Of a stretch of 64,000 nucleotides of DNA, positions 1 to 64,000 are shown in pieces. The stretch is from Patescibacteria group bacterium (lineage in GTDB: Bacteria; Patescibacteriota; Patescibacteriia; Veblenbacterales; UBA10138), in contig JAHITT010000001.1 in NCBI GenBank assembly GCA_018817715.1, positions 109,781-173,780 on the forward strand, written 5' to 3'. The translations under genes and the position numbers were made by a program. The notes below the pieces were generated by a model. The model ran no database searches and was not told the DNA's origin. It worked only from the letters and a program-made list of their open reading frames with translations. Numbering within the stretch: position 1 is the stretch's first letter; each line of letters starts with the position of its first letter.

Positions 1-540
1 TACAGATCGTTTTTCTCGCTCCGCCTCTGCTTGTTTACCAATAACGCGTTTCATTTCTTCGGGCAAAGTAATATCTTTTAAGTCCACCGAATCTACTTTA
101 ATACCCCAAGGATCCGTTAACTTATCCACGATTTCCCGAATCCTTTCGGAAATCTTATCGCGATTACTTAACAACTCATCTAATTCCACTTCACCAACAA
201 CATTACGCATAGTAGTTTGCGCTAGTTGAGAAATGGCATATTTATAATCTTCCACTTCCAAAATAACTTTTTCGGCTGATTGAACTTTATAATAAATTAC
301 CGCATTGACCCGGACAGAAATATTATCTTTGGTAATAGCTTCCTGGTCCGGCACATCCACGGCTTTAACGCGCATATCCACCTTAACGTAACTTTGAAAA
401 ATCGGTATAACTAAACGCCAACCCGGCTCCATAATGGCCGTAAATTTCCCCAAAGTAAATCTAACCCCCCTCTCATACTGATTTATTTGGCGGATACAAA
501 TAATTAATAAAAATAGAACTGCTAAAGGAATAAAATACAT
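1..540 (-). CDS. SPFH/band-7 (stomatin/HflC-like) membrane protein, C-terminus cut by window edge
   Basis: Minus-strand ORF starting at ATG 540-538 (not in ORF track because it runs off the edge). Translation MYFIPLAVLFLLIIC...GVRFTLGKF...KVDMRVKAVDVPDQEAITKDNISVRVNAVIYYKV...AISQLAQTTMRNVVG has an N-terminal TM helix and a typical SPFH domain. Confidence 0.7.
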   Translation of the reverse strand, partial: MYFIPLAVLFLLIICIRQINQYERGVRFTLGKFTAIMEPGWRLVIPIFQSYVKVDMRVKAVDVPDQEAITKDNISVRVNAVIYYKVQSAEKVILEVEDYKYAISQLAQTTMRNVVGEVELDELLSNRDKISERIREIVDKLTDPWGIKVDSVDLKDITLPEEMKRVIGKQAEAEREKRSV

Positions 541-618
541 AAAAATTTTAATTAATAATCAGCTAATAAATTATAGCACAAAACCTGTTTAAATTAACTA
601 TAAAACTTAGAAGTTCTA

Positions 619-1539
619 TTAATCAAAATAAGGAATTCCCCACCACAACCAAGGATCAACATAGCGGTATTTACAACCTAAGTTGGCTAATTGCGCCAAA
701 TCCGCCTCAGTTAAAGAAAAATCAAATACCTCAATATTATCCTTAATTCTCGACTGGCTAACGCTTTTAGGAATAACCACGGTTTGGCGTTGAATAGCCC
801 AACGAATAAGAATTTGTGCTGGTGTTTTTTTATGGCGGGCGGCAATCTGTTTAAGTTGACTGTCTTGTAATAAGACTGGAGCCTCCAATTGATTTACAAA
901 ATTACCTGGCGAACCCAAAGGTGAATAAGCCGTAACAGTTAAACCCTGAGCCTGGCAAAAAGCCACTAAACGATCCTGAGAATTATAAGGATGCAATTCC
1001 ACTTGATTGACCGCTGGCTGAATTCTGGCATAAGTTAAAATATCCATAATCATCGGTCCAGTAAAATTAGCCAAACCTATGGCTTTAGCCAAACCTTTAT
1101 CTACTAACTCTTCCATAGCCTGCCAGGTCTGCTGTAAAGACACTTTAACTGTTGGCGGTTGATTGTCGCCATTATTAATCCCCTGAGCCACTCCCCAATG
1201 CATTAAATAAAGGTCCACATAATCTACCTGTAAATCCTGCAAAGTTTTTTGACAAGCCGGCAAAACATCTTGGGGAGCATGCTTAGTATTCCATAATTTA
1301 CTGGTGATAAATAATTCCTCCCGTTTTAGACCGCTAGCGAAAATATTACTAAAGGCTTGACCGATTTCCGGCTCATTGCCGTAAATTGCCGCACAATCAA
1401 TATGACGATAACCGGCCTTAAGAACAGCAAAATTAACAGCTTCACCCACCTGACCAGGCTGGGACTTCCAAGTACCCAAACCAACCAACGGCATTTTAGC
1501 CTGGTTGTTTAGGGTGATAAATTTTTCAACTTGATCCAT
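619..1539 (-). CDS. aldo/keto reductase family oxidoreductase
   Basis: LVGLGTWKS...GYRHIDCAAIYGNE...LFITSKLWN; AKR signature motifs. Confidence 0.85.
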   Translation of the reverse strand: MDQVEKFITLNNQAKMPLVGLGTWKSQPGQVGEAVNFAVLKAGYRHIDCAAIYGNEPEIGQAFSNIFASGLKREELFITSKLWNTKHAPQDVLPACQKTLQDLQVDYVDLYLMHWGVAQGINNGDNQPPTVKVSLQQTWQAMEELVDKGLAKAIGLANFTGPMIMDILTYARIQPAVNQVELHPYNSQDRLVAFCQAQGLTVTAYSPLGSPGNFVNQLEAPVLLQDSQLKQIAARHKKTPAQILIRWAIQRQTVVIPKSVSQSRIKDNIEVFDFSLTEADLAQLANLGCKYRYVDPWLWWGIPYFD

Positions 1540-1563
1540 ACAAATTTTATTATTTAAAAATTA

Positions 1564-2901
1564 CTAATAATTCAAGCTATCTATATCATCCTGATAACGA
1601 TTCGCCAAAGCCACAACACTGTCACCATAAAAACTATAAGCCGGGTTAACCGAACCGGCAAAATACTTCATAGCGGCTGTCCACTCGCCCGATTGCTGCC
1701 TAGCGCCATCGGCGCCTAACTTTACACCAGCGGCCACAAAAGCATCCCGAATATCCCAAGGATTAGCTGTCCGGCCAGTAATCTTGGCTACTTTATCCCG
1801 ATAACCAAGCCAAGTGGAAGGAATAAATTGAGCCGGGCCCATAGCACCACCCCAGCCGATTTGCTTACCCTGTTTATCGCGCATTGGGCAAGACACCGGT
1901 GTAGTGTCGGGATCCAAACCTAACTCCTTGGTAATTTGCAAAAAAGGCTCTTGGTCGCGGGTCGGTTTCATAATTACCCGCCAGCCTTTTTCTGGCGGGT
2001 CACTGGCCCGATTGCAAGTGCCGACATTTTTACCCAAATTGGACTCTTGAGTTAAAACCGCCAACAAAAAAGCTGCTCTAACACCGGTTCGCTCCGATAC
2101 CCATTGAGCAATTTGCACAGCTTCGCCAAAAGTAACCCGCTTGGTCGTACCAAAAAGTTCATAAATACGGGCCCGAATTTCATCAGCCTTCTTTTTTTTA
2201 TCTTTTAAAAGTTGTTGATAAGCTGCTTCTTGACCTTTGGTTTGGCTAAGCAAATTATCTTGTTGAGAGATATTTTGGGATAAAGAATTTTTTTGTAAAT
2301 TAGCGATGGAAATTAAATTTTTTTGACCCTCCCGTTGATTTTCCAAATTTTTTTTATAATCAACCAGCTTTAAACCTTCTTCCTTGGAATGCTCTAACAA
2401 ACTAAACAACTGATCACTTAATAATTTATAAGTTTGGATTTCATCAAAAAAACCAGAAATACCTTTATCGTACAAAAACATGTTAAAAACCGTATTCTGC
2501 TGACTGGTAATATGCAACTGCCGTATAATTTTCGCCATTTCCTTATGTAAACCAGTAAGCCTCTGCTCGTTAATATCAATATCACCTTGGGTTTTGTTAA
2601 TCTGCTTTTCTGTGCCTTGTAGTTGCAAGGTGGTTTGCTTAATCTGCAAAGCAATGGATGATTGTTTTATCCTAAGTTCGCGAATTTTATTATTCAGGGT
2701 GGCTTTTTGTGATTGAGTGCGACCTAGTTCTTTAGTGTACTGTTCAATTTGCACTTCAATTTCTTTTAATTCCTGCTCTAACCTCTGCTGTTCAACCTGC
2801 AATTGCTGTTGGGTGACACTCCCCTGCCCTAAAGCGCTTAAATAAGGCCAAAACAAAAAATTGACTACTAAAATTATTGATAATACAAACTTAAATTTCA
2901 T
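1564..2901 (-). CDS. secreted coiled-coil protein with C-terminal lytic murein transglycosylase (MltB/Slt35-like) domain
   Basis: The C-terminal GAMGPAQFIPSTW motif resembles MltB-family lytic transglycosylases. The N-terminal 250 aa is Q/E/K/L-rich coiled coil. Likely true start is MKFKFVLSIILV (signal peptide) at 2901 rather than the ORF-track start 2958. Confidence 0.55.
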   Translation of the reverse strand: MKFKFVLSIILVVNFLFWPYLSALGQGSVTQQQLQVEQQRLEQELKEIEVQIEQYTKELGRTQSQKATLNNKIRELRIKQSSIALQIKQTTLQLQGTEKQINKTQGDIDINEQRLTGLHKEMAKIIRQLHITSQQNTVFNMFLYDKGISGFFDEIQTYKLLSDQLFSLLEHSKEEGLKLVDYKKNLENQREGQKNLISIANLQKNSLSQNISQQDNLLSQTKGQEAAYQQLLKDKKKKADEIRARIYELFGTTKRVTFGEAVQIAQWVSERTGVRAAFLLAVLTQESNLGKNVGTCNRASDPPEKGWRVIMKPTRDQEPFLQITKELGLDPDTTPVSCPMRDKQGKQIGWGGAMGPAQFIPSTWLGYRDKVAKITGRTANPWDIRDAFVAAGVKLGADGARQQSGEWTAAMKYFAGSVNPAYSFYGDSVVALANRYQDDIDSLNY

Positions 2902-2971
2902 AACAAGTTTGATTATACCATAAGAGACTAAATCAAATCGAAAAATTGATGCTGACAAAATAAACTTTCTT

Positions 2972-3007
2972 CCCTTGTACTAACGTGTTAACACGTTGGT
3001 ACAAGGG
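2972..3007. promoter_or_regulatory. 36-bp near-perfect palindrome (cccttgtacTaacgtgtt|aacacgttGgtacaaggg) in a divergent promoter region
   Basis: Inverted repeat with one mismatch and an AACGTGTTAACACGTT core. It lies between the divergent transglycosylase and CN-hydrolase genes. Confidence 0.4.
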
Positions 3008-3116
3008 TAAAATTTGATTTATAATTTATATCAAATTCACTGACTATTACCTTGAAACTTCAACTATGCTCTGTTATCTTAACTATACAAAGAAAAATTA
3101 TTTAATCCAATAACTA

Positions 3117-3836
3117 ATGTCTATAAAAATTGCCGCTGGCCAAATTGAAGTTGGTGACAATATTGAAAAAAATCTACAAAAAATACTACTAGCCATTACC
3201 ACAGCCGCCGCCCAGCAGGCCGACTACCTTTGCCTACCAGAAATCTGTTTGGTATCTGATGAAAAACTAATACGTAATATTAATAAAGAAATCGAACAAA
3301 TTAAACAAGCTGCCAAAAAATATAAAATAAATGTTATCTTTGGCACTTACCTTAAAATAGACGGCCATATTAGAAATCAATTGTGGGTAATTAACAAAAA
3401 TGGCGAAACTATTCATAAGTACAACAAAAAACACACTTTTTTTACCGAACGCTCCACAGTCAAAGAAGGAAAAAACAATAAAGTATTAACTATAGATAAT
3501 TTAAACTTTGCTGTTATAAACTGCTGGGATTACGCCTATCCGGAAGATATACGAAAACTGGCTCGTGATGGTGCCCAGGTTATTTTTTGTCCTAGCTACC
3601 TAGTATCACATCCTCACACTAAAGAAGTTTTAGATAAAATACCCCAAGTGCGAGCTTTTGATTCTATGTCTTACTTTATTATGGTGGATGCTTTTAATAA
3701 AGAAACTTTTAAACGTAGCAAAATTTGTCATCCGCTTAAAACCCTCTCCAGCCTATCTGATTCGCCGGGTATTATTTACGCTACAATTGAATTAACCGCT
3801 ATTACTAAACTGCGTCAGCGTTTTTTGAATTTATAA
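3117..3836 (+). CDS. carbon-nitrogen hydrolase (nitrilase superfamily)
   Basis: AAGQIEVGDNIEKN..., catalytic Cys in the VINCWDYAYPE context. Size and layout typical of CN hydrolases. Confidence 0.7.
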   Translation: MSIKIAAGQIEVGDNIEKNLQKILLAITTAAAQQADYLCLPEICLVSDEKLIRNINKEIEQIKQAAKKYKINVIFGTYLKIDGHIRNQLWVINKNGETIHKYNKKHTFFTERSTVKEGKNNKVLTIDNLNFAVINCWDYAYPEDIRKLARDGAQVIFCPSYLVSHPHTKEVLDKIPQVRAFDSMSYFIMVDAFNKETFKRSKICHPLKTLSSLSDSPGIIYATIELTAITKLRQRFLNL

Positions 3837-3979
3837 AAAACTATCTAAAAATCCCTTAAAAATATCTTAGGGATTTTTTGTTTTAGGGATAGTAAAAATT
3901 TCGTCTCGTACCCTTCGATTCCTCTTATTTATCCAACTAAAAACAAAACACCCCACCCAAACGGTGAGGTAATTTGTCT

Positions 3980-4054
3980 TGGCAGGGGTGGTAGGAATCG
4001 AACCCACGTCATTGGTTTTGGAGACCAAGGTCCTGCCACTGAACGACACCCCCA
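3980..4054 (-). tRNA. tRNA-Trp (anticodon CCA)
   Basis: Reverse complement folds as a cloverleaf with anticodon loop CUCCAAA, T-loop GGTTCGATTCC and encoded CCA end. Confidence 0.8.
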
Positions 4055-4072
4055 TAATCCGCACTTAACGGA

Positions 4073-4228
4073 TTACTTGGTCTCTTTATGTAAAACGTGC
4101 TTCTTACACCAATTGCAATGCTTTTTGGTTTCCAAACGAGTTTTAACTTTTTTCTTGTTACGGAAAGAATGGTAGTTAATGCGATGACAATCGCTACACT
4201 CCATCTTAATAAGATTATCCTGTGACAT
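4073..4228 (-). CDS. rpmG: 50S ribosomal protein L33 (zinc-ribbon form)
   Basis: 51-aa ORF absent from the ORF track: MSQDNLIKMECSDCHRINYHSFRNKKKVKTRLETKKHCNWCKKHVLHKETK. CxxC...CxxC plus the KHVLHKE motif match L33. Confidence 0.8.
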   Translation of the reverse strand: MSQDNLIKMECSDCHRINYHSFRNKKKVKTRLETKKHCNWCKKHVLHKETK

Positions 4229-4265
4229 ATAATATAGAAAGTAATAATTAAAATTAATTTTAAAC

Positions 4266-4341
4266 TGGAGCCGATGGTCGGGTTCGAACCGACGACCTAC
4301 AGTTTACAAAACTGTTGCTCTACCAACTGAGCTACATCGGC
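4266..4341 (-). tRNA. tRNA-Thr (anticodon UGU)
   Basis: Acceptor stem GCCGATG/CATCGGC, anticodon loop TTTGTAA, T-loop GGTTCGAACC, CCA encoded. Confidence 0.85.
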
Positions 4342-4391
4342 CCATTCTTTAATAATTTATGGTTCACCCTAAGCAAGCACAGCGAGTTGAA

Positions 4392-4411
4392 TGGTGGGCC
4401 GAGTAGGATTC
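4392..4411. repeat. exact 20-nt direct repeat of the tRNA-Tyr 3' end (includes CCA), 136 nt downstream of the tRNA
   Basis: tggtgggccgagtaggattc occurs at 4392-4411 and again at 4548-4567 (the 3' end of tRNA-Tyr). Flanking sequence differs. Confidence 0.75.
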
Positions 4412-4547
4412 TCCCTCGCTCCGACTCGGGCACCCGGGCGCTACACACAAAAACCTGCGCTCGCTCGGTTTTTTCTCGCGCCCTTCGAATCCTTTTCCAT
4501 CCCCCCAAATATTCAAAGGTCGACTAATTATCTTTTTATATTCAAAG

Positions 4548-4634
4548 TGGTGGGCCGAGTAGGATTCGAACCTACGAAGGCATAAAGCCAGCAGATTTAC
4601 AGTCTGCCCCGTTTGACCGCTTCGGTACCGACCC
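4548..4634 (-). tRNA. tRNA-Tyr (anticodon GUA), long variable arm, CCA encoded
   Basis: Anticodon stem-loop GCAGA-CTGTAAA-TCTGC, long variable arm, T-loop GGTTCGAATCC, 87 nt. Confidence 0.85.
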
Positions 4635-4654
4635 TTAAAAATTTGTCCCCCCTG

Positions 4655-4727
4655 AGCCGATGCGCGGATTCGAACCGCGGACCTACTCCTTACCATGGAG
4701 TTGCTCTACCAACTGAGCTACATCGGC
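4655..4727 (-). tRNA. tRNA-Thr (anticodon GGU)
   Basis: Acceptor GCCGATG/CATCGGC, anticodon loop ATGGTAA, T-loop GGTTCGAATCC. No CCA encoded. Confidence 0.85.
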
Positions 4728-4812
4728 TCGCGAAGGACAAAATCTAATTTTTAAAAAGTGGCCTTACTTTGACCAATTTAAAATCTTTAAATATTTATCA
4801 ACCAAACTAATT

Positions 4813-5748
4813 TTAATCTATTTTAACACCAAAACTAGTAATTTTCTTACTAGACCGTCTTTTAATTGGTTTATTTTTTTGAACCTGTGCTCTAATTTGT
4901 TCGGTAAAGTCATTAATTTTTTGATTGTCTGAATTTACCTCGCGTAAAACATCTAAAGCTTCCTGTGCCTCGTTCAGATGCCCATTTACTATACTGAGTT
5001 CTATATAAAAGTCAAGCACTTTAGGGCTATTAGGCTCCAATTCTCGAGCTTCAGTCAAATGAGCTAAGGCCTGATTAAAATCACCTAATTGTTGATAGAC
5101 ATAAGCCAACTCCAAATGGAGCTGAATAGTATTTTTAAGAGCCAAACTTTTAAGATACTGACCCTTAGCTTCTTCTAAAAAACCCTGACCTTGAGCTACT
5201 TTAGCTAAACCCAAAGAAGAATAACGAGCCCGACCTTGTTCTGCTAAATATTCCAAAACTTCTTTAGCTTGCTCGTAATCTCTAGTTTCCAAATACACAT
5301 CAGCCAAGCTTTGATAAATATCCAAATTAGTTGGCTGGTGTTGAATAGCGCTTAAATATAAATTCTCTGCTTCGGCTAAATCCCCTTCCTGCTTAGCCTG
5401 CTCAGCCTTGTTTAAAATTTTTGCCACTACTTCCTCAACTTTACCCAAAGATACTTCCTGCTGAGCCACCTTCTCTTCCATTTGTTGAACAGATTGTTTT
5501 AACTGATCCTGTTTGAACTGAATTTTTTTATACCAAGGATCAAATTGTTTTTTAAGCCAACGCTTGCCTCTTTGTAACTTACGCTGTAAACGAGCTTCCA
5601 CTAAATCTTGTTTAACTTCTTGCTGTTTTAAACCGCTTAAATTATCCACATCAATTAATTTAAGGATGGGAAACTTACCAATAGCTAAAACAATCAAACC
5701 TACTAGACCCAACAACAAAACTATAACCAAAATAATATCGATTACCAT
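4813..5748 (-). CDS. membrane-anchored TPR-repeat protein
   Basis: N-terminal TM helix, then a coiled-coil region, then several TPR-like repeats (AEAENLYLSAIQHQP, YQSLADVYLETRDYEQA, LELAYVYQQLGDFNQA). Confidence 0.55.
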   Translation of the reverse strand: MVIDIILVIVLLLGLVGLIVLAIGKFPILKLIDVDNLSGLKQQEVKQDLVEARLQRKLQRGKRWLKKQFDPWYKKIQFKQDQLKQSVQQMEEKVAQQEVSLGKVEEVVAKILNKAEQAKQEGDLAEAENLYLSAIQHQPTNLDIYQSLADVYLETRDYEQAKEVLEYLAEQGRARYSSLGLAKVAQGQGFLEEAKGQYLKSLALKNTIQLHLELAYVYQQLGDFNQALAHLTEARELEPNSPKVLDFYIELSIVNGHLNEAQEALDVLREVNSDNQKINDFTEQIRAQVQKNKPIKRRSSKKITSFGVKID

Positions 5749-5751
5749 AAT

Positions 5752-6534
5752 TTACAACTGCTTTAATAGCTGACTAAATCTATCTTCCTGTAAACTGGCT
5801 CCACCCACTAACACACCGCTCAACGGCCAATCACTCAAACAAGTGGCAATATTACTAGCATCCACACTACCGCCATAAACCAATCTAACTTGACCGCTTA
5901 ATAATTTGGAGCTGGAAAAAATATCTACCAAAGTCTGTCCGATTACTTGAGCAGTATGAATCAATTCCTGATTATCAACGGCCTGACCAGAACCAATCAC
6001 CCAAACTGGCTCATAAGCCACCACCACCCGCTGATCTTTAGTTAAAGACAAGCCAGCCAAAGCTTGCTGAATTTGACGAGAAATTATTATATCTTTACGT
6101 CCAGCTTGACGTTCGGCAAAAGTTTCGCCCACACAAACTACTGGCACTAAACCAACGGCTAAAGCCGCCGCGACTTTATGCTTAATCATTACATCAGTCT
6201 CTTTTAAATACTGACGCCTTTCTGAATGACCAATCAACACATAACTAACCCCTGCTTCAACCAAAACAACTGGCGACACCTCACCAGTATAAGCTCCAGT
6301 AGATTGCCAAAAAATATCCTGAGCGCCCAATTTTATCTTAGATTTAAGCAAACTCTTAGCTACTGGCCATAAAGCGGGAAAAGTCGGACATAAAACCAAT
6401 TCCAAAGATTTTTTAGTTTGTAATGATTTATAAGACTTAAGAATTTTTTTAGCCAAAATCACACTGTCTTTAATCGACAGATTCATTTTCCAATTAGCTA
6501 TTATTAAAGATGCGGAAGAATTAGACATAATCAT
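5752..6534 (-). CDS. tpiA: triose-phosphate isomerase
   Basis: IANWKMN, GHSERR, YEPVWVIGSG and VYGGSV motifs. Confidence 0.9.
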   Translation of the reverse strand: MIMSNSSASLIIANWKMNLSIKDSVILAKKILKSYKSLQTKKSLELVLCPTFPALWPVAKSLLKSKIKLGAQDIFWQSTGAYTGEVSPVVLVEAGVSYVLIGHSERRQYLKETDVMIKHKVAAALAVGLVPVVCVGETFAERQAGRKDIIISRQIQQALAGLSLTKDQRVVVAYEPVWVIGSGQAVDNQELIHTAQVIGQTLVDIFSSSKLLSGQVRLVYGGSVDASNIATCLSDWPLSGVLVGGASLQEDRFSQLLKQL

Positions 6535-6613
6535 TACCTAACCAATGAATTATTTCAATAGTAATTTAATAACTCCAAAACACTTTAACAGCACACTTTT
6601 TATCATACACGGC

Positions 6614-7585
6614 TCAACTAATGGATTCAAGCCAAGCCATTAACCTAAAAGCATCCTGACGTCGCAACTGATCGGTTGGTGCACCCAATAAAACCATTAA
6701 ATAGACCCGGCCGGCAGTATCACTGGCCTGCATAACCAAATTATAACCCACTTCATTAAGATGTCCCGTTTTGCTAGCACTAATACGCCAAGCTGGCTGG
6801 CTAAGCAATTGGTTAGTATTAATCAGCCGAAAAGAATTTTTATCTGTTTTAATTACCACCTCATGGGCCAAACCAGCTGATTTAATAAATTCATCCTGCC
6901 AAACCCAAGCGGCCAACCTAGCCATCTGCCAAGCCGTCCCTTTGTTTAAGGCACTTAAACCAGTTGGATCAGAAAAAACCATTTGCCCTAAATTCAAACC
7001 ATAAGCAGTTTGATTCATTTTATAAACAAAAGCTTCCAAACTTGGACTAACTTTTTTAACCAAAGCCAAAACAACATTATTAGCCGAAGCCACTGCACTA
7101 GCCTGTATAGCCTGCTCGACACTTAAGGACTCTTGCTTTAAGACTGGCAACTGACTAACAGCTTCATCTTCACTTACATAAGCTTGCCAATCAGTAATTT
7201 GACTAACCGGCTCTACCGTCACTAAAGTAGATAAATTAAGTTGACTGTCGCGTACTAAACGTAAAGACATCAACTTGGTTAAACTAGCCAAGGGCATAAT
7301 CTGCTCCGGATTTTTCGCCCCAACAATAAACCAATCAGTCACCTCAACCAATAGAACACTACGACTAGCTAAATCCAAGTCCGCTAAATTATAAACCGCT
7401 GACCAATTAACTGGAGCCTGCTGGCTGGCTAAGGATAATTTAGGCAAGGTACCTTGCCGATTATAATTATTATTAGACCAAGCCGCTGGCCACCACAAAA
7501 AACCCATGGCCAATAAGCCAATAACCAACCATTGGTTTCTATTGGGCAGAAGAATTTTGAGCCGTAAATTGCTGTAAAATTTCAT
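6614..7585 (-). CDS. D-alanyl-D-alanine carboxypeptidase (peptidase S11/PBP5-like), membrane anchored
   Basis: SxxK active-site motif in MPLASLTKLMS and an N-terminal TM segment. The start overlaps scpB by 47 nt. Confidence 0.5.
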   Translation of the reverse strand: MKFYSNLRLKILLPNRNQWLVIGLLAMGFLWWPAAWSNNNYNRQGTLPKLSLASQQAPVNWSAVYNLADLDLASRSVLLVEVTDWFIVGAKNPEQIMPLASLTKLMSLRLVRDSQLNLSTLVTVEPVSQITDWQAYVSEDEAVSQLPVLKQESLSVEQAIQASAVASANNVVLALVKKVSPSLEAFVYKMNQTAYGLNLGQMVFSDPTGLSALNKGTAWQMARLAAWVWQDEFIKSAGLAHEVVIKTDKNSFRLINTNQLLSQPAWRISASKTGHLNEVGYNLVMQASDTAGRVYLMVLLGAPTDQLRRQDAFRLMAWLESIS

Positions 7586-8105
7586 GACTGGAAAGTTCTT
7601 GATAATTGGGTAACTCCAAATTGGAACCTAACCCCAAATGACGTAAAAAATCCATAGTAACCTGATAACGAGACAATTCCCCAGCTGAACCCGTTTCCTG
7701 TACCAAACCGCGAATTTGTAAATTACGCAAAATCAAACTACAGTTAACTCCCCTAATTTGTTCTAATTCAGCTTTACTAATTGGACCACGATAAGCAATA
7801 ACGGACAAAGCTTCCAATTGTGGCCGAGTTAATTCACCCATTTCTTCTTGCTGAACCAATTCCATTACTAAAGCTGCATAATCTGGATTAGTTACCAAAG
7901 CAACTTCTGAACCGTTCAATAATAACCGAAAACCAGTTGACCGCTCCAGATAATCTTTTTGCAATTCCTGAACTGCAACGGCTATATCAGCGACGGTTAT
8001 TTTTAAAATTTCTGCTAAACGCTTTTGGTTAACCGCCTTACCGGCCGCTAATAATAAACTTTCCAATTTAGCTTTGACTTGACTAACTTCTGTTTCCTTG
8101 GACAT
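7539..8105 (-). CDS. scpB: segregation and condensation protein B
   Basis: Winged-helix ScpB signature LSVIAYRGPISKAELEQIRGVN. Confidence 0.8.
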   Translation of the reverse strand: MSKETEVSQVKAKLESLLLAAGKAVNQKRLAEILKITVADIAVAVQELQKDYLERSTGFRLLLNGSEVALVTNPDYAALVMELVQQEEMGELTRPQLEALSVIAYRGPISKAELEQIRGVNCSLILRNLQIRGLVQETGSAGELSRYQVTMDFLRHLGLGSNLELPNYQELSSHEILQQFTAQNSSAQ

Positions 8106-8108
8106 AAC

Positions 8109-8810
8109 TTAAATCTTACTAATTTTAATATTACTGAATAAATCACTTTGTTCAGCCACTAGCTGGTGTTGCTTAACTAATTCTAACAAGGCTAAAAAAG
8201 ATACAATCATTTCCGTTTTATCCTGCGCCCCTTTAACGAATGATAACCAATCAACATTAATTTTTTCTTTAATTAATAATCGTAGATTATTTATTTTTTC
8301 TTGAATAGAAATAACTCGCTTAAAAGCCACTTCCGGCAATTTTATTAAAGGTTCTAAAGATAAAATTAAATGCTGCCAAACATCGGACATTTTTTCAGCT
8401 GATAGGTTGGCTGGTGGTATGAACTTATCAACCGATTTAATAAATAAAGGTTTTGGTCGACCAAAAGAAATCTGGCCTGCCTGCCAGCGTTTGGCCAAAT
8501 AATTACTAGCCACTAAATATTCACGATACAATTTTAATTGAGCTTCTAATTCTTTGGCCTCCTGCTCGTCGCCCAACTGCAAACTGGGTAATAACAAACG
8601 AGATTTTATAAAAAGTAACTTAGCCGCTATCACCAAAAAATCCGCCACCTCTTCAGGATTAAGTTCTTCTACCTGGCTTAAATAAGACATATACTGATCT
8701 GTCACTTGAGCCAAAGAAACTTCGGTTATATCAAGCTCCTCCTGCTCGATAAGTTGGAGCAGGAGGTGTAAGGGGCCTTGAAATTTTTCTAAAGTTATTT
8801 GATAACTCAT
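8109..8810 (-). CDS. scpA: segregation and condensation protein A
   Basis: LEKFQGPLHLLLQLIEQEELDITEVSLAQVTDQY motif. Start moved to MSYQ (8810) because the ORF-track N-terminus overlaps the upstream gene in another frame. Confidence 0.8.
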   Translation of the reverse strand: MSYQITLEKFQGPLHLLLQLIEQEELDITEVSLAQVTDQYMSYLSQVEELNPEEVADFLVIAAKLLFIKSRLLLPSLQLGDEQEAKELEAQLKLYREYLVASNYLAKRWQAGQISFGRPKPLFIKSVDKFIPPANLSAEKMSDVWQHLILSLEPLIKLPEVAFKRVISIQEKINNLRLLIKEKINVDWLSFVKGAQDKTEMIVSFLALLELVKQHQLVAEQSDLFSNIKISKI

Positions 8811-8811
8811 G

Positions 8812-9372
8812 TTATTTCTTAGTCTTCTTAGATTTAACAACTTTTTTAATCTTTGGTTTTTTACTAGTCGTTTTGTTTTTAGCCTTTTTAACTTTAGCAA
8901 AGTAATGCTTCTTAGCAAAATTACCTACTACGCCTTCAACGACTTTTATTAAATCCCGACTTTTTAAATGCAATGATTCTTCAAAACTACCAGCCTGCAC
9001 CAAAGCTTTTTGTGTTTTTAAAACAGCTTTATCCACATAAACCGGCATCTTATGCAACGGACCATAAAAAGGGCTAATAGCTCCAGCCTTAATTTTAAAC
9101 AACTTGGGCATAATTTGTTCTTTTTCTATTTTAACCGCCTTAGCTTTAAGCATTTTTTTTAAAGCTGACAAATCCAACCGAAAAGAAGCTGGCACCACCA
9201 CCAAAATATACGATTTATCAGCTTTAACAACCAAGGTTTTTAAAACCTTGTCCATTTCTTTTTTCATGGTTTGAGCTAAATCATAAGCCGTATAAACAGT
9301 CCGATGCAAAGCCACCTCATAAGGTACTTTATTTTTTGTTAAAAAATTGGTTATTTTACTTGGTATTTTCAT
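8812..9372 (-). CDS. YbaK/ProX-type aminoacyl-tRNA deacylase domain protein with Lys-rich C-terminal tail
   Basis: YbaK-like core with GAISPF motif. The C-terminal 35 aa are highly basic (KKAKNKTTSKKPKIKKVVKSKKTKK). Stop codon and scpA start overlap as taacATG. Confidence 0.6.
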   Translation of the reverse strand: MKIPSKITNFLTKNKVPYEVALHRTVYTAYDLAQTMKKEMDKVLKTLVVKADKSYILVVVPASFRLDLSALKKMLKAKAVKIEKEQIMPKLFKIKAGAISPFYGPLHKMPVYVDKAVLKTQKALVQAGSFEESLHLKSRDLIKVVEGVVGNFAKKHYFAKVKKAKNKTTSKKPKIKKVVKSKKTKK

Positions 9373-9396
9373 ATTAATTTATGATTAATGATTAAT

Positions 9397-9690
9397 TTAA
9401 AAAGTTGTTGGTAAGGGAACATTTAAAAAACGAGACAAAATTAAACCGATTAAAGCTAAAATAACCACCCCAATAACTAGCCGCCATAAAATATGGGTTA
9501 CTACCTTTAACACCACCACCACCAATATAACAACCAAAAGCCCTAAAGCCCAAGTTGGCAAATCCTGATCCAAGCGCCAAACCTGATTATTACCCAAAGG
9601 AATGGTTATTTTTGGTAAAGTGACATAAGAAGCCACAATTGTGCCCATAACACCCAACCAAGACAAAACTTTTTGAATTAATCCGGCCAT
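9397..9690 (-). CDS. small integral membrane protein (2-3 TM), unknown function
   Basis: Hydrophobic stretches GVMGTIVASYV and LGLLVVILVVVVLKV...VIGVVILALIGLIL. Preferred over the overlapping 62-aa frame. Confidence 0.35.
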   Translation of the reverse strand: MAGLIQKVLSWLGVMGTIVASYVTLPKITIPLGNNQVWRLDQDLPTWALGLLVVILVVVVLKVVTHILWRLVIGVVILALIGLILSRFLNVPLPTTF

Positions 9691-9694
9691 AATT

Positions 9695-10018
9695 TTACTT
9701 TTTAAGTATTAATTTTTTTAAAGGCAGGGGTAAGGGTGGCTGTTGGCCTATTAAACGCTTGGCCACTTTTTTGCCCACGGCCGTTAATTTAATCTCACTA
9801 ATAAACCATTTCCTAGGTGTACGCACGCCATAACCTTTTAACAAAGAACGATCAATTAAACTTTCCAAACTTTTAGTTACACTACCCACTTGGGCATCAT
9901 GCTTAGGTGCTTTAGTTAAATTTTGATAATACTTCATAAAAACCAAACGCGGCACCTTAGCTGTAGAATTTAAATAACAGCTTTTCAAAATATATTTTTG
10001 TAAAGCCGAAAAATGCAT
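9695..10018 (-). CDS. hypothetical basic protein
   Basis: 107-aa ORF in an operon-like array. No recognisable motif. Confidence 0.3.
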   Translation of the reverse strand: MHFSALQKYILKSCYLNSTAKVPRLVFMKYYQNLTKAPKHDAQVGSVTKSLESLIDRSLLKGYGVRTPRKWFISEIKLTAVGKKVAKRLIGQQPPLPLPLKKLILKK

Positions 10019-10023
10019 AAAAA

Positions 10024-10686
10024 TTACAACAACTTAACATGATTAATAACTATACCAAAACGCCAACCCAACACCTCAGCCGCTTTACGACAATAAGCCA
10101 TCCGTTCGCTAAAAATTTGAAAATATTCCATCAAAGGAGCTCGATTAACATCAATAATCAATTTTAAAGTAACAATCTTATTTTTAGCATCAATTTTTAA
10201 TTGATTGTCAGTCACTGCGTAATTAAGACGGTCGTGAATATCTTTTTTTAAATTAGCTGGGCTGGGATTAATAACGCGACTACGCCGAACATCCGATTTA
10301 TCGGCAATAATCAAACAAGCTGCTATTTTGCTAGGAATTTTTATCTCATCTTTATCGTGAGCCACAATGGCCTGCGTAACTACAGCTAAATCTCGAGGAG
10401 TCATTTTGTCACGAAAAGTTTCATGAAACATTATACCCGCCCAATAATGATGCTGAGTCCGACCCAAAAAATTAGCCATATCATGGCACCAACCAGCCAT
10501 AGCCGACAATTCCTGTTGGCGTTTAGGTAATTTAACGGCCTGAGCCAAAGCTTGAGCCCGCTCGGCCACAATGGCCACATGCTTAAAACCATGGTCGGTA
10601 AAACCTAACCAGGCCATATAATCCTGAGTCTGCTGAATATATTCCGTTATATAAGGGTTACTTTTTATATCTTCAAAGGTAATCAT
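10024..10686 (-). CDS. HD-domain metal-dependent phosphohydrolase
   Basis: HGFKH ... CHDMANF ... HH ... AHDKDE pattern of HD motifs. Confidence 0.7.
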   Translation of the reverse strand: MITFEDIKSNPYITEYIQQTQDYMAWLGFTDHGFKHVAIVAERAQALAQAVKLPKRQQELSAMAGWCHDMANFLGRTQHHYWAGIMFHETFRDKMTPRDLAVVTQAIVAHDKDEIKIPSKIAACLIIADKSDVRRSRVINPSPANLKKDIHDRLNYAVTDNQLKIDAKNKIVTLKLIIDVNRAPLMEYFQIFSERMAYCRKAAEVLGWRFGIVINHVKLL

Positions 10687-11221
10687 ATTTTTTTGCTATT
10701 TTTAACCAATCCTTTTTTAAAACAGATAAAACATATTCATCTTTAAACTCTTGCCCCTTCTTAACTCTCTGCCGTAAACAACCTTCTAACTTATAACCAC
10801 ATTTTAAACTGTATTGCAAACTACGGGGATTATTTTTATAAACATAGCTTTCTATCCGATTCAAACCGAGTTTTGTATAAGCAAATTTTAAAAGCGTCAT
10901 TTTAGCATCGCTACCATAACCCTTATTCCAAAAAGCTTTAGCTATAAAAGCTCCGGTGGAAGCGCGACCATGTTCTTTAACAATATGACCCAAAGTCATA
11001 ATACCAATTGGTTCCTGGCTAACATTAGTTTCAATAATAAAATGGTATGATTTTTTATCTTTAATCATTTTAGCAACTTTGGCTTTTTCGGCAGCTAAAG
11101 TCTTTACACCGCTGGTTAGTAAAAAACGGTTAACCCGCTGATCATTAATTAACTTATAAAGCCACTTATAATCAGACAATTTTAACGGACGCAACTGAAC
11201 TTTTTTTCCTTGTAAAACCAT
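10673..11221 (-). CDS. GNAT family N-acetyltransferase (RimJ/RimL-like)
   Basis: LRPLKLSDYKWLYKLINDQRVNRFL N-terminus and an acetyl-CoA binding-type core typical of RimJ/L-like GNATs. Confidence 0.55.
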   Translation of the reverse strand: MVLQGKKVQLRPLKLSDYKWLYKLINDQRVNRFLLTSGVKTLAAEKAKVAKMIKDKKSYHFIIETNVSQEPIGIMTLGHIVKEHGRASTGAFIAKAFWNKGYGSDAKMTLLKFAYTKLGLNRIESYVYKNNPRSLQYSLKCGYKLEGCLRQRVKKGQEFKDEYVLSVLKKDWLKIAKKYDYL

Positions 11222-11226
11222 GACAA

Positions 11227-12645
11227 CTATTTTTTTGAAAAATTAATACCCAATTCAACAAGTTGTGCGGGATCAACCTGGCTAGGCGCGCCCATTAACG
11301 GATCCCGGACGTCACCGGTTAAGGGAAAAGCAATGACTTCCCGAATATTCTTTTCGCCGCATAAAATTGAAACCAAACGATCCAAACCCGGCGCAATACC
11401 GCCATGTGGCGGTACGCCATATTGAAAAGCTTCAATCAAATGACTAAACTGCTGTTTTTGCTCAACAGAAAATCCAATCAAATCCCAAATTTTTTCCTGA
11501 ATCTGAGCTTCGTGGATACGCAAGCTGCCGCCACCGACTTCCAAACCATTCAAAACTAAATCATGCTGATAAGACCGCACCCGCCCCGGATCCGTGTCCA
11601 GCCAGGGCACATCCTCTTCTTTGGGTCTAGTAAACATATGATGCGACGGCGCCCAAACGCTTTGACCTGAACCGTGAAAAAAATCTTCTGTTGTCTGTTT
11701 ATTGAATAAAGGAAAATCCACTATCCAAGCAAAGGCTAATTCATTAACATCCTCCTTATTTTGCCGTAAGTCTGGTTTGTCAGTACCATATTGGGCCATA
11801 ACTTCTTGATATTTTAACCGAGGCCAGGGCATGGTAGAAAAATATTTATCTGGAAAAAGTTTTTTAACCAAAGAAGTAAACATCTCTTCTGTTAAACTAA
11901 GCAACTCATCCTGGGACATAAAAGATGTTTCCATATCAATTTGATAAAATTCCCCCGGACTACGATCGGCCCGCGCATCTTCATCCCTAAAACAAGGGGC
12001 TATTTGAAAATACCTTTCAAACCCAGCCACCATTAATAACTGTTTATATTGCTGAGGTGATTGGGGTAAAGCAAAAAATTGTCCTGGATGCACCCGCGAA
12101 GGCACTAAATAATCCCGAGCACCTTCTGGAGTAGATTTAGATAAAATGGGTGTTTGGATATAAGTAAAATCTTTGGCTGTTAAATAATCAATTACATAAT
12201 TAATAATCTGACCCCGTAATTTAATATTACGCGACATCCGTTCGTGTCGTAAATCTAAATAACGGTACTTTAACCTTAATTCTTCGCTGGCTTGCCTATC
12301 CTCGTTGGCTATTTCAAAGGGCGGAGTTTTAGCTGAATTTATTATAGTTATTTGACTAGCTTCTATTTCAATAGCTCCACTGGTTAAAGCTGTGTTCTCT
12401 CGGCCACTCTCTCGAGTTTTAACAGTACCCTGCACCGCTACTACATACTCCGGACGTATTTCTTTGGCCGCCACTAAAGACTCTTGGGATAAATTAGGAG
12501 AAATAACCACCTGAACCAAACCAGAGGTATCACGTAAATCAATAAAAATCATTTTACCCAAATTACGCCGACCATTAACCCAGCCTTTCAGTAAGACTTG
12601 CTCTCCTATTTTATTAACCGCTTCTTTAATAAAAATACGTTGCAT
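11227..12645 (-). CDS. aspS: aspartyl-tRNA synthetase, bacterial type but lacking the GAD insertion domain
   Basis: N-terminal OB fold. Class II motifs FFALPQSPQQYKQLLM, FRDEDARADRSPEF and GGIAPGLDRLV. Only 472 aa, with DKPDLR followed directly by WIVDFPLF. Confidence 0.85.
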   Translation of the reverse strand: MQRIFIKEAVNKIGEQVLLKGWVNGRRNLGKMIFIDLRDTSGLVQVVISPNLSQESLVAAKEIRPEYVVAVQGTVKTRESGRENTALTSGAIEIEASQITIINSAKTPPFEIANEDRQASEELRLKYRYLDLRHERMSRNIKLRGQIINYVIDYLTAKDFTYIQTPILSKSTPEGARDYLVPSRVHPGQFFALPQSPQQYKQLLMVAGFERYFQIAPCFRDEDARADRSPGEFYQIDMETSFMSQDELLSLTEEMFTSLVKKLFPDKYFSTMPWPRLKYQEVMAQYGTDKPDLRQNKEDVNELAFAWIVDFPLFNKQTTEDFFHGSGQSVWAPSHHMFTRPKEEDVPWLDTDPGRVRSYQHDLVLNGLEVGGGSLRIHEAQIQEKIWDLIGFSVEQKQQFSHLIEAFQYGVPPHGGIAPGLDRLVSILCGEKNIREVIAFPLTGDVRDPLMGAPSQVDPAQLVELGINFSKK

Positions 12646-12677
12646 AAGATATAGAAGTAAAAATCTAGAATATAAAA

Positions 12678-13976
12678 TTACGGCCTTAACCTGTTAAGCA
12701 ATCTGGGAAACGGAATGCTTTCTCGAATATGCTTTAAACCACACAGCCAAGCCACAATTCTTTCCAAACCGTAACCAAAACCAGAATGCGGCACTGAACC
12801 ATACTTTCTTAAATCTAAATACCAACCAAAATCACTGAGTGATAAATTATGTTCCAACATCCGTTTTTTTAATTCTTCATAATTATCTTCACGCTGACTA
12901 CCGCCAATTATTTCACCATAACCTTCCGGAGCCAACAAATCAGCGTTCAGCACTCTAGTTGGATCACTTGGATCCCGCTTCATATAAAAAGCCTTAACCT
13001 CGGCTGGATATTTTTCCACAAAAACCGGCCGATCATACATTTTAGTCAAAATTGTTTCATCATCCGCTCCTAAATCATCCAAATCACCTATGTCGCTACC
13101 CTGCTGTCTTAATTTATTAACGGCTTCAAGGTGAGTTAATCTGTAAAATGGTGCCTTAATATTTTGCAAAGGAGTTAAATCACGTTCCAAGATTTGTAAC
13201 TCAGTTAAATTATCTCGCAAAACAGCTTGAACAATAAAAATTATTAAAGCTTCTTGAATTTTTAAATTGTCTTCATGTTCAACAAAAGCTGCCTCGGCAT
13301 CCATCATCCAAAATTCTATTAAATGCCGACGGGTCTTGGATTTTTCTGCCCGAAAAACCGGCCCAAAATCAAATACTCGCCCCAAGGAACTAATAGCCGC
13401 TTCCAAATACAACTGCCCAGATTGAGTTAAATAAGCTGGCTCGCCAAAATAATCCAATTCAAATAAACTAGTTGTACCCTCACAAGCTGTGGGTGTTAAA
13501 ATTGGTGAATCAAATTTAATAAACCCCTGACTGTTCAAATAACTAAAGGTGGCGTTAATAATGGTATTACGAACTCGCTGAATTGCCCATTGCCTAGATG
13601 ATCTTAACCACAAATGACGATTGTCCAACAAAAAATCCGGGCCATGCTCTTTTTTGCTTATGGGATATTCGGCAGCTAAAGAAATTATTTTTACCTCCGT
13701 AGCCTGCAATTCATACTGTTCCAATTTAGGATGCTTAGCGACCACCCCCACCACACTTAAAGACGACTCTATAGTTAAAGCCTGACAATCAACTAAACTA
13801 GCAGCCGCCACCTTAGCGGCATCTACTACCACTTGGCTAAAACCAAAACCATCTCTAACTTGCAAAAACCAAATTTTACCCGAAGATCGACTATTAACCA
13901 GCCAGCCCTTAATTTCGACTGTTTGACCTAAAAAATCCTTTAATTGATGGGATTTAACATACTGCATAGTCACCAT
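12678..13976 (-). CDS. asnS: asparaginyl-tRNA synthetase
   Basis: FRAEKSKTRRHLIEFWMMDAE, GGSQRE and GFGYGLERIV motifs. Confidence 0.85.
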   Translation of the reverse strand: MVTMQYVKSHQLKDFLGQTVEIKGWLVNSRSSGKIWFLQVRDGFGFSQVVVDAAKVAAASLVDCQALTIESSLSVVGVVAKHPKLEQYELQATEVKIISLAAEYPISKKEHGPDFLLDNRHLWLRSSRQWAIQRVRNTIINATFSYLNSQGFIKFDSPILTPTACEGTTSLFELDYFGEPAYLTQSGQLYLEAAISSLGRVFDFGPVFRAEKSKTRRHLIEFWMMDAEAAFVEHEDNLKIQEALIIFIVQAVLRDNLTELQILERDLTPLQNIKAPFYRLTHLEAVNKLRQQGSDIGDLDDLGADDETILTKMYDRPVFVEKYPAEVKAFYMKRDPSDPTRVLNADLLAPEGYGEIIGGSQREDNYEELKKRMLEHNLSLSDFGWYLDLRKYGSVPHSGFGYGLERIVAWLCGLKHIRESIPFPRLLNRLRP

Positions 13977-14113
13977 AGTATACTATTTTTCCTTTAAATT
14001 GGCAAAAAATACTCCTTAAAATTAAGATCTTAAATCTAAACTAATTATCAATTACTAAAAACTCTTACTCTTATTCCTAGCTTGTGTTATTCTAAATCTC
14101 ATTAAGCTTAAGT

Positions 14114-14599
14114 ATGCTAGAAAAAATAAAACAATTAACTTGGAAATTATTCGAACCAATCTTCCCGTCAGTCAGAGATTTTTGGGTTTTCTTGGGATTT
14201 ATTAAACATTCGACCAGACAGCCTCACCTATTAGGTAAATTAAAACCTGGACTAACTAAAAAATCTTTGCGGACCAAATTAAACTTGGCTGGCTTCAGCG
14301 ATGATTATTTGGCTTGGATAGATCCAGACGAAATATTAAATATGCGGAAAATCGTTAAAACAATTTACCAATATCACGTTCGACTATTTTTAGACGGTGA
14401 AATTAGAGGACACTACGAATATACAGCAGAAAGTCACCCTTTTAAACATCTTTACGATAAGGGTATGACAGATGGTCGGGATTATTTGCTACCTCTTTTA
14501 CAGGATCTACTACTACCCGAAGTGGCCAAATTAAATCCCAAATCGCCGCCGCCACATTCTGAGGATTCCCTCTTAAAGGAAAATGATGCAAATCAATAA
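14114..14599 (+). CDS. hypothetical protein (161 aa); 3' end overlaps the convergent ATP-grasp gene by 158 nt
   Basis: Long ORF with an upstream intergenic region. No recognisable motif. The long convergent overlap makes the exact C-terminus, or even reality, uncertain. Confidence 0.3.
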   Translation: MLEKIKQLTWKLFEPIFPSVRDFWVFLGFIKHSTRQPHLLGKLKPGLTKKSLRTKLNLAGFSDDYLAWIDPDEILNMRKIVKTIYQYHVRLFLDGEIRGHYEYTAESHPFKHLYDKGMTDGRDYLLPLLQDLLLPEVAKLNPKSPPPHSEDSLLKENDANQ

Positions 14600-15722
14600 A
14601 AGGTAAACTATTGCATTCAATTATTCCTGAACCCGGCTGTTCTTGCCAAGGCCGACTAATATCCTCCAAAATCATATCAAAACCGATAATTGAATCAGCT
14701 ACCACACTGGCTGCTCGTTCGAATAATAACCTGTTTTGCGGATGAACCTGATCGGTTACTTCAATAGTCGCGCCACCCAAACCACGATTAACTTTGCGAT
14801 TTAAAAAAACCCTAGTTCCTGGCCCGGGCACCGATAACCAATTATAGCCTTGGCTAGTTAATTCTGATTCTGTCTCCTGATTTTTAATCACTGGGGAAAA
14901 AACTTCCGCTTGACCAGACTTTTGCTGATTAATCTGATCAACCAATTGATCAATAGTACTTAAACCGTCGCCTAATACACTGGCTAATTCCCGGCGAGCT
15001 ACGGCTTGCAATTTTAATTTAATTACCGTAGCTCGATGAACTTCACCTGTTAACTGCTCTTCAATTATCACCCAGGGGCTAATTTTTTGCGCTGAATAAA
15101 AAGCCTTAACCAATTGACTACGGGTCATAATATTACTAAAAGTATGACGACTTCTGGAACCAAACCTTGGTTTAACGATTAAAGGACCACCTAACTTATC
15201 AAAAATACTAAGGGCTTTTTTTACTAAAACCGCGCTACCGCCACGAGCAATCGGTAAACCAGCCGCCTGAAATTTTTGGCGCATAATAGCCTTGTCATCC
15301 ATCCAAGATAAACCAATTGTTGGACCAACTGGTCGAGGTAAGCCGTCAAAAATATAATAATGACCGTTTAGACTAGCTACCATTATATCAGTTGGTCTTT
15401 TAAACAAACGCCACTCTTTTAAAACAATACCGCGCCTTAAAGCCTCTTGCCACAAAACTTTAGTACGTGAATTATGATCGGGTCTTAAATCTTCAACTAT
15501 CTCCGCTAAACCCAATCGGGCGGTTCCCAACATAATTGTATAAGCCAACTTATGCCAAGCCCGACTAAGCCTAAGTGGCTGAAAAAAGACAGCGATTTTC
15601 TCCAAAACTTTTATATAGGGCTTAAGTAGTTGATCAATCAAACTGGTCCACCAAGCTAAACGATGAGAAGTTGGCGCTGAACCACAATCAACACAAATTG
15701 TTTTTCTTTTAATTTTAGACAT
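14442..15722 (-). CDS. cyanophycin-synthetase-like ATP-grasp protein (CphA N-domain plus ATP-grasp domain only, no Mur-ligase domain)
   Basis: LIVKPRFGSRSRHT, HPQNRLLFERAASVVADSIIGFDMI, GIIECNSLP and RGNPQNVAAAIWDLIWP align by eye with the N/G domains of CphA. N-terminal CVDCGS Cys pair. Confidence 0.6.
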   Translation of the reverse strand: MSKIKRKTICVDCGSAPTSHRLAWWTSLIDQLLKPYIKVLEKIAVFFQPLRLSRAWHKLAYTIMLGTARLGLAEIVEDLRPDHNSRTKVLWQEALRRGIVLKEWRLFKRPTDIMVASLNGHYYIFDGLPRPVGPTIGLSWMDDKAIMRQKFQAAGLPIARGGSAVLVKKALSIFDKLGGPLIVKPRFGSRSRHTFSNIMTRSQLVKAFYSAQKISPWVIIEEQLTGEVHRATVIKLKLQAVARRELASVLGDGLSTIDQLVDQINQQKSGQAEVFSPVIKNQETESELTSQGYNWLSVPGPGTRVFLNRKVNRGLGGATIEVTDQVHPQNRLLFERAASVVADSIIGFDMILEDISRPWQEQPGSGIIECNSLPFIDLHHFPLRGNPQNVAAAIWDLIWPLRVVVDPVKEVANNPDHLSYPYRKDV

Positions 15723-15843
15723 AACTGATTTCTGATTGTAACAATTGACCTAAATAAAGTAAACAACTTTAACACAAAATATCAACAACAAACTACCAAT
15801 TTTGGGTATTAGTCAAGACCGCTAACTGGTAAACAACTTATAG

Positions 15844-16482
15844 CTATTCAACTTTACGGTTTAAAATTTTTTGTTTAAACCATCTTTTAAAGACTTGACG
15901 ACTTTTACTATCGCCCAATAATTGCCACAAAACAGGTAAAACAGAAAAAACAATTATAGCCAAAATTATTAGCAATAAATACTTATCTGCCTGGGGCAAA
16001 ATAGTACCCAAATAATAACCCAAAATAGTTACACCAATGGCCCAAAAAAAACCACCGACTAAATTATAAACAATAAAAGTCCGATAGTGCATGCCACCAA
16101 TACCAGCCAAAATCGGCGCCAAGGTACGAACACCAGGAATAAACCTGGCTAATATAATAGTCTTACCACCGTGCGTCTGATAAAACGCTTTGGCTTGTTC
16201 CAAACGCTCTTGCTTAAAAAAGAATGAATCCGGTCTAGTAAAAAAATTACGACCGACCCTCTTACCAAACGTATAACCAACACTATCACCTAAAACAGCC
16301 GCACTAAAACACAGTATAACCAACCAGCCAATATCAAAATAACCCTGGGCCGCTAACAAACCGGCGGTAAAAAGCAAACTGTCACCAGGAAAAAAAATTC
16401 CCACCAAAACACCTGACTCGGCAAAAATAACCAACCACAAGCCTAAATATCCAGCAGCAATTATAAAATCTCTTAAATCCAT
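15844..16482 (-). CDS. DedA/SNARE-associated (VTT domain) membrane protein
   Basis: FAESGVLVGIFFPGDSLLFTAG...LGDSVGYTFGKRVG signature. Confidence 0.8.
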   Translation of the reverse strand: MDLRDFIIAAGYLGLWLVIFAESGVLVGIFFPGDSLLFTAGLLAAQGYFDIGWLVILCFSAAVLGDSVGYTFGKRVGRNFFTRPDSFFFKQERLEQAKAFYQTHGGKTIILARFIPGVRTLAPILAGIGGMHYRTFIVYNLVGGFFWAIGVTILGYYLGTILPQADKYLLLIILAIIVFSVLPVLWQLLGDSKSRQVFKRWFKQKILNRKVE

Positions 16483-16517
16483 AACTTAGATATTAACACA
16501 ACTAAATCCTCTTCTAT

Positions 16518-16883
16518 TTATAAACCAGCTAAAGGCCTAGAGCGTTGATTCAATCGATTATTTTGCACTAACCAAGAAATTAAACTTAATAACAAGCTAA
16601 ACAATAAAGCTGATAAAAAACTATCCACAGCAAAACCCGGCACCAGCCAAGCGGTTAAAGTTATTAATAAAGCATTAAGCATCAAAGCAAACAAGCCAAA
16701 AGTTAATAAAGTTATGGGCAAAGTTAATACTATCAAAAAAGGCTTTAAGAAAACATTAATTAAACCTAAAACCAAGGCTGTGGCCAAAGCAGCCACTAGG
16801 CTCGTTAAATGGATGCCCGGTAAAATATAAGATAAAGCGACTATCACTAAAGTATTAATTAACCAATATCTTAAAAAATTCAT
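16518..16883 (-). CDS. DUF360 / phage-holin-4-like small membrane protein (YvlD/YqeB family)
   Basis: 121 aa with 4 predicted TM segments. Conserved layout ALATALVLGLINVFLKPFL...LLITLTAWLVPGF. Confidence 0.55.
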   Translation of the reverse strand: MNFLRYWLINTLVIVALSYILPGIHLTSLVAALATALVLGLINVFLKPFLIVLTLPITLLTFGLFALMLNALLITLTAWLVPGFAVDSFLSALLFSLLLSLISWLVQNNRLNQRSRPLAGL

Positions 16884-17689
16884 AAATTATTTTTTATATC
16901 AACTAAAGTTCGCACCTGATTAGATAATACTCCCTCTAATTCAATCCAAGGAATTATAACTGTTCTTAAGCCGGCCGCATAAGCCGCCACTTGATAAGGA
17001 TCAAAATACAATTCCAACCCGACTGGTTGGATTGTAAATTTAGAAAAATTAGCCAAAGTAGGTGCCGCTCCTTGTTTAATAAGGGTTAACGACAATCCAT
17101 CATCATCTTTTAAATCTGGTTGGCTGGCCAGATTTAAAATAGCCAAAGAGGATAAAATTTCCAGATAATTCGTTTGGCTTTTAAATAAATCAGCTAATTC
17201 AATTATTTTTTTATCTTTAACCGAATAGTTAACTGTTTCCGAAAAACTATTGGGGTGAGCTGCGCCAGTTAAATAGTTGGAAATATTAAAACGCCAACTA
17301 ACCAAAATCGTAGTGGCTTGTTTTAAATCATAATCTACATTAAGTGAACTTGAATAAAAATCTTCTGGGCTAACCCTGGCACCATCCCAATCGGATAATT
17401 CTTGTTTAAAAGTAGTTATTTGTTTAACAGCGGCCTGATAAGCTAATTCATTCAAAATCGTTGAATCAACTTCCTCGGCAGTAAAAAAAGGATAAGCTAC
17501 TTTAACATAGTAAGATGTTTGGTCTGTCCCCTCCTCAATAGTTTTGGTTACATAAGATAAATTCTGGCCTGGTTGATAACTGGAACGATTTTGGCCTAAC
17601 CAATAGCCTAAACTGCCCAATAACAACACTACCAGCAAAACTATAGTAGGTTTAATTTTCTTATAATCAAAATTATTTTTAATCTCCAT
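16880..17689 (-). CDS. membrane-anchored DUF4163/DUF3298 (RsiV extracellular domain-like) protein
   Basis: Single N-terminal TM, and a C-terminal YFDPYQVAAYAAG motif characteristic of DUF3298. Overlaps the downstream DUF360 gene by 4 nt. Confidence 0.5.
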   Translation of the reverse strand: MEIKNNFDYKKIKPTIVLLVVLLLGSLGYWLGQNRSSYQPGQNLSYVTKTIEEGTDQTSYYVKVAYPFFTAEEVDSTILNELAYQAAVKQITTFKQELSDWDGARVSPEDFYSSSLNVDYDLKQATTILVSWRFNISNYLTGAAHPNSFSETVNYSVKDKKIIELADLFKSQTNYLEILSSLAILNLASQPDLKDDDGLSLTLIKQGAAPTLANFSKFTIQPVGLELYFDPYQVAAYAAGLRTVIIPWIELEGVLSNQVRTLVDIKNNL

Positions 17690-17766
17690 CTAAAGACATT
17701 TTAGCACGACTAACAACCCCTTTTAATCAATTAAGTTTATTTTAGGCTAAGATTAGCCAAACCTAA

Positions 17767-18483
17767 TTAACCGTATAAGTATTTACGACGTTTTTTCTCT
17801 GGTAAACGTTCAATGGCATAACGCAACATGGTACGGGGCATTAAACGATAATTAATTTCTAAAAAATCTTCCAACACAACTTGACCGCATCTTTTACCAA
17901 CCTCTCTTAACATCCAGCCAACCGCTTTATGAATTAAATCCTGCTGATCATTAAGCAATATTTTAGCCAAAACCAAAGTGTCTTGGGCTTCCTGCTGTTT
18001 AATAAAATAAAAAGTAGCTAAAATAGCTTGGCGCCGGCGCCATAAATTTGCTGATTTAGCCATCTTATACAATGGTCGACGTGATCTAGTAAATAAGTAA
18101 GCACCCAATATTTTATCAGCTGACAAATCCACCAAATCCCAATTATTTACAAATCGCCAATTTTGAAAATAAAAATCATAAATCTTTTTTCTTAACTTAA
18201 CATCGGCTGATTCAAAAATCTTTACCAAAATTAATAAAGCTAACAAACGTTGCTCGTGAATCGGCGAGCTTAATAAAATTTTTACTTCTACTAAACTACA
18301 TAAAGAATAATATTGCTTTACCAAATACCTAATTTCCGGCACGGTCACCCCCCAAAAAATATCCCCGGCGGCATACTGACCCGGCCCGGTCTTAAAAAAA
18401 CTTTGTAAAACCAAAGCTTTACCAGGCTGGGATCGTTTTTTTAATTGACTAATAATTTCCTTTATTAACTTTTGTTTAACCAT
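17767..18483 (-). CDS. DNA alkylation repair (AlkD/AlkC-like HEAT-repeat) family protein
   Basis: FFKTGPGQYAAGDIFWGVTVPEIR and later helical repeats match the PF08713-type DNA glycosylase family. Confidence 0.6.
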   Translation of the reverse strand: MVKQKLIKEIISQLKKRSQPGKALVLQSFFKTGPGQYAAGDIFWGVTVPEIRYLVKQYYSLCSLVEVKILLSSPIHEQRLLALLILVKIFESADVKLRKKIYDFYFQNWRFVNNWDLVDLSADKILGAYLFTRSRRPLYKMAKSANLWRRRQAILATFYFIKQQEAQDTLVLAKILLNDQQDLIHKAVGWMLREVGKRCGQVVLEDFLEINYRLMPRTMLRYAIERLPEKKRRKYLYG

Positions 18484-19054
18484 GAGATCTAACTTGATTT
18501 AATAATTTTCTTATTTGTTTAACATTTAACTTAGCCTCCTTTTGGCAATCTTTTAAAGTTAAATAAGATAATTTTTGTTTCATTTTATATTCAGCAAAAT
18601 CAATCGCCTGGGCCAAAGACAGTCCCCGCCTACCCAATTCATGCAATTCTATTAAAAATCCCTCCACAGTAATAAACTTAAAACATTCAGCATTTTTTAC
18701 CACCTCGGCAATCAAAGAAAGTGTCGGCTCTTTGCCATGATGTGCCTTGATTGAATTAATTATTATAATTCTATCAGACTTACTTACTCCCCACTTTTTT
18801 AAAATTGGTTCAACATAAAAAGCGCTCAAAACAGTATGCTTCTTTTGTATCCGGCCTTTAATAACCTTAGAAAAAACCGTATGTGCCAAATACAAAGCTG
18901 CTATAACTAGATCAGATCTCACTTTATGTTTTTTAGACAAAATGAATCCTTTTTTAACAGCCAACTCTGTTAAGGCCCAGGCTGGCGCACCATTCTTAAC
19001 TGTTTGACGCCTCATTAATTCTTTCGCTTTTAAAATCAAAACTTGACCTTTCAT
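18476..19054 (-). CDS. hypothetical protein, possibly degenerate HD-like
   Basis: 192 aa with AALYLAHTV and IKAHHG His-containing motifs but no canonical HD dyad. Overlaps the AlkD-like gene by 8 nt. Confidence 0.3.
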   Translation of the reverse strand: MKGQVLILKAKELMRRQTVKNGAPAWALTELAVKKGFILSKKHKVRSDLVIAALYLAHTVFSKVIKGRIQKKHTVLSAFYVEPILKKWGVSKSDRIIIINSIKAHHGKEPTLSLIAEVVKNAECFKFITVEGFLIELHELGRRGLSLAQAIDFAEYKMKQKLSYLTLKDCQKEAKLNVKQIRKLLNQVRSHG

Positions 19055-19068
19055 AAAAACACCTTTAA

Positions 19069-20106
19069 TTATTCAACCGAAATAAAATGTTTAACTAACT
19101 GAATCATTATATCCTTTTGTTTGGGCTGGCTGGAAGCCACCAATAAAGCCAAAGCTACCAAAGTAGTATCGGCTATTTTCCTTTGGCCTTTTTTATTTAG
19201 TAAATAATTATTCCTAGCCAAATATATTATTAACAAAAAAGAAGCGATTCTTTTATTACCATCCACAAAAGGATGATCCTTAATAATTAAATAAAAAAGA
19301 TGAGCTGCTTTATCTTCTAAACTAAAATAAAGTTCCCGGCCAGCATAAGTTTGGTTAACAGCTGCTAAAATACCAACTAAAGAATTACTTTTATCCAAAC
19401 CAAATAAGTCGCTAGCCTGCTTTTTATCAACCAATTGATTCTTTAACTCACTGATAGCCGGCACCGCCTGATCATAGGACAAACGATATTTAATGTTTTG
19501 CAACTCCTTAGCCAAGGCCGGTAAAACACCTTGATCGTAACTGTGAAGCAATAACCAAGACTGAGTATAATCGGTTATAACTTGAAGCAAACCAATCGCC
19601 TCTTCTCTGTCTAAATAACGATTAAGTAAAGTATTTTGTAAAACACTAACCGCTTGCTCTAATTTTTTAAAACTTAAACCAGTTTGGTCTTTAAGACGAT
19701 TTTGATTAAGAGTAAAACCTTGCACTAAATGGTCTTTTAAAACCTTACTGGCCCAAACTCTAAATCTAGTCCCCTGTTTGGAATTAACCCGATAGCCCAC
19801 AGAAATAATGGCATCTAAATTATAATACTCTAAAGCGCGTTTTATCTGACGATTTCCCTCATTTTGAACTGTTGCATATTTGGCAACAGTTGCCGACTTG
19901 TTAAGCTCCTTTTCCTTATAAATATTGGTTAAATGGCGGGAAATTACCGACTTATCCCGATTAAATAAATCGGCCATTTGTTGCAAGGTTAACCAAACCG
20001 TATCTTTATTTAAACGAACTTCTAAAGAAGAAATTTTACCTGTTGGTTGATAAATAATAACTTCACCTCGATTGACTATTGATTTGTTATCTTTACTAGT
20101 GGCCAT
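19069..20106 (-). CDS. RhuM-family N-terminal domain fused to a Fic/Doc domain
   Basis: The N-terminal YNLDAIISVGYRVNSKQGTRFRVWASKVLKDHL is classic RhuM (PF13310). The C-terminal HPFVDGNKRIASFLL is the Fic motif HxFx(D/E)GNxR. Confidence 0.7.
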   Translation of the reverse strand: MATSKDNKSIVNRGEVIIYQPTGKISSLEVRLNKDTVWLTLQQMADLFNRDKSVISRHLTNIYKEKELNKSATVAKYATVQNEGNRQIKRALEYYNLDAIISVGYRVNSKQGTRFRVWASKVLKDHLVQGFTLNQNRLKDQTGLSFKKLEQAVSVLQNTLLNRYLDREEAIGLLQVITDYTQSWLLLHSYDQGVLPALAKELQNIKYRLSYDQAVPAISELKNQLVDKKQASDLFGLDKSNSLVGILAAVNQTYAGRELYFSLEDKAAHLFYLIIKDHPFVDGNKRIASFLLIIYLARNNYLLNKKGQRKIADTTLVALALLVASSQPKQKDIMIQLVKHFISVE

Positions 20107-20121
20107 AAATATTTTTATATC

Positions 20122-21150
20122 CTACAACCATTTTTTTCTTTTAAAATAAGCCAACATAAAACCGGCCACCACCACAATAACCAACCACACCGCGGGATAA
20201 CCATAAGGTGAACTAAGTTCCGGCATATACTTAAAATTCATGCCGTAAACACCAACGATAAAAGTTAAAGGTATAAAAATAGTGGCAATAATCGTAAGAA
20301 CTTTCATAACTTCATTTAAACGATTACTCTCGCTGGATAAATAAACGTCCAACAATCCTAAAACCATGTCGCGGTAAGTTTCTAGGGAATCCATAACCTG
20401 AACAGTGTGATCGTATAGCTCCCTTAAATAAGGTTTTGTATGTTTTTGAATTAAATTAGAATCCGATCTTTCTAGGGTAGACACCACTTCCCGCAAGGGC
20501 CAGACGGCTTTACGCAATAATATTAACTGCCGCCTAAGTCCATGAACAATCCGTGCTGTACTGGGCAACGGCTTATCCACTAATTTATTTTCTAAAGCTT
20601 CAATCTGCTCACCGATTTTTTCCAAAATTAAAAAATAATTATCCACCACGGCATCAGTCAAAGCGTAAGCCAAATAATCAATGCCATTTTTACGTAAACG
20701 ACTATCATCTGTTAATAAAACGGCGCGTAATTTTTCAAAAACATCTTGCGGATTATCTTGAAAAGAAACTAGATAATTTTTACCCACCACCAAACTTATC
20801 TGCTCCGCTGAAATTTTTTTACTATCGACATTATAAAAAACCATTTTAAAAGTCAAAAACAAATAGTCACCATAGTCTTCCAATTTGGGCCTTTGTTGAG
20901 AATTACTAAGAGACTCCGTTACCAAATGATGCCACTTAAGCTGCTTGGCTAAATTAGCTAAAATATCTAAGTTAATTCCGTCAACCACATCTAACCAAAC
21001 CAAACTGGGAGTTGCTACCAATGTGGCCATATCGGGCAAAGATTTTAATTCTCGTTTTTGACAATTATTTTTATCGTATTCAAAAACTCTAAAGTTGGGT
21101 TGCTTATCAGCTGTCTTAGTTAGATTAGACATAAAATAAAAGTAAACCAA
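20122..21150 (-). CDS. corA: CorA-family Mg2+/Co2+ transporter
   Basis: YGMNF (GMN motif) before the two C-terminal TM helices. Confidence 0.85.
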   Translation of the reverse strand: MVYFYFMSNLTKTADKQPNFRVFEYDKNNCQKRELKSLPDMATLVATPSLVWLDVVDGINLDILANLAKQLKWHHLVTESLSNSQQRPKLEDYGDYLFLTFKMVFYNVDSKKISAEQISLVVGKNYLVSFQDNPQDVFEKLRAVLLTDDSRLRKNGIDYLAYALTDAVVDNYFLILEKIGEQIEALENKLVDKPLPSTARIVHGLRRQLILLRKAVWPLREVVSTLERSDSNLIQKHTKPYLRELYDHTVQVMDSLETYRDMVLGLLDVYLSSESNRLNEVMKVLTIIATIFIPLTFIVGVYGMNFKYMPELSSPYGYPAVWLVIVVVAGFMLAYFKRKKWL

Positions 21151-21741
21151 TTAGGACCTATTTAAAAAAGGGTTAACACCTCCAAAAACTATTTCCGGTG
21201 TTTGATTATTTATAATATCTTCCGACAAATTATATTTTAAACTATATAAATGGCCGATAGCACAAAATTTGGCCTGACTATAATCAAAACCTAAAGCCAA
21301 ACTAACTTCCTTAACCATCTGCTCGCTAGAACCCTCTATTTCCACGAACGGTTCTAACCAGGGCCACTGGTCTATAGTTATTTCCACATCCGATAATTTC
21401 CATAATTCTCTAGTTGATTCCTGATAAGCCTTTTTTTGGCAACCAATCGCTGTCAACAATTCCACCGCCTTAGTAAAATTGGACACTTGCAAACAAATTT
21501 CTTTTTGATCCTCAATCCGGCCATTGATAACTTGTTTATAGCTTAAGGTTATTTTATCCGCCTCATCCCTCACTCTAAGCCAAGCACCCGGTTTAGCCTG
21601 TCCAGACGGCAAGGTAAAAACTACCCGTTTTTGTAAAAATTCAGGTTTAATTAATAAGGCGCCAGCTTTAGTAAGCCTTTGCCTAATGTCGGCCTTTTCC
21701 ACCGGACTAAAAGTAGCTTCGTATTCCGTGTCCATATTCAC
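21151..21741 (-). CDS. CYTH-domain protein (class IV adenylyl cyclase / triphosphate tunnel metalloenzyme family)
   Basis: N-terminal EYEATF (the ExExK-like motif) and C-terminal VEIEG, about 190 aa. Its stop abuts the corA start. Confidence 0.55.
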   Translation of the reverse strand: MNMDTEYEATFSPVEKADIRQRLTKAGALLIKPEFLQKRVVFTLPSGQAKPGAWLRVRDEADKITLSYKQVINGRIEDQKEICLQVSNFTKAVELLTAIGCQKKAYQESTRELWKLSDVEITIDQWPWLEPFVEIEGSSEQMVKEVSLALGFDYSQAKFCAIGHLYSLKYNLSEDIINNQTPEIVFGGVNPFLNRS

Positions 21742-21756
21742 TATTATAACACCAAA

Positions 21757-22227
21757 TCAATAATGATAATTTTTATTTTTTAAAATAGTAATTGCCCGAT
21801 AAATTTGCTCAATCAGCATTACCCTGGCTAATTCGTGAGGCAGGGTCATTTGGGACAAAGCCAATTTCTGAAAACCCGGATAATGCAAGACCTCCTTGGA
21901 TAAACCTAAGGTACCGCCAACCACAAAAACTATTAACCCCTGGCAATTAGTTAACTTGCCGACTAATTGACTAGAGGTATATTCAGTACCATGCTCGTCT
22001 AAAACAAAAAAACAACCATGTTCAATTTTCTTTATTTCTTTTAACAAGCGCTCACCTTCGGCGCGCTTTACCCTGTCTCGATCAGCCCGTTCTGTAAAAG
22101 ACTCCGGCTTTACTTCCCTAATCTCCACTTTGCCATAAGGTTGTAACCGTTTTAAATATTCCCTACAGGCCTGCTGGTAAAAACTTGTCTTAAGTTTACC
22201 TACAGCTAAAATTATTATTTTAAACAT
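21757..22227 (-). CDS. rlmH: 23S rRNA (pseudouridine1915-N3)-methyltransferase RlmH (SPOUT)
   Basis: MFKIIILAVGKLK...VFVVGGTLGLS...LSQMTLPHELARVMLIEQIYRA. Start moved to MFKII because the ORF-track 5' extension is likely spurious. Confidence 0.8.
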   Translation of the reverse strand: MFKIIILAVGKLKTSFYQQACREYLKRLQPYGKVEIREVKPESFTERADRDRVKRAEGERLLKEIKKIEHGCFFVLDEHGTEYTSSQLVGKLTNCQGLIVFVVGGTLGLSKEVLHYPGFQKLALSQMTLPHELARVMLIEQIYRAITILKNKNYHY

Positions 22228-22307
22228 ACTATAATTATAAAGCAATTTGACAAAACCCCCAATAAAAGCTAATAAAAGAAAAGTTAAACAAACAAAGGGG
22301 CTTAACA

Positions 22308-22874
22308 ATGAAAGGAATATTTTTGGCCTTAATTGGGCCTAACGGAACTGGAAAAACCAGTTTAGCTAAAAACCTGGCTAAGCGGCTGGGCTGGTTGTAT
22401 CTAAAATCCCCGCCTAAACAATTTTGGCGAGAAAGAAGCCATATAGAAAGGCTTGGTGACTTACAAGATAGATATAAATTTTATTTAAAAATCAATAAAT
22501 ATTTATCTATCTTTATTAAAAAAAAGATATACCAAGGTAAATCCGTTATACTAGACAGGTACTATTTGGATACTTGGATTACCCATAATCAAATAATCCA
22601 AGAAAAAGATTTCCGAGGATTATTGGAGCCTAATCTTACAATCTTAGTGACTTGTACGGTAAAAAAACAACTGAAGCGATTGGCTAAAAGAAAAAAACTA
22701 TCAACATCTGAAAAAAGATACTCCACCGCACAACTCAATTCCCTAACTCAAACTTATAGAAAAATAGCTACCAGGGCTACACGTTTATTACTAATAAACA
22801 CGGACAAAAAAACCAAAAAACAAAACCTGGCTATAACCTTAGATGCTCTTAAAAAATTGGAACTTATATCTTAA
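22308..22874 (+). CDS. P-loop nucleotide kinase, thymidylate-kinase-like
   Basis: Walker A GPNGTGKTS and a DRY motif (ILDRYYLD) as in dTMP/dNMP kinases. AT-rich. Confidence 0.45.
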   Translation: MKGIFLALIGPNGTGKTSLAKNLAKRLGWLYLKSPPKQFWRERSHIERLGDLQDRYKFYLKINKYLSIFIKKKIYQGKSVILDRYYLDTWITHNQIIQEKDFRGLLEPNLTILVTCTVKKQLKRLAKRKKLSTSEKRYSTAQLNSLTQTYRKIATRATRLLLINTDKKTKKQNLAITLDALKKLELIS

Positions 22875-22904
22875 CCCTTGTTTTATAAAAATAAAACAAG
22901 GGTT
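22873..22904. terminator. bidirectional rho-independent terminator hairpin
   Basis: aacccttgtttta-taaaaa-taaaacaagggtt, flanked by T/A runs between convergent genes. Confidence 0.6.
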
Positions 22905-22912
22905 AGTTTTTA

Positions 22913-24466
22913 TTACTTAGGCAAAAGCTCTCTGGATTTAACAGCTGGCTGATCAATTGAATCTGTGAACGGCTCAATCATAGGCCAAGACTGAGGCGTT
23001 GGCCGGTTGTTTTGGCCATTGTTAGCCAAAGCTTGATCAACCAATTCCTTAACCAAAGGCACCACTACCCCTACTTGATTTAATTGGTTTTGGTGGCTGT
23101 TAAAATTATTAACCGGAAACAATAAAGCTGGCACATACAAAAATTGGCCACTATTTTCTTTTTGCTGCCACCATTTAGCATAAATTAACTTAGGAGTCAT
23201 AAGTTCTACATCTCCGCCCGGCTGATTTGATTCCATAATATAATAAATATCACTTTGCCAACCACCCTGAAGCGCTAATTTTAACAAACGATCAAAATCC
23301 GTTTCCATTTCATAGGCTGAACCAACAAAACTATTAAGCTGAGCTCCCCATAAGCCGGTCACCCGCTGACTACGCAAACTAACACTAACAGTTAAACCAA
23401 CTGGCTGACCGCCAGATAGTTCATACACCTCTTTGTCCTGCAGACTCCAGGGATATAAAACAGTCATAGTATCTGGATAATAAATTTCCTGACCAGAAAC
23501 GGTCTGAGCCAAAACCCTGGGCCAATCTTTATTAACTATCGGCTGACCATAATCACTTAAATCAAAATTTATATCTGACAAAAATTTATTAGCAATTGAT
23601 ATTAACTGATCATTAGGCAACAACTGCTCTTGAGTAATTCTGTTTTGTATTACGCAAGCCTCATCCCTACAATTAGCTTCCGGATGAGGCCAATAAGCCC
23701 AGTTTTCTCCCAAAGACAACTGCCCTTCACTACCGCTCCAGCTGACTATATAACCAAATTCTTTATTTTGTGATAATGACCAAGACTGTAAAGACAGATC
23801 ATTGAATTTGCTTAAATCCAAAGGCAATTTGCCTAATTGTCCAAATAGTCCTCTAATCGAGCCACTACTTGAAGATGGTTGATATTGCACAACCATGCTG
23901 GAGCTAGGCAAATCATCGATTTTTTCCCCTTTATAAACATAGTTCAAACTCGGCTGCGGCTGATAAGGTGCCGGATAAATTAAAGATTTAGCACTGGCTG
24001 ATGAATCAGCTGACAAAGATTCAGCCCGAGGAGCCGCTAGGCTTAAGCCGCCACCTCCACCCAAACCAGTAGCTTGCTTAATCGCTGGCTGACTCAACAA
24101 AGAACCAAAAGCTCTGTCTGGTAATCCAATTAGTTTGTTTGAATTAATCTGATAGTCTAATTTAGGTAAAAATTGAACAGTCAAAATGACTAACAATAAA
24201 ATACCGCTAACACCCCAACCTAATACAGGTGATCTAAAATAATTGCCTATCACACCAAAATAAGTAGACCAAAAGTTAGTCGGCCGCTTAGCAAACTTAT
24301 TTAACAATTGATTTTTTAATTCATTCTTAAAATTTTCATCTATTACCAAAGCGGGCCGGGCCATAGTTAAAGCCTGCAAAATTTTAATCAATTCCCCCTC
24401 CCTCTGGCGTAAACCAGGCTCTAATTGATAAATATCTTCTAATATCTGCTGATAAATATTTTCCAT
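22913..24466 (-). CDS. putative membrane-spanning anti-sigma factor (cytoplasmic N-domain, 1 TM, large extracytoplasmic domain)
   Basis: Follows the ECF sigma gene 4 nt downstream on the same strand. TM helix GVSGILLLVILTVQFL after roughly 80 cytoplasmic residues. Confidence 0.4.
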   Translation of the reverse strand: MENIYQQILEDIYQLEPGLRQREGELIKILQALTMARPALVIDENFKNELKNQLLNKFAKRPTNFWSTYFGVIGNYFRSPVLGWGVSGILLLVILTVQFLPKLDYQINSNKLIGLPDRAFGSLLSQPAIKQATGLGGGGGLSLAAPRAESLSADSSASAKSLIYPAPYQPQPSLNYVYKGEKIDDLPSSSMVVQYQPSSSSGSIRGLFGQLGKLPLDLSKFNDLSLQSWSLSQNKEFGYIVSWSGSEGQLSLGENWAYWPHPEANCRDEACVIQNRITQEQLLPNDQLISIANKFLSDINFDLSDYGQPIVNKDWPRVLAQTVSGQEIYYPDTMTVLYPWSLQDKEVYELSGGQPVGLTVSVSLRSQRVTGLWGAQLNSFVGSAYEMETDFDRLLKLALQGGWQSDIYYIMESNQPGGDVELMTPKLIYAKWWQQKENSGQFLYVPALLFPVNNFNSHQNQLNQVGVVVPLVKELVDQALANNGQNNRPTPQSWPMIEPFTDSIDQPAVKSRELLPK

Positions 24467-24470
24467 AATG

Positions 24471-25049
24471 CTAATTTCGGTAAAACTGACCGATAATTGT
24501 TAAATAAAGCAGGACTAAAGGGAACTCCTGTCTGATTTTAGCCATCGTCCGACTAAAAGACATTTTACAACTAGCTAAACTTTTGCCAGTTACTCCAGCT
24601 ATTTCTTCATAAGACAAACCATCCCATAATCTTAATAAAACAATTTCCCTCTGCTCTTTAGATAAATTATTTAAATAACTCTGTATTTGTTCCAAAGCGA
24701 TGTTGTTAGCCGCCTCTTTAGCTGGATTATCCTGGGAGCTTAAATTTCCTATCAAATCTATATCCTCAGTAATTTGGCTGGTGCGCCAATGATCATAAAG
24801 AGTATTACGGGCGATACGGTACAGCCAAGCGGAGAAAGTTCCTTTATCAGCCTTGTATTGATATAACTTTTCCAAAGCTTTAGTAAAAATTAAACTAGTC
24901 AAATCCTCACTAACTTCTTTGTGTCTGGTGCGATAATAAATAAAACCGTATATTTTTTTAAAATATTCTTCATAAAGACTGCTAAAAGCACCTAAGTCGC
25001 CCTGCTGCGCTCGGCTGATGATCTGGCTGTTTTGTTCAATTGCTTCCAT
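24471..25049 (-). CDS. ECF-subfamily RNA polymerase sigma-70 factor
   Basis: Region 2 (FTKALEKLYQY, WLYRIARNTLYDHWR) and region 4 (LLRLWDGLSYEEIAGVTGKSLASCK). Confidence 0.8.
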   Translation of the reverse strand: MEAIEQNSQIISRAQQGDLGAFSSLYEEYFKKIYGFIYYRTRHKEVSEDLTSLIFTKALEKLYQYKADKGTFSAWLYRIARNTLYDHWRTSQITEDIDLIGNLSSQDNPAKEAANNIALEQIQSYLNNLSKEQREIVLLRLWDGLSYEEIAGVTGKSLASCKMSFSRTMAKIRQEFPLVLLYLTIIGQFYRN

Positions 25050-25198
25050 GTTAAACCGTATTTTAAATAATTGGGCCGACTATCAAATGTAAATCCTCGT
25101 TCGGACCAATAAAAACTTTTTAGTCTTTTAAGCATAGCATTTTACTTTAATTATTTAAATAACCCCCTATTATAACCTACGACTCAACTAACAAAAAG

Positions 25199-25228
25199 TA
25201 ACCCCTCCTCTTATAAAGAGGAGGGGTT
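25199..25228 (-). terminator. rho-independent terminator of the SIMPL gene
   Basis: Perfect hairpin aacccctcctctt-ataa-agaggaggggtt, followed by a T-run on the minus strand. Confidence 0.65.
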
Positions 25229-25252
25229 AAAAATACCAAATAACTTCGGTTG

Positions 25253-26029
25253 TTATTTAATCTTATAGTTCAAATTCACTTCTATAACAACTTCCTGACT
25301 ACCACTAGGCAATTGCGGTGAACCAGCCGAACCCATACCACCCTTACCATCATAATAAGGCATTGGTTGACCTGGCACCTGAATCAGGTTCTCCCACCAA
25401 CCGACAACTTCCCCCAAAGTAACCCCGGCCGCGGCAGACAATTTAACCGACTTAGTCTTGGCATCAACAATCGCTTTTAGTCTGGCTTCTTCTTTCAAAT
25501 TTTCTAGATTAGAAGTTTCAAAACTAATACCAGTTACTTGATTGGCGCCAGCTTCGGTCGCACCAGCAATAACTTTGGCTACCTTAGTACTATCGCCAGC
25601 AATTTCATTAACTTTAACTATTAACTGCTGATTAGCGCTATAACCCGAAGGTACTGTAACACCATCTTTATAATCGTACTGCGGATTAAGATAATAAGAT
25701 TGAGTTTGTATATCAGTTTCGTTAATACCCGCTGCCTTAGCGGCCGCTATAACTTTAACCATTTTATCATTAAGCTCCTGCAAAGCCTTAGCAGCTGTGG
25801 CTACTTTATCAACTTGCACCCCCAAAGTCACATTGGCAATATCGGGCTGATAACTAACCCGACCCTGCCCTGTAACATTAACCTGCCACTGCGGCTGGTT
25901 AACAAACCTATCTCTTAATAAAGCTAACACCAAAATACCCGCTAATAAAACTAACCCTACTAGACTAAGAATAGTCTTAGGGCTACGCCAGCTTAGGCAA
26001 CAAGCGCTGGTCGAATCAATCTGTTCCAT
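25253..26029 (-). CDS. SIMPL/DUF541-domain protein (YggE-like), TM anchored
   Basis: GQGRVSYQPDIANVTLGV...AKALQELNDKMVKVIAAAKAAGI...ENLKEEARLKAIVDAKTKSVKLSAAAGVTLGEV pattern typical of PF04402. Confidence 0.65.
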   Translation of the reverse strand: MEQIDSTSACCLSWRSPKTILSLVGLVLLAGILVLALLRDRFVNQPQWQVNVTGQGRVSYQPDIANVTLGVQVDKVATAAKALQELNDKMVKVIAAAKAAGINETDIQTQSYYLNPQYDYKDGVTVPSGYSANQQLIVKVNEIAGDSTKVAKVIAGATEAGANQVTGISFETSNLENLKEEARLKAIVDAKTKSVKLSAAAGVTLGEVVGWWENLIQVPGQPMPYYDGKGGMGSAGSPQLPSGSQEVVIEVNLNYKIK

Positions 26030-26245
26030 AAAACATTCCCTTTTTATAACCTAAACAGGCTTTAGCCTATTTAGGGCTGTTAAATAATAAATTCTAACTA
26101 ATTATACGCTAGTTAATCCAAAAAGTAACATGACTGACTTATTTATGAATTATAACTAAAGTCTGGTATTTTAAGCAAAGTGTTACTAATATTAAACTGA
26201 ATCGTAAGCTATAATATAAACGTTCTAATTATTAACCTAAAAACT

Positions 26246-27037
26246 ATGATCAATGAACCCTATAGTCAAATACCCAGCAAACTAAAAATAGCTTTAGGTC
26301 TGTTACTAATATTATGGCTAGCCACCCTAAGTGTTCACAAAATTTTTCAAGCTGGCCTATCTTACCAAGAATTAAATCACTGGCAAAATCCCCGCAGTAC
26401 CAATGATACAGTAAGTTTAAGTGGTGAAGGTAAAGTTGTCGCCATTCCAGACGTAGCCATAATTTCTCTATCTGTAGAAAACCGATCCAAAACCGTGGCT
26501 GCCGTCCAACAAGATAGCAATAAAAAAATGAATGATATTGTTTCTTATCTTAAGGGCCTAGACATTGATAAAAAAGATATCAAAACCACCAACTATAATT
26601 TAAGACCACTGTACGCTTACAACCAAGAAACTGGCAAACAAATTTTTGACGGCTACGAATTAAATCAAACCATTGAAGTTAAAATAAGACAACTGGATAA
26701 AGCCAGCCAAGTTTTAGATGGTGCTTTAAGTAAGGGTGCCAATCAAATCGGCCAGCTTAATTTTACTGTCGATAATCCAGAACAATTGCGAAACGAGGCA
26801 AGACTTAAAGCCATTGCCCAAGCTAAAGAAAAAGCCCTTGCTTTGGCTGAAGCGGCTGGTGTAAAACTAGGCAAAGTCCGCTCTTTTTCAGAAAATACTA
26901 ATTCACCAACTCCTTACCGAAATTATCTAAGCCAAGATTTATCCTATGCTGAATCAGCCAAAACTATAGCGCCAACTATAGAAGCTGGGAGTCAAGAAAT
27001 AATTGTCCAAGTAACTATGAGTTTTGAAATTGAATAA
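26246..27037 (+). CDS. SIMPL/DUF541-domain protein, paralog, divergently transcribed
   Basis: GEGKVVAIPDVAIISLSV...QQDSNKKMNDIVSYLKGLDI...EQLRNEARLKAIAQAKEKALALAEAAGVKLGKV. Confidence 0.65.
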   Translation: MINEPYSQIPSKLKIALGLLLILWLATLSVHKIFQAGLSYQELNHWQNPRSTNDTVSLSGEGKVVAIPDVAIISLSVENRSKTVAAVQQDSNKKMNDIVSYLKGLDIDKKDIKTTNYNLRPLYAYNQETGKQIFDGYELNQTIEVKIRQLDKASQVLDGALSKGANQIGQLNFTVDNPEQLRNEARLKAIAQAKEKALALAEAAGVKLGKVRSFSENTNSPTPYRNYLSQDLSYAESAKTIAPTIEAGSQEIIVQVTMSFEIE

Positions 27038-27126
27038 TACGATTCAATTCTAATTCCTACTCACCCACTCTTTAATAAGGGTGGGTGTTGTTTTATATAT
27101 TTTATTTTTTATATAAATAACAAACA

Positions 27127-29847
27127 CTAAATACTGCTAACCGATGATGGCACGGATAATTTTTTACTTTTGAAAAAAATAAATTTAACTACTTCCAAAA
27201 CCGCTATCAAAAATAAAGTAAAAAATAACACTATTGACCAATGCTCTAAGGTTAAAGGAACGGTATAAAAAACTTTTTGTAAAGGTGTCCAATAAACAAC
27301 CAACAACTGTAAGCCTAAACTTAATAAAACAGCTCCGACTAAAGATCTGTTATTCCAATTGCTTTTATGCCACAAAGGCACACCAAACTGTTTTAAGCTA
27401 AAGGCATAAAGCGGCGTGGAAACCGCCATTAAACTAAAAATAATAGTCCGCACAGTATCCTCCGACATCAACCAACCTGTTAAAACCATAAAAATAACTA
27501 AAGCTCCTAAACCTTTCAAAAGGCTAATACCGGCAATAACTAACCGATCTTTTAAATCTAAAATCGGCTGCTGACGAGAGATGGGTGGCTGTTCCATAAT
27601 TTCCGGCCGACCTGGATCGCTGGCCAAAGCTAAAGCGGGAAAAGTATCAGCTACTAAATTTATCCACAAAATTTGTGTAGCCAACAAAGGCAACCAGACC
27701 GGACCACCCCTAACCAAACTCCATAATAAAGCGCCAACTATTAAAACCACCTCAGCAAAACTATCTGACATTAAATATAATAAAACTTTACGAATATTAT
27801 TATAAATCGTCCGGCCTTCTTCCACCGCCGCCACGATAGTAGAAATATCATTGTTCAGCAATACCATATCGCTGGCTTCACGGGCTACATCCGTTCCCGC
27901 ACCAAAAGATATGCCAATATCGGCCGCTTGCAAAGCCGGCGCATCATTAACACCATCGCCAGTCATGGCTACTACTTCGCCTTGACCTTGTAAAGCCCTA
28001 ACTATATTTAATTTATCCTGAGGGGTAGCCCGAGCAATCACAGAAATTTCTTTTAAACTAATCGCTAAATCTTCCGCCGTCAAATCAGCTAATTCATAAC
28101 CATCTAAAATATTATTAGACTCAGCTTTAAGACCAGCCTGAATGGCAATGGCTTGGGCTGTAAGTTTATGATCACCAGTTATCATTATAATTCTTAAACC
28201 CGCCCGCTTGGCTTTAAGCAAAGTGTCACCTACTCCAACGCGCAATGGATCATTTAACACGGCCAAACCCAATAAAGTTAGATTGCTAAGATTATCTTCC
28301 GTAAGAATAAACTTTTTAGCCACCACGGTTTTTAGAGTCCGTTTGGTTAAAGCTAATAAGCGATAACCTTGTCCACTCATCTTAGCTATTAAATCCACAA
28401 AAGCCTGCTTTTTAGCCTGATCTAATTTTACAATTCCAGAAGTTATTTCCAAATCCACACACCTTTCCAATAATCTTTCTGGCGCTCCTTTAACGTACAA
28501 AATAACTTCTTTATCTTTTTTATGTAAAGAAGCCATCAATTTCCTTTCGGAATTAAAAGGCAAAACCTTAATTTGTGGCTGACTAGCTCGGCTTTGTTCT
28601 ATTAAAATACCCTGCTCTTCAGCCGCTAAATAAAGAGCTCTTTCTGTTGGACTACCCACGACAAAATACTCACCACTTTGAGTTTTATACTCTTTATAGG
28701 CATCAGAAACCATTACACCAGCTAACAATAAATTTTGAGCCGTAATATTTTCCGACAAGGGCTGAACTTCTGGCCAGCCTTCCAAATTCGGCAAAACTAA
28801 TTGACTTACCTTCATTTGGCCGGCCGTCAGGGTGCCTGTTTTATCAGCACAGATTACCGTAGTGGAACCTAATGTTTCAGCCGCCACTAATTTACGAACC
28901 AAAGATTGACGCTTTAAAATCCGACGCATACCCAAGGCTAAAATAGCGGTTACCAAAACCACCAAACCTTCTGGTACGGCTGACACGGCAATAGCCACAG
29001 CCAAAGTAAACATCTGCTGAAAACTATAAGAAAAACTTAATCCTAATAACAAAATCCCCAAACAAACAAACATGACTATTAAACCAATATACTTGGCTAA
29101 GCGCGCCAGTTTAACTTGCAAAGGAGTATCAGTTTCTTTAACTGCCAAAAGAAGTTGGGCAATATTACCCAATTGGGTATGATAACCAGTCGCTACCACC
29201 ACCGCTAAAGCGCGACCACGAGTTATAGTACTGCCCTGATAAACCATATTAAACCTTTCAGCCATCACTGTAGTAGCGGTTAATTTTCCTATTTTCTTTT
29301 TGATGGGCTCGGATTCACCAGTCAAAGCCGCTTCATTAGCTTCTAATTCTGTGGCCTGCAATAATCTGGCGTCGGCCGGCACTTTATCGCCCGGCTGTAA
29401 ATAAATAATATCTCCTGGTACCAAATCTTTAACTAATACCGCTGTATTACGACCGTCTCTTTTTAAACGAGCATAATCCTCCACGTAATTTTGTAATTCC
29501 TTAAGAGCATTAGCGGCTTTATATTCCTGTACAAAACCTACTGCTGCGTTAATAGCTACTGCTACCAAAATAACAAAACCATCTAACCAATCCTGCAAAG
29601 CCAAAGTAACCACCGCTGCCACTAATAAAATAATGACCAAAGCACTTTTAAATTGATTAAAAAACAAACTAAGTGCCCCAGGTTGCCGACGTTCTGGTAA
29701 AGAATTGGGGCCAACCCTAACCAAACGCACCAAAACCGATTGTTCTGACAAACCCTTTAACGAGCTTTTAAGTTCCTTTAAAATCTCACTAGCCGACAAA
29801 GCGTGCCAAGCTTTCGGCACGACTTTTAAATCTTCTAAACTGGGCAT
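27127..29847 (-). CDS. P-type cation-transporting ATPase (type II, Ca2+-ATPase-like)
   Basis: DKTGTLT phosphorylation site, TGDHKLTAQAIA, GDGVNDAPALQAADIGISFG, and 8-10 TM segments. Confidence 0.9.
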   Translation of the reverse strand: MPSLEDLKVVPKAWHALSASEILKELKSSLKGLSEQSVLVRLVRVGPNSLPERRQPGALSLFFNQFKSALVIILLVAAVVTLALQDWLDGFVILVAVAINAAVGFVQEYKAANALKELQNYVEDYARLKRDGRNTAVLVKDLVPGDIIYLQPGDKVPADARLLQATELEANEAALTGESEPIKKKIGKLTATTVMAERFNMVYQGSTITRGRALAVVVATGYHTQLGNIAQLLLAVKETDTPLQVKLARLAKYIGLIVMFVCLGILLLGLSFSYSFQQMFTLAVAIAVSAVPEGLVVLVTAILALGMRRILKRQSLVRKLVAAETLGSTTVICADKTGTLTAGQMKVSQLVLPNLEGWPEVQPLSENITAQNLLLAGVMVSDAYKEYKTQSGEYFVVGSPTERALYLAAEEQGILIEQSRASQPQIKVLPFNSERKLMASLHKKDKEVILYVKGAPERLLERCVDLEITSGIVKLDQAKKQAFVDLIAKMSGQGYRLLALTKRTLKTVVAKKFILTEDNLSNLTLLGLAVLNDPLRVGVGDTLLKAKRAGLRIIMITGDHKLTAQAIAIQAGLKAESNNILDGYELADLTAEDLAISLKEISVIARATPQDKLNIVRALQGQGEVVAMTGDGVNDAPALQAADIGISFGAGTDVAREASDMVLLNNDISTIVAAVEEGRTIYNNIRKVLLYLMSDSFAEVVLIVGALLWSLVRGGPVWLPLLATQILWINLVADTFPALALASDPGRPEIMEQPPISRQQPILDLKDRLVIAGISLLKGLGALVIFMVLTGWLMSEDTVRTIIFSLMAVSTPLYAFSLKQFGVPLWHKSNWNNRSLVGAVLLSLGLQLLVVYWTPLQKVFYTVPLTLEHWSIVLFFTLFLIAVLEVVKFIFFKSKKLSVPSSVSSI

Positions 29848-29858
29848 AAAAACTTCTT

Positions 29859-30009
29859 AATTACCTATTTTATTAAAATGATTAAAATTAAATTTCTTTT
29901 TAACATTTCCTTTATGTCTTTTTACCTGCTCTGCCTGTTGCACCTTAAAACGAGACGGCGTTCGGTAACGCGTCATAGGCTTATTGCTTTTGCTGGAATA
30001 ATTACGCAT
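29859..30009 (-). CDS. small basic ORF (50 aa) immediately upstream of the P-type ATPase
   Basis: MRNYSSKSNKPMTRYRTPSRFKVQQAEQVKRHKGNVKKKFNFNHFNKIGN. Its stop lies 12 nt before the ATPase ATG. Not in the ORF track (under 60 aa). Confidence 0.2.
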
Positions 30010-30075
30010 ACTATAATAATATAACACATCTTATAGTATTAAACTTACTTTTGTTTGTTTCAATAAGCTACTTTT

Positions 30076-31035
30076 ATGACTTGGTCAATTATTTTTTTAA
30101 TAATCGGTTTCGTCCTACTAATTAAAGGAGCTGATTTGCTGGTCGATGGCGCTTCTTCTTTAGCTAAACGACTTAAAATCCCAGCCTTAGTAATTGGTCT
30201 AACTATCGTGGCTTTCGGCACTTCCATGCCGGAACTTATTGTTAATTTATTAGCCAGCTTACGTGGCAATACAGATATTGCCATTGGCAACGTACTAGGT
30301 AGTAATATTTCTAACATCTTATTAATTATCGGCATAGCTTCTTTAATTTACCCTTTAGCTATTAAAACCAGTACAGTTTGGAAAGAAATCCCTTTAGCTC
30401 TTTTGGCCGTAGCTGCTTTAGGTATCCTAGCCAACGACAAATTAATAAATAAAGCTTCCATTAATATTATTGATGTATCTGATGGAATTATTTTAGGTTT
30501 ATTCTTTCTGATTTTTTTGTACTATGTTTTTGAAATTAGTCGCAATAAAACAAGCCCAGATGAGGTTGCTATAAAACAACTACCTATTAGCAAATCAATC
30601 GCCCTGGTAATAATCGGTATTATTGGTTTAAGCTTAGGTGGCAATTGGGTAGTTGATAGCGCCGTCGCCCTAGCTAAAAATTGGGGCATAAGCGAATCCT
30701 TAATCGGTTTAACCATTGTAGCCATTGGTACCAGCCTGCCTGAACTTTTTACCTCAGTCGTGGCTGCTTGGAAAAAGAATCCTGATATTGCCATTGGTAA
30801 CGTGGTTGGTAGTAATATTTTTAACATTTTGTGGATTGTCAGTGTTAGTGCCATAGTTAAACCCTTACCTTTTAACACCAGTTCTAATATAGATTTGGGC
30901 GTTACCATGCTCGCCACAATTTTGCTTTTTCTTTTTACCTTTATTGGACAAAAAAGAATTATTGAACGTTGGCAAGGCGCTTTATTCGTAATAAGTTATA
31001 TAGTTTATATTGTTTACTTAGTAATAAAAGGTTAA
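30076..31035 (+). CDS. Na+/Ca2+ exchanger (CaCA family, YrbG-like)
   Basis: Two alpha-repeat motifs GNVLGSNISNILLIIG and GNVVGSNIFNILWIV, about 10 TM segments. Confidence 0.85.
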   Translation: MTWSIIFLIIGFVLLIKGADLLVDGASSLAKRLKIPALVIGLTIVAFGTSMPELIVNLLASLRGNTDIAIGNVLGSNISNILLIIGIASLIYPLAIKTSTVWKEIPLALLAVAALGILANDKLINKASINIIDVSDGIILGLFFLIFLYYVFEISRNKTSPDEVAIKQLPISKSIALVIIGIIGLSLGGNWVVDSAVALAKNWGISESLIGLTIVAIGTSLPELFTSVVAAWKKNPDIAIGNVVGSNIFNILWIVSVSAIVKPLPFNTSSNIDLGVTMLATILLFLFTFIGQKRIIERWQGALFVISYIVYIVYLVIKG

Positions 31036-31104
31036 TAATCCCTTGATTATCTAAGAAGGTTCTGCTAAGATACGAAACGCACTTTAGTAACAGATTATAA
31101 ATAG

Positions 31105-31180
31105 GGGTCCATAGCTCAGCTGGTAGAGCAGCGGCCTTTTAAGCCGCGTGTCGTGGGTTCGAGCCCCACTGGACCCACCA
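31105..31180 (+). tRNA. tRNA-Lys (anticodon UUU), CCA encoded
   Basis: GGGTCCATAGCTCAGCTGGTAGAGCAGCGGCCTTTTAAGCCGC...GGTTCGAGCCCCACTGGACCCACCA, anticodon loop CTTTTAA. Confidence 0.85.
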
Positions 31181-31236
31181 TCCCGTCTGACGGGATTTAT
31201 TCGGTCTTACAACTCCATTCAATAGAATGGAGTTTT
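31181..31236 (+). terminator. two consecutive hairpins after tRNA-Lys (cccgtctgacggga; aactccattc-aatag-aatggagttttt)
   Basis: Inverted repeats, the second followed by a T-run. Confidence 0.5.
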
Positions 31237-31360
31237 TGATTATATGGGGATCGAAGGGTACGGATAAAAAGTGAACTGCTTCACTTTTTAGATGACCCCA
31301 GCTCTTTTTGGGAAAAATCGAGCCTTCTTCAAAGGAGAGTGCGAAATTTTGGGAAAAGAG

Positions 31361-31380
31361 GAGCCCCACTGGACCCACCA
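31361..31380. repeat. exact 20-nt direct repeat of the tRNA-Lys 3' end (gagccccactggacccacca), 200 nt downstream
   Basis: Identical to 31161-31180. Flanks differ. att-site-like. Confidence 0.75.
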
Positions 31381-31445
31381 ATACAAAACTGGCCGGGGAA
31401 AATTTTTAAAACCAATTCGTGGGTGGCTCGCGGAACCATTTTTTC

Positions 31446-32060
31446 TTACTCTCTGTCAGTAAACACTATGAGCCGACCGGAACTAGTTTTCTCCGCCTTA
31501 TTCCAAACTCCCGTGCAAGTAATTAGATTAAGATGCGCTTTTCCGTCGCTTGAGTCAAACACATCAGAAGCATCCTCATTTTTGTCATATATCTGAATTT
31601 CGCGGACAACAAAAATAATATTCACCCCTTTTTCATCTTCAACAGATATTTTGTCACCTTTGCGTAGTTTATATAAATTATCAAATACCGCCGGCAGGTC
31701 ATTCTTCCAGCTGTAATGCCCGGCAATAACGGAACTACCACTCTGCCCGGGACGCGGCCCAAGATTAAACCATGCTACTTTAACAGGGTCTTTTGGTACG
31801 TCCATTGCTCCGTCGGATGTAAGACCCACATACTCAATTGGAGCATCAACATTTATACTTGGAATTTTGAGACGCTCTGGTAATCCAACGTTTGCTTGTT
31901 CTAAGTTTGGAATAGTGACGACATTTTCAACAAGCATTGCCGAGCCATTTTGAGTTGAGCTTTTAGGTAAAAAATACAAAAGAAATACGATAAAAAGAGT
32001 TAATCCTGAAAGGATAACTATTGATAATAATGTTCGTTTTGATAAAATTTTTAATTGCAT
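31446..32060 (-). CDS. sortase family transpeptidase
   Basis: N-terminal TM anchor, catalytic TLITCTG (TLxTC) motif and conserved Arg near the C-terminus. Start set at MQLK (32060), downstream of the terminator hairpin of the preceding gene. Confidence 0.7.
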   Translation of the reverse strand: MQLKILSKRTLLSIVILSGLTLFIVFLLYFLPKSSTQNGSAMLVENVVTIPNLEQANVGLPERLKIPSINVDAPIEYVGLTSDGAMDVPKDPVKVAWFNLGPRPGQSGSSVIAGHYSWKNDLPAVFDNLYKLRKGDKISVEDEKGVNIIFVVREIQIYDKNEDASDVFDSSDGKAHLNLITCTGVWNKAEKTSSGRLIVFTDRE

Positions 32061-32082
32061 AAATTTTACAAAAGGTTCATGA

Positions 32083-32125
32083 CCACAAATGCCAGACAAA
32101 AATTTGTCTGGCATTTGCTCATTAG
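32083..32125 (-). terminator. terminator hairpin after the LPXTG protein gene
   Basis: caaatgccagacaaa-...-tttgtctggcatttg inverted repeat. Confidence 0.5.
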
Positions 32126-32143
32126 TTTTTCTCAATGCTTAGA

Positions 32144-33199
32144 CTAAACCGTTTGTTTTCTTCGAACAAAGTAGAAAAAAATTGAGACCGCAAAGACGCC
32201 CGCCAGGATGACGATATTCCAGGGAGTACCTTTCTCGTCAAAACCAATTCCCGTATTTGGTAGTTTTGGAGAGACTACTAGAAGTGGAGGTGTAGGAGTT
32301 ATTGTGGGTGTTGGAGTTGGTGTAGGAGTTATTGTGGGTGTTGGAGTTGGTGTAGGAGTTATTGTGGGTGTTGGAGTTGGTGTAGGAGTTATTGTGGGTG
32401 TTGGAGTTGGTGTAGGAGTTATTGTGGGTGTTGGAGTTGAAACAGTAGGAATCGAAACAATATCAGCATCAAGAGTGACTGCGGTTTGAGCAAGAGCTCT
32501 ACCATTTAGTGTTGCACCAGTGTTTAACACAATTGCTGTTTGATCCAATATATTTCCACTAAAGTTAGAGCCTGTTCCGAGTGTAGTTTGGCCTGCAACC
32601 TGCCAGAATATATTAGAAGCCTGTGCACCACCACTAAGGACAACTTTCACAGAGGAGCTTACAGTAAGAGTTTGTGCTATCTGGAAAATCCAAACATCAT
32701 TTGCGCCACCAGAAAGAGTAACGTCTGTTGGTATTGTTACACCAGTGCTCCATTTATAAAGTCCTGGAGCAAGGGTCATTCCCCCAATGTTTCCTGCTCC
32801 TAATTCAGTAGCCGTCGGATTTATTCTTCCAGCAGCATCTGTATAGGCAGTTTCCATATCATTTATAGCTGTAACCATTTTAGCAGGTGTAGGAGACATA
32901 TAATCAGCAGCATATGCTTTTCCGGTCACTAGAGCTGACGTCGAAAATGTATTCGAAGCATCTATTGTTAACCCAAAACCAGTCATAGCAGTTGCGCTGA
33001 TTGGACTTACCCCAATATCTCCAGTAATTGAGGTGGCTCCAGTGGTTGAAATTCCTGATTTTGTCAAAATAACAAAATCACCCGCTGATCCAAGATTTAC
33101 TGTGGCTGGACCAGCCGCGAATACAGTAATTGCTGAAGTGATAAACATTAAGAAAACAACCAACGTAGTTATTATTGAATTTTTATTAATTTTTTTCAT
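32144..33199 (-). CDS. LPXTG-anchored surface protein with DUF3494 (ice-binding-protein-like beta-helix) domain and (TPTPTPTI)x5 linker
   Basis: Signal peptide. LGSAGDFVILTKSGISTTGATSITGDIGVSPISATAMTGF matches the DUF3494/IBP family. The C-terminus carries LPNTG, a hydrophobic stretch and RRKQTV. Confidence 0.65.
   Translation of the reverse strand: MKKINKNSIITTLVVFLMFITSAITVFAAGPATVNLGSAGDFVILTKSGISTTGATSITGDIGVSPISATAMTGFGLTIDASNTFSTSALVTGKAYAADYMSPTPAKMVTAINDMETAYTDAAGRINPTATELGAGNIGGMTLAPGLYKWSTGVTIPTDVTLSGGANDVWIFQIAQTLTVSSSVKVVLSGGAQASNIFWQVAGQTTLGTGSNFSGNILDQTAIVLNTGATLNGRALAQTAVTLDADIVSIPTVSTPTPTITPTPTPTPTITPTPTPTPTITPTPTPTPTITPTPTPTPTITPTPPLLVVSPKLPNTGIGFDEKGTPWNIVILAGVFAVSIFFYFVRRKQTV
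32285..32442. repeat. tandem repeat, 30-nt unit x ~5 (encodes PTPTPTITPT on the minus strand)
   Basis: gtaggagttattgtgggtgttggagttggt repeated head-to-tail. Confidence 0.85.
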
Positions 33200-33282
33200 A
33201 AATTTTTATAAATGATTATTTTTGATTATTAAGACCTTTCTCGTAACTTACTTATCTTGTGATAGTATTAAACACTTGTTTT

Positions 33283-33477
33283 TTAGATGAAGTCATCGAC
33301 CTTTACATTAAGCGCTTTCGCTATTTTCTTGAGTGTATCGAGTGTTGGGTTCTGGTTCCTGCCGGTTTCAATTTTTACAATCGTATTAAGGGCGACATCG
33401 GCCAATCGCGCTAATTTTTCTTGAGATAACCCTTTGACTTCTCTTAACTTTCTTAACTTTTTAGCGATATTTGACAT
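33283..33477 (-). CDS. XRE-family helix-turn-helix transcriptional regulator (64 aa)
   Basis: LRKLREVKGLSQEKLARLADVALNTIVKIETGRNQNPTLDTLKKIAKALNV. Confidence 0.7.
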   Translation of the reverse strand: MSNIAKKLRKLREVKGLSQEKLARLADVALNTIVKIETGRNQNPTLDTLKKIAKALNVKVDDFI

Positions 33478-33772
33478 AATGCTATTTATAATTAGTGGAT
33501 AAAATATTAACTGTACTACAGTTAAACTATCTTAATACTACACCTATGGTTAAATACTGTCAAGTAGTTAATTTTAATACTATCGATAACTTTACTGTAA
33601 GTTTATTAGGTGGCTATACCACGCACAACTCCATATTTTCTTGCGGTGCATTTTGCTTTGTAAAATACAAATCCCATCGGCGCGAAAAGCGAGTGGTAGT
33701 GGGGCGAAGTGTTCGTCCGTTTCAGAAATTTTTGCTAAAATAGGTTTAAGCGTGGTTGTATAAATATACCAC

Positions 33773-33812
33773 AAAAAAATTACAGTACTTTTAAAGTACT
33801 GTAATTTTTTGT
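33773..33812. terminator. bidirectional rho-independent terminator
   Basis: Perfect palindrome aattacagtacttt-aaagtactgtaatt, flanked by A6 and T6 runs. Confidence 0.65.
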
Positions 33813-33846
33813 TGTAGTGACTTACTTTACAAAATTAAACCTCTTA

Positions 33847-34368
33847 CTAATTTCTATCCGGCAAAGCTAATAGCTTTAACAACAATTCCCTAGTTACCTG
33901 CACATCAGCCAAAGCCCGATGAGCAGTTGGTTGGGATATGGAAAAATGCTTGGCTAAATATCCTAAATTATAACTACCAATCATAACTTTAGCTTTAGCC
34001 AAATCTAAAGTATCTAAAACTGGATTACTCAACGGCGGTAAACCTAAATCGCTTAAATGTTTGTTAATAAAAGATAAATCAAACTTGGCATTATGCGCCA
34101 CCAAAGTTGCCCCAGAGGCAAACAACATAAAAGCCGGTATTACCTCTATTAAAGGCTTGCCTTGATTTAAAATCATCTCATTGGTTATACCATGAATGGC
34201 CACAGCCTCGGCTTCCACTCGTCGATTAGGATTAACTATGGTATCAAAAGAATCTACCACCTTATTCTGTTTTAACTTTTCCGCAGCCAACTCAACTATG
34301 GCATGGCCCGCTTTAGGATCCATACCAGTTGTTTCCACATCAAAAATAACATATTCAATATCCGACAT
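33847..34368 (-). CDS. DnaQ-like 3'-5' exonuclease (DEDDh)
   Basis: YVIFDVETTG (Exo I), HNAKFDLSF (Exo II), HRALADVQVT (Exo III). Start set at MSDIEY. Confidence 0.75.
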   Translation of the reverse strand: MSDIEYVIFDVETTGMDPKAGHAIVELAAEKLKQNKVVDSFDTIVNPNRRVEAEAVAIHGITNEMILNQGKPLIEVIPAFMLFASGATLVAHNAKFDLSFINKHLSDLGLPPLSNPVLDTLDLAKAKVMIGSYNLGYLAKHFSISQPTAHRALADVQVTRELLLKLLALPDRN

Positions 34369-34487
34369 AACTATAAGTATTTTAGCCGACCAGACTAATA
34401 AAAGCCAATAATTAAACTGCTTGTGAACAAATTGTGTATTCAGCACCCTTGCCCCTTAAGACCTTATCTGTGTAAAATAACGCTACT

Positions 34488-35873
34488 ATGAATAAACCAT
34501 CTACAGCTATTCGGGCTGATAAAATGCCGCCACAAAATCTGGAAGCTGAAATATCCACTTTAGGCGCCCTATTATTAGACAAAGATGCTATTGTTAAAAT
34601 AGCTGATATTTTAGAACCTAATGATTTTTATAAAGATGCTCATGGTGATATTTACGAAGCCATGGTGCAACTATATGAAGCCCGCACGCCAATTGATATT
34701 TTGTCTTTATCCAGCCGTTTGCAAGAAAAAGGCAAGCTGGAAAGTATTGGCGGCCACAGCTTCTTGTCCAGCCTAGCGGAAAGCGTTCCCACGGCTAGCC
34801 ATGTAGTACACTACGCCAAAATAGTCCAACGCAAAAGTACTTTGCGACGCATGTTATCAGCCGCTGCCGAAATTACCGGCCTAGGTTACCAAGAAACCGA
34901 TGACATTGAAGACTTACTAGACCAAGCCGAAAGAAAACTTTACGGCATTTCCCAAAAATATTATCGGGAAAATTTTATTCCGATTAAACACGTTCTTAAT
35001 GAAGCTTTTGACCGTATAGATGAATTACACAAAGAATCGGGTAAATTAAGAGGCCTGGCCACCGGCTTTACCGATTTGGATAATATTCTGGCTGGTTTGC
35101 AAAAATCCGACTTGGTTGTTTTAGCCGCCCGACCCAGTGTTGGTAAAACCGCCCTGGCTTTAGATATAGCCCGCCAAATCGCCACCAAACAAAAAATACC
35201 AGTGGGCATTTTTTCTTTAGAAATGTCCAAAGAACAACTAGTTGATCGCCTGTTGTGCTCCGAAGCCAATGTAGATATGTGGCGCATGCGTACTGGCAAA
35301 CTTTCCGAACGAGAAGACGATTTTCCCCGCATTGGCCATGCTATGGGCGTACTATCGGAAGCACCAATTTTTATAGATGATTCAGCTACTGCTAATATAA
35401 TGGAAATAAGAGCCAAAGCCAGACGTTTACAAATGGAACATGGTTTAGGCCTTATTATGGTGGATTACTTACAATTAATGGAAGGACGCTCAGCAGAAAA
35501 TCGCGTGCAAGAAGTGGCCGAAATAACCCGCGGCCTAAAAGCCTTGGCCCGCGAACTTAATGTACCAGTACTAGCTTTGTCGCAGTTATCTCGTGCCGTA
35601 GAAATGAGTAAACCAGCCATACCTAAACTAGCTCACTTAAGAGAATCTGGTTCTATTGAACAGGATGCCGACGTAGTAATGTTTATTTATCGCAAAGCCG
35701 CTGATAAAAACTACCAAACCGAAGATTTACTACCTGAAGAAAAAAATATCGCCGAAATTCACATTGCCAAACATCGTAATGGTCCAACTGGCTTAGTAAA
35801 ATTGTTCTTCAACGAGGCCTATGTTAGTTTTAAAAGTTTAGAAAAAAAATCGACTACTCCCCCTCCTCAATAA
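34488..35873 (+). CDS. dnaB: replicative DNA helicase DnaB
   Basis: N-terminal DnaB domain and RecA-like core with Walker A ARPSVGKTALALDIA. 461 aa. Confidence 0.9.
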   Translation: MNKPSTAIRADKMPPQNLEAEISTLGALLLDKDAIVKIADILEPNDFYKDAHGDIYEAMVQLYEARTPIDILSLSSRLQEKGKLESIGGHSFLSSLAESVPTASHVVHYAKIVQRKSTLRRMLSAAAEITGLGYQETDDIEDLLDQAERKLYGISQKYYRENFIPIKHVLNEAFDRIDELHKESGKLRGLATGFTDLDNILAGLQKSDLVVLAARPSVGKTALALDIARQIATKQKIPVGIFSLEMSKEQLVDRLLCSEANVDMWRMRTGKLSEREDDFPRIGHAMGVLSEAPIFIDDSATANIMEIRAKARRLQMEHGLGLIMVDYLQLMEGRSAENRVQEVAEITRGLKALARELNVPVLALSQLSRAVEMSKPAIPKLAHLRESGSIEQDADVVMFIYRKAADKNYQTEDLLPEEKNIAEIHIAKHRNGPTGLVKLFFNEAYVSFKSLEKKSTTPPPQ

Positions 35874-35898
35874 AAATTATTAAATAACCATTATAACT

Positions 35899-36204
35899 AT
35901 GAGCATGTTTTCCAAACTCAAAGAAATTAAAGATTTAAGACATCAAGCTAAATCCATTCAAGACTTGTTAGCGCAAGAACACGTAGAAACCTCGGCTGCC
36001 TGGGGTAAAGTTACGGTTAAAATGAGTGGCAATCAGGAAATAGAAGAAATAATTATTGACCGAGAATTAATGACGCCTGATAAAAAATCCGACTTAGAAA
36101 AAGGCCTTAAAGAAGCGGTTAATGAAGCTAACAAAAAAGTACAAAAAATCATGGCCGCCAAAGTGCGTCAGCAAGGCGGTTTGAATATTCCTGGACTTAA
36201 GTAA
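35899..36204 (+). CDS. ybaB: YbaB/EbfC nucleoid-associated protein
   Basis: About 100 aa with the conserved ...VTVKMSGNQEIEEIIID... motif and C-terminal GGLNIPGL. Confidence 0.7.
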   Translation: MSMFSKLKEIKDLRHQAKSIQDLLAQEHVETSAAWGKVTVKMSGNQEIEEIIIDRELMTPDKKSDLEKGLKEAVNEANKKVQKIMAAKVRQQGGLNIPGLK

Positions 36205-36210
36205 TAACTT

Positions 36211-36651
36211 ATGGAAAAGGCTTGCGATTTTTGTAATAAAAACAATTTCGCCACCAGAATTTATTTGGAAAATAAATACTTTTATTGGCTACTAAACAGA
36301 CGACCCCTTAAACCTGGGCATACTTTAATAATTCCCAAAAAACACTGCCTGGCTTTAACCGACCTAACCACCGAAGAAAACTCCCTTTTGTTAAATGATT
36401 TAAAAAAATATTTACCCCAGTTATTAAAAGTTTTTAAAGCTGTTGGTTATAATTTAGCTATTAATTTTTCTGAAACAGCCGGACAAACCGTCCCCCATTT
36501 ACATATTCATATCGTTCCCCGGCCACAAAGTGACTCCACAGAAAAAGTTGATTATGTCCGAGCTGAATTTTACCGCAATACGCCGGAAATTAATCGAACC
36601 CTGCTAACAGAACAAGAAATTAATCAGCAAATTAAACTACTTAATCAATGA
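36211..36651 (+). CDS. HIT (histidine triad) family hydrolase
   Basis: HLHIHIVPR histidine triad. Confidence 0.8.
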   Translation: MEKACDFCNKNNFATRIYLENKYFYWLLNRRPLKPGHTLIIPKKHCLALTDLTTEENSLLLNDLKKYLPQLLKVFKAVGYNLAINFSETAGQTVPHLHIHIVPRPQSDSTEKVDYVRAEFYRNTPEINRTLLTEQEINQQIKLLNQ

Positions 36652-37217
36652 AACAAGCAGTTATAATTCATGGTTTTGGTGGTAGCCCAGACAATGGTTT
36701 TAAAGGCTGGCTTAAAAATGAATTAGAGCAAGCCGGATGGACAGTTTTTAATCCGCAAATGCCCAACCCCAAACAACCTCTCCAACAAGACTGGGTAAAT
36801 ACCATAATTCAAAATATTCCTAATCCGGACCAACAAACTTACCTGGTGGGCCACAGTTTAGGCTGTATTGCCATACTGCGGTATTTAGAACAATTGCCAA
36901 ACAATATAAAAATCGGCGGCGTCTTCTTGGTGGCCGGTTTTAGTCAAATGCTAAAAGATGCCAAATACCAACCTCTGGCTAATTTTTTTAATAAACCGAT
37001 TGCTTGGCCCAAAATCAAACAAGTTTGTCCTAATTTAATTTGTTTTTTCTCTAACAATGATTGGGCTGTGCCGGCTAAACAAATTACACCTTTTAAACAA
37101 CAGGGCGCTAAAATAATTATTTTGCCAGACCGTGGCCATTTTTCCGACAATGACGGCTGTATTAATTTACCAGAACTAAAGCAAGCTATCCTCAATTTAT
37201 CCAAAAAACCCGCTTGA
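36648..37217 (+). CDS. alpha/beta serine hydrolase (YdeN/RBBP9-like)
   Basis: IIHGFGGSPDNGF...VGHSLGC nucleophile elbow. ATGA overlap with the HIT gene. Confidence 0.6.
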   Translation: MKQAVIIHGFGGSPDNGFKGWLKNELEQAGWTVFNPQMPNPKQPLQQDWVNTIIQNIPNPDQQTYLVGHSLGCIAILRYLEQLPNNIKIGGVFLVAGFSQMLKDAKYQPLANFFNKPIAWPKIKQVCPNLICFFSNNDWAVPAKQITPFKQQGAKIIILPDRGHFSDNDGCINLPELKQAILNLSKKPA

Positions 37218-37231
37218 TTAAGCGGGTTTTT
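37205..37231 (+). terminator. rho-independent terminator
   Basis: aaaaacccgctt-gatta-agcgggttttt. Confidence 0.6.
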
Positions 37232-37258
37232 AAAAAATGAAACAAAATCTCCAATTAA

Positions 37259-37843
37259 TTGTATTATATAGATATGGACTTAACTGCTTTAACAGACGAA
37301 CAATTAGCTAATAAGGTACAACAGGGCCAATTTGAAGCCTTTGACCAACTAATGTCCCGCTATCAAGAAAAAATTCTGCGCTATGTAAAACGGCTAACCA
37401 ATAACCGGCCAGATAGCGAAGATATTGTTCAGGAAACCTTTTTAAAAGCTTACCAAAATATTAATAGCTTTAAAATTGATATGCGTTGGTCGCCCTGGCT
37501 GTACCGTATCGCCCATAATTTAAGCTTTAATTTTTTAAAACGTTTAAGCTACAGCCCCTTGCCGTTTTTTGACCCCGACACCCTGTGGCCCCATCCTGTA
37601 GCTCCCGAAGATCCTAATAAAGATATTTTGGATAAAGAACTGAAAGAACATTTAGATGACTGTTTAAAAAAATTAAAACCCAAATACCGCGAAGTAGTTA
37701 TTATGCGCCACCAAGAAGACTTATCCTACAAAGACATAGCAGAAATTCTAAAAATACCTTTGGGCACAGTTAGCATCCGGCTCAAACGGGCTGGCCAAGA
37801 GCTTAAAAAAATTTGCCAACCACAGGATTTAAAATATGACTAA
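37259..37843 (+). CDS. ECF-subfamily RNA polymerase sigma-70 factor (second copy)
   Basis: Region 2 (EDIVQETFLKAYQNINSFK, WLYRIAHNLSFNFLK) and region 4 (LSYKDIAEILKIPLGTVSIRLKRA). Confidence 0.8.
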   Translation: MYYIDMDLTALTDEQLANKVQQGQFEAFDQLMSRYQEKILRYVKRLTNNRPDSEDIVQETFLKAYQNINSFKIDMRWSPWLYRIAHNLSFNFLKRLSYSPLPFFDPDTLWPHPVAPEDPNKDILDKELKEHLDDCLKKLKPKYREVVIMRHQEDLSYKDIAEILKIPLGTVSIRLKRAGQELKKICQPQDLKYD

Positions 37844-38624
37844 ACTCAATCAACCACTCAATTTAAATAACCTTAAACAACTGGTCACAGCCAAAATAAC
37901 CAGCGGCCAAGTAAAAATGCACAGCAAAACTTTCTTTGCTACGGGCCGAGTTTTAAGTTGGCTAAGCGGCCTATTGTTTAGCTTATTATTAATACTGCTA
38001 ACTAGTTTTATAGTTTATGTTCTACGTTATAATAGTTTAGTTTTTAAAGGCTTTGGTTGGTCTGGTTTAAATATTTTTCTAAATTCCTTGCCTATTTTAG
38101 CCTTAATAATCGTTACTTTACTGGGTTTAAGTTTAAGCTTATTAGCTTGGCGCCAAACACCAGCTTATAAAAAACCAGCCGCTTACACTGTTGGACTCAC
38201 TATAGTTGTAAGCCTAATAATCGGCTTAGCTATTAATCTAACCCCTTTGCATGCCCGACTGGCTGAAAAAGCCTTTAACCGACAATTACCAGTTTTAGGT
38301 CCAGTCTATAGCCAAAATCTTAATGGCCGCTGGTTAGGCGCTACCGCTGGCACTATCACAGATATACAAAATAATAATTGGGAAATTGAAGATAATTTGC
38401 AAACTCTGTGGTTAGTAAAAATAAGCCCAACCACTCGCTTTCCTTTTGATAAAGATTTCCACATTGGCGATAAAGTCATAATCCACGGACCAACCAGTAA
38501 CCAAACCATCAAAGCTAAGGGGGTTAGAAAAATAGATGATCAAGAAAAAATAAACTTCCCTCATATGCAAAATGGACGAGGTCCGGGTAAATTACGCAAC
38601 CCGCGACCATTACCCAATCCCTAA
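37836..38624 (+). CDS. putative membrane anti-sigma factor (3-4 TM)
   Basis: ATGA overlap with the sigma gene. Hydrophobic helices LLFSLLLILLTSFIVYVL, LPILALIIVTLLGLSLSLLAW and VGLTIVVSLIIGLAI. Confidence 0.4.
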   Translation: MTKLNQPLNLNNLKQLVTAKITSGQVKMHSKTFFATGRVLSWLSGLLFSLLLILLTSFIVYVLRYNSLVFKGFGWSGLNIFLNSLPILALIIVTLLGLSLSLLAWRQTPAYKKPAAYTVGLTIVVSLIIGLAINLTPLHARLAEKAFNRQLPVLGPVYSQNLNGRWLGATAGTITDIQNNNWEIEDNLQTLWLVKISPTTRFPFDKDFHIGDKVIIHGPTSNQTIKAKGVRKIDDQEKINFPHMQNGRGPGKLRNPRPLPNP

Positions 38625-38700
38625 TTATGAAACAAAAGAGTCGGCCCGTTTGTATTAATAAGTGAAAGGTCGATTAATAAAAACTTATCTTAGTAAACTT

Positions 38701-39144
38701 ATGAAAAAAACAGCTATTATGGTAACTTCGTTAGTTTTGGGTTTAGGCTTGGTTTATACTGCTTTAGCCGCTGGACCAACCAACAGTTACAAAAATAACC
38801 AAGCCGGTTTTGGTCGGCAAAATATGTTAGATAGTAAAGCTAAAATATTAGGCCTAACTAGCGACGAATTAAAAACCAAACTGGATTCTGGTTTAAACTT
38901 CCAACAAATTGCCGAGCAACAGAATATCTCCTTAGCTGATTGGCAAGCTAAAATAAAAGCCAATCATCAGGAAAAATTACAAAAAATGGTAAGTGCTGGA
39001 ATTATTACTCAAGACCAAGCTGACAGCCGTTTACAACAAATGGCCGAAAGGCAAAACAATCACCCTAACAACCAACCCTTTAACAAAGGTGCCAACCGAG
39101 GCTTACATTTTGGCAGAGGTATGAGTTTAGGTCTTAATCGTTAA
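38701..39144 (+). CDS. secreted hypothetical protein (signal peptide)
   Basis: MKKTAIMVTSLVLGLGLVYTALAAG signal peptide. Q/N-rich. Start chosen at the internal Met of the ORF-track ORF. Confidence 0.4.
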   Translation: MKKTAIMVTSLVLGLGLVYTALAAGPTNSYKNNQAGFGRQNMLDSKAKILGLTSDELKTKLDSGLNFQQIAEQQNISLADWQAKIKANHQEKLQKMVSAGIITQDQADSRLQQMAERQNNHPNNQPFNKGANRGLHFGRGMSLGLNR

Positions 39145-39341
39145 TCTTTAAGACTAACTAATTCACTGCTAAAAAGAGCTTTATTTATAAGCTCTTTTTG
39201 GTATAATAAACAAGTGTTAATAAGTCAAAATAAACAAATCTTAATCCCGCCCTGGCGGGACTAAATCTTAAATAATTCTCAATACCCAAATCAAAATTAG
39301 GATTTAGGATTTAGGATTTAAAATTTTTAATTTTTTCTATC

Positions 39342-39941
39342 ATGTCACCCACTCCGCACGCTTTAGAACAATTACTCAAAGAATTTTCCCAACTACCTGG
39401 CATCGGCCCTAAAACAGCTGAACGCTTAGTTTACTATTTACTTAAAAAACCAAAAAATAATTTACTAAATTTTGCCGCTAGTCTAAAAAAAGTCCATGCT
39501 GAAGTAGGTACTTGTTCTGTTTGTTTTAGGTTTGCCGATCAGAATCCTTGCCAGATTTGTACCGATAGTAAACGTGATCATCATATTATCTGCGTAGTAG
39601 CCGCCAGCCAAAATATACCCGCCCTAGAAAAAACTCACGCCTTCCATGGTTTATATCATGTTTTGGGTGGTTTAATAAATCCTTTGGAAGGCATAACGCC
39701 GGATCAAATACGTTTTAAAGAATTAATAAATCGCTTAAAAACCAATGGCGTTCAAGAAGTAATTCTGGCCCTTAATCCTGACATAAATGGCGAAACAACC
39801 AATTTATATTTAAGTCAAATGATAAAACCTTTAAAAATAAAAGTTACTCGCCTGGCTCGTGGCCTGCCCATGGGAGCTGATTTGGAATATGCTGACGAAA
39901 TAACTTTGGAAAACGCTCTTAAAGAACGACGGGAATTGTAA
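39342..39941 (+). CDS. recR: recombination protein RecR
   Basis: HhH (LPGIGPKTAERL), C4 zinc finger (CSVC...CQIC) and Toprim domain. Confidence 0.9.
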   Translation: MSPTPHALEQLLKEFSQLPGIGPKTAERLVYYLLKKPKNNLLNFAASLKKVHAEVGTCSVCFRFADQNPCQICTDSKRDHHIICVVAASQNIPALEKTHAFHGLYHVLGGLINPLEGITPDQIRFKELINRLKTNGVQEVILALNPDINGETTNLYLSQMIKPLKIKVTRLARGLPMGADLEYADEITLENALKERREL

Positions 39942-39960
39942 TAATACTGGTAGCCAATCT

Positions 39961-39996
39961 ATAACCCCACTTAGCTTTAAGCCAAGTGGGGTTATA
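39961..39996. terminator. bidirectional terminator hairpin
   Basis: ataaccccacttagc-tttaa-gccaagtggggttat. Confidence 0.6.
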
Positions 39997-40000
39997 TTAT

Positions 40001-40138
40001 TTATTCATCATCCTCATCATCTTCTTCTTCCTCTTCAGATTCTTTGTCGTACTCTTCTGTTTCTTCTTCTTGAGGTTGATAACCAGCAACGTCATCGTTG
40101 GCTTGGTCATCATTTTGTATCAGCTCGTCATCGAGCAT
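40001..40138 (-). CDS. small acidic ORF (45 aa, D/E-rich)
   Basis: MLDDELIQNDDQANDDVAGYQPQEEETEEYDKESEEEEEDDEDDE lies between two terminator hairpins. Under 60 aa so absent from the ORF track. May not be expressed. Confidence 0.2.
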   Translation of the reverse strand: MLDDELIQNDDQANDDVAGYQPQEEETEEYDKESEEEEEDDEDDE

Positions 40139-40196
40139 ATGTTATATCCTTGTTCTTTAGTTTTTTAAAACTAAAGCATTAGGTTGATTAGTTTAT

Positions 40197-40514
40197 TTAA
40201 GATATCTTACCTACCTTAACTTCGGTAAAAGGCTGCCGGTGGCCATAAACTTTATGATACCTGACCTTGGCTTTATAATGGACTACTCTTATTTTTTTAG
40301 CCCGACCCTGTTTTAAAACCGTTGCCTTAATTTCCAATTTTACATTGGGTTGGCCAATGGTTACTTCAGAACCATCATCTTCGGCTGTTAACAAAACATC
40401 ATTTAAAACAAAATCTTTAGCCACTTCCGAATTAATTTTTTCTATTTTTAAAACATCGCCCTCGTGAACCAAATACTGTTTGCCACCAGTGCGAACTACG
40501 GCCATCTTAGACAT
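40197..40514 (-). CDS. rplU: 50S ribosomal protein L21
   Basis: MAVVRTGGKQYLVHEGDVLKIEKI... Confidence 0.9.
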   Translation of the reverse strand: MSKMAVVRTGGKQYLVHEGDVLKIEKINSEVAKDFVLNDVLLTAEDDGSEVTIGQPNVKLEIKATVLKQGRAKKIRVVHYKAKVRYHKVYGHRQPFTEVKVGKIS

Positions 40515-40607
40515 AATTTAAATACCATTAAAAATATAAGCTTAGGTAGAATACTATAACCACTGGCTAGTGTCAACCCTGCAAACAATTAATTTTTTTG
40601 GCTAATC

Positions 40608-41063
40608 TTAGGGTAAATATTCAATTTTAAGACCCTCTTTAACATTATTTTCTTTAGCCCAACCAGCTGAAGTTTCTAAAACCATATCCACTGGTTGAGG
40701 CGGGGTAACAGTTTGCACACGAGGATCTTCTAGTAAGGGTGGTGGCACGTTACTGTTTATACCCACCACCACACCTTGATAAAACCAAATTATATCAATA
40801 GAAAAGTTCATTTTATCCATCCAAAAAGTATAAACATCCGACTGACCAAAAACAAACAACATTCCCCGATTTTTATTTAAAAAAGGCCGACCAGACAAAC
40901 CTTTAGCTTGATCCTCTGGGGTAGTAGCTAGTTCCACTGTTAACTCACCCTGAGCTAATTTAATTCTTTTTTCTGGTAAGGTTTTAAGAGTCTGCTGAGC
41001 ACTACAACCGGCCAATAAAATTACTACCAAACTTAGCCCTATAAGGCTTGACTTTTTTAGCAT
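40608..41063 (-). CDS. DUF192 (COG1430) lipoprotein
   Basis: Lipobox LLAGCSA, and the core ...MLFVFGQSDVYTFWMDKMNFSIDIIWF... typical of DUF192. Confidence 0.6.
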   Translation of the reverse strand: MLKKSSLIGLSLVVILLAGCSAQQTLKTLPEKRIKLAQGELTVELATTPEDQAKGLSGRPFLNKNRGMLFVFGQSDVYTFWMDKMNFSIDIIWFYQGVVVGINSNVPPPLLEDPRVQTVTPPQPVDMVLETSAGWAKENNVKEGLKIEYLP

Positions 41064-41153
41064 ATTGGTATTATAGTAAAGTATTCTTTAAAAATCTATT
41101 AAATAAATTTGGTCACCCAAAACAAAAACAACCTTAACAATTAGGAGTACATC

Positions 41154-41705
41154 ATGGAAATAGCACTGATAGCCTTATTAGAAGAGTTCTTTCAGTTAGT
41201 TAAATCTAGAATAACCAGCACTTCTACCCAAATATTTATTGAACAATTTTCCTTGTTTTGTAAAAAATATTCCATCATAGAAACTGACAGGGAGAAATTC
41301 CTAAAATCGTCTATCAATAGTTACAATATAAAATATGAAGACGAAACTTCTCACGAAAAATTCGATAAACTAAATAACTTGCCTGAGTTTAGAGAATTAA
41401 TAGATAATATAAAAATTGCCACCAAAGAAAAAAAAGAAATAGACATCTTAAGAAATCAACTTTTTGAATCTATAGACAAAGAAGAATTTGAAAAAACAAT
41501 ATTTAAAGAAATTGAAAAAAACATTCTAGAAACAAATAAAGATATTTTTACTAACAACAAAATATCCAATCTGATAATAGAATGTAATCGCTGGTCAATT
41601 AAACCAAATAAAATAATGTCAACAGTAAAAGAATCTTGCAAAGATCCTCAAATATATTTTGACAAAAAAATCTCTGTTTTCTCTATTGCTGAATTTATAA
41701 ATTAA
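41154..41705 (+). CDS. hypothetical protein, markedly AT-rich, K/E/I/N-rich
   Basis: 183-aa ORF whose base composition differs from its neighbours. No recognisable motif. Confidence 0.35.
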   Translation: MEIALIALLEEFFQLVKSRITSTSTQIFIEQFSLFCKKYSIIETDREKFLKSSINSYNIKYEDETSHEKFDKLNNLPEFRELIDNIKIATKEKKEIDILRNQLFESIDKEEFEKTIFKEIEKNILETNKDIFTNNKISNLIIECNRWSIKPNKIMSTVKESCKDPQIYFDKKISVFSIAEFIN

Positions 41706-41733
41706 TATACACAATAATTCCTTCAAGGTCCGC

Positions 41734-42783
41734 TTATATAAGTTGGCCTTGCTTTTTTTTATAAGCCCAAACCAATACTATACCTAACATTATCATTACT
41801 AAAACCAAAACCAGCAAAGCCCAAATTTTACCTAAGCTACTTAAAAATAAAGCTGTTAAACCAAACAAAGCAGTTAAAACATAAAGAAAAACCACTGCTT
41901 GACGATGCGATAAACCAACATCCAATAAACGATGGTGCAAGTGGCGCCTATCTGAAGCTGCTAAACTTTTCTTTTCCAAAAACAAACGTCTAATAATTAC
42001 CCAAACCACATCCAATATCGGCACGCCCATAACTAACAAAGCCGTAGCAATTTTACTACCGCTAATAATAGCCAATACACCCAACATAAAACCAATATAC
42101 AAACTACCACCTTCGCCCAAAAAAATCTTAGCCGGCTGCCAGTTCCACCACAAAAAACCTAAACAAGCGCCCGCCATCACCAAAGCCAAATAACCAACCG
42201 ACGGCTGGTAAAAGGCTGTTACTTGAGTTAAACCAAAAATTATTAAACTACCAATTAAACCAATACCCGTAGCCAAACCATCTAAACCATCTAATAATTT
42301 AGTGGTATACATAGTGCCTAACAGCCAAAAAAAGGTCAAAAACAAGCCTAAATAAGGCCAAAAATCATTAAGCTTAATAACACCGCCCAAGGGATTGGTA
42401 ACAGCCGAAACTGTCACACCGCCAACCATAACAGTGGCCACCGCTAGCAGTGGCCAAAGAATCTGTTGCCAAGGCTTAAGTTTGTAGCAATCATCCAAAT
42501 ACCCGCCGACCATTAATAAACCACTGCCAATCATTAAACTTATAATTTGTCTAGCAGTTATATCTCGACCAATTATTAAATCTGTAAAAAAGGCTAAATA
42601 ACCAACCAACAACAAAACTGTTAACCAAATAGCCGTACCGCCCAACAAAGCCACCGGTTGTGAATGAATTTTTCTTAGATTATCCGGATTATCCACTATT
42701 TTAAAATGCCAAGCTACTTTTTTTACTAAAAAAGTTAAACTATAAGCCACTATAAAACTGATAATAAAAAAAATAATTTTCAT
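41734..42783 (-). CDS. glycosyltransferase family 4 polyprenyl-phosphate sugar-phosphotransferase (WecA/MraY-like)
   Basis: 10-11 TM. KLLDGLDGLATG motif of the MraY/WecA superfamily. No clear MraY-specific PTMGG. Confidence 0.7.
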   Translation of the reverse strand: MKIIFFIISFIVAYSLTFLVKKVAWHFKIVDNPDNLRKIHSQPVALLGGTAIWLTVLLLVGYLAFFTDLIIGRDITARQIISLMIGSGLLMVGGYLDDCYKLKPWQQILWPLLAVATVMVGGVTVSAVTNPLGGVIKLNDFWPYLGLFLTFFWLLGTMYTTKLLDGLDGLATGIGLIGSLIIFGLTQVTAFYQPSVGYLALVMAGACLGFLWWNWQPAKIFLGEGGSLYIGFMLGVLAIISGSKIATALLVMGVPILDVVWVIIRRLFLEKKSLAASDRRHLHHRLLDVGLSHRQAVVFLYVLTALFGLTALFLSSLGKIWALLVLVLVMIMLGIVLVWAYKKKQGQLI

Positions 42784-42784
42784 A

Positions 42785-43183
42785 TTAACCTTGTTTAGTT
42801 TTATCTAACCAGGTTTGTAATAAAAAAACTGCCGCCAATTCATCACGCTCCTTAGGACTACCTTGATTAATGGCCGTATCAGCCTGTCGCGAAGTTAATC
42901 TTTCATCCTGCAAACTAACCGGCACCGATAAGCTATCTGTTAATAATTTGGCAAAACGCTGGCAATCTTTAGTTTGTTCGGAAATTTGACCAGATAAACT
43001 TACTGGCTCCCCTACTACTACTCGACTAACACCTTCTTCGGTTATCAAACTTGTAATAGCTGTTAATATTTCATTATCAGATAAATCTTTTAGCACACCA
43101 CGCGGAAAAGCTAAACCTATTTCGGTATCACCAATAGCTAAACCAACTCGCTTACTACCATAATCTATGGCCAAAATCTTCAT
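42785..43183 (-). CDS. ruvX: Holliday-junction resolvase-like YqgF/RuvX
   Basis: MKILAIDYGSKRVGLAIGD... RNase H-like fold. Confidence 0.8.
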   Translation of the reverse strand: MKILAIDYGSKRVGLAIGDTEIGLAFPRGVLKDLSDNEILTAITSLITEEGVSRVVVGEPVSLSGQISEQTKDCQRFAKLLTDSLSVPVSLQDERLTSRQADTAINQGSPKERDELAAVFLLQTWLDKTKQG

Positions 43184-43207
43184 ATAACCAACTTAAAAAG
43201 TAAAATC

Positions 43208-43972
43208 TTATTTAGTTAATATCTCACAACCTTTATCAGTAACGGCTACAGTTACTTCAAAATGAGCTGACAGGCTACCGTCAGTAGTTACAACTGTCCA
43301 ACCATCAGATAAAACTTTAATATCAGACTGGCCCATATTAACCATTGGTTCTAAAGCTACAGTCATACCAGTTTTAAACTTTAAACCTTGGCCCGCCTGA
43401 CCAAAATTTGGTATGGGCGGATCTTCGTGAACAGCATAACCAACCCCGTGACCAACCATTTGTTTAACCACACTAAAACCCTGCTTTTCAACATAAACCT
43501 GAACAGCCTGACCAAAATCTCCAACAGTAGCCCCGTCTTTAATAACAGCCAAACCAACACTTAAAGCCTGCTTGGTAACCTTAATTAGCTTTTCTGCTTG
43601 GCTAGATATTTTCCCCACGGCCACGGTTATAGCCATATCAGTACATAAGCCTTGATACCAACAACCAACATCTAAACCAACTAACTGGCCAGTTTGCAGT
43701 ATAATATTGGAACTAGGCAAACCATGTACTACGGCGCTGTCAACCGAAGTGCATAAAGTCGCCGGATAAGGATTACCAGTTTCTTTACCATAATGTAAAA
43801 AAGAGGGTTTAGCTCCCCTATCTTTTAATAATTTTTCCGCCAAATCATTTAAATAAGCCGTACTAACGCCTGGTTTAACTTCTGTAGCTACTAAATGTAG
43901 AACCTCAGCTAAAATCCGCCCACCTTGGCGCATTATTTCTATTTCTTCGTTTTTTTTAATCAATTTAGACAT
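43208..43972 (-). CDS. map: methionine aminopeptidase type I
   Basis: Pita-bread fold motifs GxDVGCWYQGLCTDM and HGVGYAVHEDP. Confidence 0.9.
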   Translation of the reverse strand: MSKLIKKNEEIEIMRQGGRILAEVLHLVATEVKPGVSTAYLNDLAEKLLKDRGAKPSFLHYGKETGNPYPATLCTSVDSAVVHGLPSSNIILQTGQLVGLDVGCWYQGLCTDMAITVAVGKISSQAEKLIKVTKQALSVGLAVIKDGATVGDFGQAVQVYVEKQGFSVVKQMVGHGVGYAVHEDPPIPNFGQAGQGLKFKTGMTVALEPMVNMGQSDIKVLSDGWTVVTTDGSLSAHFEVTVAVTDKGCEILTK

Positions 43973-43973
43973 T

Positions 43974-44615
43974 CTACTTTCTGGATAATAATTCTTTTTC
44001 TATCAAAGACGCTACCTGATCAATAGTCTGATGGCCATCAATGGTTAACAAAGTTCCTTTTTGTTTATAAAACTCTAACAAAGGTTCGGTTTGATCATGA
44101 TAAGTTTGTAAACGCTGTTTAATAACTTCTGGAACATCATCAACCCGTTGTTCTAAAGCCCCACCGCATTTATTACAAATCCCCACTTGGCTAGGTGGCT
44201 GATAATCAATATGATAAACTGCCCCACAAACCAAACAATTCCGCCGGCCAGCAATTCTTTTAATTCCTTCTTCATCCGATAAAGCCAAATTAATAACTAA
44301 AACATCTGGCATTAATTTATACAAAAATTCAGCCTGGGCCAAAGTCCTAGGATAACCGTCTAATATAAATCCTTGAGGCGACTCACCTAACCTAGCCCCC
44401 ACCAAATGATTGGTAATGTCATCGGGCATCAACTGACCTTTATCTATCACCTCTTTTACCTGCTGACCTAAATTAGAACCACTGCTAACAGCCTGCCGAA
44501 AAATTTCACCAGTAGAAATATGAGCCAAACCAAAACCGGCGGCTAATCTTTTGGCTTGGGTTCCTTTGCCACTACCCTGTGGACCAATAATAACAAAGTG
44601 CCTATTTAATATCAT
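43974..44615 (-). CDS. adk: adenylate kinase with zinc-binding LID
   Basis: IIGPQGSGKGTQA, and the CLVCGAVYH...CNKCGG lid. Confidence 0.9.
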   Translation of the reverse strand: MILNRHFVIIGPQGSGKGTQAKRLAAGFGLAHISTGEIFRQAVSSGSNLGQQVKEVIDKGQLMPDDITNHLVGARLGESPQGFILDGYPRTLAQAEFLYKLMPDVLVINLALSDEEGIKRIAGRRNCLVCGAVYHIDYQPPSQVGICNKCGGALEQRVDDVPEVIKQRLQTYHDQTEPLLEFYKQKGTLLTIDGHQTIDQVASLIEKELLSRK

Positions 44616-44688
44616 AAAAACAAAAACCGTTGTTTAAAATCCAACGGCTCAATTTTACCTTGATTAAACGACTTTATCAAGAATCTTC

Positions 44689-45966
44689 TTATAATTCATC
44701 ATAATCTCGCATAACCAACTGGGCATTTATTTGCCTAACCGTGTCAATAACTACCGACACCACGATTAACAAGGAAGTACCTCCAATAACCAAAAGCTGG
44801 GAACCGGTAACCACCTGCATACCCAAAGGCAAAACAGCAATCAAGCTTAAGAATAAGGCGCCGGGCAAAACTACTCGATTCATAGTTTGTGAAAGAAAAT
44901 CAACCGTGCTTTTACCAGGACGAATACCGGGTATAAAGCCACCTTGTTTTTGTAAATTCTCCGCTACCTGATCTGGTTTAAAAACGACTGAAGTATAAAA
45001 ATAAGTAAAAGCAAAAACTAAAATAAAATAAAATACACCATAAAATATCTGGTTCTGAAAAAGATTTATGGTAAATTCGGCTCCTTTAACTAACAAAGCT
45101 GATTGAGATTTAACAAAAAATTGAGCAATCATCGGCGGCACCAAGACTACAGAAATAGCAAAAATAATAGGAATAACGCCGGCCTGCAAAAGCCTTAGTG
45201 GTAAATAACTAGTAGCCCCGCCTAAAGTAGTGGAACCCCTAACCATACGAGCATAAGTTACCGGGATATTACGTTGAGCTTCAGTAACCACCACCACCGC
45301 CACCACAGTAAGTAAGGCTATGGCTATAAAAATAATAACGCTAAATAACTGAGTGGGGTCGTAAGTAGCAATAGTTTGTTGAATTTGTTTAGGCACCGAA
45401 GCTACGATACCGGCAAAAATCAATAAAGACACCCCGTTACCAATTTTCTTTTCGGAAATTATTTCACCCAACCAAACCAAAAAAACTGTACCCGCTGTTA
45501 CTGTTACTAAACTAGTAATAAGTTTTAAACCCTGCAAATCCGGTATTAACCCGCCCCCGCTTTGACTACGCAACAAAACCATAAAACTATAAGCTTGAAG
45601 CAAAGACAAAGGTACGGTTAACCAACGGGTATACTGGTTTATTTTTTGTTGACCAGCTTCACCTTCTTTAGACATTTCTTGCCACTTAGGTACTATCATG
45701 GTTAACAGTTGGACAATAATGGAGGCTGTTATATAAGGCCCCACACCCAACATAACCACAGAAAAATTTTCCAAACCACCACCAGAAAATATATTAAGCA
45801 AACCAAAAAATTGATTAGAGGCAAAAAAATTTCTTAAGCCAACAGCATCAACTCCTGGAATCGGTAAATGAGCCAATAAACGAAAAACTACCAAAATAAA
45901 AAGAACAAATAAAATATTATTTCTTAAATCCGGTGTTTTCCAAATTTGTTCTATCTTTTGCCACAT
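44689..45966 (-). CDS. secY: preprotein translocase subunit SecY
   Basis: 10 TM. Conserved SecY motifs (GGLENFSVVMLGVGPYITASII). Confidence 0.9.
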   Translation of the reverse strand: MWQKIEQIWKTPDLRNNILFVLFILVVFRLLAHLPIPGVDAVGLRNFFASNQFFGLLNIFSGGGLENFSVVMLGVGPYITASIIVQLLTMIVPKWQEMSKEGEAGQQKINQYTRWLTVPLSLLQAYSFMVLLRSQSGGGLIPDLQGLKLITSLVTVTAGTVFLVWLGEIISEKKIGNGVSLLIFAGIVASVPKQIQQTIATYDPTQLFSVIIFIAIALLTVVAVVVVTEAQRNIPVTYARMVRGSTTLGGATSYLPLRLLQAGVIPIIFAISVVLVPPMIAQFFVKSQSALLVKGAEFTINLFQNQIFYGVFYFILVFAFTYFYTSVVFKPDQVAENLQKQGGFIPGIRPGKSTVDFLSQTMNRVVLPGALFLSLIAVLPLGMQVVTGSQLLVIGGTSLLIVVSVVIDTVRQINAQLVMRDYDEL

Positions 45967-45987
45967 AATCTAAATCTAATTAAATGG

Positions 45988-46458
45988 CTATTTAACAGCC
46001 ACAATCTCTACTTGACCACCAGCTGCTTCCACAACCGCCTGAGCGCCCTTAGAAACAGCCTGAACCTTAACTTTTAACTTAACAGTTAATTTAGTATTAC
46101 CAATTAACTTTAATGGCCGAACCGGACCACGAACCAAACGTTTACTCTTTAAAAAAGAATAATCTACCACTGTCCCGTCGGGAAAAGTAGCTAAACGATC
46201 AATAGTCACCGTAGCAAAACTTTTTTGCAAACTCTTAAAACCCCTAACTTTAGGTAAACGAGCAACAAAATGCTTAACACCTAACTGACCCAAACCTTTA
46301 CGTCCACCTTGCCTGGCTCGTTGACCTTTTAAGCCTCGAGTAGAATAAGTACCATGACCAGAAGCATTACCACGGCCTAAACGTTTCTTAGAACGCCTTG
46401 ATTTGGCTGGGGATCTTAAACTGTTTAAAGCTAATACCATAATTTTATTTCTTAACAA
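45988..46458 (-). CDS. rplO: 50S ribosomal protein L15
   Basis: ...RLGRGNASGHGTYSTRGLKGQ... Confidence 0.9.
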   Translation of the reverse strand: MLRNKIMVLALNSLRSPAKSRRSKKRLGRGNASGHGTYSTRGLKGQRARQGGRKGLGQLGVKHFVARLPKVRGFKSLQKSFATVTIDRLATFPDGTVVDYSFLKSKRLVRGPVRPLKLIGNTKLTVKLKVKVQAVSKGAQAVVEAAGGQVEIVAVK

Positions 46459-46951
46459 TCTTCATACGGCTAAAAGCGGCTAAAACAGCCCGCACATTAT
46501 TTATTTTATTGGCTGAGCCTAATATTTTAGAAACCACGTTAGGCACACCAGCTAATTCCAAAACTATTCTAACTGGACCACCAGCAATTATACCAGTACC
46601 AACTTTAGCTGGTCTTAATAAAACTTTAGCGCTCTTATATTTTATTGTAGTTTCGTGGGGCAAAGTTTCACCTCTTAAAGGCACACTAATTAAATCCCGC
46701 TTGGCTTTAGTAGTCGCTTTGCTAATAGCTAAACTGACATCAGCACCTTTAGCTAAGCCAGCGCCCACTTTTCCTTTACGGTCGCCTACTACTACTAAGG
46801 CCCGAAAACGCATCCTTTTACCACCGGCCATAACACGAGTAACCCTGGACAATTCCACTATTCGTTGATCAAATTCGTCTTCTACTCTGTCCCGTCTAGG
46901 GCCACGCCGGCCAAAACCGCGCCTGTCATTTTGTGATTTTTGCATAACCAT
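46445..46951 (-). CDS. rpsE: 30S ribosomal protein S5
   Basis: ...VTRVMAGGKRMRFRALVVVGD... Confidence 0.9.
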   Translation of the reverse strand: MVMQKSQNDRRGFGRRGPRRDRVEDEFDQRIVELSRVTRVMAGGKRMRFRALVVVGDRKGKVGAGLAKGADVSLAISKATTKAKRDLISVPLRGETLPHETTIKYKSAKVLLRPAKVGTGIIAGGPVRIVLELAGVPNVVSKILGSANKINNVRAVLAAFSRMKIVKK

Positions 46952-46964
46952 AATATATTTTTAC

Positions 46965-47318
46965 CTAAAATTTCAAACCCGCTTGCCTGAGGCTTTCAGC
47001 CAAAGCTTTTACCCGGCCATGATAAGCAAAACCAGCTCGATCAAAGACCGCTTCCTTGATACCTAATTTAACTAATTTTTCCCCTAATAACTGGCCCACT
47101 TGAGCCGCTATAGCCAAAGGTTTAAGTTCTTTTTTAAGGTCTAATTCCTTATCTAAAACTGACACTATAGTATGGCCTTTAACATCATCTATAGCTTGAG
47201 CCGAAATATGTTTTAAACTGCGCCACACCACCACCCGCGGACAAGCCGCCGTACCATTGACATGACTTCTAACCCGCTTATGGCGATGGATACGATTTTG
47301 AGATCGAGAATTATTCAT
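46965..47318 (-). CDS. rplR: 50S ribosomal protein L18
   Basis: Operon position. ...FDRAGFAYHGRVKALAE... Confidence 0.85.
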   Translation of the reverse strand: MNNSRSQNRIHRHKRVRSHVNGTAACPRVVVWRSLKHISAQAIDDVKGHTIVSVLDKELDLKKELKPLAIAAQVGQLLGEKLVKLGIKEAVFDRAGFAYHGRVKALAESLRQAGLKF

Positions 47319-47329
47319 AAAATATTTTC

Positions 47330-47881
47330 CTACTTAGCGCCAGCTGCCTTAACTACTTTGCCGGCCTTACGACGAATAACTTCATTAAGATATTTTATAC
47401 CCTTACCTTTATAAGGCTCTGGTTTGCGCAAAGCCCTTATTTCGGCGGCTACCTGACCAACTTCTTGCTTATTAGCGCCAGTTAAAATGATAATGTTTTT
47501 TTCTACTTTAGCACTAATATTTTTAGGAATATCAAAACGAACTGGATGAGAAAAACCCAAATTAAAAACTAAAGTTTCCCCTTCTATTTGAACCTTAAAA
47601 CCAATACCCGATAATTCCAAAGATTTACTATAACCTTCGTGGACACCTTGAACAGCATTAGCAACTAATTGCCGAGCTAAACCCCATAAAGCCCGTTGTG
47701 CTCGGTCAGAGCTATCGGTCACACTAACCGATAAAACATTGTCCGTCTGTTGTACCTTAACCCGACCAGGCAATTGTTCGGTTACTTCACCTTTGGGGCC
47801 TTTAGCGGTAAAGGATCGACCAACTATAGTCACTTGAACACCGGCTGGTATATTAATTGGTAATTTTCCTAATCTAGACAT
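47330..47881 (-). CDS. rplF: 50S ribosomal protein L6
   Basis: MSRLGKLPINIPAGVQV... Confidence 0.9.
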   Translation of the reverse strand: MSRLGKLPINIPAGVQVTIVGRSFTAKGPKGEVTEQLPGRVKVQQTDNVLSVSVTDSSDRAQRALWGLARQLVANAVQGVHEGYSKSLELSGIGFKVQIEGETLVFNLGFSHPVRFDIPKNISAKVEKNIIILTGANKQEVGQVAAEIRALRKPEPYKGKGIKYLNEVIRRKAGKVVKAAGAK

Positions 47882-47889
47882 AAATTTCT

Positions 47890-48276
47890 TTAATAAATTT
47901 CACAAATTACCTCACCACCTAATTTAGCTGCCCGGGCTTTTTTGTTGGTCATTAAACCTTGGGATGTTGAAACTATCGCTATACCCAAACCCGATAAAAC
48001 TTTAGGCAAAGAATCGCTTTTAACATAATGCCGTCGACCAGGCTTGCTGATTCTTTTTAAATTTTGAATGGCTGGCTTACCTTTAAGATACTTTAAAGAT
48101 ATTACCAAAGACCTCTTTGGCGAAGTTTCTTCACCAATCGCTTCAATATAACCTTCATCTAATAATATTTGAGCTAGCCCAGCCTTAAGGTTGGAATAAG
48201 GCACCAGCACCCGGCTCTTATTTACTAGAGCGGCGTTGCGAATTCGAGCTAACATGTCACTAATTGGATCTGTCAT
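47890..48276 (-). CDS. rpsH: 30S ribosomal protein S8
   Basis: MTDPISDMLARIRNA... Confidence 0.9.
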   Translation of the reverse strand: MTDPISDMLARIRNAALVNKSRVLVPYSNLKAGLAQILLDEGYIEAIGEETSPKRSLVISLKYLKGKPAIQNLKRISKPGRRHYVKSDSLPKVLSGLGIAIVSTSQGLMTNKKARAAKLGGEVICEIY

Positions 48277-48297
48277 AAACTAAAAATGGAATATAAA

Positions 48298-48492
48298 TTA
48301 CCAGCTGGCTTTTGTAATACCGGGTATTTCACCGTTATTGGCCAATTCTCTAAAACAAATACGGCACATATTAAAATCTCTCATATAACCATGCTTTCGA
48401 CCACAACGCCAACAACGCCTCACTATACGAGTAGAGTATTTTGCCTTAGTTAGAGAACGGCGAGATTTTACTTCTTGAGCGGTTGTAGACAT
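48298..48492 (-). CDS. rpsN: 30S ribosomal protein S14 type Z (zinc-binding)
   Basis: 61-64 aa, CxxC...CxxC ([25 protein letters not shown]). Confidence 0.9.
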
Positions 48493-48500
48493 AATCTTGT

Positions 48501-49049
48501 TTACTTACTAAAAGGGAAACCCAACAATTCAAATAAACGTAAAGTTAAATCACGGGCTCGACCACTAGTTACGACTGTAACTTCCAAACCGTGTAAGGCT
48601 TCTATTTCGTCAGACCTAATTTCCGGAAAAACTACGTGTTCTTTAAAACCAATAGTTAAATTACCCTGCTGATCAATTATTTTTTTGGATAAACCTCGAA
48701 AATCCCTAACCCGAGGCAAAGTAATATTGACAAACCTATCCAAAAAATCATACATTCTTTGGCCACGCAAAGTTACACTAACACCCACCACCATACCTTC
48801 CCGAATCTTAAAATTAGAAATAGACTTCTTGGCTTTAGTAAAAACCGGTTTTTGTCCGCTAATACGCTGTAAAGTTTTAAAAGCATTTTCCTGTTGTTTA
48901 GTATCACTTAAAACCTTACCTAAACCAATATTCAGAACTACTTTTTGCAATCGAGGCATTTGCATAATATTTTGCAAAGAAAATTCCTTTTGCAAAACTA
49001 ACCAAGCGGCCTGCCACAAATCTTTAATTGTTTTATGATTTTCTTTCAT
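48501..49049 (-). CDS. rplE: 50S ribosomal protein L5
   Basis: Operon position and conserved L5 core. Confidence 0.9.
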
Positions 49050-49052
49050 AGA

Positions 49053-49382
49053 TTAAATAGTCACTAATGATTGCTTACAACGATGGCATAACCTGACTTT
49101 TTTACCATCAGTAGTCGTTGATAAAGTAATTCTGGTTCCTTTGCTACAATGCGGACAAACCACCATCAACTTATTAGCCTTTAAAGGAGCGGCAAACTGC
49201 ACTTTACTACCACCCTGCCCCTTACCACTGGCTTTTAAATGCTTAAACCTCAAATTTACTCCCTCCACCACTACTAAACTTTCCTCGGGAAAAACTTGGG
49301 TTACCTTACCTTGTTTACCCTTGTCTCGTCCAGCTAAAACCTTAACAATATCATTTTTCTTTATTTTTAACTTAATAAACAT
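49053..49382 (-). CDS. rplX: 50S ribosomal protein L24 (KOW) with C-terminal CxxC...CxxC extension
   Basis: KIKKNDIVKVLAGRDKGKQGKV KOW motif. C-terminal VVCPHCSKG...LCHRCKQ. Confidence 0.85.
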   Translation of the reverse strand: MFIKLKIKKNDIVKVLAGRDKGKQGKVTQVFPEESLVVVEGVNLRFKHLKASGKGQGGSKVQFAAPLKANKLMVVCPHCSKGTRITLSTTTDGKKVRLCHRCKQSLVTI

Positions 49383-49391
49383 AAGCGTAAA

Positions 49392-49763
49392 TTACAAAAC
49401 CTCGGGAGCTAAAGAAACAATCTTTTGAAAACCCTTATTTCTTAATTCTCGAGCAATCGGACCAAAAATACGAGTGCCCTTAGGTTCCTTGGATTTTTTA
49501 TCAATAATCACTATAGCATTTTCATCAAACCTAACATAAGACCCATCAGTTCTCCTTTGTTCCTTACGTGTCCTGACCACAACCGCTGTAACCACTTCAC
49601 TTTTTTTAACCATACCATGCGGTTCAGCTGATTTTATTACGGCTGTTATCAAATCACCAATTCGAGCATAACGTTTTTTGTAACCACCTAAAACACGTAT
49701 ACATTGAACCTTCTTGGCTCCTGTATTATCGGCTACTTTTAACATGGATCTAAGTTGTATCAT
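49392..49763 (-). CDS. rplN: 50S ribosomal protein L14
   Basis: [18 protein letters not shown]... Confidence 0.9.
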
Positions 49764-49770
49764 AAAATAT

Positions 49771-50028
49771 TTACTTTAATTTACCAACAATACGCCAACG
49801 CTTAAGGCGTGATAACGGACGAGTAGCTTCCAAAATTACTTTATCACCCAATTTATATTCATTTTTTTCATCATGCGCATGATAACGTTGGCTTAAACGA
49901 ATCCGTTTACCATATTTAGGATGAACAACCACTCTTTCCACCTTAACCACCCGAGTTTTATCGGTTTTAGCCGATACCACCAAGCCTTCTAAGCTACGTT
50001 TAATTTTATTTGTCTTAACTAAAATCAT
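49771..50028 (-). CDS. rpsQ: 30S ribosomal protein S17
   Basis: Operon position, OB-fold core. Confidence 0.85.
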
Positions 50029-50045
50029 ATAATACCAATTATTTA

Positions 50046-50237
50046 TTAACCCTTCTGCTGAGCTGTTTTAAAACGAGCAATCTGTTTACGGATTTTTCTT
50101 ATACTACGAACATCTTTAAGATCTTGTTGAGCCACCCGCAAACGCAAAGCCCTTAATTCTTGAACAGCCTGGGCCAATTTTTGCTCCAATTGCCCTTTAT
50201 CTAAATTATCTTCTGTTTTAGGAGTTTGTTTAGTCAT
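50046..50237 (-). CDS. rpmC: 50S ribosomal protein L29
   Basis: 63 aa, helical, between rplP and rpsQ. Confidence 0.8.
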   Translation of the reverse strand: MTKQTPKTEDNLDKGQLEQKLAQAVQELRALRLRVAQQDLKDVRSIRKIRKQIARFKTAQQKG

Positions 50238-50242
50238 ACAAA

Positions 50243-50653
50243 TTATACCTTTTTAACTATAGTAGTTTTAACCGGCAATTTAAAAGAGGCCAACCGAAAA
50301 GCTGTAGAGGCTTCTTCATCATTTACACCACCAAGCTCAAACATAATCGTACCAGGCTTAATGGGCGCCACATAATGATCCACCGCACCTTTACCACCAC
50401 CCATACGTATTTCATTACCCTTAACAGTAATTGATTTATCCGGAAAAATCCTAATCCATAATTTACCCTTACGTTGCAGGCTACCAGTAATCGCCCGACG
50501 AGCCGCTTCTATCTGACGCGACGTTATCCAATTAGCTTCCAAAGACTTCAGGCCAAAGCTACCAAAACTTAAATTAATCTTTTGGCTGGCTTTACCTTTA
50601 ATTTGATCGCCTCGATGATGCTTGCGATATTTTACTTTCTTAGGAATCAACAT
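50243..50653 (-). CDS. rplP: 50S ribosomal protein L16
   Basis: MLIPKKVKYRKHHRG... Confidence 0.9.
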   Translation of the reverse strand: MLIPKKVKYRKHHRGDQIKGKASQKINLSFGSFGLKSLEANWITSRQIEAARRAITGSLQRKGKLWIRIFPDKSITVKGNEIRMGGGKGAVDHYVAPIKPGTIMFELGGVNDEEASTAFRLASFKLPVKTTIVKKV

Positions 50654-50666
50654 AAAAACTAATTAA

Positions 50667-51365
50667 TTAACGATTGAACCGGCCGCGACGGCCAAAAGAT
50701 GGACGATGGGGCGGTGTTGACATTATAGAATTTGTCCCACCCTCGCCTCGATTAATCCAAACCTTTATACCTAAAACACCATAAGTCGTCTTGGCTGTAG
50801 TGCGAGCGTAATCAACTTCGGCACGTAAAGTATGTAAGGGCACCTTACCAACGCTTAATTTTTCACTACGAGCTATTTCGGCACCATTCAAACGACCGCC
50901 GACCATTACCTTAACACCCAAAGCACCCGACTTCATTACTTGATCAATAGCCTGTTTCATTACCCTTCTAAAAGGCATTCTTTTTTCTAATTCTAAAGCC
51001 ATATTCTCCGCCACAATTTCCGGAGACAACATGGGATTGGTAACTTCTTGAATATTAAGTTGCAAATTTTGACCAATTTTTAAAAATTTATCTTTCATTT
51101 CTTTTTTTAAATCTTCAGCACCAGCACCCCCTCGACCAATCACTAAACCCGGTTTAGCCGTCTGAATATTAACTGTTAAACTGTTAGCACCTCTTTCCAC
51201 TTCTAAACCAGCCACTGACGCGCCACGTAGTTTTTTTCTTAACCAACGTCTTAATCTGACATCTACTTCTACCATCTCACTGTATTCACGTTCGTTAAAC
51301 CATTTTGACTTCCAGGTATATAAGATTCCCATTCGGAAAATTTTTGGATGTACTTTCTGTCCCAT
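50667..51365 (-). CDS. rpsC: 30S ribosomal protein S3
   Basis: MGQKVHPKIFRMGI... KH domain. Confidence 0.9.
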   Translation of the reverse strand: MGQKVHPKIFRMGILYTWKSKWFNEREYSEMVEVDVRLRRWLRKKLRGASVAGLEVERGANSLTVNIQTAKPGLVIGRGGAGAEDLKKEMKDKFLKIGQNLQLNIQEVTNPMLSPEIVAENMALELEKRMPFRRVMKQAIDQVMKSGALGVKVMVGGRLNGAEIARSEKLSVGKVPLHTLRAEVDYARTTAKTTYGVLGIKVWINRGEGGTNSIMSTPPHRPSFGRRGRFNR

Positions 51366-51367
51366 AT

Positions 51368-51724
51368 CTATTTTTTACTAGCTGATTTAGGAGCCACATC
51401 GCTTAAAACAACCTTAATGTGACTGGTTGGCCGTCTTAAAGGCGTGGCTCGACCCATGGCTTTAGGTTGCCAACGCTTTAAAACAGGTCCTTGATTAACT
51501 TGAATAGTTTTAACCCACCAATCAGACGGCTCCAATTTTAAATTAGATTTTCCGTTAGCGGCCGCTGATTTTATTAATTTAATTACCGGCTTGGCTGAGC
51601 CCTTACTTAAATTATTTAACTGACGCTCGGCCTCCGCCAAAGTCTTACCACGCACCAAATCAATTACTAATTTGACTTTGCGGGGAGATAATCTGGTGAA
51701 TTTTAATTGTGCTTGTACTTCCAT
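51368..51724 (-). CDS. rplV: 50S ribosomal protein L22
   Basis: Operon position and conserved core. Confidence 0.85.
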   Translation of the reverse strand: MEVQAQLKFTRLSPRKVKLVIDLVRGKTLAEAERQLNNLSKGSAKPVIKLIKSAAANGKSNLKLEPSDWWVKTIQVNQGPVLKRWQPKAMGRATPLRRPTSHIKVVLSDVAPKSASKK

Positions 51725-51733
51725 AAATCTAAA

Positions 51734-52066
51734 TTATTTCTTAGGAGTGACTACTGGGGCAGCCACTGGCTTAGCAGCTACAGCAGCGGCGGCGGCTTGT
51801 TCCTTAGCCATCCTACCACCGTGACCAGTGAATTTACGGGTTGGAGAAAACTCGCCCAACTTATGACCGACCATATCTTCCACCACCAAAACCGGTATAT
51901 GAATCCGACCATTATGAACACCAATAGTAAAACCGACCATTTCTGGAGTAATAACTGAATCGCGTGACCAAGTTTTTATAATAGTCTTATCGCCCACCTT
52001 TAATCTACCTAATTTAATAAGTAGTTTGGCATTGACAAATGGTCCTTTTTTTAAACTTCTAGACAT
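51734..52066 (-). CDS. rpsS: 30S ribosomal protein S19 with Ala/Pro-rich C-terminal extension
   Basis: [11 protein letters not shown]...[13 protein letters not shown], then [24 protein letters not shown]. Confidence 0.9.
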
Positions 52067-52077
52067 ATAAAATTCTA

Positions 52078-52917
52078 TTAACGTCTCCTCTTAGAACGAC
52101 GACTAACAATAAACCTATTAGAAGCTTTAGTTGACCGTCTGGTCTTAACACCTAAAGCTGGTTTACCCCAAGGTGTCTTAGGGTGTTTAAGACCAATAGG
52201 ATTATGGCCTTCACCACCACCATGAGGATGATCCACTGGATTCATAGCCTTACCTCGTACCGTCGGTTTAAAACCCATATGACGCCTGCGACCAGCTTTA
52301 CCCAATCTAACATTGGAGTGATCTATATTACCAACTTGACCAACTGTTGCCAAGCAACCATTAGCTACATCTCTTATTTCCCCTGAAGGCAACTTTAATC
52401 TTACTAAACCAGTCTCACTGGACATAACAATCGCCCAAGCTCCAGCTGATTTTACCATTACGCCGCCCTGTCCGGGAGTCAATTCAATATCATGCACCTG
52501 AACCCCGACTGGTATATGTTTTAAAGGTAAGCGATTACCAGTTTTTATTTCTATAAATTTCTGTGATGACATTATTTTGTCACCAACTTTAAGTCCAGTA
52601 GGAGCCAAAATATAACTTCGGCTACCATCACTATAAACAAGTAAAGCTAAATTAGCCGTCCGATTAGGATCATAGGCCAACAACTCTACTTTAGCTTCCA
52701 AATCATATTTTTGACGCTTAGAATCTACCTCCCTTAATAATCGTTTAGCTCCCCCGCCACGATGCCGCACGGTAATACGACCTTGAGCATTTCGTCCGGC
52801 CTTAGAAGTTTTGCCCTTAGTTAAACTCTTAAGTGGCCTTGACTTACTAACTTCCGACAACAAAACACCGGCATGGCGCCTTCCTGGAGTAGTTGGTTTG
52901 TAATTCTTAACTGGCAT
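52078..52917 (-). CDS. rplB: 50S ribosomal protein L2
   Basis: ...[24 protein letters not shown]... Confidence 0.9.
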
Positions 52918-52927
52918 ATCTTAAATA

Positions 52928-53269
52928 CTAAATAGATTTAGTTGTTTGTAAAGTTTGACCAGGCGCTAAACGAACTGTCATAATACGACGAATCCTAGTC
53001 TGACCAATGTTACGACCACGTCGAACAGTCTTACGTGGTAAATTACGGGCATTAACCGCTATCACTCGCACACCATGAGCCGATTCAATTGCTTTTTTAA
53101 CAACGATTTTAGAAACACCTGGTTTCACTTTAAAACTGTATTGACCCTGGGACTGCAAACGAGTAGCTTTTTCCGAAACTTGTGGCAACAATAAAACAGC
53201 TGGAGCCTTAGTTATTTTCTTAGGCAAGCTAAAGGTTTTTATTTTAGGTTTTTTCTTTAATAAAGCCAT
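52928..53269 (-). CDS. rplW: 50S ribosomal protein L23
   Basis: Operon position, conserved core. Confidence 0.85.
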   Translation of the reverse strand: MALLKKKPKIKTFSLPKKITKAPAVLLLPQVSEKATRLQSQGQYSFKVKPGVSKIVVKKAIESAHGVRVIAVNARNLPRKTVRRGRNIGQTRIRRIMTVRLAPGQTLQTTKSI

Positions 53270-53275
53270 AAAATT

Positions 53276-53920
53276 TTACTTAACCGCTTTTAAAACTCTG
53301 GTCATTAATTCCTGCAAAGCGTCTTCCGAAATTAACCAATGTGGTAGTTTTATACCATCATAAGAATTAAATTGCCTTACTGACATTATATTGGCACCAG
53401 GAATATTATTAAAACCGCGTCGTAAAGCCTTTTCCTTGTCCGACAATAAAAGTAAATACTTTTTTCTGGGCACAGCTAAGGCTTTAATAATTTCCACAAA
53501 AACTTTAGTTTTATCCGCCTGGGGCCAAGCTTTAACCACTGTTACTCGACCAGCTGATAAATAATCTTTCACCGTCATAACAGCGGCAGCGGATTTTAAT
53601 TTAGTTGGCAAGCTTTGACTGTGGTCTCGTTGTTTCCGTGGGCCAAAAACTACACCACCACCCACCCATAAAGGCGACCTAATAGAACCATGTCTGGCTC
53701 GGCCGGTGCCCTTTTGCTTCCAAGGTTTTTTACCACCACCTCTAACTTCGCTACGATTTTTAGTATGAGCCGTATCAGCGCGACGATTAGCTTGATAAGC
53801 CACTACCACTTGATGCACCACTGATGGTTTAACCACCACTGCTTGCAAAGCCTCGGGCAAATTTACTTCCCCGACTGACTTACCTTTATTATCTAAAATG
53901 GAAATTTTTGCGTCTGACAT
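53276..53920 (-). CDS. rplD: 50S ribosomal protein L4
   Basis: ...GGGKKPWKQKGTGRARHGSIRSPLWVGGGVVFGP... Confidence 0.9.
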   Translation of the reverse strand: MSDAKISILDNKGKSVGEVNLPEALQAVVVKPSVVHQVVVAYQANRRADTAHTKNRSEVRGGGKKPWKQKGTGRARHGSIRSPLWVGGGVVFGPRKQRDHSQSLPTKLKSAAAVMTVKDYLSAGRVTVVKAWPQADKTKVFVEIIKALAVPRKKYLLLLSDKEKALRRGFNNIPGANIMSVRQFNSYDGIKLPHWLISEDALQELMTRVLKAVK

Positions 53921-53921
53921 A

Positions 53922-54536
53922 TTATTTCTCAGCTACAATTGATACCAAACCTTTAAAAGCTCCCGGCACCGCTCCTTTAACTAACAACTCATTATTGGCG
54001 GCATCCACACCCATAATTTCTAAATTATGAACAGTAACTTTTTGGCCACCCATTCGACCGGCCATGCGCATACCCTTACGGACATGTTGCACTCCACCAG
54101 CACCGATTGAACCCGGCATACGAGATTGATCTTTATGGCCGTGACTAGAAGGATGACCCTTAAAACCATGGCGCTTAACCACACCTTGAAAACCTAAGCC
54201 TTTGGCCTTAGCAGTTATAGCCACCTTATCACCTAATTGAAACTGATTAACATCCAAAACCTGGCCAATTTCTAAATTAGTTTCCGTCGGAATATCAAAC
54301 TCTTGCAAATGCCTTAAATTTTTACCTACAGCCTTAAGATGACCTTGCAAGGGTTTGCTAACTTTCTTCTTTTCGGCAAAACCGACCTGAACCGCTCTGT
54401 AACCATCTTTATCATCTTCTTTAATTTGAGTAACCCAACAAGGCCCAGCTTTTAACCTAGTTACAGCCACTGCTTGGCCGTCTGGTAAAAAGAGACGTTC
54501 CATATTCTGTTTATGAGCAAGAATCAATTTAGACAT
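53922..54536 (-). CDS. rplC: 50S ribosomal protein L3
   Basis: ...GFKGHPSSHGHKDQSRMPGSIG... Confidence 0.9.
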   Translation of the reverse strand: MSKLILAHKQNMERLFLPDGQAVAVTRLKAGPCWVTQIKEDDKDGYRAVQVGFAEKKKVSKPLQGHLKAVGKNLRHLQEFDIPTETNLEIGQVLDVNQFQLGDKVAITAKAKGLGFQGVVKRHGFKGHPSSHGHKDQSRMPGSIGAGGVQHVRKGMRMAGRMGGQKVTVHNLEIMGVDAANNELLVKGAVPGAFKGLVSIVAEK

Positions 54537-54786
54537 AAATACTTTAAGTACTAAAAAACCGCTTAACTTATCTTAATGTAAAACAATAACCAACTTGACT
54601 GACTGCTCCAATAAGTAAACGGTTTCATAAATATTTTCTGATTTAGTAGCTGTGAATTTAACTTCTAAGTTGGTAATTATACTCCTAATAACCCTTATTT
54701 TTAAATTGGCTAGCTAGCGATTGCAGGTTTGTTTTCTTGGGAAAACACCGTACACAAGGCCAAAGCTAAAGGGTCACCAATTAATT

Positions 54787-55146
54787 CTACATTTTTATCT
54801 CAACATCGACACCGGCTGGCAAATTAAGGTTGGTTAAACCATCAATGGTTTTGGCTGTTGGATCCAGTATATCCAAAAGCCTCTTATGTATTCTCATTTC
54901 ATATTGTTCCCGAGCGTTCTTATGAACAAAACTGGAACTATTTACGGTATAACGCGTTAATTCGGTTGGTAAAGGTATTGGTCCAACCACTCTGGCACCA
55001 GTCCTTTGAGCTGTTTCCAAAATCGTGCGCATGGCTTGATCAATAATTTTATGGTCATAAGCTCGAATTTTTATTCGAACCCTAGACTTACTTTCCTCTT
55101 CTGACGCGGGTTTATTAACCTTATTGTCTGTCGTGTTAGTTACCAT
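54787..55146 (-). CDS. rpsJ: 30S ribosomal protein S10 with about 20-aa N-terminal extension
   Basis: ...RIKIRAYDHKIIDQAMRTILETAQRTGARVVGPIPLPT... Confidence 0.9.
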   Translation of the reverse strand: MVTNTTDNKVNKPASEEESKSRVRIKIRAYDHKIIDQAMRTILETAQRTGARVVGPIPLPTELTRYTVNSSSFVHKNAREQYEMRIHKRLLDILDPTAKTIDGLTNLNLPAGVDVEIKM

Positions 55147-55191
55147 ACCGCAATTAAATCTTTTATTTTAAGTAAAGAGCTATTTTATAAA

Positions 55192-56394
55192 TTATTTAAC
55201 AATAGCCGATACCACACCAGCGCCGACGGTTCGACCGCCTTCACGTATGGCAAAACGTTGGGTAGCTTCCAAAGCTACTGGTGAAATTAACTTAACGTTA
55301 ATTTTAAGTTTATCGCCCGGCATAACCATTTCCGTACCTTCTGGCAAAATAACTTCACCTGTTACATCGGTTGTTCTAATGTAAAACTGAGGCTTATAAC
55401 CTTTTAAGAATGGTGTATGACGACCGCCTTCATCTTTAGTCAAAACATAAATCTCAGCTTCAAATTCAGTATGTGGAGTAACCGTACCTGGTTTGGCCAA
55501 AACCTGACCTCGTTCCACATCGTCCTTTTTTAAACCCCGCAAAAGCAACCCGGCATTATCACCAGCTCGCCCCTCATCTAACTGTTTATTAAACATTTCA
55601 ATACCAGTCACCACAGTCTTTTGAGTGTCTCTTAAACCAATTACTTCAACTTCATCATTCAACTTTAAAATACCACGCTCAATACGGCCAGTTACCACCG
55701 TACCTCGGCCTTCAATAGAAAAAATATCTTCAATCGGCATTAAGAAAGTTTTGTCCACTTCGCGAGTTGGCTCGGGAATATATTCATCTACTTTATTAAC
55801 CAATTCCATAATAGACTGAACATAAGGATCATCAGCTTTACCAGCCTTAGCCGCTTCCAAAGCCTTTAAAGCGCTACCGCGAATAATTGGGGTAGTATCA
55901 CCAGGAAATTCATATTTCTTAAGCAAATCCCTAACTTCTTCTTCCACCAAATCAATTAAATCTTTATCATCCACCATGTCAACTTTATTCAAAAAAACCA
56001 CAATATAAGGCACACCTACCTGACGAGCCAATAAAATATGCTCGCGAGTCTGAGGCATTGGACCATCAGCCGCCGACACAACTAAAATAGCGCCGTCCAT
56101 CTGGGCCGCACCAGTAATCATGTTTTTTACATAATCAGCGTGACCTGGACAATCCACGTGAGCGTAATGCCTCTTGCCTGATTCGTATTCAACGTGAGCG
56201 GTATTAATAGTAATACCACGAGCCTTTTCTTCCGGAGCATTGTCAATCTGATCGACTGACTTGTCCTGAGAAGCATGGCCACCCAACTTAAGTACCTGCA
56301 ACAAAGCCGCGGTCAAAGTAGTTTTGCCGTGGTCAACGTGACCGATAGTACCGATATTAATATGCGGTTTAGAACGGTCAAATTTGTCTGCCAT
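55192..56394 (-). CDS. tuf: elongation factor Tu
   Basis: [29 protein letters not shown]. Confidence 0.95.
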
Positions 56395-56554
56395 ATTGAT
56401 TAACTCCTTTACGGCCCTAACTTATCCTGTTTTATTAGATTAACAGGCGCTAAGTTTAGCCAAAAATAATATCTAAAAAAAATATTTAATAATTTAGTAG
56501 CTTGCTTACTCTAGCACGACTTTAAAACTTTAGCAAGTCCCCCCTTAAGGACCT

Positions 56555-56884
56555 TTAGATTGGTTCGGGGTAATACTCGTCATCATTACTTAACCCGCCA
56601 ACTAAACCACCTATTTCCTCCACCTCACCTAATTTAGACTGCGGTAAAGCAATTGGTTCGACTGGTTTACTTTTAGGTGGCCGACCGCGCTTCTTAGTAG
56701 CTGAAGGTGCTAAAGAATTTTTAATAGGTAACGAATCAAGATTTTTTTTACCTTTTACTAAAGCCTCATAATGTTCCAAAGAAGTCAGAATTAAAGTTTG
56801 ACCAGATGGTAATATTACCACCACTTTATCACTGACTGGTCCTAGTAATGCAGCTAAACGTTGCCAATCCAAAACCTCTGACAT
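56555..56884 (-). CDS. hypothetical protein (109 aa) inserted between fusA and tuf, with an AT-hook-like KKRGRPPKSKP motif
   Basis: ORF 3 nt downstream of the fusA stop. The N-terminal half is hydrophobic/structured and the C-terminal half is acidic (DDEYYPEPI). Confidence 0.45.
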   Translation of the reverse strand: MSEVLDWQRLAALLGPVSDKVVVILPSGQTLILTSLEHYEALVKGKKNLDSLPIKNSLAPSATKKRGRPPKSKPVEPIALPQSKLGEVEEIGGLVGGLSNDDEYYPEPI

Positions 56885-56887
56885 AAA

Positions 56888-58966
56888 TTAACTCTTAGCT
56901 TTATCGCCGATTATGGTTTCGGCTACGTGCCGAGGCACTTCAGCGTAATGATCAAACTCCATAGTATTAGAACCACGGCCTTGGGTCATTGACCGAAGAT
57001 TAGTGGCATAGCCGAACATTTCCGATAAAGGCACCAGAGCATCCACCACTTTGGCGTTAGTTCGATCACGCATTTCTAATATTTGACCTCGTTTGGAATT
57101 TAAATCACCAATTACATCACCCATAAAATTTTCCGGCATAACAACTTCTATTTTCATAATCGGTTCTAAAATAACCGGAGTAGCTTGCCTAAAAGCCGAC
57201 TGAAAAGCCATAGAACCAGCAATTTTAAAAGCCGCTTCGGAAGAGTCCACATCATGATAACTACCATCGTAAACAGCCGCCTTAATATCGACCACTGGAT
57301 AACCGGCCAAAATACCATTTTCTAAAGCTTCTTTAATACCTTTTTGGATAGCTGGGATAAATTCACGAGGAATCACACCGCCTCTAACTTCATCAATAAA
57401 TTCAAAACCTTTACCAGTTTCATTCGGCTCTACCCTTACCCAACAATGACCATATTGACCATGGCCACCAGATTGACGGATATATTTACCTTCCGCCTGA
57501 GCGATTTTAGTAATAGTTTCTTTATAAGCCACCTGGGGACGACCAACATTAGCCTCCACCTTAAACTCGCGTCTCATTCTATCAACAATCACATCTAAAT
57601 GTAATTCACCCATTCCCCAAATAATTAACTGACCTGTTTCTTCATCGCTGCGTACCCGGAAAGTTGGATCTTCTTCGGCTAACTTCTGCAAAGCTATGCC
57701 CATTTTTTCCTGATCAACTTTAGTCTTAGGCTCAATAGCCAAAGAAATAACTGGCTCAGGAAAAGTAATGGATTCTAAAATTACTGGATTAGCTTCATCG
57801 CACAAAGTATTACCAGTGGTTGTAACTTTTAAACCAACCGCCGCCACTATGTCACCAGCATAAACCTCTTGCACATCTTCGCGACTATTGGCATGCAAAC
57901 GGACAATCCGACTAATTCTTTCTCGTTCACCATTGGTTGAATTCAAAACATAAGAACCAGACTTTAAAGTACCAGAATAAACCCTAAAAAAGGCCAGCTT
58001 ACCTATAAAAGGATCGGCGGCGATTTTAAAAGCCAAAGCAGAAAAAGATTCTTTGTCATCTGTGCCACGCTTAACCTCTTCTTCTGTACCAGGTTTAAGT
58101 CCTTTAATCGGCGGCACTTCCAAAGGTGATGGCAAATAATCTATAACCCCATCCAACAAAAATTGAACACCTTTATTTTTTAAAGCTGAACCACAAAATA
58201 TCGGCACGATTTTATTAGCAATACAAGCCTGCCGTAAAACCTTTTTTAAATCGGCTACTGGAATTTCTTTGCCTTCTAAATAAACGCTTAATAATTTATC
58301 ATCATGCTCGGCTATGGCTTCAATTAATTTATGGCGATATTCTTCCACTTTGTCTTTCATGTCTTCGGGCACGGCTATCTCTTCCCATTCTTTACCCATA
58401 TCATCTTTATAAATAACTGCTTGACGAGTAAGTAAATCTATAATGCCAGTAAAAGTTTCGGCCGCGCCAATTGGTAATTGAACTGGAAAAGCACTTTTAG
58501 TTAAACGTTCGTGAATGGAAGCAACATCAGCATAAAAATCAGCACCCATACGATCCATTTTGTTTATAAAGGCCAAACGTGGCACTTTGTATTCATCAGC
58601 ATAGCGCCAATTAGTTTCCGATTGTGGCTCTACACCAGCTACACCATCAAAAACCACTACACCACCATCTAAAACGCGCATACTACGTTTAACTTCCACA
58701 GTAAAATCAATATGACCCGGTGTATCTATTAAATTAATTTGATGCCCTTTCCAAAAACAAGTGGTAGCGGCGGCGGTTATAGTAATACCTCTTTCTCTTT
58801 CTTGTTCCATCCAATCCATAGTAGCTTCACCTTCATGAACTTCGCCAATTTTATGTTTTTTGCCAGTATAAAACAAAATACGCTCGGAAACGGTTGTTTT
58901 ACCAGCATCAATATGAGCAATTACCCCTATATTACGTACTTTATCCAAACTGTATTCACGAGCCAT
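56888..58966 (-). CDS. fusA: elongation factor G
   Basis: [23 protein letters not shown], 692 aa. Confidence 0.95.
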
Positions 58967-59069
58967 AATAGATAAATCAAAAATTAAAAGTCTTCACCCA
59001 AGGCCTAACCGCTTTGGGCAGTAAGTTTATTATAAAAAATAACCAATAACGATTAACGAACTACCCATC

Positions 59070-59537
59070 TTAAGCAAAATGAGCAAAAGCACGGTTGGCT
59101 TCGGCCATACGATGCACATCCTGTTTTTTCTTAATGGCATCACCTTCATTGTTAGCAGCCGCCATTAATTCCTCGGCCAATTTTAAATGTGTCGGGCGGC
59201 CCTTTTTGGCTCGAGTAGCAGTAATTATCCAACGCATGGCCAAAGTTTGCTTGCGATCTCCCCGAACTTCAATGGGCACTTGATAATTAGCCCCACCTAC
59301 TCGGCGGCTTTTTACTTCTACTTGAGGAGAAACGTTCTTCATAGCCTCATCAAACAAATCCAAAGGTGGCTGTTTGGTCTTTTTTTCCATTTCCGCCAAA
59401 GCTTCATACATTATTTTTCTGGCTACGGTTTTTTTACCGCGTTCCATCAAATGATTTATAAACTTGGCCAACACTACACTGCCGTATTTAGGATCTGGTT
59501 CAATTACTCTTTTAATTGCTTGCTTTTTGCCTCTCAT
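59070..59537 (-). CDS. rpsG: 30S ribosomal protein S7
   Basis: Operon position, conserved core. Confidence 0.9.
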   Translation of the reverse strand: MRGKKQAIKRVIEPDPKYGSVVLAKFINHLMERGKKTVARKIMYEALAEMEKKTKQPPLDLFDEAMKNVSPQVEVKSRRVGGANYQVPIEVRGDRKQTLAMRWIITATRAKKGRPTHLKLAEELMAAANNEGDAIKKKQDVHRMAEANRAFAHFA

Positions 59538-59551
59538 AAATAATCTTAAGC

Positions 59552-59971
59552 TTAGGATTTAGGTTTTTTAACGCCGTATAAAGAACGACCTTGTTTTCTG
59601 TTTTCTACTCCCGAAGTATCATAAACTCCCCTAACAATATGATAACGAACACCTGGTAAATCTTTTACTCGGCCACCCCGGATTAAAACAATAGAGTGCT
59701 CTTGTAAATTATGCCCCACGCCCGGAATATAAGCGGTTACTTCCATACCATTAGACAGGCGAACACGGGCGATTTTCCGCAAAGCTGAGTTAGGTTTTTT
59801 TGGTGTCGTAGTAGTTACCTTAACGCAAACCCCTCTTTTAAAAGCGCTACCCTTAGATAAATAAGTACGCTTGCGCCTTTGGACATTAAAAATAGATTCC
59901 AAGGCTGGAGTTTTGGATTTTTTAGGTAAAGTCTTGCGACCTTTACGCAATAACTGATTTATCGTAGGCAT
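59552..59971 (-). CDS. rpsL: 30S ribosomal protein S12
   Basis: [13 protein letters not shown]...[10 protein letters not shown]... Confidence 0.95.
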
Positions 59972-60142
59972 AAATTTATAATACTTTTTGGAGCCTTAAG
60001 GATTAACCTTTAAAAGATAAAAAAACAGCTCCACCCAACTATTTATATACGGCTCGGAGTGTAACAAGTATTAAGCCGAACGTCAAGTCAAGCCTTAAAT
60101 AAGCTCACAAGTCCAATTTTATTTATAACTTCTTTAAAATTT

Positions 60143-60760
60143 TTAAAATAAACTACCCGGTGCCACAGCCAATTGAAGCAAAAATTCCATAATCGGCCTT
60201 AACCAATCAAACAGGAATAAAATAAAGAAAAACAAAACAAAAATACCGTATTTTTCCAACCACAATTTAAAACCATACCATTTATCCGGTAATAAAACAT
60301 ACAAAATTTTGGAACCATCCAAAGGCGGAATAGGCACTAAATTAAATACGGCCAATAAAATATTAGCGTAAATAACAATAGTTAAAAAATTAGTCAAACT
60401 ACCCAAATTAACTAACTGAACTACCAAACCTAAAACAAAAGCCACCAGTAGATTAATTACCGGACCAGCCCCACCCACTAAAGCACTGCCCCACTTTTGC
60501 GCCCGTAAAGCCAAAGGATTAAAAGGTACCGGCTTGGCATAAGCAAACAAAAAACCACCGCCCGACACAAAAAACAGCAAAAAAGGTAAAAACAAAGTTC
60601 CCCAAGGATCAATATGGGGCACTGGATTAATAGTTAATCGGCCAGCTAAACGCGGTGTCGGGTCGCCCAAACGATCGGCCATCCAAGCGTGAGCGTATTC
60701 ATGTAAAATAGCTGACGGGATAATAACTATTAAGAAAAAAACCATTTCTAAACTGGACAT
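60143..60760 (-). CDS. peptidase M50 (site-2 protease/SpoIVFB-like) family zinc metalloprotease
   Basis: HEYAHAW (HExxH) in TM1 and NLVPIPPLDG (LDG motif). About 6 TM. Confidence 0.7.
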   Translation of the reverse strand: MSSLEMVFFLIVIIPSAILHEYAHAWMADRLGDPTPRLAGRLTINPVPHIDPWGTLFLPFLLFFVSGGGFLFAYAKPVPFNPLALRAQKWGSALVGGAGPVINLLVAFVLGLVVQLVNLGSLTNFLTIVIYANILLAVFNLVPIPPLDGSKILYVLLPDKWYGFKLWLEKYGIFVLFFFILFLFDWLRPIMEFLLQLAVAPGSLF

Positions 60761-60861
60761 ATAACTTGACGAATAAACTAATAATGCTATACTAAGCTAG
60801 TTTTAAAACTGTCTTGGTAAGTAATACTATAACTTAAATTTAAGCTAATTTCAATCATTTT

Positions 60862-61038
60862 ATGGCTAGAACTTGCGATAAGTGCGCCCGCGGCTATTTA
60901 AAAGCCTTGTCGCGCAGTCACTCCAATATACCAACCCTTAAGCGCCAACATATTAATTTGCAAAGCAAAGTAGTAGATGGTAAAAGGCAAAAACTTTGTA
61001 CTCGTTGTATTAAGGGTTTAAGCAAAAAATCTAATTAG
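60862..61038 (+). CDS. rpmB: 50S ribosomal protein L28 (zinc-ribbon form)
   Basis: 58-aa ORF absent from the ORF track: MARTCDKCARGYLKALSRSHSNIPTLKRQHINLQSKVVDGKRQKLCTRCIKGLSKKSN. MARxC...GNxRSHxxN...KRxxxxNLQ matches L28. Confidence 0.75.
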   Translation: MARTCDKCARGYLKALSRSHSNIPTLKRQHINLQSKVVDGKRQKLCTRCIKGLSKKSN

Positions 61039-61054
61039 TTCATCTAATTTTCCT

Positions 61055-61092
61055 TCAAAGTCTCTGCTCCATCAGAGACTTTTTTGATTAAA
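61055..61092 (+). terminator. rho-independent terminator after rpmB
   Basis: aaagtctctg-ctccat-cagagacttt followed by a T-run. Confidence 0.65.
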
Positions 61093-61109
61093 AAATAACT
61101 AAAAACAAA

Positions 61110-61138
61110 TTGACAAAAGGCCTGTTGAATAATAAAAT
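61110..61138 (+). promoter_or_regulatory. candidate sigma-70 promoter for alaS (TTGACA-17-TAAAAT)
   Basis: TTGACA at 61110-61115, 17-nt spacer, TAAAAT at 61133-61138, about 37 nt upstream of the alaS ATG. Confidence 0.45.
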
Positions 61139-61174
61139 TGACAATATCTTAGCTAAAATTACAGCAACTATTTT

Positions 61175-63034
61175 ATGACTTCTGTCAGTTCTGTCCGCCA
61201 AGCTTATTTAAATTATTTTAAGCAACAACAACATGCTGTTGTGCCTTCGGCACCGCTAGTACCAGACAACGATCCTTCCACCTTATTTACCTCGGCCGGC
61301 ATGCAACCAATAATCCCCTACCTAATGGGCACTAAACATCCTTTAGGCAGTCGCTTGGTTAATTCACAAAAATGTTTTCGCACTCAAGATATCGACGAAG
61401 TCGGTGACAATCGACACACAACCTTTTTTGAAATGTTGGGTAATTGGAGTTTGGGAGATTATTTTAAAAAAGAACAAATTCATTTTGTTTTTGATTTTTT
61501 GGTTAATCATATAAAACTTAATCCCGAGCGTTTATATGTTACAATTTTTCGCGGCGACCCTAACCTTAAAATTGACCAAGATACCGAAGCGGCCGATTTA
61601 TGGAAAAATGAATTTGCCACTGTCGGACTAACCGCTTTAACCGTGCTTAATCCAGAAACAGAAGGTCTAAAAGACGGCCGAATATTTTTTTATGATGATA
61701 GTAAGAATTGGTGGTCCCGGGCTGGTCAACCACAAAATATGCCAGTCGGCGAACTAGGCGGGCCAGATTCAGAAATTTTTTGGGATTTTGGTGCTGATTT
61801 AAAACTGCACGAAAACTCAGCTTGGCAAAATAAACCTTGCCACCCTAATTGCGACTGTGGCCGGTTTATGGAAATTGGTAACAGTGTTTTTATGCAATAT
61901 GCAAAAACTCCAAACGGGTTTGCCCCCTTACCGCAAAAAAATATTGACTTCGGCGGCGGTTTGGAAAGAATTACAGCGGCCGCTAACAACCAACCGGACA
62001 TTTTTAAATTAGATGTTTTTAAAGAAGCTTTAACAATCTTAGAAAAACTAAGCAAGCACACTTATAAGCAAGACGAAATTACCGCTAAATCTTTTAGAGT
62101 AATTTTAGATCATTTAAGGGCTGTAACTTTTTTGCTGAACGACAATGTTTTACCCAGTAATAAAGACCAAGGCTATTTTACCCGCCGGCTAATCCGCCGA
62201 GCCGTACGCTACGCTAACTTAATCGGCCTTAATGAGCCTTTTACCGATAAATTAATCAAAACTTTTATCAACGTTTACGCCAACGATTTTCCCGAACTTA
62301 AAGACCGCCAAGACTCTTTGATAAAAGAAATTTCCAAAGAAGAAACTAAATTTTTAACAACCATTAATAAAGGACTGAACGAATTTAAAAAAATCACCAT
62401 TACTAATAATACGATAACCGGCCAGGACGCTTTTAACTTATTCGCCAGCCACGGCTTTCCTATTGAAATGACGGAAGAAATTGCCACTGAACAAGGCTTT
62501 AAAGTAGACAAAGAAACTTTTTATAAATTACTTAAAGAGCATCAAGATAATTCCCGCACCGCCTCCATAGGCAAATTTCAAGGTGGTTTAGCTGATCACG
62601 GTGAATTAACCACTCGCCTGCACACCGCTACTCACTTAACTCTGCAAGCTTTAAAACAAGTTTTAGATCCACAAATCCAACAAAAAGGTTCTAATATTAC
62701 ACCCCAAAGATTGCGCTTGGATTTTTCTTATCCTAATAAAATAACACCAGAGCAAATAAACCAAGTAGAAACCATAGTTAATGAGCAGATAAAATTAAAC
62801 CTGCCGGTTGTTTGTAAAGAAATGACTTTAGATGAAGCCAAAACTTTAGGAGCCACTGGCGTATTTGAAAATAAATACGGCGCTAGAGTAAAAGTTTATT
62901 CAGTTGGTAATTTTTCCAAAGAAATTTGCGGCGGTCCGCATGTTACCGCTACCGGTGAGTTGGGTACTTATAAAATAACCAAAGAAGAAGCTTCCTCGGC
63001 CGGCGTTAGGCGTCTTAAGGCTGAATTACTATAA
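61175..63034 (+). CDS. alaS: alanyl-tRNA synthetase, short form (catalytic plus editing domains, no C-Ala domain)
   Basis: N-terminal AlaRS catalytic motifs (FTSAGMQP, FRTQDIDEVGDNRHTTFFEMLGNWSLGDYFK). C-terminal editing-site HxxxH (TATHLTLQA) and CxxxH (CGGPHV). Only 619 aa. Confidence 0.8.
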   Translation: MTSVSSVRQAYLNYFKQQQHAVVPSAPLVPDNDPSTLFTSAGMQPIIPYLMGTKHPLGSRLVNSQKCFRTQDIDEVGDNRHTTFFEMLGNWSLGDYFKKEQIHFVFDFLVNHIKLNPERLYVTIFRGDPNLKIDQDTEAADLWKNEFATVGLTALTVLNPETEGLKDGRIFFYDDSKNWWSRAGQPQNMPVGELGGPDSEIFWDFGADLKLHENSAWQNKPCHPNCDCGRFMEIGNSVFMQYAKTPNGFAPLPQKNIDFGGGLERITAAANNQPDIFKLDVFKEALTILEKLSKHTYKQDEITAKSFRVILDHLRAVTFLLNDNVLPSNKDQGYFTRRLIRRAVRYANLIGLNEPFTDKLIKTFINVYANDFPELKDRQDSLIKEISKEETKFLTTINKGLNEFKKITITNNTITGQDAFNLFASHGFPIEMTEEIATEQGFKVDKETFYKLLKEHQDNSRTASIGKFQGGLADHGELTTRLHTATHLTLQALKQVLDPQIQQKGSNITPQRLRLDFSYPNKITPEQINQVETIVNEQIKLNLPVVCKEMTLDEAKTLGATGVFENKYGARVKVYSVGNFSKEICGGPHVTATGELGTYKITKEEASSAGVRRLKAELL

Positions 63035-63061
63035 AATCACCATGAAAATATTAATTACTAA

Positions 63062-63096
63062 ATACTCTTGGGTAATTAACTAAGAGTATTTTTCTG
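63062..63096 (+). terminator. rho-independent terminator after alaS
   Basis: aaatactcttgg-gtaattaact-aagagtattt followed by a T-run. Confidence 0.55.
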
Positions 63097-63167
63097 ATAT
63101 CATAAACAATATCCTTTTATTATTTTTAAATATTAATAGTAACTTTATGAGAATAAATAATAAAAAA

Positions 63168-64000
63168 ATGAGAGTAGCGGTTATTGGTCTAGGTAAACAG
63201 AGTTTGGAAGATCATGTACCAGGTATAATTGGTTCCAGGGAAGCTGAGTTAATTTCAGTTTGTGATATTAACTCAGAAATCGTTGAAAAAATATCCCAAA
63301 AATACAAAGTACCTGGCTATAGTGACTCAGAAAAGATGTTAAATAATGAAAAACTCGATTTCATTCTTGTATCAGTACCTCATTATGCATACCAAACAAT
63401 AGTTGAATCTGCTATAAAACATAAAATAAATATCATTAAAGAAAAACCCTTTGCTATTGATCTAAAATCTGCCAAAAAAATTGTTGAATCGGCTAATAAT
63501 AACGGTGTCCATATTTTAACTACCGTACAAAGGAGGTTTAATCCTATATTTACAACTTTTTTACAACTAGTAAATAAAATAGGTAAAATTTCTTTTTTTG
63601 AAGGTCGCTACACCTTTTTTACTCCCGACCCAGATGGTGGTTGGCGAGGTCAAAAAAAATTAGCTGGCGGAGGATGCTTAATTGATATGGGTTATCACAT
63701 GATTGACCTAATAATATGGTATTTTGGTATGCCTGATAAAATATTTGCAGAAATGTCAGCTACAGCTAAAGAAAACTGCGACTATGATGCCGAGGACACA
63801 GCCTCTTTAACTATGAAATTCGACAAACAAGAAATTTGGGGAAACCTTTTCATTTCCAGAGTGGTCCCGCCCAAAAACGAAATATTTCGAGTAGTAGGCA
63901 CTCGCGGTATAATTGAATTAGAACGGGGTCGACTTGAAAGATTTTCCTCTGATGGTAAAAGTCTAGAAAAATTGTTAAGGGAAAACTCGTGGCCCTCTGC
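63168..64000 (+). CDS. Gfo/Idh/MocA-family NAD(P)-dependent oxidoreductase, 3' end beyond window
   Basis: Rossmann N-terminus MRVAVIGLGKQSLEDHVPGI, and EKPFA motif (IIKEKPFAIDL). AT-rich. An alternative in-frame start lies at 63147. Confidence 0.65.
   Translation, partial: MRVAVIGLGKQSLEDHVPGIIGSREAELISVCDINSEIVEKISQKYKVPGYSDSEKMLNNEKLDFILVSVPHYAYQTIVESAIKHKINIIKEKPFAIDLKSAKKIVESANNNGVHILTTVQRRFNPIFTTFLQLVNKIGKISFFEGRYTFFTPDPDGGWRGQKKLAGGGCLIDMGYHMIDLIIWYFGMPDKIFAEMSATAKENCDYDAEDTASLTMKFDKQEIWGNLFISRVVPPKNEIFRVVGTRGIIELERGRLERFSSDGKSLEKLLRENSWPS

Follow-up and report, generated by a model that had tools for sequence, protein, structure and literature searches.

A predicted sortase-displayed DUF3494 protein of the ice-binding type encoded in a small conserved module of Patescibacteria

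Among microbial ice binders, DUF3494 proteins are the most frequent type, and the way in which they are retained at the surface is known for few of them. To our knowledge, the surface biology of Patescibacteria is hardly known, and most of their lineages are not yet open to genetic study. A DUF3494 (IBP) gene next to a sortase gene, in the 64-kb stretch of DNA analysed here (64,000 nt; the window), therefore raises the question of how such a protein could be displayed on a cell of this group and what it would bind there. An earlier note, made from the sequence alone, had described the protein, its stalk, its sorting signal and the sortase, all of which we found on the minus strand where it had placed them (Table 1); the Patescibacteria origin agrees with the name of GenBank MBU1038765.1, the identical protein. 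The stretch covered by that note (31446-33199) left out the upstream helix-turn-helix (HTH) gene and the covarying hairpin, both of which are part of the unit. What sets the locus apart is its mode of anchoring, which is new for a protein type that is itself known; it is not a new kind of system. We favour, with some reserve, a surface-display module of three genes, encoding an XRE-type HTH regulator, the DUF3494 protein and the sortase, working by the full mechanism set out below, a ligand of the ice type included.

Table 1. Features of the module in order of transcription (positions in the window; -, minus strand;., no strand given)
Feature	Position	Strand	Basis or remark
Promoter-like site TTGACA, 17-nt spacer, TAGTAT	33535..33563	-	~55 nt upstream of HTH gene
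XRE/Cro-type helix-turn-helix protein, 64 aa	33283..33477	-	Pfam HTH_3, E=1.9e-16; first gene of module
IBP gene, 351-aa surface protein	32144..33199	-	ORF; identical to GenBank MBU1038765.1
DUF3494/IBP-1 beta-solenoid domain with flanking alpha-helix, aa 29-250	32450..33115	-	PF11999, AF2, Foldseek
Tandem array, 5.0 copies of 30-nt unit, TPTPTPTPTI	32289..32439	-	TRF, 100% matches, score 302
Cell-wall sorting signal: LPNTG, 10-aa spacer, hydrophobic helix, RRKQTV	32147..32263	-	read from sequence
LPNTG, aa 313-317	32249..32263	-	read from sequence
15-bp RNA hairpin	32085..32118	-	between IBP stop codon and sortase start codon
Membrane-anchored sortase, 204 aa, N-terminal transmembrane segment	31446..32060	-	Pfam Sortase, E=2.6e-23
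G+C-rich inverted repeat, T-rich runs on both sides	31416..31434	.	12 nt past sortase stop codon

The 351-aa protein consists of a predicted signal peptide (aa 1-28), the DUF3494 domain, a Thr-Pro spacer, LPNTG, a hydrophobic helix and the tail RRKQTV. Read by eye, its N-terminus has a basic n-region, a hydrophobic core and a VFA/AG site, and these are kept in homologues. The assignment to DUF3494 was upheld by Pfam PF11999 (Ice_binding), which matched residues 44-248 with positions 1-207 of its 208 at 270.4 bits (E=1.3e-80; cut-off 28.7 bits); the NCBIfam equivalog NF045625 (IBP_CFB) scored 250 bits, below its cut-off of 400. The beta-helix that had been proposed was also recovered in the AF2 model, in which blocks of 10 residues within the domain mostly have mean pLDDT values of 87-97 (75 in one loop block) and a long helix is predicted at residues 104-124 among the beta-coils, the IBP-1 fold. 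In Foldseek searches the model matched more than 20 solved IBP-1 structures with target-normalised TM-scores of 0.90-0.96. The top matches were 9LHN, 9LHS and 9LI0 (TM 0.95-0.96, rmsd 0.8-1.3 Å, 73-81% identity), deposited as 'ice binding protein' of Ca. Cryosericum odellii, a permafrost bacterium, followed by FfIBP, LeIBP, TisAFP and ColAFP with 45-56% identity.

The domain is followed by a spacer of 62 aa (aa 251-312) that holds the tandem array and has low AF2 confidence, consistent with an extended or disordered segment. The five perfect 30-nt copies reported before were found again, although the repeated peptide is the 10-aa TPTPTPTPTI and not TPTPTPTI, and so perfect an array of period 30 lies far beyond chance. 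A Thr/Pro stalk is general in the LPXTG-type homologues, with spacers of 38 to 218 aa and about 49% T+P, and several relatives have tandem arrays of their own, with periods of 6, 12, 18 and 51 nt, at the same place; the varying lengths and periods indicate that the spacer is in any case length-unstable in evolution. Phase variation in the strict sense, which had been suggested for the array, does not apply, since the unit lies within the ORF and is in frame, so that a change in copy number alters length only; the form with two copies is a full-length protein of 321 aa, and the frame shift of a contingency locus was not found.

That copy number differs was seen once: the twin assembly L001 has two copies against five in the window and is 100% identical to it over the other 21 kb. 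There is an even chance that this difference is not biological and that one of the two assemblies, built from short reads with a de Bruijn graph, collapsed the perfect array of 151 nt. The identity of the two contigs looks as if the same population or the same reads had been assembled twice, the contig with two copies bears a 'k141' name in the style of MEGAHIT and, by our reasoning, an array of this kind repeats every k-mer up to 121 nt; furthermore, searches with synthetic queries among 15 billion proteins yielded no form with 1, 3, 4, 6, 7, 8 or 9 copies (TRF count). On the other hand, the perfect identity of the units implies that the array has recently grown or shrunk, through slippage or recombination, and the range of spacer lengths and array periods among the homologues also argues for a real change.

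What the displayed domain would bind may be approached through its distribution. The domain has spread horizontally and is 57-82% identical in Chloroflexota, Geobacteraceae, Rhodoferax, Methanoregula, Micrarchaeota and others, and these homologues bear anchors typical of their lineages: 1) most Patescibacteria IBPs have a PG_binding_1-like C-terminus (20.7 bits against a Pfam cut-off of 23 in L010, the one tested), 2) two archaea have PGF-CTERM-like tails, and 3) a member from Ignavibacteria has a T9SS-like tail. Since a domain of such identity spans phyla and archaea with differing anchors, a shared ligand is favoured over a host-specific adhesin. By analogy with the solved relatives, this ligand would most likely be ice or an ice-like ordered surface, and binding it would give protection in freezing and thawing or attachment to ice, as in the IBPs with 45-81% identity. 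Many of the homologues come from sources named for permafrost, peat, glacier-fed-stream or Dry Valley projects.

Some caution about ice is called for, as related modules also occur in metagenome-assembled genomes and metagenomes named Rifle GW2011, Crystal Geyser CG, DeMMO and Hainich; since these names point to aquifers that never freeze, ice binding has no obvious use there. DUF3494 proteins from the subsurface and from sediments are reported to have S, G or T instead of Ala in a key column of the b-face and may bind ice less well (PMC12337378). No paper on 9LHN was found in the literature searched, so that the nearest relative is called 'ice-binding' on the strength of its depositors' title; nor did that literature contain a paper joining DUF3494 or ice-binding proteins with sortase, LPXTG or Patescibacteria.

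The earlier note had proposed an adhesin for attachment to a host. More broadly, the wall-anchored domain could be an adhesin for a target other than ice, such as the surface of the bacterium or archaeon that an episymbiont lives on, a mineral or a polysaccharide, and we consider this possible but rather unlikely. Modules homologous to this one are frequent in Patescibacteria of groundwater-type samples whose names indicate no freezing, and in most Patescibacteria the cluster encodes a second DUF3494 protein, which is divergent and has an LPXTG signal as well as stalk-type domains (DUF7507 or SpaA_2); Gram-positive fibrillar adhesins are built in this way. However, the domain keeps 73-81% identity to the permafrost 'ice-binding' structures and 57-82% identity across free-living bacteria and archaea, in phyla of quite different lifestyles, and such conservation argues against a host-specific adhesin, because a receptor binder should diverge fast. 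Moreover, free-living methanogens carry 4-5 tandem copies of the domain, its closest solved relative was deposited as the ice-binding protein of a permafrost organism, and the literature searched credits host attachment in Patescibacteria to type IV pili. For habitats that never freeze, we regard it as improbable that the module is a horizontally shared attachment device of episymbionts, with no ice binding and with the length of the spacer tuning its reach; if this were true, the target of these ultra-small cells would be an ordered surface of universal occurrence, presented by their partners or by minerals.

A ligand of the ice type remains our preferred reading, and the next question is how the domain would be held at the surface. 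The LPNTG, hydrophobic tail and RRKQTV claimed for the C-terminus are present, AF2 predicts the hydrophobic helix at aa 327-346, and no other ORF of the window has a C-terminus of the LPXTG type. Pfam Gram_pos_anchor scored 16.7 bits, below its cut-off of 20; LPNTG, the hydrophobic stretch and the basic tail are kept in homologues, LPNTG being the commonest motif among those with such a tail (19 of 34).

The sortase ORF extends over 31446..32135(-), and translation most probably starts from the ATG at 32060, as in GenBank MBU1038764.1, with MQxKILSK as the conserved sortase start. Its product matched PF04203 (Sortase) at 82.6 bits (cut-off 26.6), and the catalytic residues His115, Cys182 (in LNLITC) and Arg196 are invariant in 24 homologues; the active-site motif, previously given as TLITC, reads NLITC. 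As to its class, which the earlier note had left to a profile search, NCBIfam NF033748 (class_F_sortase) was the best-scoring class for all 24 homologues and GenBank names MBU1038764.1 'class F sortase', yet the window protein reached only 126 bits against a cut-off of 166 and is, judged by these profiles, class-F-like. Among PDB entries, no relative of the sortase was better than E=5e-7.

The sortase gene lies directly downstream of the IBP gene on the same strand, as had been observed, and its catalytic triad is intact. With the IBP as the starting point, a sortase gene was found downstream on the same strand in 16 GTDB loci (17 with the twin assembly), all titled as Patescibacteria-type lineages or just 'bacterium'. 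With the sortase as the starting point, 45 metagenome loci had enough upstream sequence, and an LPXTG ORF was directly upstream in 40 of them; an upstream ORF with a DUF3494 domain was present in 33/45 and immediately adjacent in 27/45. This sortase subfamily is thus usually linked to an upstream LPXTG gene bearing a DUF3494 domain. It is quite improbable that the sortase serves other substrates and does not process the IBP, which would then stay tethered by its transmembrane helix or be released: the sub-threshold Gram_pos_anchor score, a substrate search covering 64 kb of the genome and the non-covalent PG-binding-like C-terminus of some Patescibacteria IBPs could be taken in its favour, whereas against it stand the 40 of 45 loci, the sorting signal kept in homologues, and L001-L004, where no second LPXTG protein is present and the IBP bears the signal, as if the substrate role had shifted.

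Processing by the adjacent sortase is therefore preferred, and the following steps would lead to display of the domain: i) Sec would export the DUF3494 protein, the C-terminal helix and the RRKQTV tail keeping it in the membrane, ii) the membrane-anchored class-F-like sortase would cut between Thr and Gly of LPNTG and link the protein covalently to peptidoglycan, iii) the proline-rich TPTPTPTPTI spacer, which when extended would reach about 10-20 nm depending on copy number, would take the beta-solenoid domain through the wall, and iv) the flat face of the solenoid would thereby be exposed at the cell surface. Peptidoglycan-related enzymes are encoded in the genome, namely a D-Ala-D-Ala carboxypeptidase (6614..7585) and an MraY-family (Glycos_transf_4) protein (41734..42783).

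Between the two genes, we found an RNA hairpin with a minimum free energy z-score of -3.8. Across 25 loci, 96.5% of cells were paired and 10 of the 15 pairs had compensatory changes, values that none of 500 shuffles reached, while slid controls were 31-48% paired. The core stem is UGCCAGACA/UGUCUGGCA, followed in the window by UUUGUGGU. The hairpin was absent from the output of the terminator scan, and members whose closing pairs are G-C have no U-run; since a clear U-tract is not shared by all members, a role as terminator is no more than possible. No Rfam family was found on the hairpin strand, the sole overlap being a sub-threshold match of rli38 on the plus strand. Three other accounts were considered. 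The hairpin is not a dispersed repeat, as it occurs as a single copy in the window, nor does it encode extra N-terminal residues of the sortase, as in the 222-aa JGI/ENA call, since the compensatory changes would alter that peptide and MQxKILSK is the start that is conserved; a palindromic protein-binding site is less likely than an RNA structure, as only the sense strand has G-U pairs. Within operons, stem-loops between genes can make expression unequal, for instance behind the gene of a major structural subunit. The window hairpin resembles them in its compensatory changes and in its location directly after a presumably abundant structural gene and before an enzyme gene, but differs from typical ones in lacking a consistent U-tract or an Rfam match. 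It would most likely end or stabilise part of the transcripts and so provide more substrate than enzyme.

The HTH protein is presumed to regulate the module. Its gene is kept upstream in 5 other loci, in which the other neighbours are not conserved: it is 81-94% identical and directly upstream of the IBP gene in L003, L086, L099 and L110, and 48% identical upstream of the IBP gene in L105. The promoter-like site falls within the stretch that is homologous between genomes; with 10 of 12 consensus matches it is the joint best of the region, where the total of such sites is not above that in shuffles. At the other end, the inverted repeat is likely a bidirectional terminator closing the module, listed by the terminator scan for the plus strand and having a minus-strand tail, TTGGTTTTAAAAATTTT, read from the sequence.

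The compact module recurs in related genomes, in which the flanking genes differ. Its nucleotide homology between genomes spans at most about 31439..33688, reaching upstream to 33688 in L003, 33594 in L099 and 33544 in L086, and stopping at 31439 on the sortase side in L003 and L086. The last 20 nt of a tRNA-Lys recur 180 nt downstream, and integration of the module at this tRNA as a genomic island was considered and rejected, since both copies of the 20-nt 3'-end lie on one side of the module. Past the HTH gene, the sequence was found to contain neither another copy nor any match of at least 11 nt, and no tRNA-Lys adjoins the module in relatives.

As far as the sequences indicate, the locus represents a covalent, sortase-based mode of display that is kept as a small module in many Patescibacteria, and in which a covariation-supported hairpin may set the ratio of substrate to enzyme. 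Whether 'subsurface' DUF3494 domains still bind ice could be asked here in a simple system, since no more than a 222-aa domain, a sortase and a single peptide motif would be needed. Current concepts are left unchanged, and the locus is a useful, well-defined example.

The module shares features with several known systems. Like the DUF3494/IBP-1 proteins (9LHN, 9LHS and 9LI0; FfIBP, 4NU2; LeIBP, 3UYU; TisAFP, 3VN3; ColAFP, 3WP9), the window protein belongs to the same Pfam family, has the same fold of a beta-solenoid plus helix and, as most bacterial members, has a predicted N-terminal signal peptide; unlike the characterised IBPs, which are secreted or otherwise anchored, it has a Thr-Pro spacer, an LPXTG motif and a dedicated sortase gene. 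Surface-tethered ice adhesins are known in SfIBP_1 of Shewanella frigidimarina (6BG8; DUF3494 plus Big domains) and the RTX adhesin MpIBP of Marinomonas primoryensis (PMC5014055, PMC11645318), and by analogy with these the domain would be held off the cell by an extender, so that the cell and not the medium would carry the activity. These two are, however, Gram-negative proteins, which are anchored as a lipoprotein or through a T1SS and have folded Ig-like domains as extenders, whereas the extender in the window is a low-complexity TP repeat and the predicted bond to peptidoglycan would be made by the sortase; the identity of the window domain to SfIBP_1 is only 32%. The tandem folded stalk domains of fibrillar adhesins are not present in the window protein, which has the low-complexity TP spacer only, but DUF7507 or SpaA_2 domains are found in the paralogous second protein of other Patescibacteria.

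[quoted passage not shown] Unlike a distant housekeeping sortase, its gene adjoins that of its putative substrate, as do those of pilus and accessory sortases, and the organism that carries it is a Patescibacterium.

The unit conserved among Patescibacteria is more than a gene pair: it is a module consisting of an HTH gene, the IBP gene, an intercistronic hairpin and a sortase gene. Among the loci recovered as homologous to the IBP (L numbers), L003, L086, L099 and L110 have an HTH gene of 81–94% identity immediately before the IBP gene, and the HTH gene at this position in L105 is only 48% identical to that of the window. The rest of the neighbourhood (RNase T-like exonuclease, DnaB and Na/Ca exchanger) is shared only with L001, the twin assembly of the window. 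At the nucleotide level, homology with L003 begins at 31439, shortly after the sortase stop codon, and reaches 33688; its upper limit is at 33594 with L099 and at 33544 with L086. The start codons of IBP (33135..33199) and sortase (32060..32075) have a common A/T-rich context, AAAATTTATG, and the leader before the start of the HTH gene (33477..33492) is A/T-rich too; no Shine-Dalgarno sequence was recognisable at any of the three starts.

Features of the module and anchor-swapped homologues (window positions unless a locus is named)
Feature	Position	Strand	Remark
Promoter-like site	33563..33535	-	Inside the L003 and L099 homology spans
XRE-type HTH gene	33283..33477	-	64 aa; Pfam HTH_3, E=2e-16; precedes IBP gene
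IBP gene	32144..33199	-	351-aa ORF
Tandem array	32289..32439	-	Period 30, 5.0 copies, 100% identity (Tandem Repeats Finder)
Perfect 15-bp hairpin	32085..32118	-	Between IBP stop codon and sortase start codon; dG z-score -3.8
Sortase ORF	31446..32135	-	PF04203 Sortase, 82.6 bits (Pfam)
Inverted repeat	31416..31434	.	T-runs either side; closes module
Archaeal and Ignavibacteriaceae anchor-swapped IBPs	L042:5881-6906, L054:2239-3360, L080:5989-7089		

Judged by its sequence, the IBP is real and well formed, a DUF3494 surface protein with predicted anchoring by sortase. The domain proposed in the earlier note was recovered by Pfam as PF11999 (Ice_binding; 270 bits, E=1.3e-80, residues 44–248), and the identical GenBank protein is MBU1038765.1, 'DUF3494 domain-containing protein [Patescibacteria group bacterium]'. 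An AlphaFold2 model, for which 49 homologues were the input, agrees with the beta-helix expected there: residues 29–250 are mostly confident (pLDDT averages 87–97 in most 10-residue blocks) and form beta-coils plus one long helix (104–124), followed by a low-confidence spacer (about 251–321) and a predicted C-terminal helix (327–346). The C-terminus reads LPNTG, 10 residues, a hydrophobic helix and RRKQTV, and a scan of all ORFs found this to be the sole LPXTG-type tail in the 64-kb window.

The sortase noted previously downstream on the same strand was likewise upheld by its PF04203 match, but its active-site motif, given as TLITC, is LNLITC in the sequence. The GenBank record (MBU1038764.1, 'class F sortase') begins at the ATG at 32060 (204 aa), in agreement with a conserved N-terminus, MQxKILSK; a transmembrane segment comes next. 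All of 24 homologues keep His115, Cys182 and Arg196 unchanged, and NCBIfam class_F_sortase is the best model for each of them (E down to 1e-38). The window sortase scores 126 bits on this model, under the curated cut-off of 166, and the nearest solved sortase in a structure-database comparison reached no better than E=5e-7. It is best described as belonging to a class-F-like clade of Patescibacteria. A wall for anchoring is plausibly available because the genome encodes peptidoglycan-related enzymes (in the window, 6614..7585 codes for a D-Ala-D-Ala carboxypeptidase and 41734..42783 is an MraY-family gene). Together, sequence and context make sortase anchoring the well-supported candidate mechanism.

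The hairpin occurs once in the window, and most related loci have one at the corresponding position. Aligning 25 loci gives 96.5% paired cells and compensatory double changes at 10 of the 15 pairs, values reached by 0 of 500 shuffles; slid-register controls gave 31–48% pairing. Its G-U pairs are on the sense strand, no Rfam family matched on its own strand, and a U-tract is not consistent among loci. The hairpin may be an mRNA element that would end or protect part of the transcripts after an abundant substrate gene. JGI/ENA calls that start the sortase within it ('MPDKFLSGICG...') are probably wrong.

The five 30-nt copies of the spacer repeat described earlier were confirmed, but the array encodes TPTPTPTPTI, so the unit is 10 aa rather than 8. 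Over 21 kb, the twin ENA contig (L001; k141_780464, 531 kb) matches the window at 100% identity save for repeat number, with 2 units instead of 5 and a 321-aa protein. Of the suggested phase or length variation, only the latter could apply to this one assembly pair, because the change is in frame and alters length, not phase. It may represent real heterogeneity or de Bruijn-graph collapse, and no further copy-number forms of the window protein are on record. Over evolutionary time the spacer is length-unstable, since it spans 38–218 aa (median 72 aa, about 49% T+P) in 34 LPXTG-type homologues and several relatives have their own arrays with periods other than 30.

In a sortase-first survey of 80 metagenome loci (sortases 50–75% identical), 45 had at least 1.2 kb upstream; in 40 of these the ORF directly preceding the sortase, on its strand, is of LPXTG type, and a domain-only HMM detected a DUF3494 ORF upstream in 33, immediately adjoining the sortase in 27. 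In an IBP-first survey of 80 loci from GTDB species representatives, a sortase lies downstream in 16, all titled as Patescibacteria-type lineages or plain 'bacterium'. Two layouts were seen. The commoner consists of an IBP with a C-terminal peptidoglycan-binding-like tail (PG_binding_1 was sub-threshold, 20.7 vs 23 bits, in the one protein examined, from L010), a second divergent DUF3494 protein and the sortase. This second protein (about 390–750 aa, with a divergent PF11999 domain plus stalk-type domains, DUF7507 or SpaA_2, and LPXTG) lies between IBP and sortase in most Patescibacteria clusters (L007, L009–L011, L021, L026, L028, L035, L039 and L040; e.g. L010:7335-9215). In the window's clade (L001–L004, L086, L094 and L099), the LPXTG signal is on the canonical IBP itself. 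L016 (CAYGGQ010000008.1), titled Gammaproteobacteria, has an IBP 67% identical to the query with a Patescibacteria-type PG-binding-like C-terminus; this contig may be mis-binned.

Elsewhere in the window, the last 20 nt of tRNA-Lys(UUU), GAGCCCCACTGGACCCACCA, recur exactly 180 nt downstream (31105..31180 and 31361..31380), in the gap that separates the tRNA from the sortase gene, with a chance expectation of none and three small hairpins in the interval; the pattern resembles a scar left by an element that integrated or was excised. Other minus-strand genes encode 1) a 345-aa protein with RhuM-family and Fic/DOC domains (19069..20106; Pfam), 2) ORFs of 426–517 aa with no Pfam match at E<=1e-5 (1564..2958, 14442..15722 and 22913..24466), the 517-aa one being preceded, in the twin locus, by a gene for an ECF-type sigma factor, and 3) adjacent tandem paralogues of class II (D/K/N-type) aminoacyl-tRNA synthetases (11227..12645 and 12678..13976).

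Domains 57–82% identical to that of the window occur in Saccharibacteria, Paceibacteria, Chloroflexota, Gemmatimonadota, Geobacteraceae, Rhodoferax and Cryosericum, as well as in Methanoregula, Methanoperedens, Micrarchaeota and Nanoarchaeota, an identity far too high for vertical inheritance between phyla or between domains of life, so that the domain must have spread horizontally. Methanoregula MAG proteins of 949–1188 aa contain four or five tandem DUF3494 domains (L031:5992-8841, L051:5944-9510 and L052:5983-8907), each 64–71% identical to the window's domain at the DNA level. The anchor differs by lineage: LPXTG or PG-binding-like tails in Patescibacteria, PGF-CTERM-like tails in two archaeal MAGs (PGFELVF.../PGFDFTL... 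then RKRR) and a T9SS-like tail in an Ignavibacteriaceae MAG; Proteobacteria members have extra N-terminal domains. The anchor has been swapped around a conserved passenger domain, which argues for a ligand met by all these organisms. Going by their names, many homologue sources come from projects on permafrost, peat, glacier-fed streams or the Dry Valleys, and others presumably from aquifers or a deep mine. The most likely ligand is ice or an ice-like surface, at an even chance or slightly better. The main rival, a non-ice adhesin role, is rather unlikely. DUF3494 is also documented in ice-free habitats, and weaker ice binding has been suggested for subsurface and sediment sequences (PMC12337378).

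The protein types themselves were already known, and what is new is the anchoring mode and the module. On the NCBIfam equivalog for Bacteroidota-type IBPs, the window protein scores 250 bits, below the cut-off of 400. Foldseek against PDB placed 9LHN, 9LHS and 9LI0 first (73–81% identity, TM 0.95–0.96, rmsd about 1 A), released in September 2025 as 'ice binding protein from Candidatus Cryosericum odellii SMC5', their activity being per deposition titles; next came the characterised IBPs FfIBP, LeIBP, TisAFP and ColAFP (45–56% identity). In the engineered 9LI0 (M74I, A97V), both residues were changed to the family consensus (ATAITGFG and GKVYAADY); the window protein has Met and Ala at M72 and A95 (351-aa numbering), as in the wild-type Cryosericum protein.

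Follow-up and report, generated by a model that had tools for sequence, protein, structure and literature searches.

Type II antitoxins of the Phd/YefM class are small proteins of a recurrent architecture: an N-terminal core of helix, beta-hairpin and helix precedes an intrinsically disordered C-terminal region, and in such antitoxins it is usually this disordered region that binds the toxin (PMC8717551). In the complexes of YefM with DNA, the N-terminal helices and the wing of the hairpin contact the operator, helix H1 with its Arg10 reads the DNA, and the C-terminal region wraps the toxin, which serves as the co-repressor (PMC8717551). Here, we describe a family of small proteins, encoded directly upstream of tuf, that resembles these antitoxins (PF02604, TIGR01552; YefM 2A6Q, RelJ 3OEI, P1 Phd 3HS2) in its size, in the order of its structured and disordered parts and in its recurrent, though sub-threshold, matches to their profiles. 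The differences are nonetheless substantial. No toxin gene of the YoeB, Doc or RelE/ParE type adjoins the gene in any of 32 loci; in several candidate phyla, the gene keeps one and the same position within an operon of housekeeping translation genes; the antitoxin-like domain is truncated, with no match for the long dimer helix or for the H1/Arg10 region that reads DNA; and the C-terminus carries a new motif that is more conserved than the N-terminal domain. The fold is one already known; what is new is a toxin-less arrangement, linked to tuf, with a new conserved tail.

Two other kinds of described protein share parts of this plan. The DDDIPF tip of bacterial SSB and the tails of the archaeal and eukaryotic ribosomal P-stalk are acidic-hydrophobic docking tails, and those of the P-stalk bind translation GTPases. 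The likeness of our family to both is one of architecture only: a flexible linker joins a presumed oligomerisation domain to a stretch of acidic residues, which closes with aromatic or aliphatic ones at the C-terminus or close to it; as for the P-stalk, the ORF moreover adjoins or separates the genes of two translation GTPases. There is, however, no sequence or fold homology to either, and up to five residues may trail the motif of the ORF family, so that a fixed free C-terminal carboxylate is not required. Eukaryotic HMGA and the C-terminal domain of Myxococcus xanthus CarD, on the other hand, are AT-hook proteins with an acidic tail. The protein studied here also pairs a basic-flanked R-G-R-P with a strongly acidic C-terminus; unlike them it has a single hook, which scores below the Pfam cut-off and is confined to a few lineages of the family, it is not their homolog, and the acidic tail of its family carries a specific conserved aromatic motif.

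The DNA analysed (hereafter the window) is a stretch of 64,000 nucleotides from a Patescibacteria group bacterium. In it, the genes rpsL (59552-59971), rpsG (59070-59537), fusA (EF-G, 692 aa; 56888..58966), the ORF (56555..56884), tuf (EF-Tu, 400 aa; 55192..56394), rpsJ, rplC and further genes follow one another on the minus strand. The ORF, which NCBI annotates as “hypothetical protein KKC17_01015” of Patescibacteria group bacterium, starts in the ORF listing with ATG and comprises 109 codons plus a stop. The stop codon TAA of fusA and a 3-nt spacer, TTT, occupy 56885..56890 ahead of its ATG (...AGT TAA TTT ATG...), and 160 nt separate its own stop from the ATG of tuf; the preliminary description had placed an extra ORF at exactly these distances, and the coordinates are confirmed. 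So are the two motifs it had picked out, KKRGRPPKSKP at residues 64-74 and DDEYYPEPI in a C-terminus that reads ...SNDDEYYPEPI. A weak Shine-Dalgarno sequence, AAGAG, lies within the 3' end of fusA, and the combination of this site with the 3-nt gap suggests that translation of the ORF in the window is probably coupled to that of fusA. The ORF and fusA also share a reading frame in the window. As the fusA-to-ORF gap is 2, 3, 4, 9, 12 or 127-270 nt elsewhere, with neither gap nor frame kept, the common frame is a coincidence, and the idea that the ORF is a stop-codon readthrough extension of EF-G was rejected.

That the ORF is a real protein-coding gene under purifying selection is clear from comparison with a relative. 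On the contig of locus L001, whose EF-Tu and EF-G are 94% and 90% identical to those of the window, the same slot holds a 119-aa ortholog (P0002) with 59% identity, and of the six frames that of the ORF alone is open in both. Between these two sequences, the overall dN/dS of the ORF (Nei-Gojobori) is 0.33, with residues 1-45 at 0.19 and the remainder at 0.47; by the same method, tuf gives 0.036, its dS (about 1) being similar. The preliminary description had proposed to check conservation and position in relatives and had named absence or a frameshift in close relatives, together with a want of codon-level conservation, as what would count against the gene. The reverse was found: homologs occupy the same slot in all related loci, and both the open frame and its codons are conserved.

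When 1.84 billion representative proteins were searched exhaustively with phmmer, 13 matches were obtained, namely 12 small relatives of 93-119 aa and P0006; the latter is an unrelated AT-hook repeat protein and was rejected as a family member. A profile search extended the set to 65 clusters (73-129 aa), bounded by a sharp step in E-value at about 1e-8, and the tight family comprises 66 protein clusters. When the family and its divergent homologs were combined in a joint profile, 125 clusters were recovered, some of which bear the source names Veblenbacteria, Kerfeldbacteria, Falkowbacteria, Sungbacteria or “Parcubacteria group”; the taxonomic spread was read from such names for a minority of the clusters, Falkowbacteria being assigned to the Parcubacteria group by the NCBI taxonomy. 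Judged by these sequences, the gene is widely conserved in, and apparently specific to, the Parcubacteria-group bacteria of the candidate phyla radiation. No family of Pfam, NCBIfam, PADLOC or Rfam covers the ORF or its protein, and a full-text literature search returned no description of a gene intervening between fusA and tuf in these bacteria, nor of a tuf-linked antitoxin-like protein.

In ordinary bacteria, the gap between fusA and tuf is 21-72 nt. In the lineages nearest to the family, with EF-Tu 75-79% identical, it is 311-887 nt and contains divergent homologs that are detected by the family HMM. Gene calls for nine relatives all gave the order rpsL-rpsG-fusA-ORF-tuf-rpsJ-rplC, and the 22 distinct loci of the tight family are without exception fusA-ORF-tuf. 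To these we added outgroup loci drawn from a metagenome scan with EF-Tu. Among the ten loci of the wider superfamily, L030, L032, L035, L038, L109 and L110 have the same fusA-ORF-tuf arrangement and L029 and L034 begin at a contig end; a neighbor other than fusA lies upstream in L031 and L111, where the gene still stands directly before tuf-rpsJ. The ORF is hence directly upstream of tuf in 32 of 32 loci, the upstream gene being fusA or an unrelated gene and never a toxin. Since L031 and L111 keep the ORF-tuf pair without fusA, the conserved genomic partner is tuf rather than fusA. The preliminary description was therefore right about a real extra gene in the str/S10 region, since the slot is the same in related loci, and wrong in linking it to EF-G. 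As a separate observation, locus L033 has only a 44-aa acidic ORF, which ends in LDDLPI.

Alignments divide the protein into an N-terminal part of about 43 residues, a variable linker and a C-terminal block, with mean pairwise identities of 50%, 13% and 64%, respectively. The N-terminal part (residues 1-43; 56756..56884, minus strand) has the family consensus ..DLE.L.RIF.RRGERVV.V.P..EPVVLVPL.EYE.L., and the wider superfamily keeps it as ..L.K...LI.KTGD[KR].I[VI]......VVM.L.EYE.L, to which most of its proteins add a further helix, LTEDELLDKINRDIA.WK. An AF2 model of the window protein, made with the family alignment (mean pLDDT 69), consists of a helix at 7-13, strands at 20-24 and 30-34, a second helix at 36-43 and otherwise coil; the first of these helices is only seven residues long. 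The model of P0071, a member of the wider superfamily (pLDDT 74), has the same elements (H2-15, E19-23, E28-32, H35-42) followed by a helix at 53-71. A structured N-terminal half had been predicted in the preliminary description, correctly as to residues 7-43, while its relation to the antitoxins had been missed.

This relation emerges from several weak signals that agree. PF02604 is matched by 49 of the 66 family members at E<=0.1 (best E 8.6e-8) and by 38 of 57 in the wider set, the matches spanning positions 10-50 of the 74 in the profile. Scores lie below the gathering cut-off in all or nearly all members, with 16-28.5 bits against 29.8 in the relatives checked singly; the window protein itself gives no match to PF02604 even at E<=10, and its assignment follows from its homology to members that do match. 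TIGR01552 (phd_fam) is matched by 21 of 64, those shown all scoring below 20.8 bits. Comparison of the family with Escherichia coli YefM by hhalign gave a probability of 64% over the hairpin and the next helix (12% with P1 Phd), and YefM 2A6Q ranked first, at E 0.57, when PDB sequences were searched with the family profile. Foldseek placed chains of Staphylococcus aureus YefM as the best PDB matches of the window-protein model and Mycobacterium tuberculosis RelJ/YefM at the top for P0071, at E-values of 0.3-0.8 that are not significant on their own. Taken as profile and model evidence, these results indicate that the N-terminal domain is a shortened Phd/YefM antitoxin-type fold. The equivalent of the H1/Arg10 region of YefM corresponds to Pfam positions before about 10-15 and falls outside the family matches, and the domain has a net charge of -1 to -4 in most members.

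The linker of the window protein (residues 44-84; 56633..56755, minus strand) is rich in P, K and S, has a net charge of +8 and is predicted by AF2 to be disordered coil (pLDDT 55-67). Across the family, neither its length (median 32 aa, range 12-65) nor its sequence is conserved; its composition is rich in P, A, K, S and Q, and its net charge is positive in 55 of 64 members. In a short subfamily (73-81 aa) and in many members of the wider superfamily, the linker is neutral or acidic.

The C-terminal tip (residues 85-109; 56558..56632, minus strand), LGEVEEIGGLVGGLSNDDEYYPEPI in the window, shows the highest conservation in the family, and both AF2 models predict the tail as disordered coil. 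The family consensus of the tip is LE.IDP.QG.L.DDDQYFPEPL, followed by 0-5 further residues. P-E-P is invariant in 64 sequences. It is not kept in the wider superfamily, where the tails read YLEEV.F or RLEDLPI and the tips are nonetheless related in their acidic-aromatic character (EDQYYIEPVE, EDPYYFESI, EERFYLEPVE, EEDRQYLEE[IV].F, EDIRLEDLPI); several tail types terminate exactly in acidic-acidic-aliphatic-(P)-F/I. A scan for DDQY[FY]PEP in one genome per species (185,579 species) found 25 sites, of which 15 were family members, every one of them situated between fusA and tuf; a rough estimate puts the remaining ten at about the number expected by chance. The suggestion that the C-terminus resembles tails that dock onto partner proteins is supported by this combination of predicted disorder with an identity higher than that of any other segment (64%; linker, 13%).

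Between the ORF and tuf lies a promoter. A simple promoter scan missed it and a comparison of loci revealed it: in the window, the -35 element TTGCTA, a 17-nt spacer and the extended -10 element TG-C-TAGAGT (56508..56536, minus strand) form a unique match, and all family loci have TTG[CT]CA, 17-18 nt, TGnTAnAnT and then GAACAAGC or AAGCAAGC, with G/C-rich bases immediately upstream of the -35 element. Equivalent strong promoters are present in several loci of the wider superfamily. The room for a tuf promoter that had been remarked in the 160-nt gap is thus occupied by a conserved one, and the ORF is the last gene before an independent tuf-S10 promoter. The promoter is followed by a tuf leader (56395..56507, minus strand) that has a closing helix, GGCTAAACTTAG.../...TAAGTTAGGGCC, and an AAGGAG Shine-Dalgarno sequence; in the loci compared the leader is about 100-150 nt long, and the closing helix is conserved. 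At the gathering score, the only matches of Rfam 15 in the window were five tRNA genes, situated near 4 kb and 31 kb; at E<=1 it matched nothing in 54400-57000, and the rpsJ-rplC region likewise gave no match. RNAalifold found no pairs in a terminator-like element between rpsJ and rplC, the 5' arm of which is misaligned in the alignment. Around the tuf and str promoters, no conserved palindrome or operator was found. One candidate was an inverted repeat, CTTGC...GCAAG, which in the window, L001 and L002 flanks the tuf promoter, with an apparent co-variation to CTTGT...ACAAG in L004 and L007. In L014, L015 and L017, however, TTGCC is combined with ACAAG, so the downstream block is a conserved start region rather than a half-site and the repeat was rejected as an operator.

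To explain these features, we tentatively favor, while granting it well under an even chance, a toxin-less regulator or adaptor of antitoxin type that is tied to tuf and uses its tail to dock on a conserved partner. Such a protein would have retained the logic of type II antitoxins and been domesticated for a housekeeping role. The N-terminal domain would dimerize to give a bivalent molecule, and the disordered tip would fold onto a highly conserved cellular partner, as the tails of Phd and YefM do on their toxins. EF-Tu is our guess for this partner because it is the invariable neighbor and is extremely conserved; another translation GTPase might take its place. The N-terminal domain, together with the basic linker or its AT-hook, may have a weak affinity for AT-rich DNA near the tuf promoter, and the level of free partner would then feed back on the expression of the tuf-S10 operon, much as a toxin co-repressor does in toxin-antitoxin operons. 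Such an affinity for DNA is plausible in view of the YefM-DNA precedent (PMC8717551), the positive linkers of 55 of the 64 members and the gain of GRP motifs in several lineages. Counting against it are several observations: the profile matches of the family leave the H1/Arg10 region of YefM unmatched, the N-terminal domain is net acidic, the basic linker is not universal and the tuf and str promoters lack a conserved operator palindrome. Because EF-Tu is very abundant, a simpler scheme is implausible, namely that a small protein whose ORF is weakly initiated merely sequesters it.

For these same reasons, a protein-only adaptor or regulator is a possible reading that we regard as nearly as likely as the antitoxin-type regulator just outlined. 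In such a scheme, the Phd/YefM-like domain would serve for dimerization alone, and acidic-hydrophobic tips on two flexible arms would recruit a translation GTPase or a ribosomal site, or tether or inhibit it; DNA would not be bound at all. The scheme agrees with the finding that the N-terminal domain and the acidic-aromatic tip are the only features common to the whole superfamily, linker charge being variable, and with an N-terminal domain that is acidic and without the H1/Arg10 region. The gene is, moreover, embedded among translation genes in every one of the 32 loci, the gap of 2-12 nt after fusA in many of them suggests translational coupling, and several tail types finish at the very C-terminus in the acidic-acidic-aliphatic-(P)-F/I pattern. 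Nonetheless, the resemblance to the P-stalk and SSB is architectural and not homologous, and an adaptor of this kind would leave unexplained both the recurrent gain of AT-hook-like motifs and the persistence of the gene beside the tuf promoter rather than anywhere in a ribosomal operon.

A more ambitious version of these ideas we hold to be doubtful. The antitoxin fold may have been recruited as a sensor of the core translation factors, its tail binding EF-Tu, or both EF-G and EF-Tu through a shared GTPase surface, with the factor as co-repressor or titrating ligand; or the protein may be an analogue of the P-stalk tails that hands factors to the ribosome. Were the sensor to be real, the level of free elongation factor would feed back directly on the tuf-S10 promoter in the regulator-poor bacteria of the Parcubacteria group.

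The preliminary description had suggested that the protein could be an AT-hook accessory factor that binds the nucleoid or rRNA and is regulated together with EF-G. Something of its basis stands. The motif KKRGRPPKSKP (residues 64-74; 56663..56695, minus strand) has a good hook core, KKRGRPPKSK, and RGRPPK is invariant in P0001-P0004 despite the divergence of the linker around it; the linker of the window protein is basic, and the start codon follows the fusA stop by 3 nt. What does not stand is the generality of the motif. The window protein scores 13.2 bits (E 0.088) with PF02178 against a cut-off of 17.4, and its relatives P0004 and P0002 score 14.1 and 12.7 bits. The canonical RGRP is present in 4 of the 66 clusters and the GRP core in about eight, degenerate forms, (R)RGPGRPP or RRSPGR(P/R)P, occur in five further clusters and in none of the rest, and the wider superfamily lacks the motif. 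By these alignments, the hook is a lineage-specific embellishment and not the core of the protein. As selection is strongest on the N-terminal domain and the tail rather than on the basic patch, and the conserved linkage is to tuf rather than fusA, an accessory factor of this kind seems unlikely.

Equally improbable is a classical orphan antitoxin directed against a toxin that is encoded elsewhere or delivered by a phage or competitor (e.g., one that is Doc- or YoeB-like and aimed at translation), for which the operon would be a safe and highly expressed harbor. YoeB and Doc, the partners of antitoxins of the Phd/YefM class, do hit translation. The fold is of the right kind, and the disordered C-terminal region is the part with which such antitoxins usually bind their toxins (PMC8717551). 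Yet a toxin gene is adjacent in none of the 32 loci and no defense-system family of PADLOC was matched. The fixed position and vertical inheritance of the gene across several candidate phyla are unlike those of mobile toxin-antitoxin modules, and a tail that is conserved above the N-terminal domain is the opposite of a fast-evolving toxin-antitoxin interface.

Less probable still is a regulatory nascent peptide, of which the C-terminal 25 residues or so would stall the ribosome near the stop codon and so sense translation capacity, the folding of the N-terminal domain modulating the stall. Conservation does culminate in these last residues, with the invariant P-E-P of the tight family beside the stop; the shortest members keep about 34 residues from the end of the N-terminal domain to the C-terminus, which is approximately the length of the tunnel; and the gene lies upstream of one that is tightly regulated. 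Arrest and leader peptides (SecM, MifM, TnaC, RAPP-type), however, couple a stall to a downstream gene of the same transcript, whereas here a strong, conserved and independent promoter intervenes and leaves no obvious route from a stall to tuf. Nor is the predicted fold of the tuf leader in the window any better than that of shuffles (z -0.74). P-E-P, in addition, is lost in the wider superfamily, and a folded, conserved domain of antitoxin type would be unexpected in a leader peptide. Finally, a spurious ORF or a decaying, functionless remnant, which the bare annotation and the want of any database family match to the window protein except the weak AT-hook might have suggested, is effectively refuted by the dN/dS of 0.33, more than 120 homologous clusters, synteny in all 32 loci and an intact conserved domain and tail.

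Bacteria of the candidate phyla radiation have tiny genomes, from which many regulators and ribosome factors have been lost. That an unannotated small gene should be kept at one fixed place, the head of the tuf-S10 operon, in Veblen-, Kerfeld-, Falkow- and Sungbacteria and in unnamed lineages of the Parcubacteria group suggests that the core translation apparatus of these lineages has a component or regulator of its own, and the tuf-linked regulator that we favor would illustrate clearly how an antitoxin fold can be domesticated in the absence of its toxin. The tail motif offers a concrete peptide handle on the partner; whether this proves to be EF-Tu, RNA polymerase, the ribosome or a protease, the result would add to a poorly known physiology. 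The family deserves a database entry of its own. One cluster, P0026, bears the JGI name “non-homologous end joining protein Ku”, which is supported by none of our searches; the source names of all the others read “hypothetical protein”.

Between rpsJ and rplC, on the minus strand, the window has a non-coding gap (54537-54786) that is found again in the related loci carrying the window-family ORF (L001, L002, L004, L007, L008 and L010-L013) and in the more distant Parcubacteria-group loci L109-L111, its length ranging from 190 to 415 nt. Within the window-family loci the gap contains two conserved elements, a hairpin (GTGTACGGTG-loop-AAACCTGCAA) and a long terminator-like hairpin (AACCGTTTAC...GTAAGCGGTTTTTT), the latter being missed by a simple terminator scan because its loop is long. 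No match was obtained in Rfam; the region could constitute an attenuator or a ribosomal-protein leader ahead of rplC-rplD. The flanking rpsJ gene (54787-55146, 119 aa) encodes an S10 protein that is longer than the usual one of about 102 aa by some 17 residues at its N-terminus (MVTNTTDNKVNKPASEEESKS...), and in the related loci it is likewise called at 117-123 aa.

The tuf gene is also preceded by a leader with a conserved closing helix (56395-56507, minus strand), which in the window family has the form GGCTAA.../...GGGCCGT and in the more distant Parcubacteria-group loci (upstream of tuf in L029, L030, L032, L109 and L110) the form ACGGCTGG...GGGGGCCGT. The window copy of this leader does not fold better than its shuffled versions (z -0.74) and no match to the leader was obtained in Rfam; the closing helix may have a cis-regulatory or processing role that is not yet annotated. 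The strong promoter adjoining the leader (56508-56541, minus strand), its equivalents in the related loci and the str promoter (near 60060-60095) all have an extended -10 (TGn) and, directly 5' of the -35, a short run rich in G and C (GGGGC, GGGAC or CCCC) in a genome that is otherwise 38% G+C. This combination may be a lineage-specific promoter feature.

At the fusA-ORF junction of the window (56885-56890) only TAA TTT separates the two genes, and the ORF is in the same reading frame as fusA. A readthrough fusion of EF-G with the small ORF protein was considered and rejected: the frame is not conserved in the other loci, and its sharing in the window is therefore taken as a coincidence. Three related loci have long fusA-ORF spacers of 127-270 nt (L010, 4826-5000; L011, 4874-5000; L012, 4731-5000) that are full of long imperfect inverted repeats with units resembling CAAATCCCAAA / TTTGGGATTTG; such repeats may act as terminators or belong to a family of repeat elements in these genomes. 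In one lineage, represented by L033, the slot of the window ORF holds only an extremely acidic ORF of 44 aa (2224-2358) that ends in ...DLDDLPI and has a Sungbacteria-type tail without the N-domain; this ORF could represent a minimal version or one in decay.

The five ...AKRPRGRPPKAVSVEPLAP... repeats of the 650-aa AT-hook repeat protein P0006 match 30 residues of the window ORF at 52%, covering its AT-hook and the VEPIALP stretch that comes next; the likeness is probably a convergent low-complexity similarity. Even so, it is curious that VEP.A.P follows the hook in both proteins.
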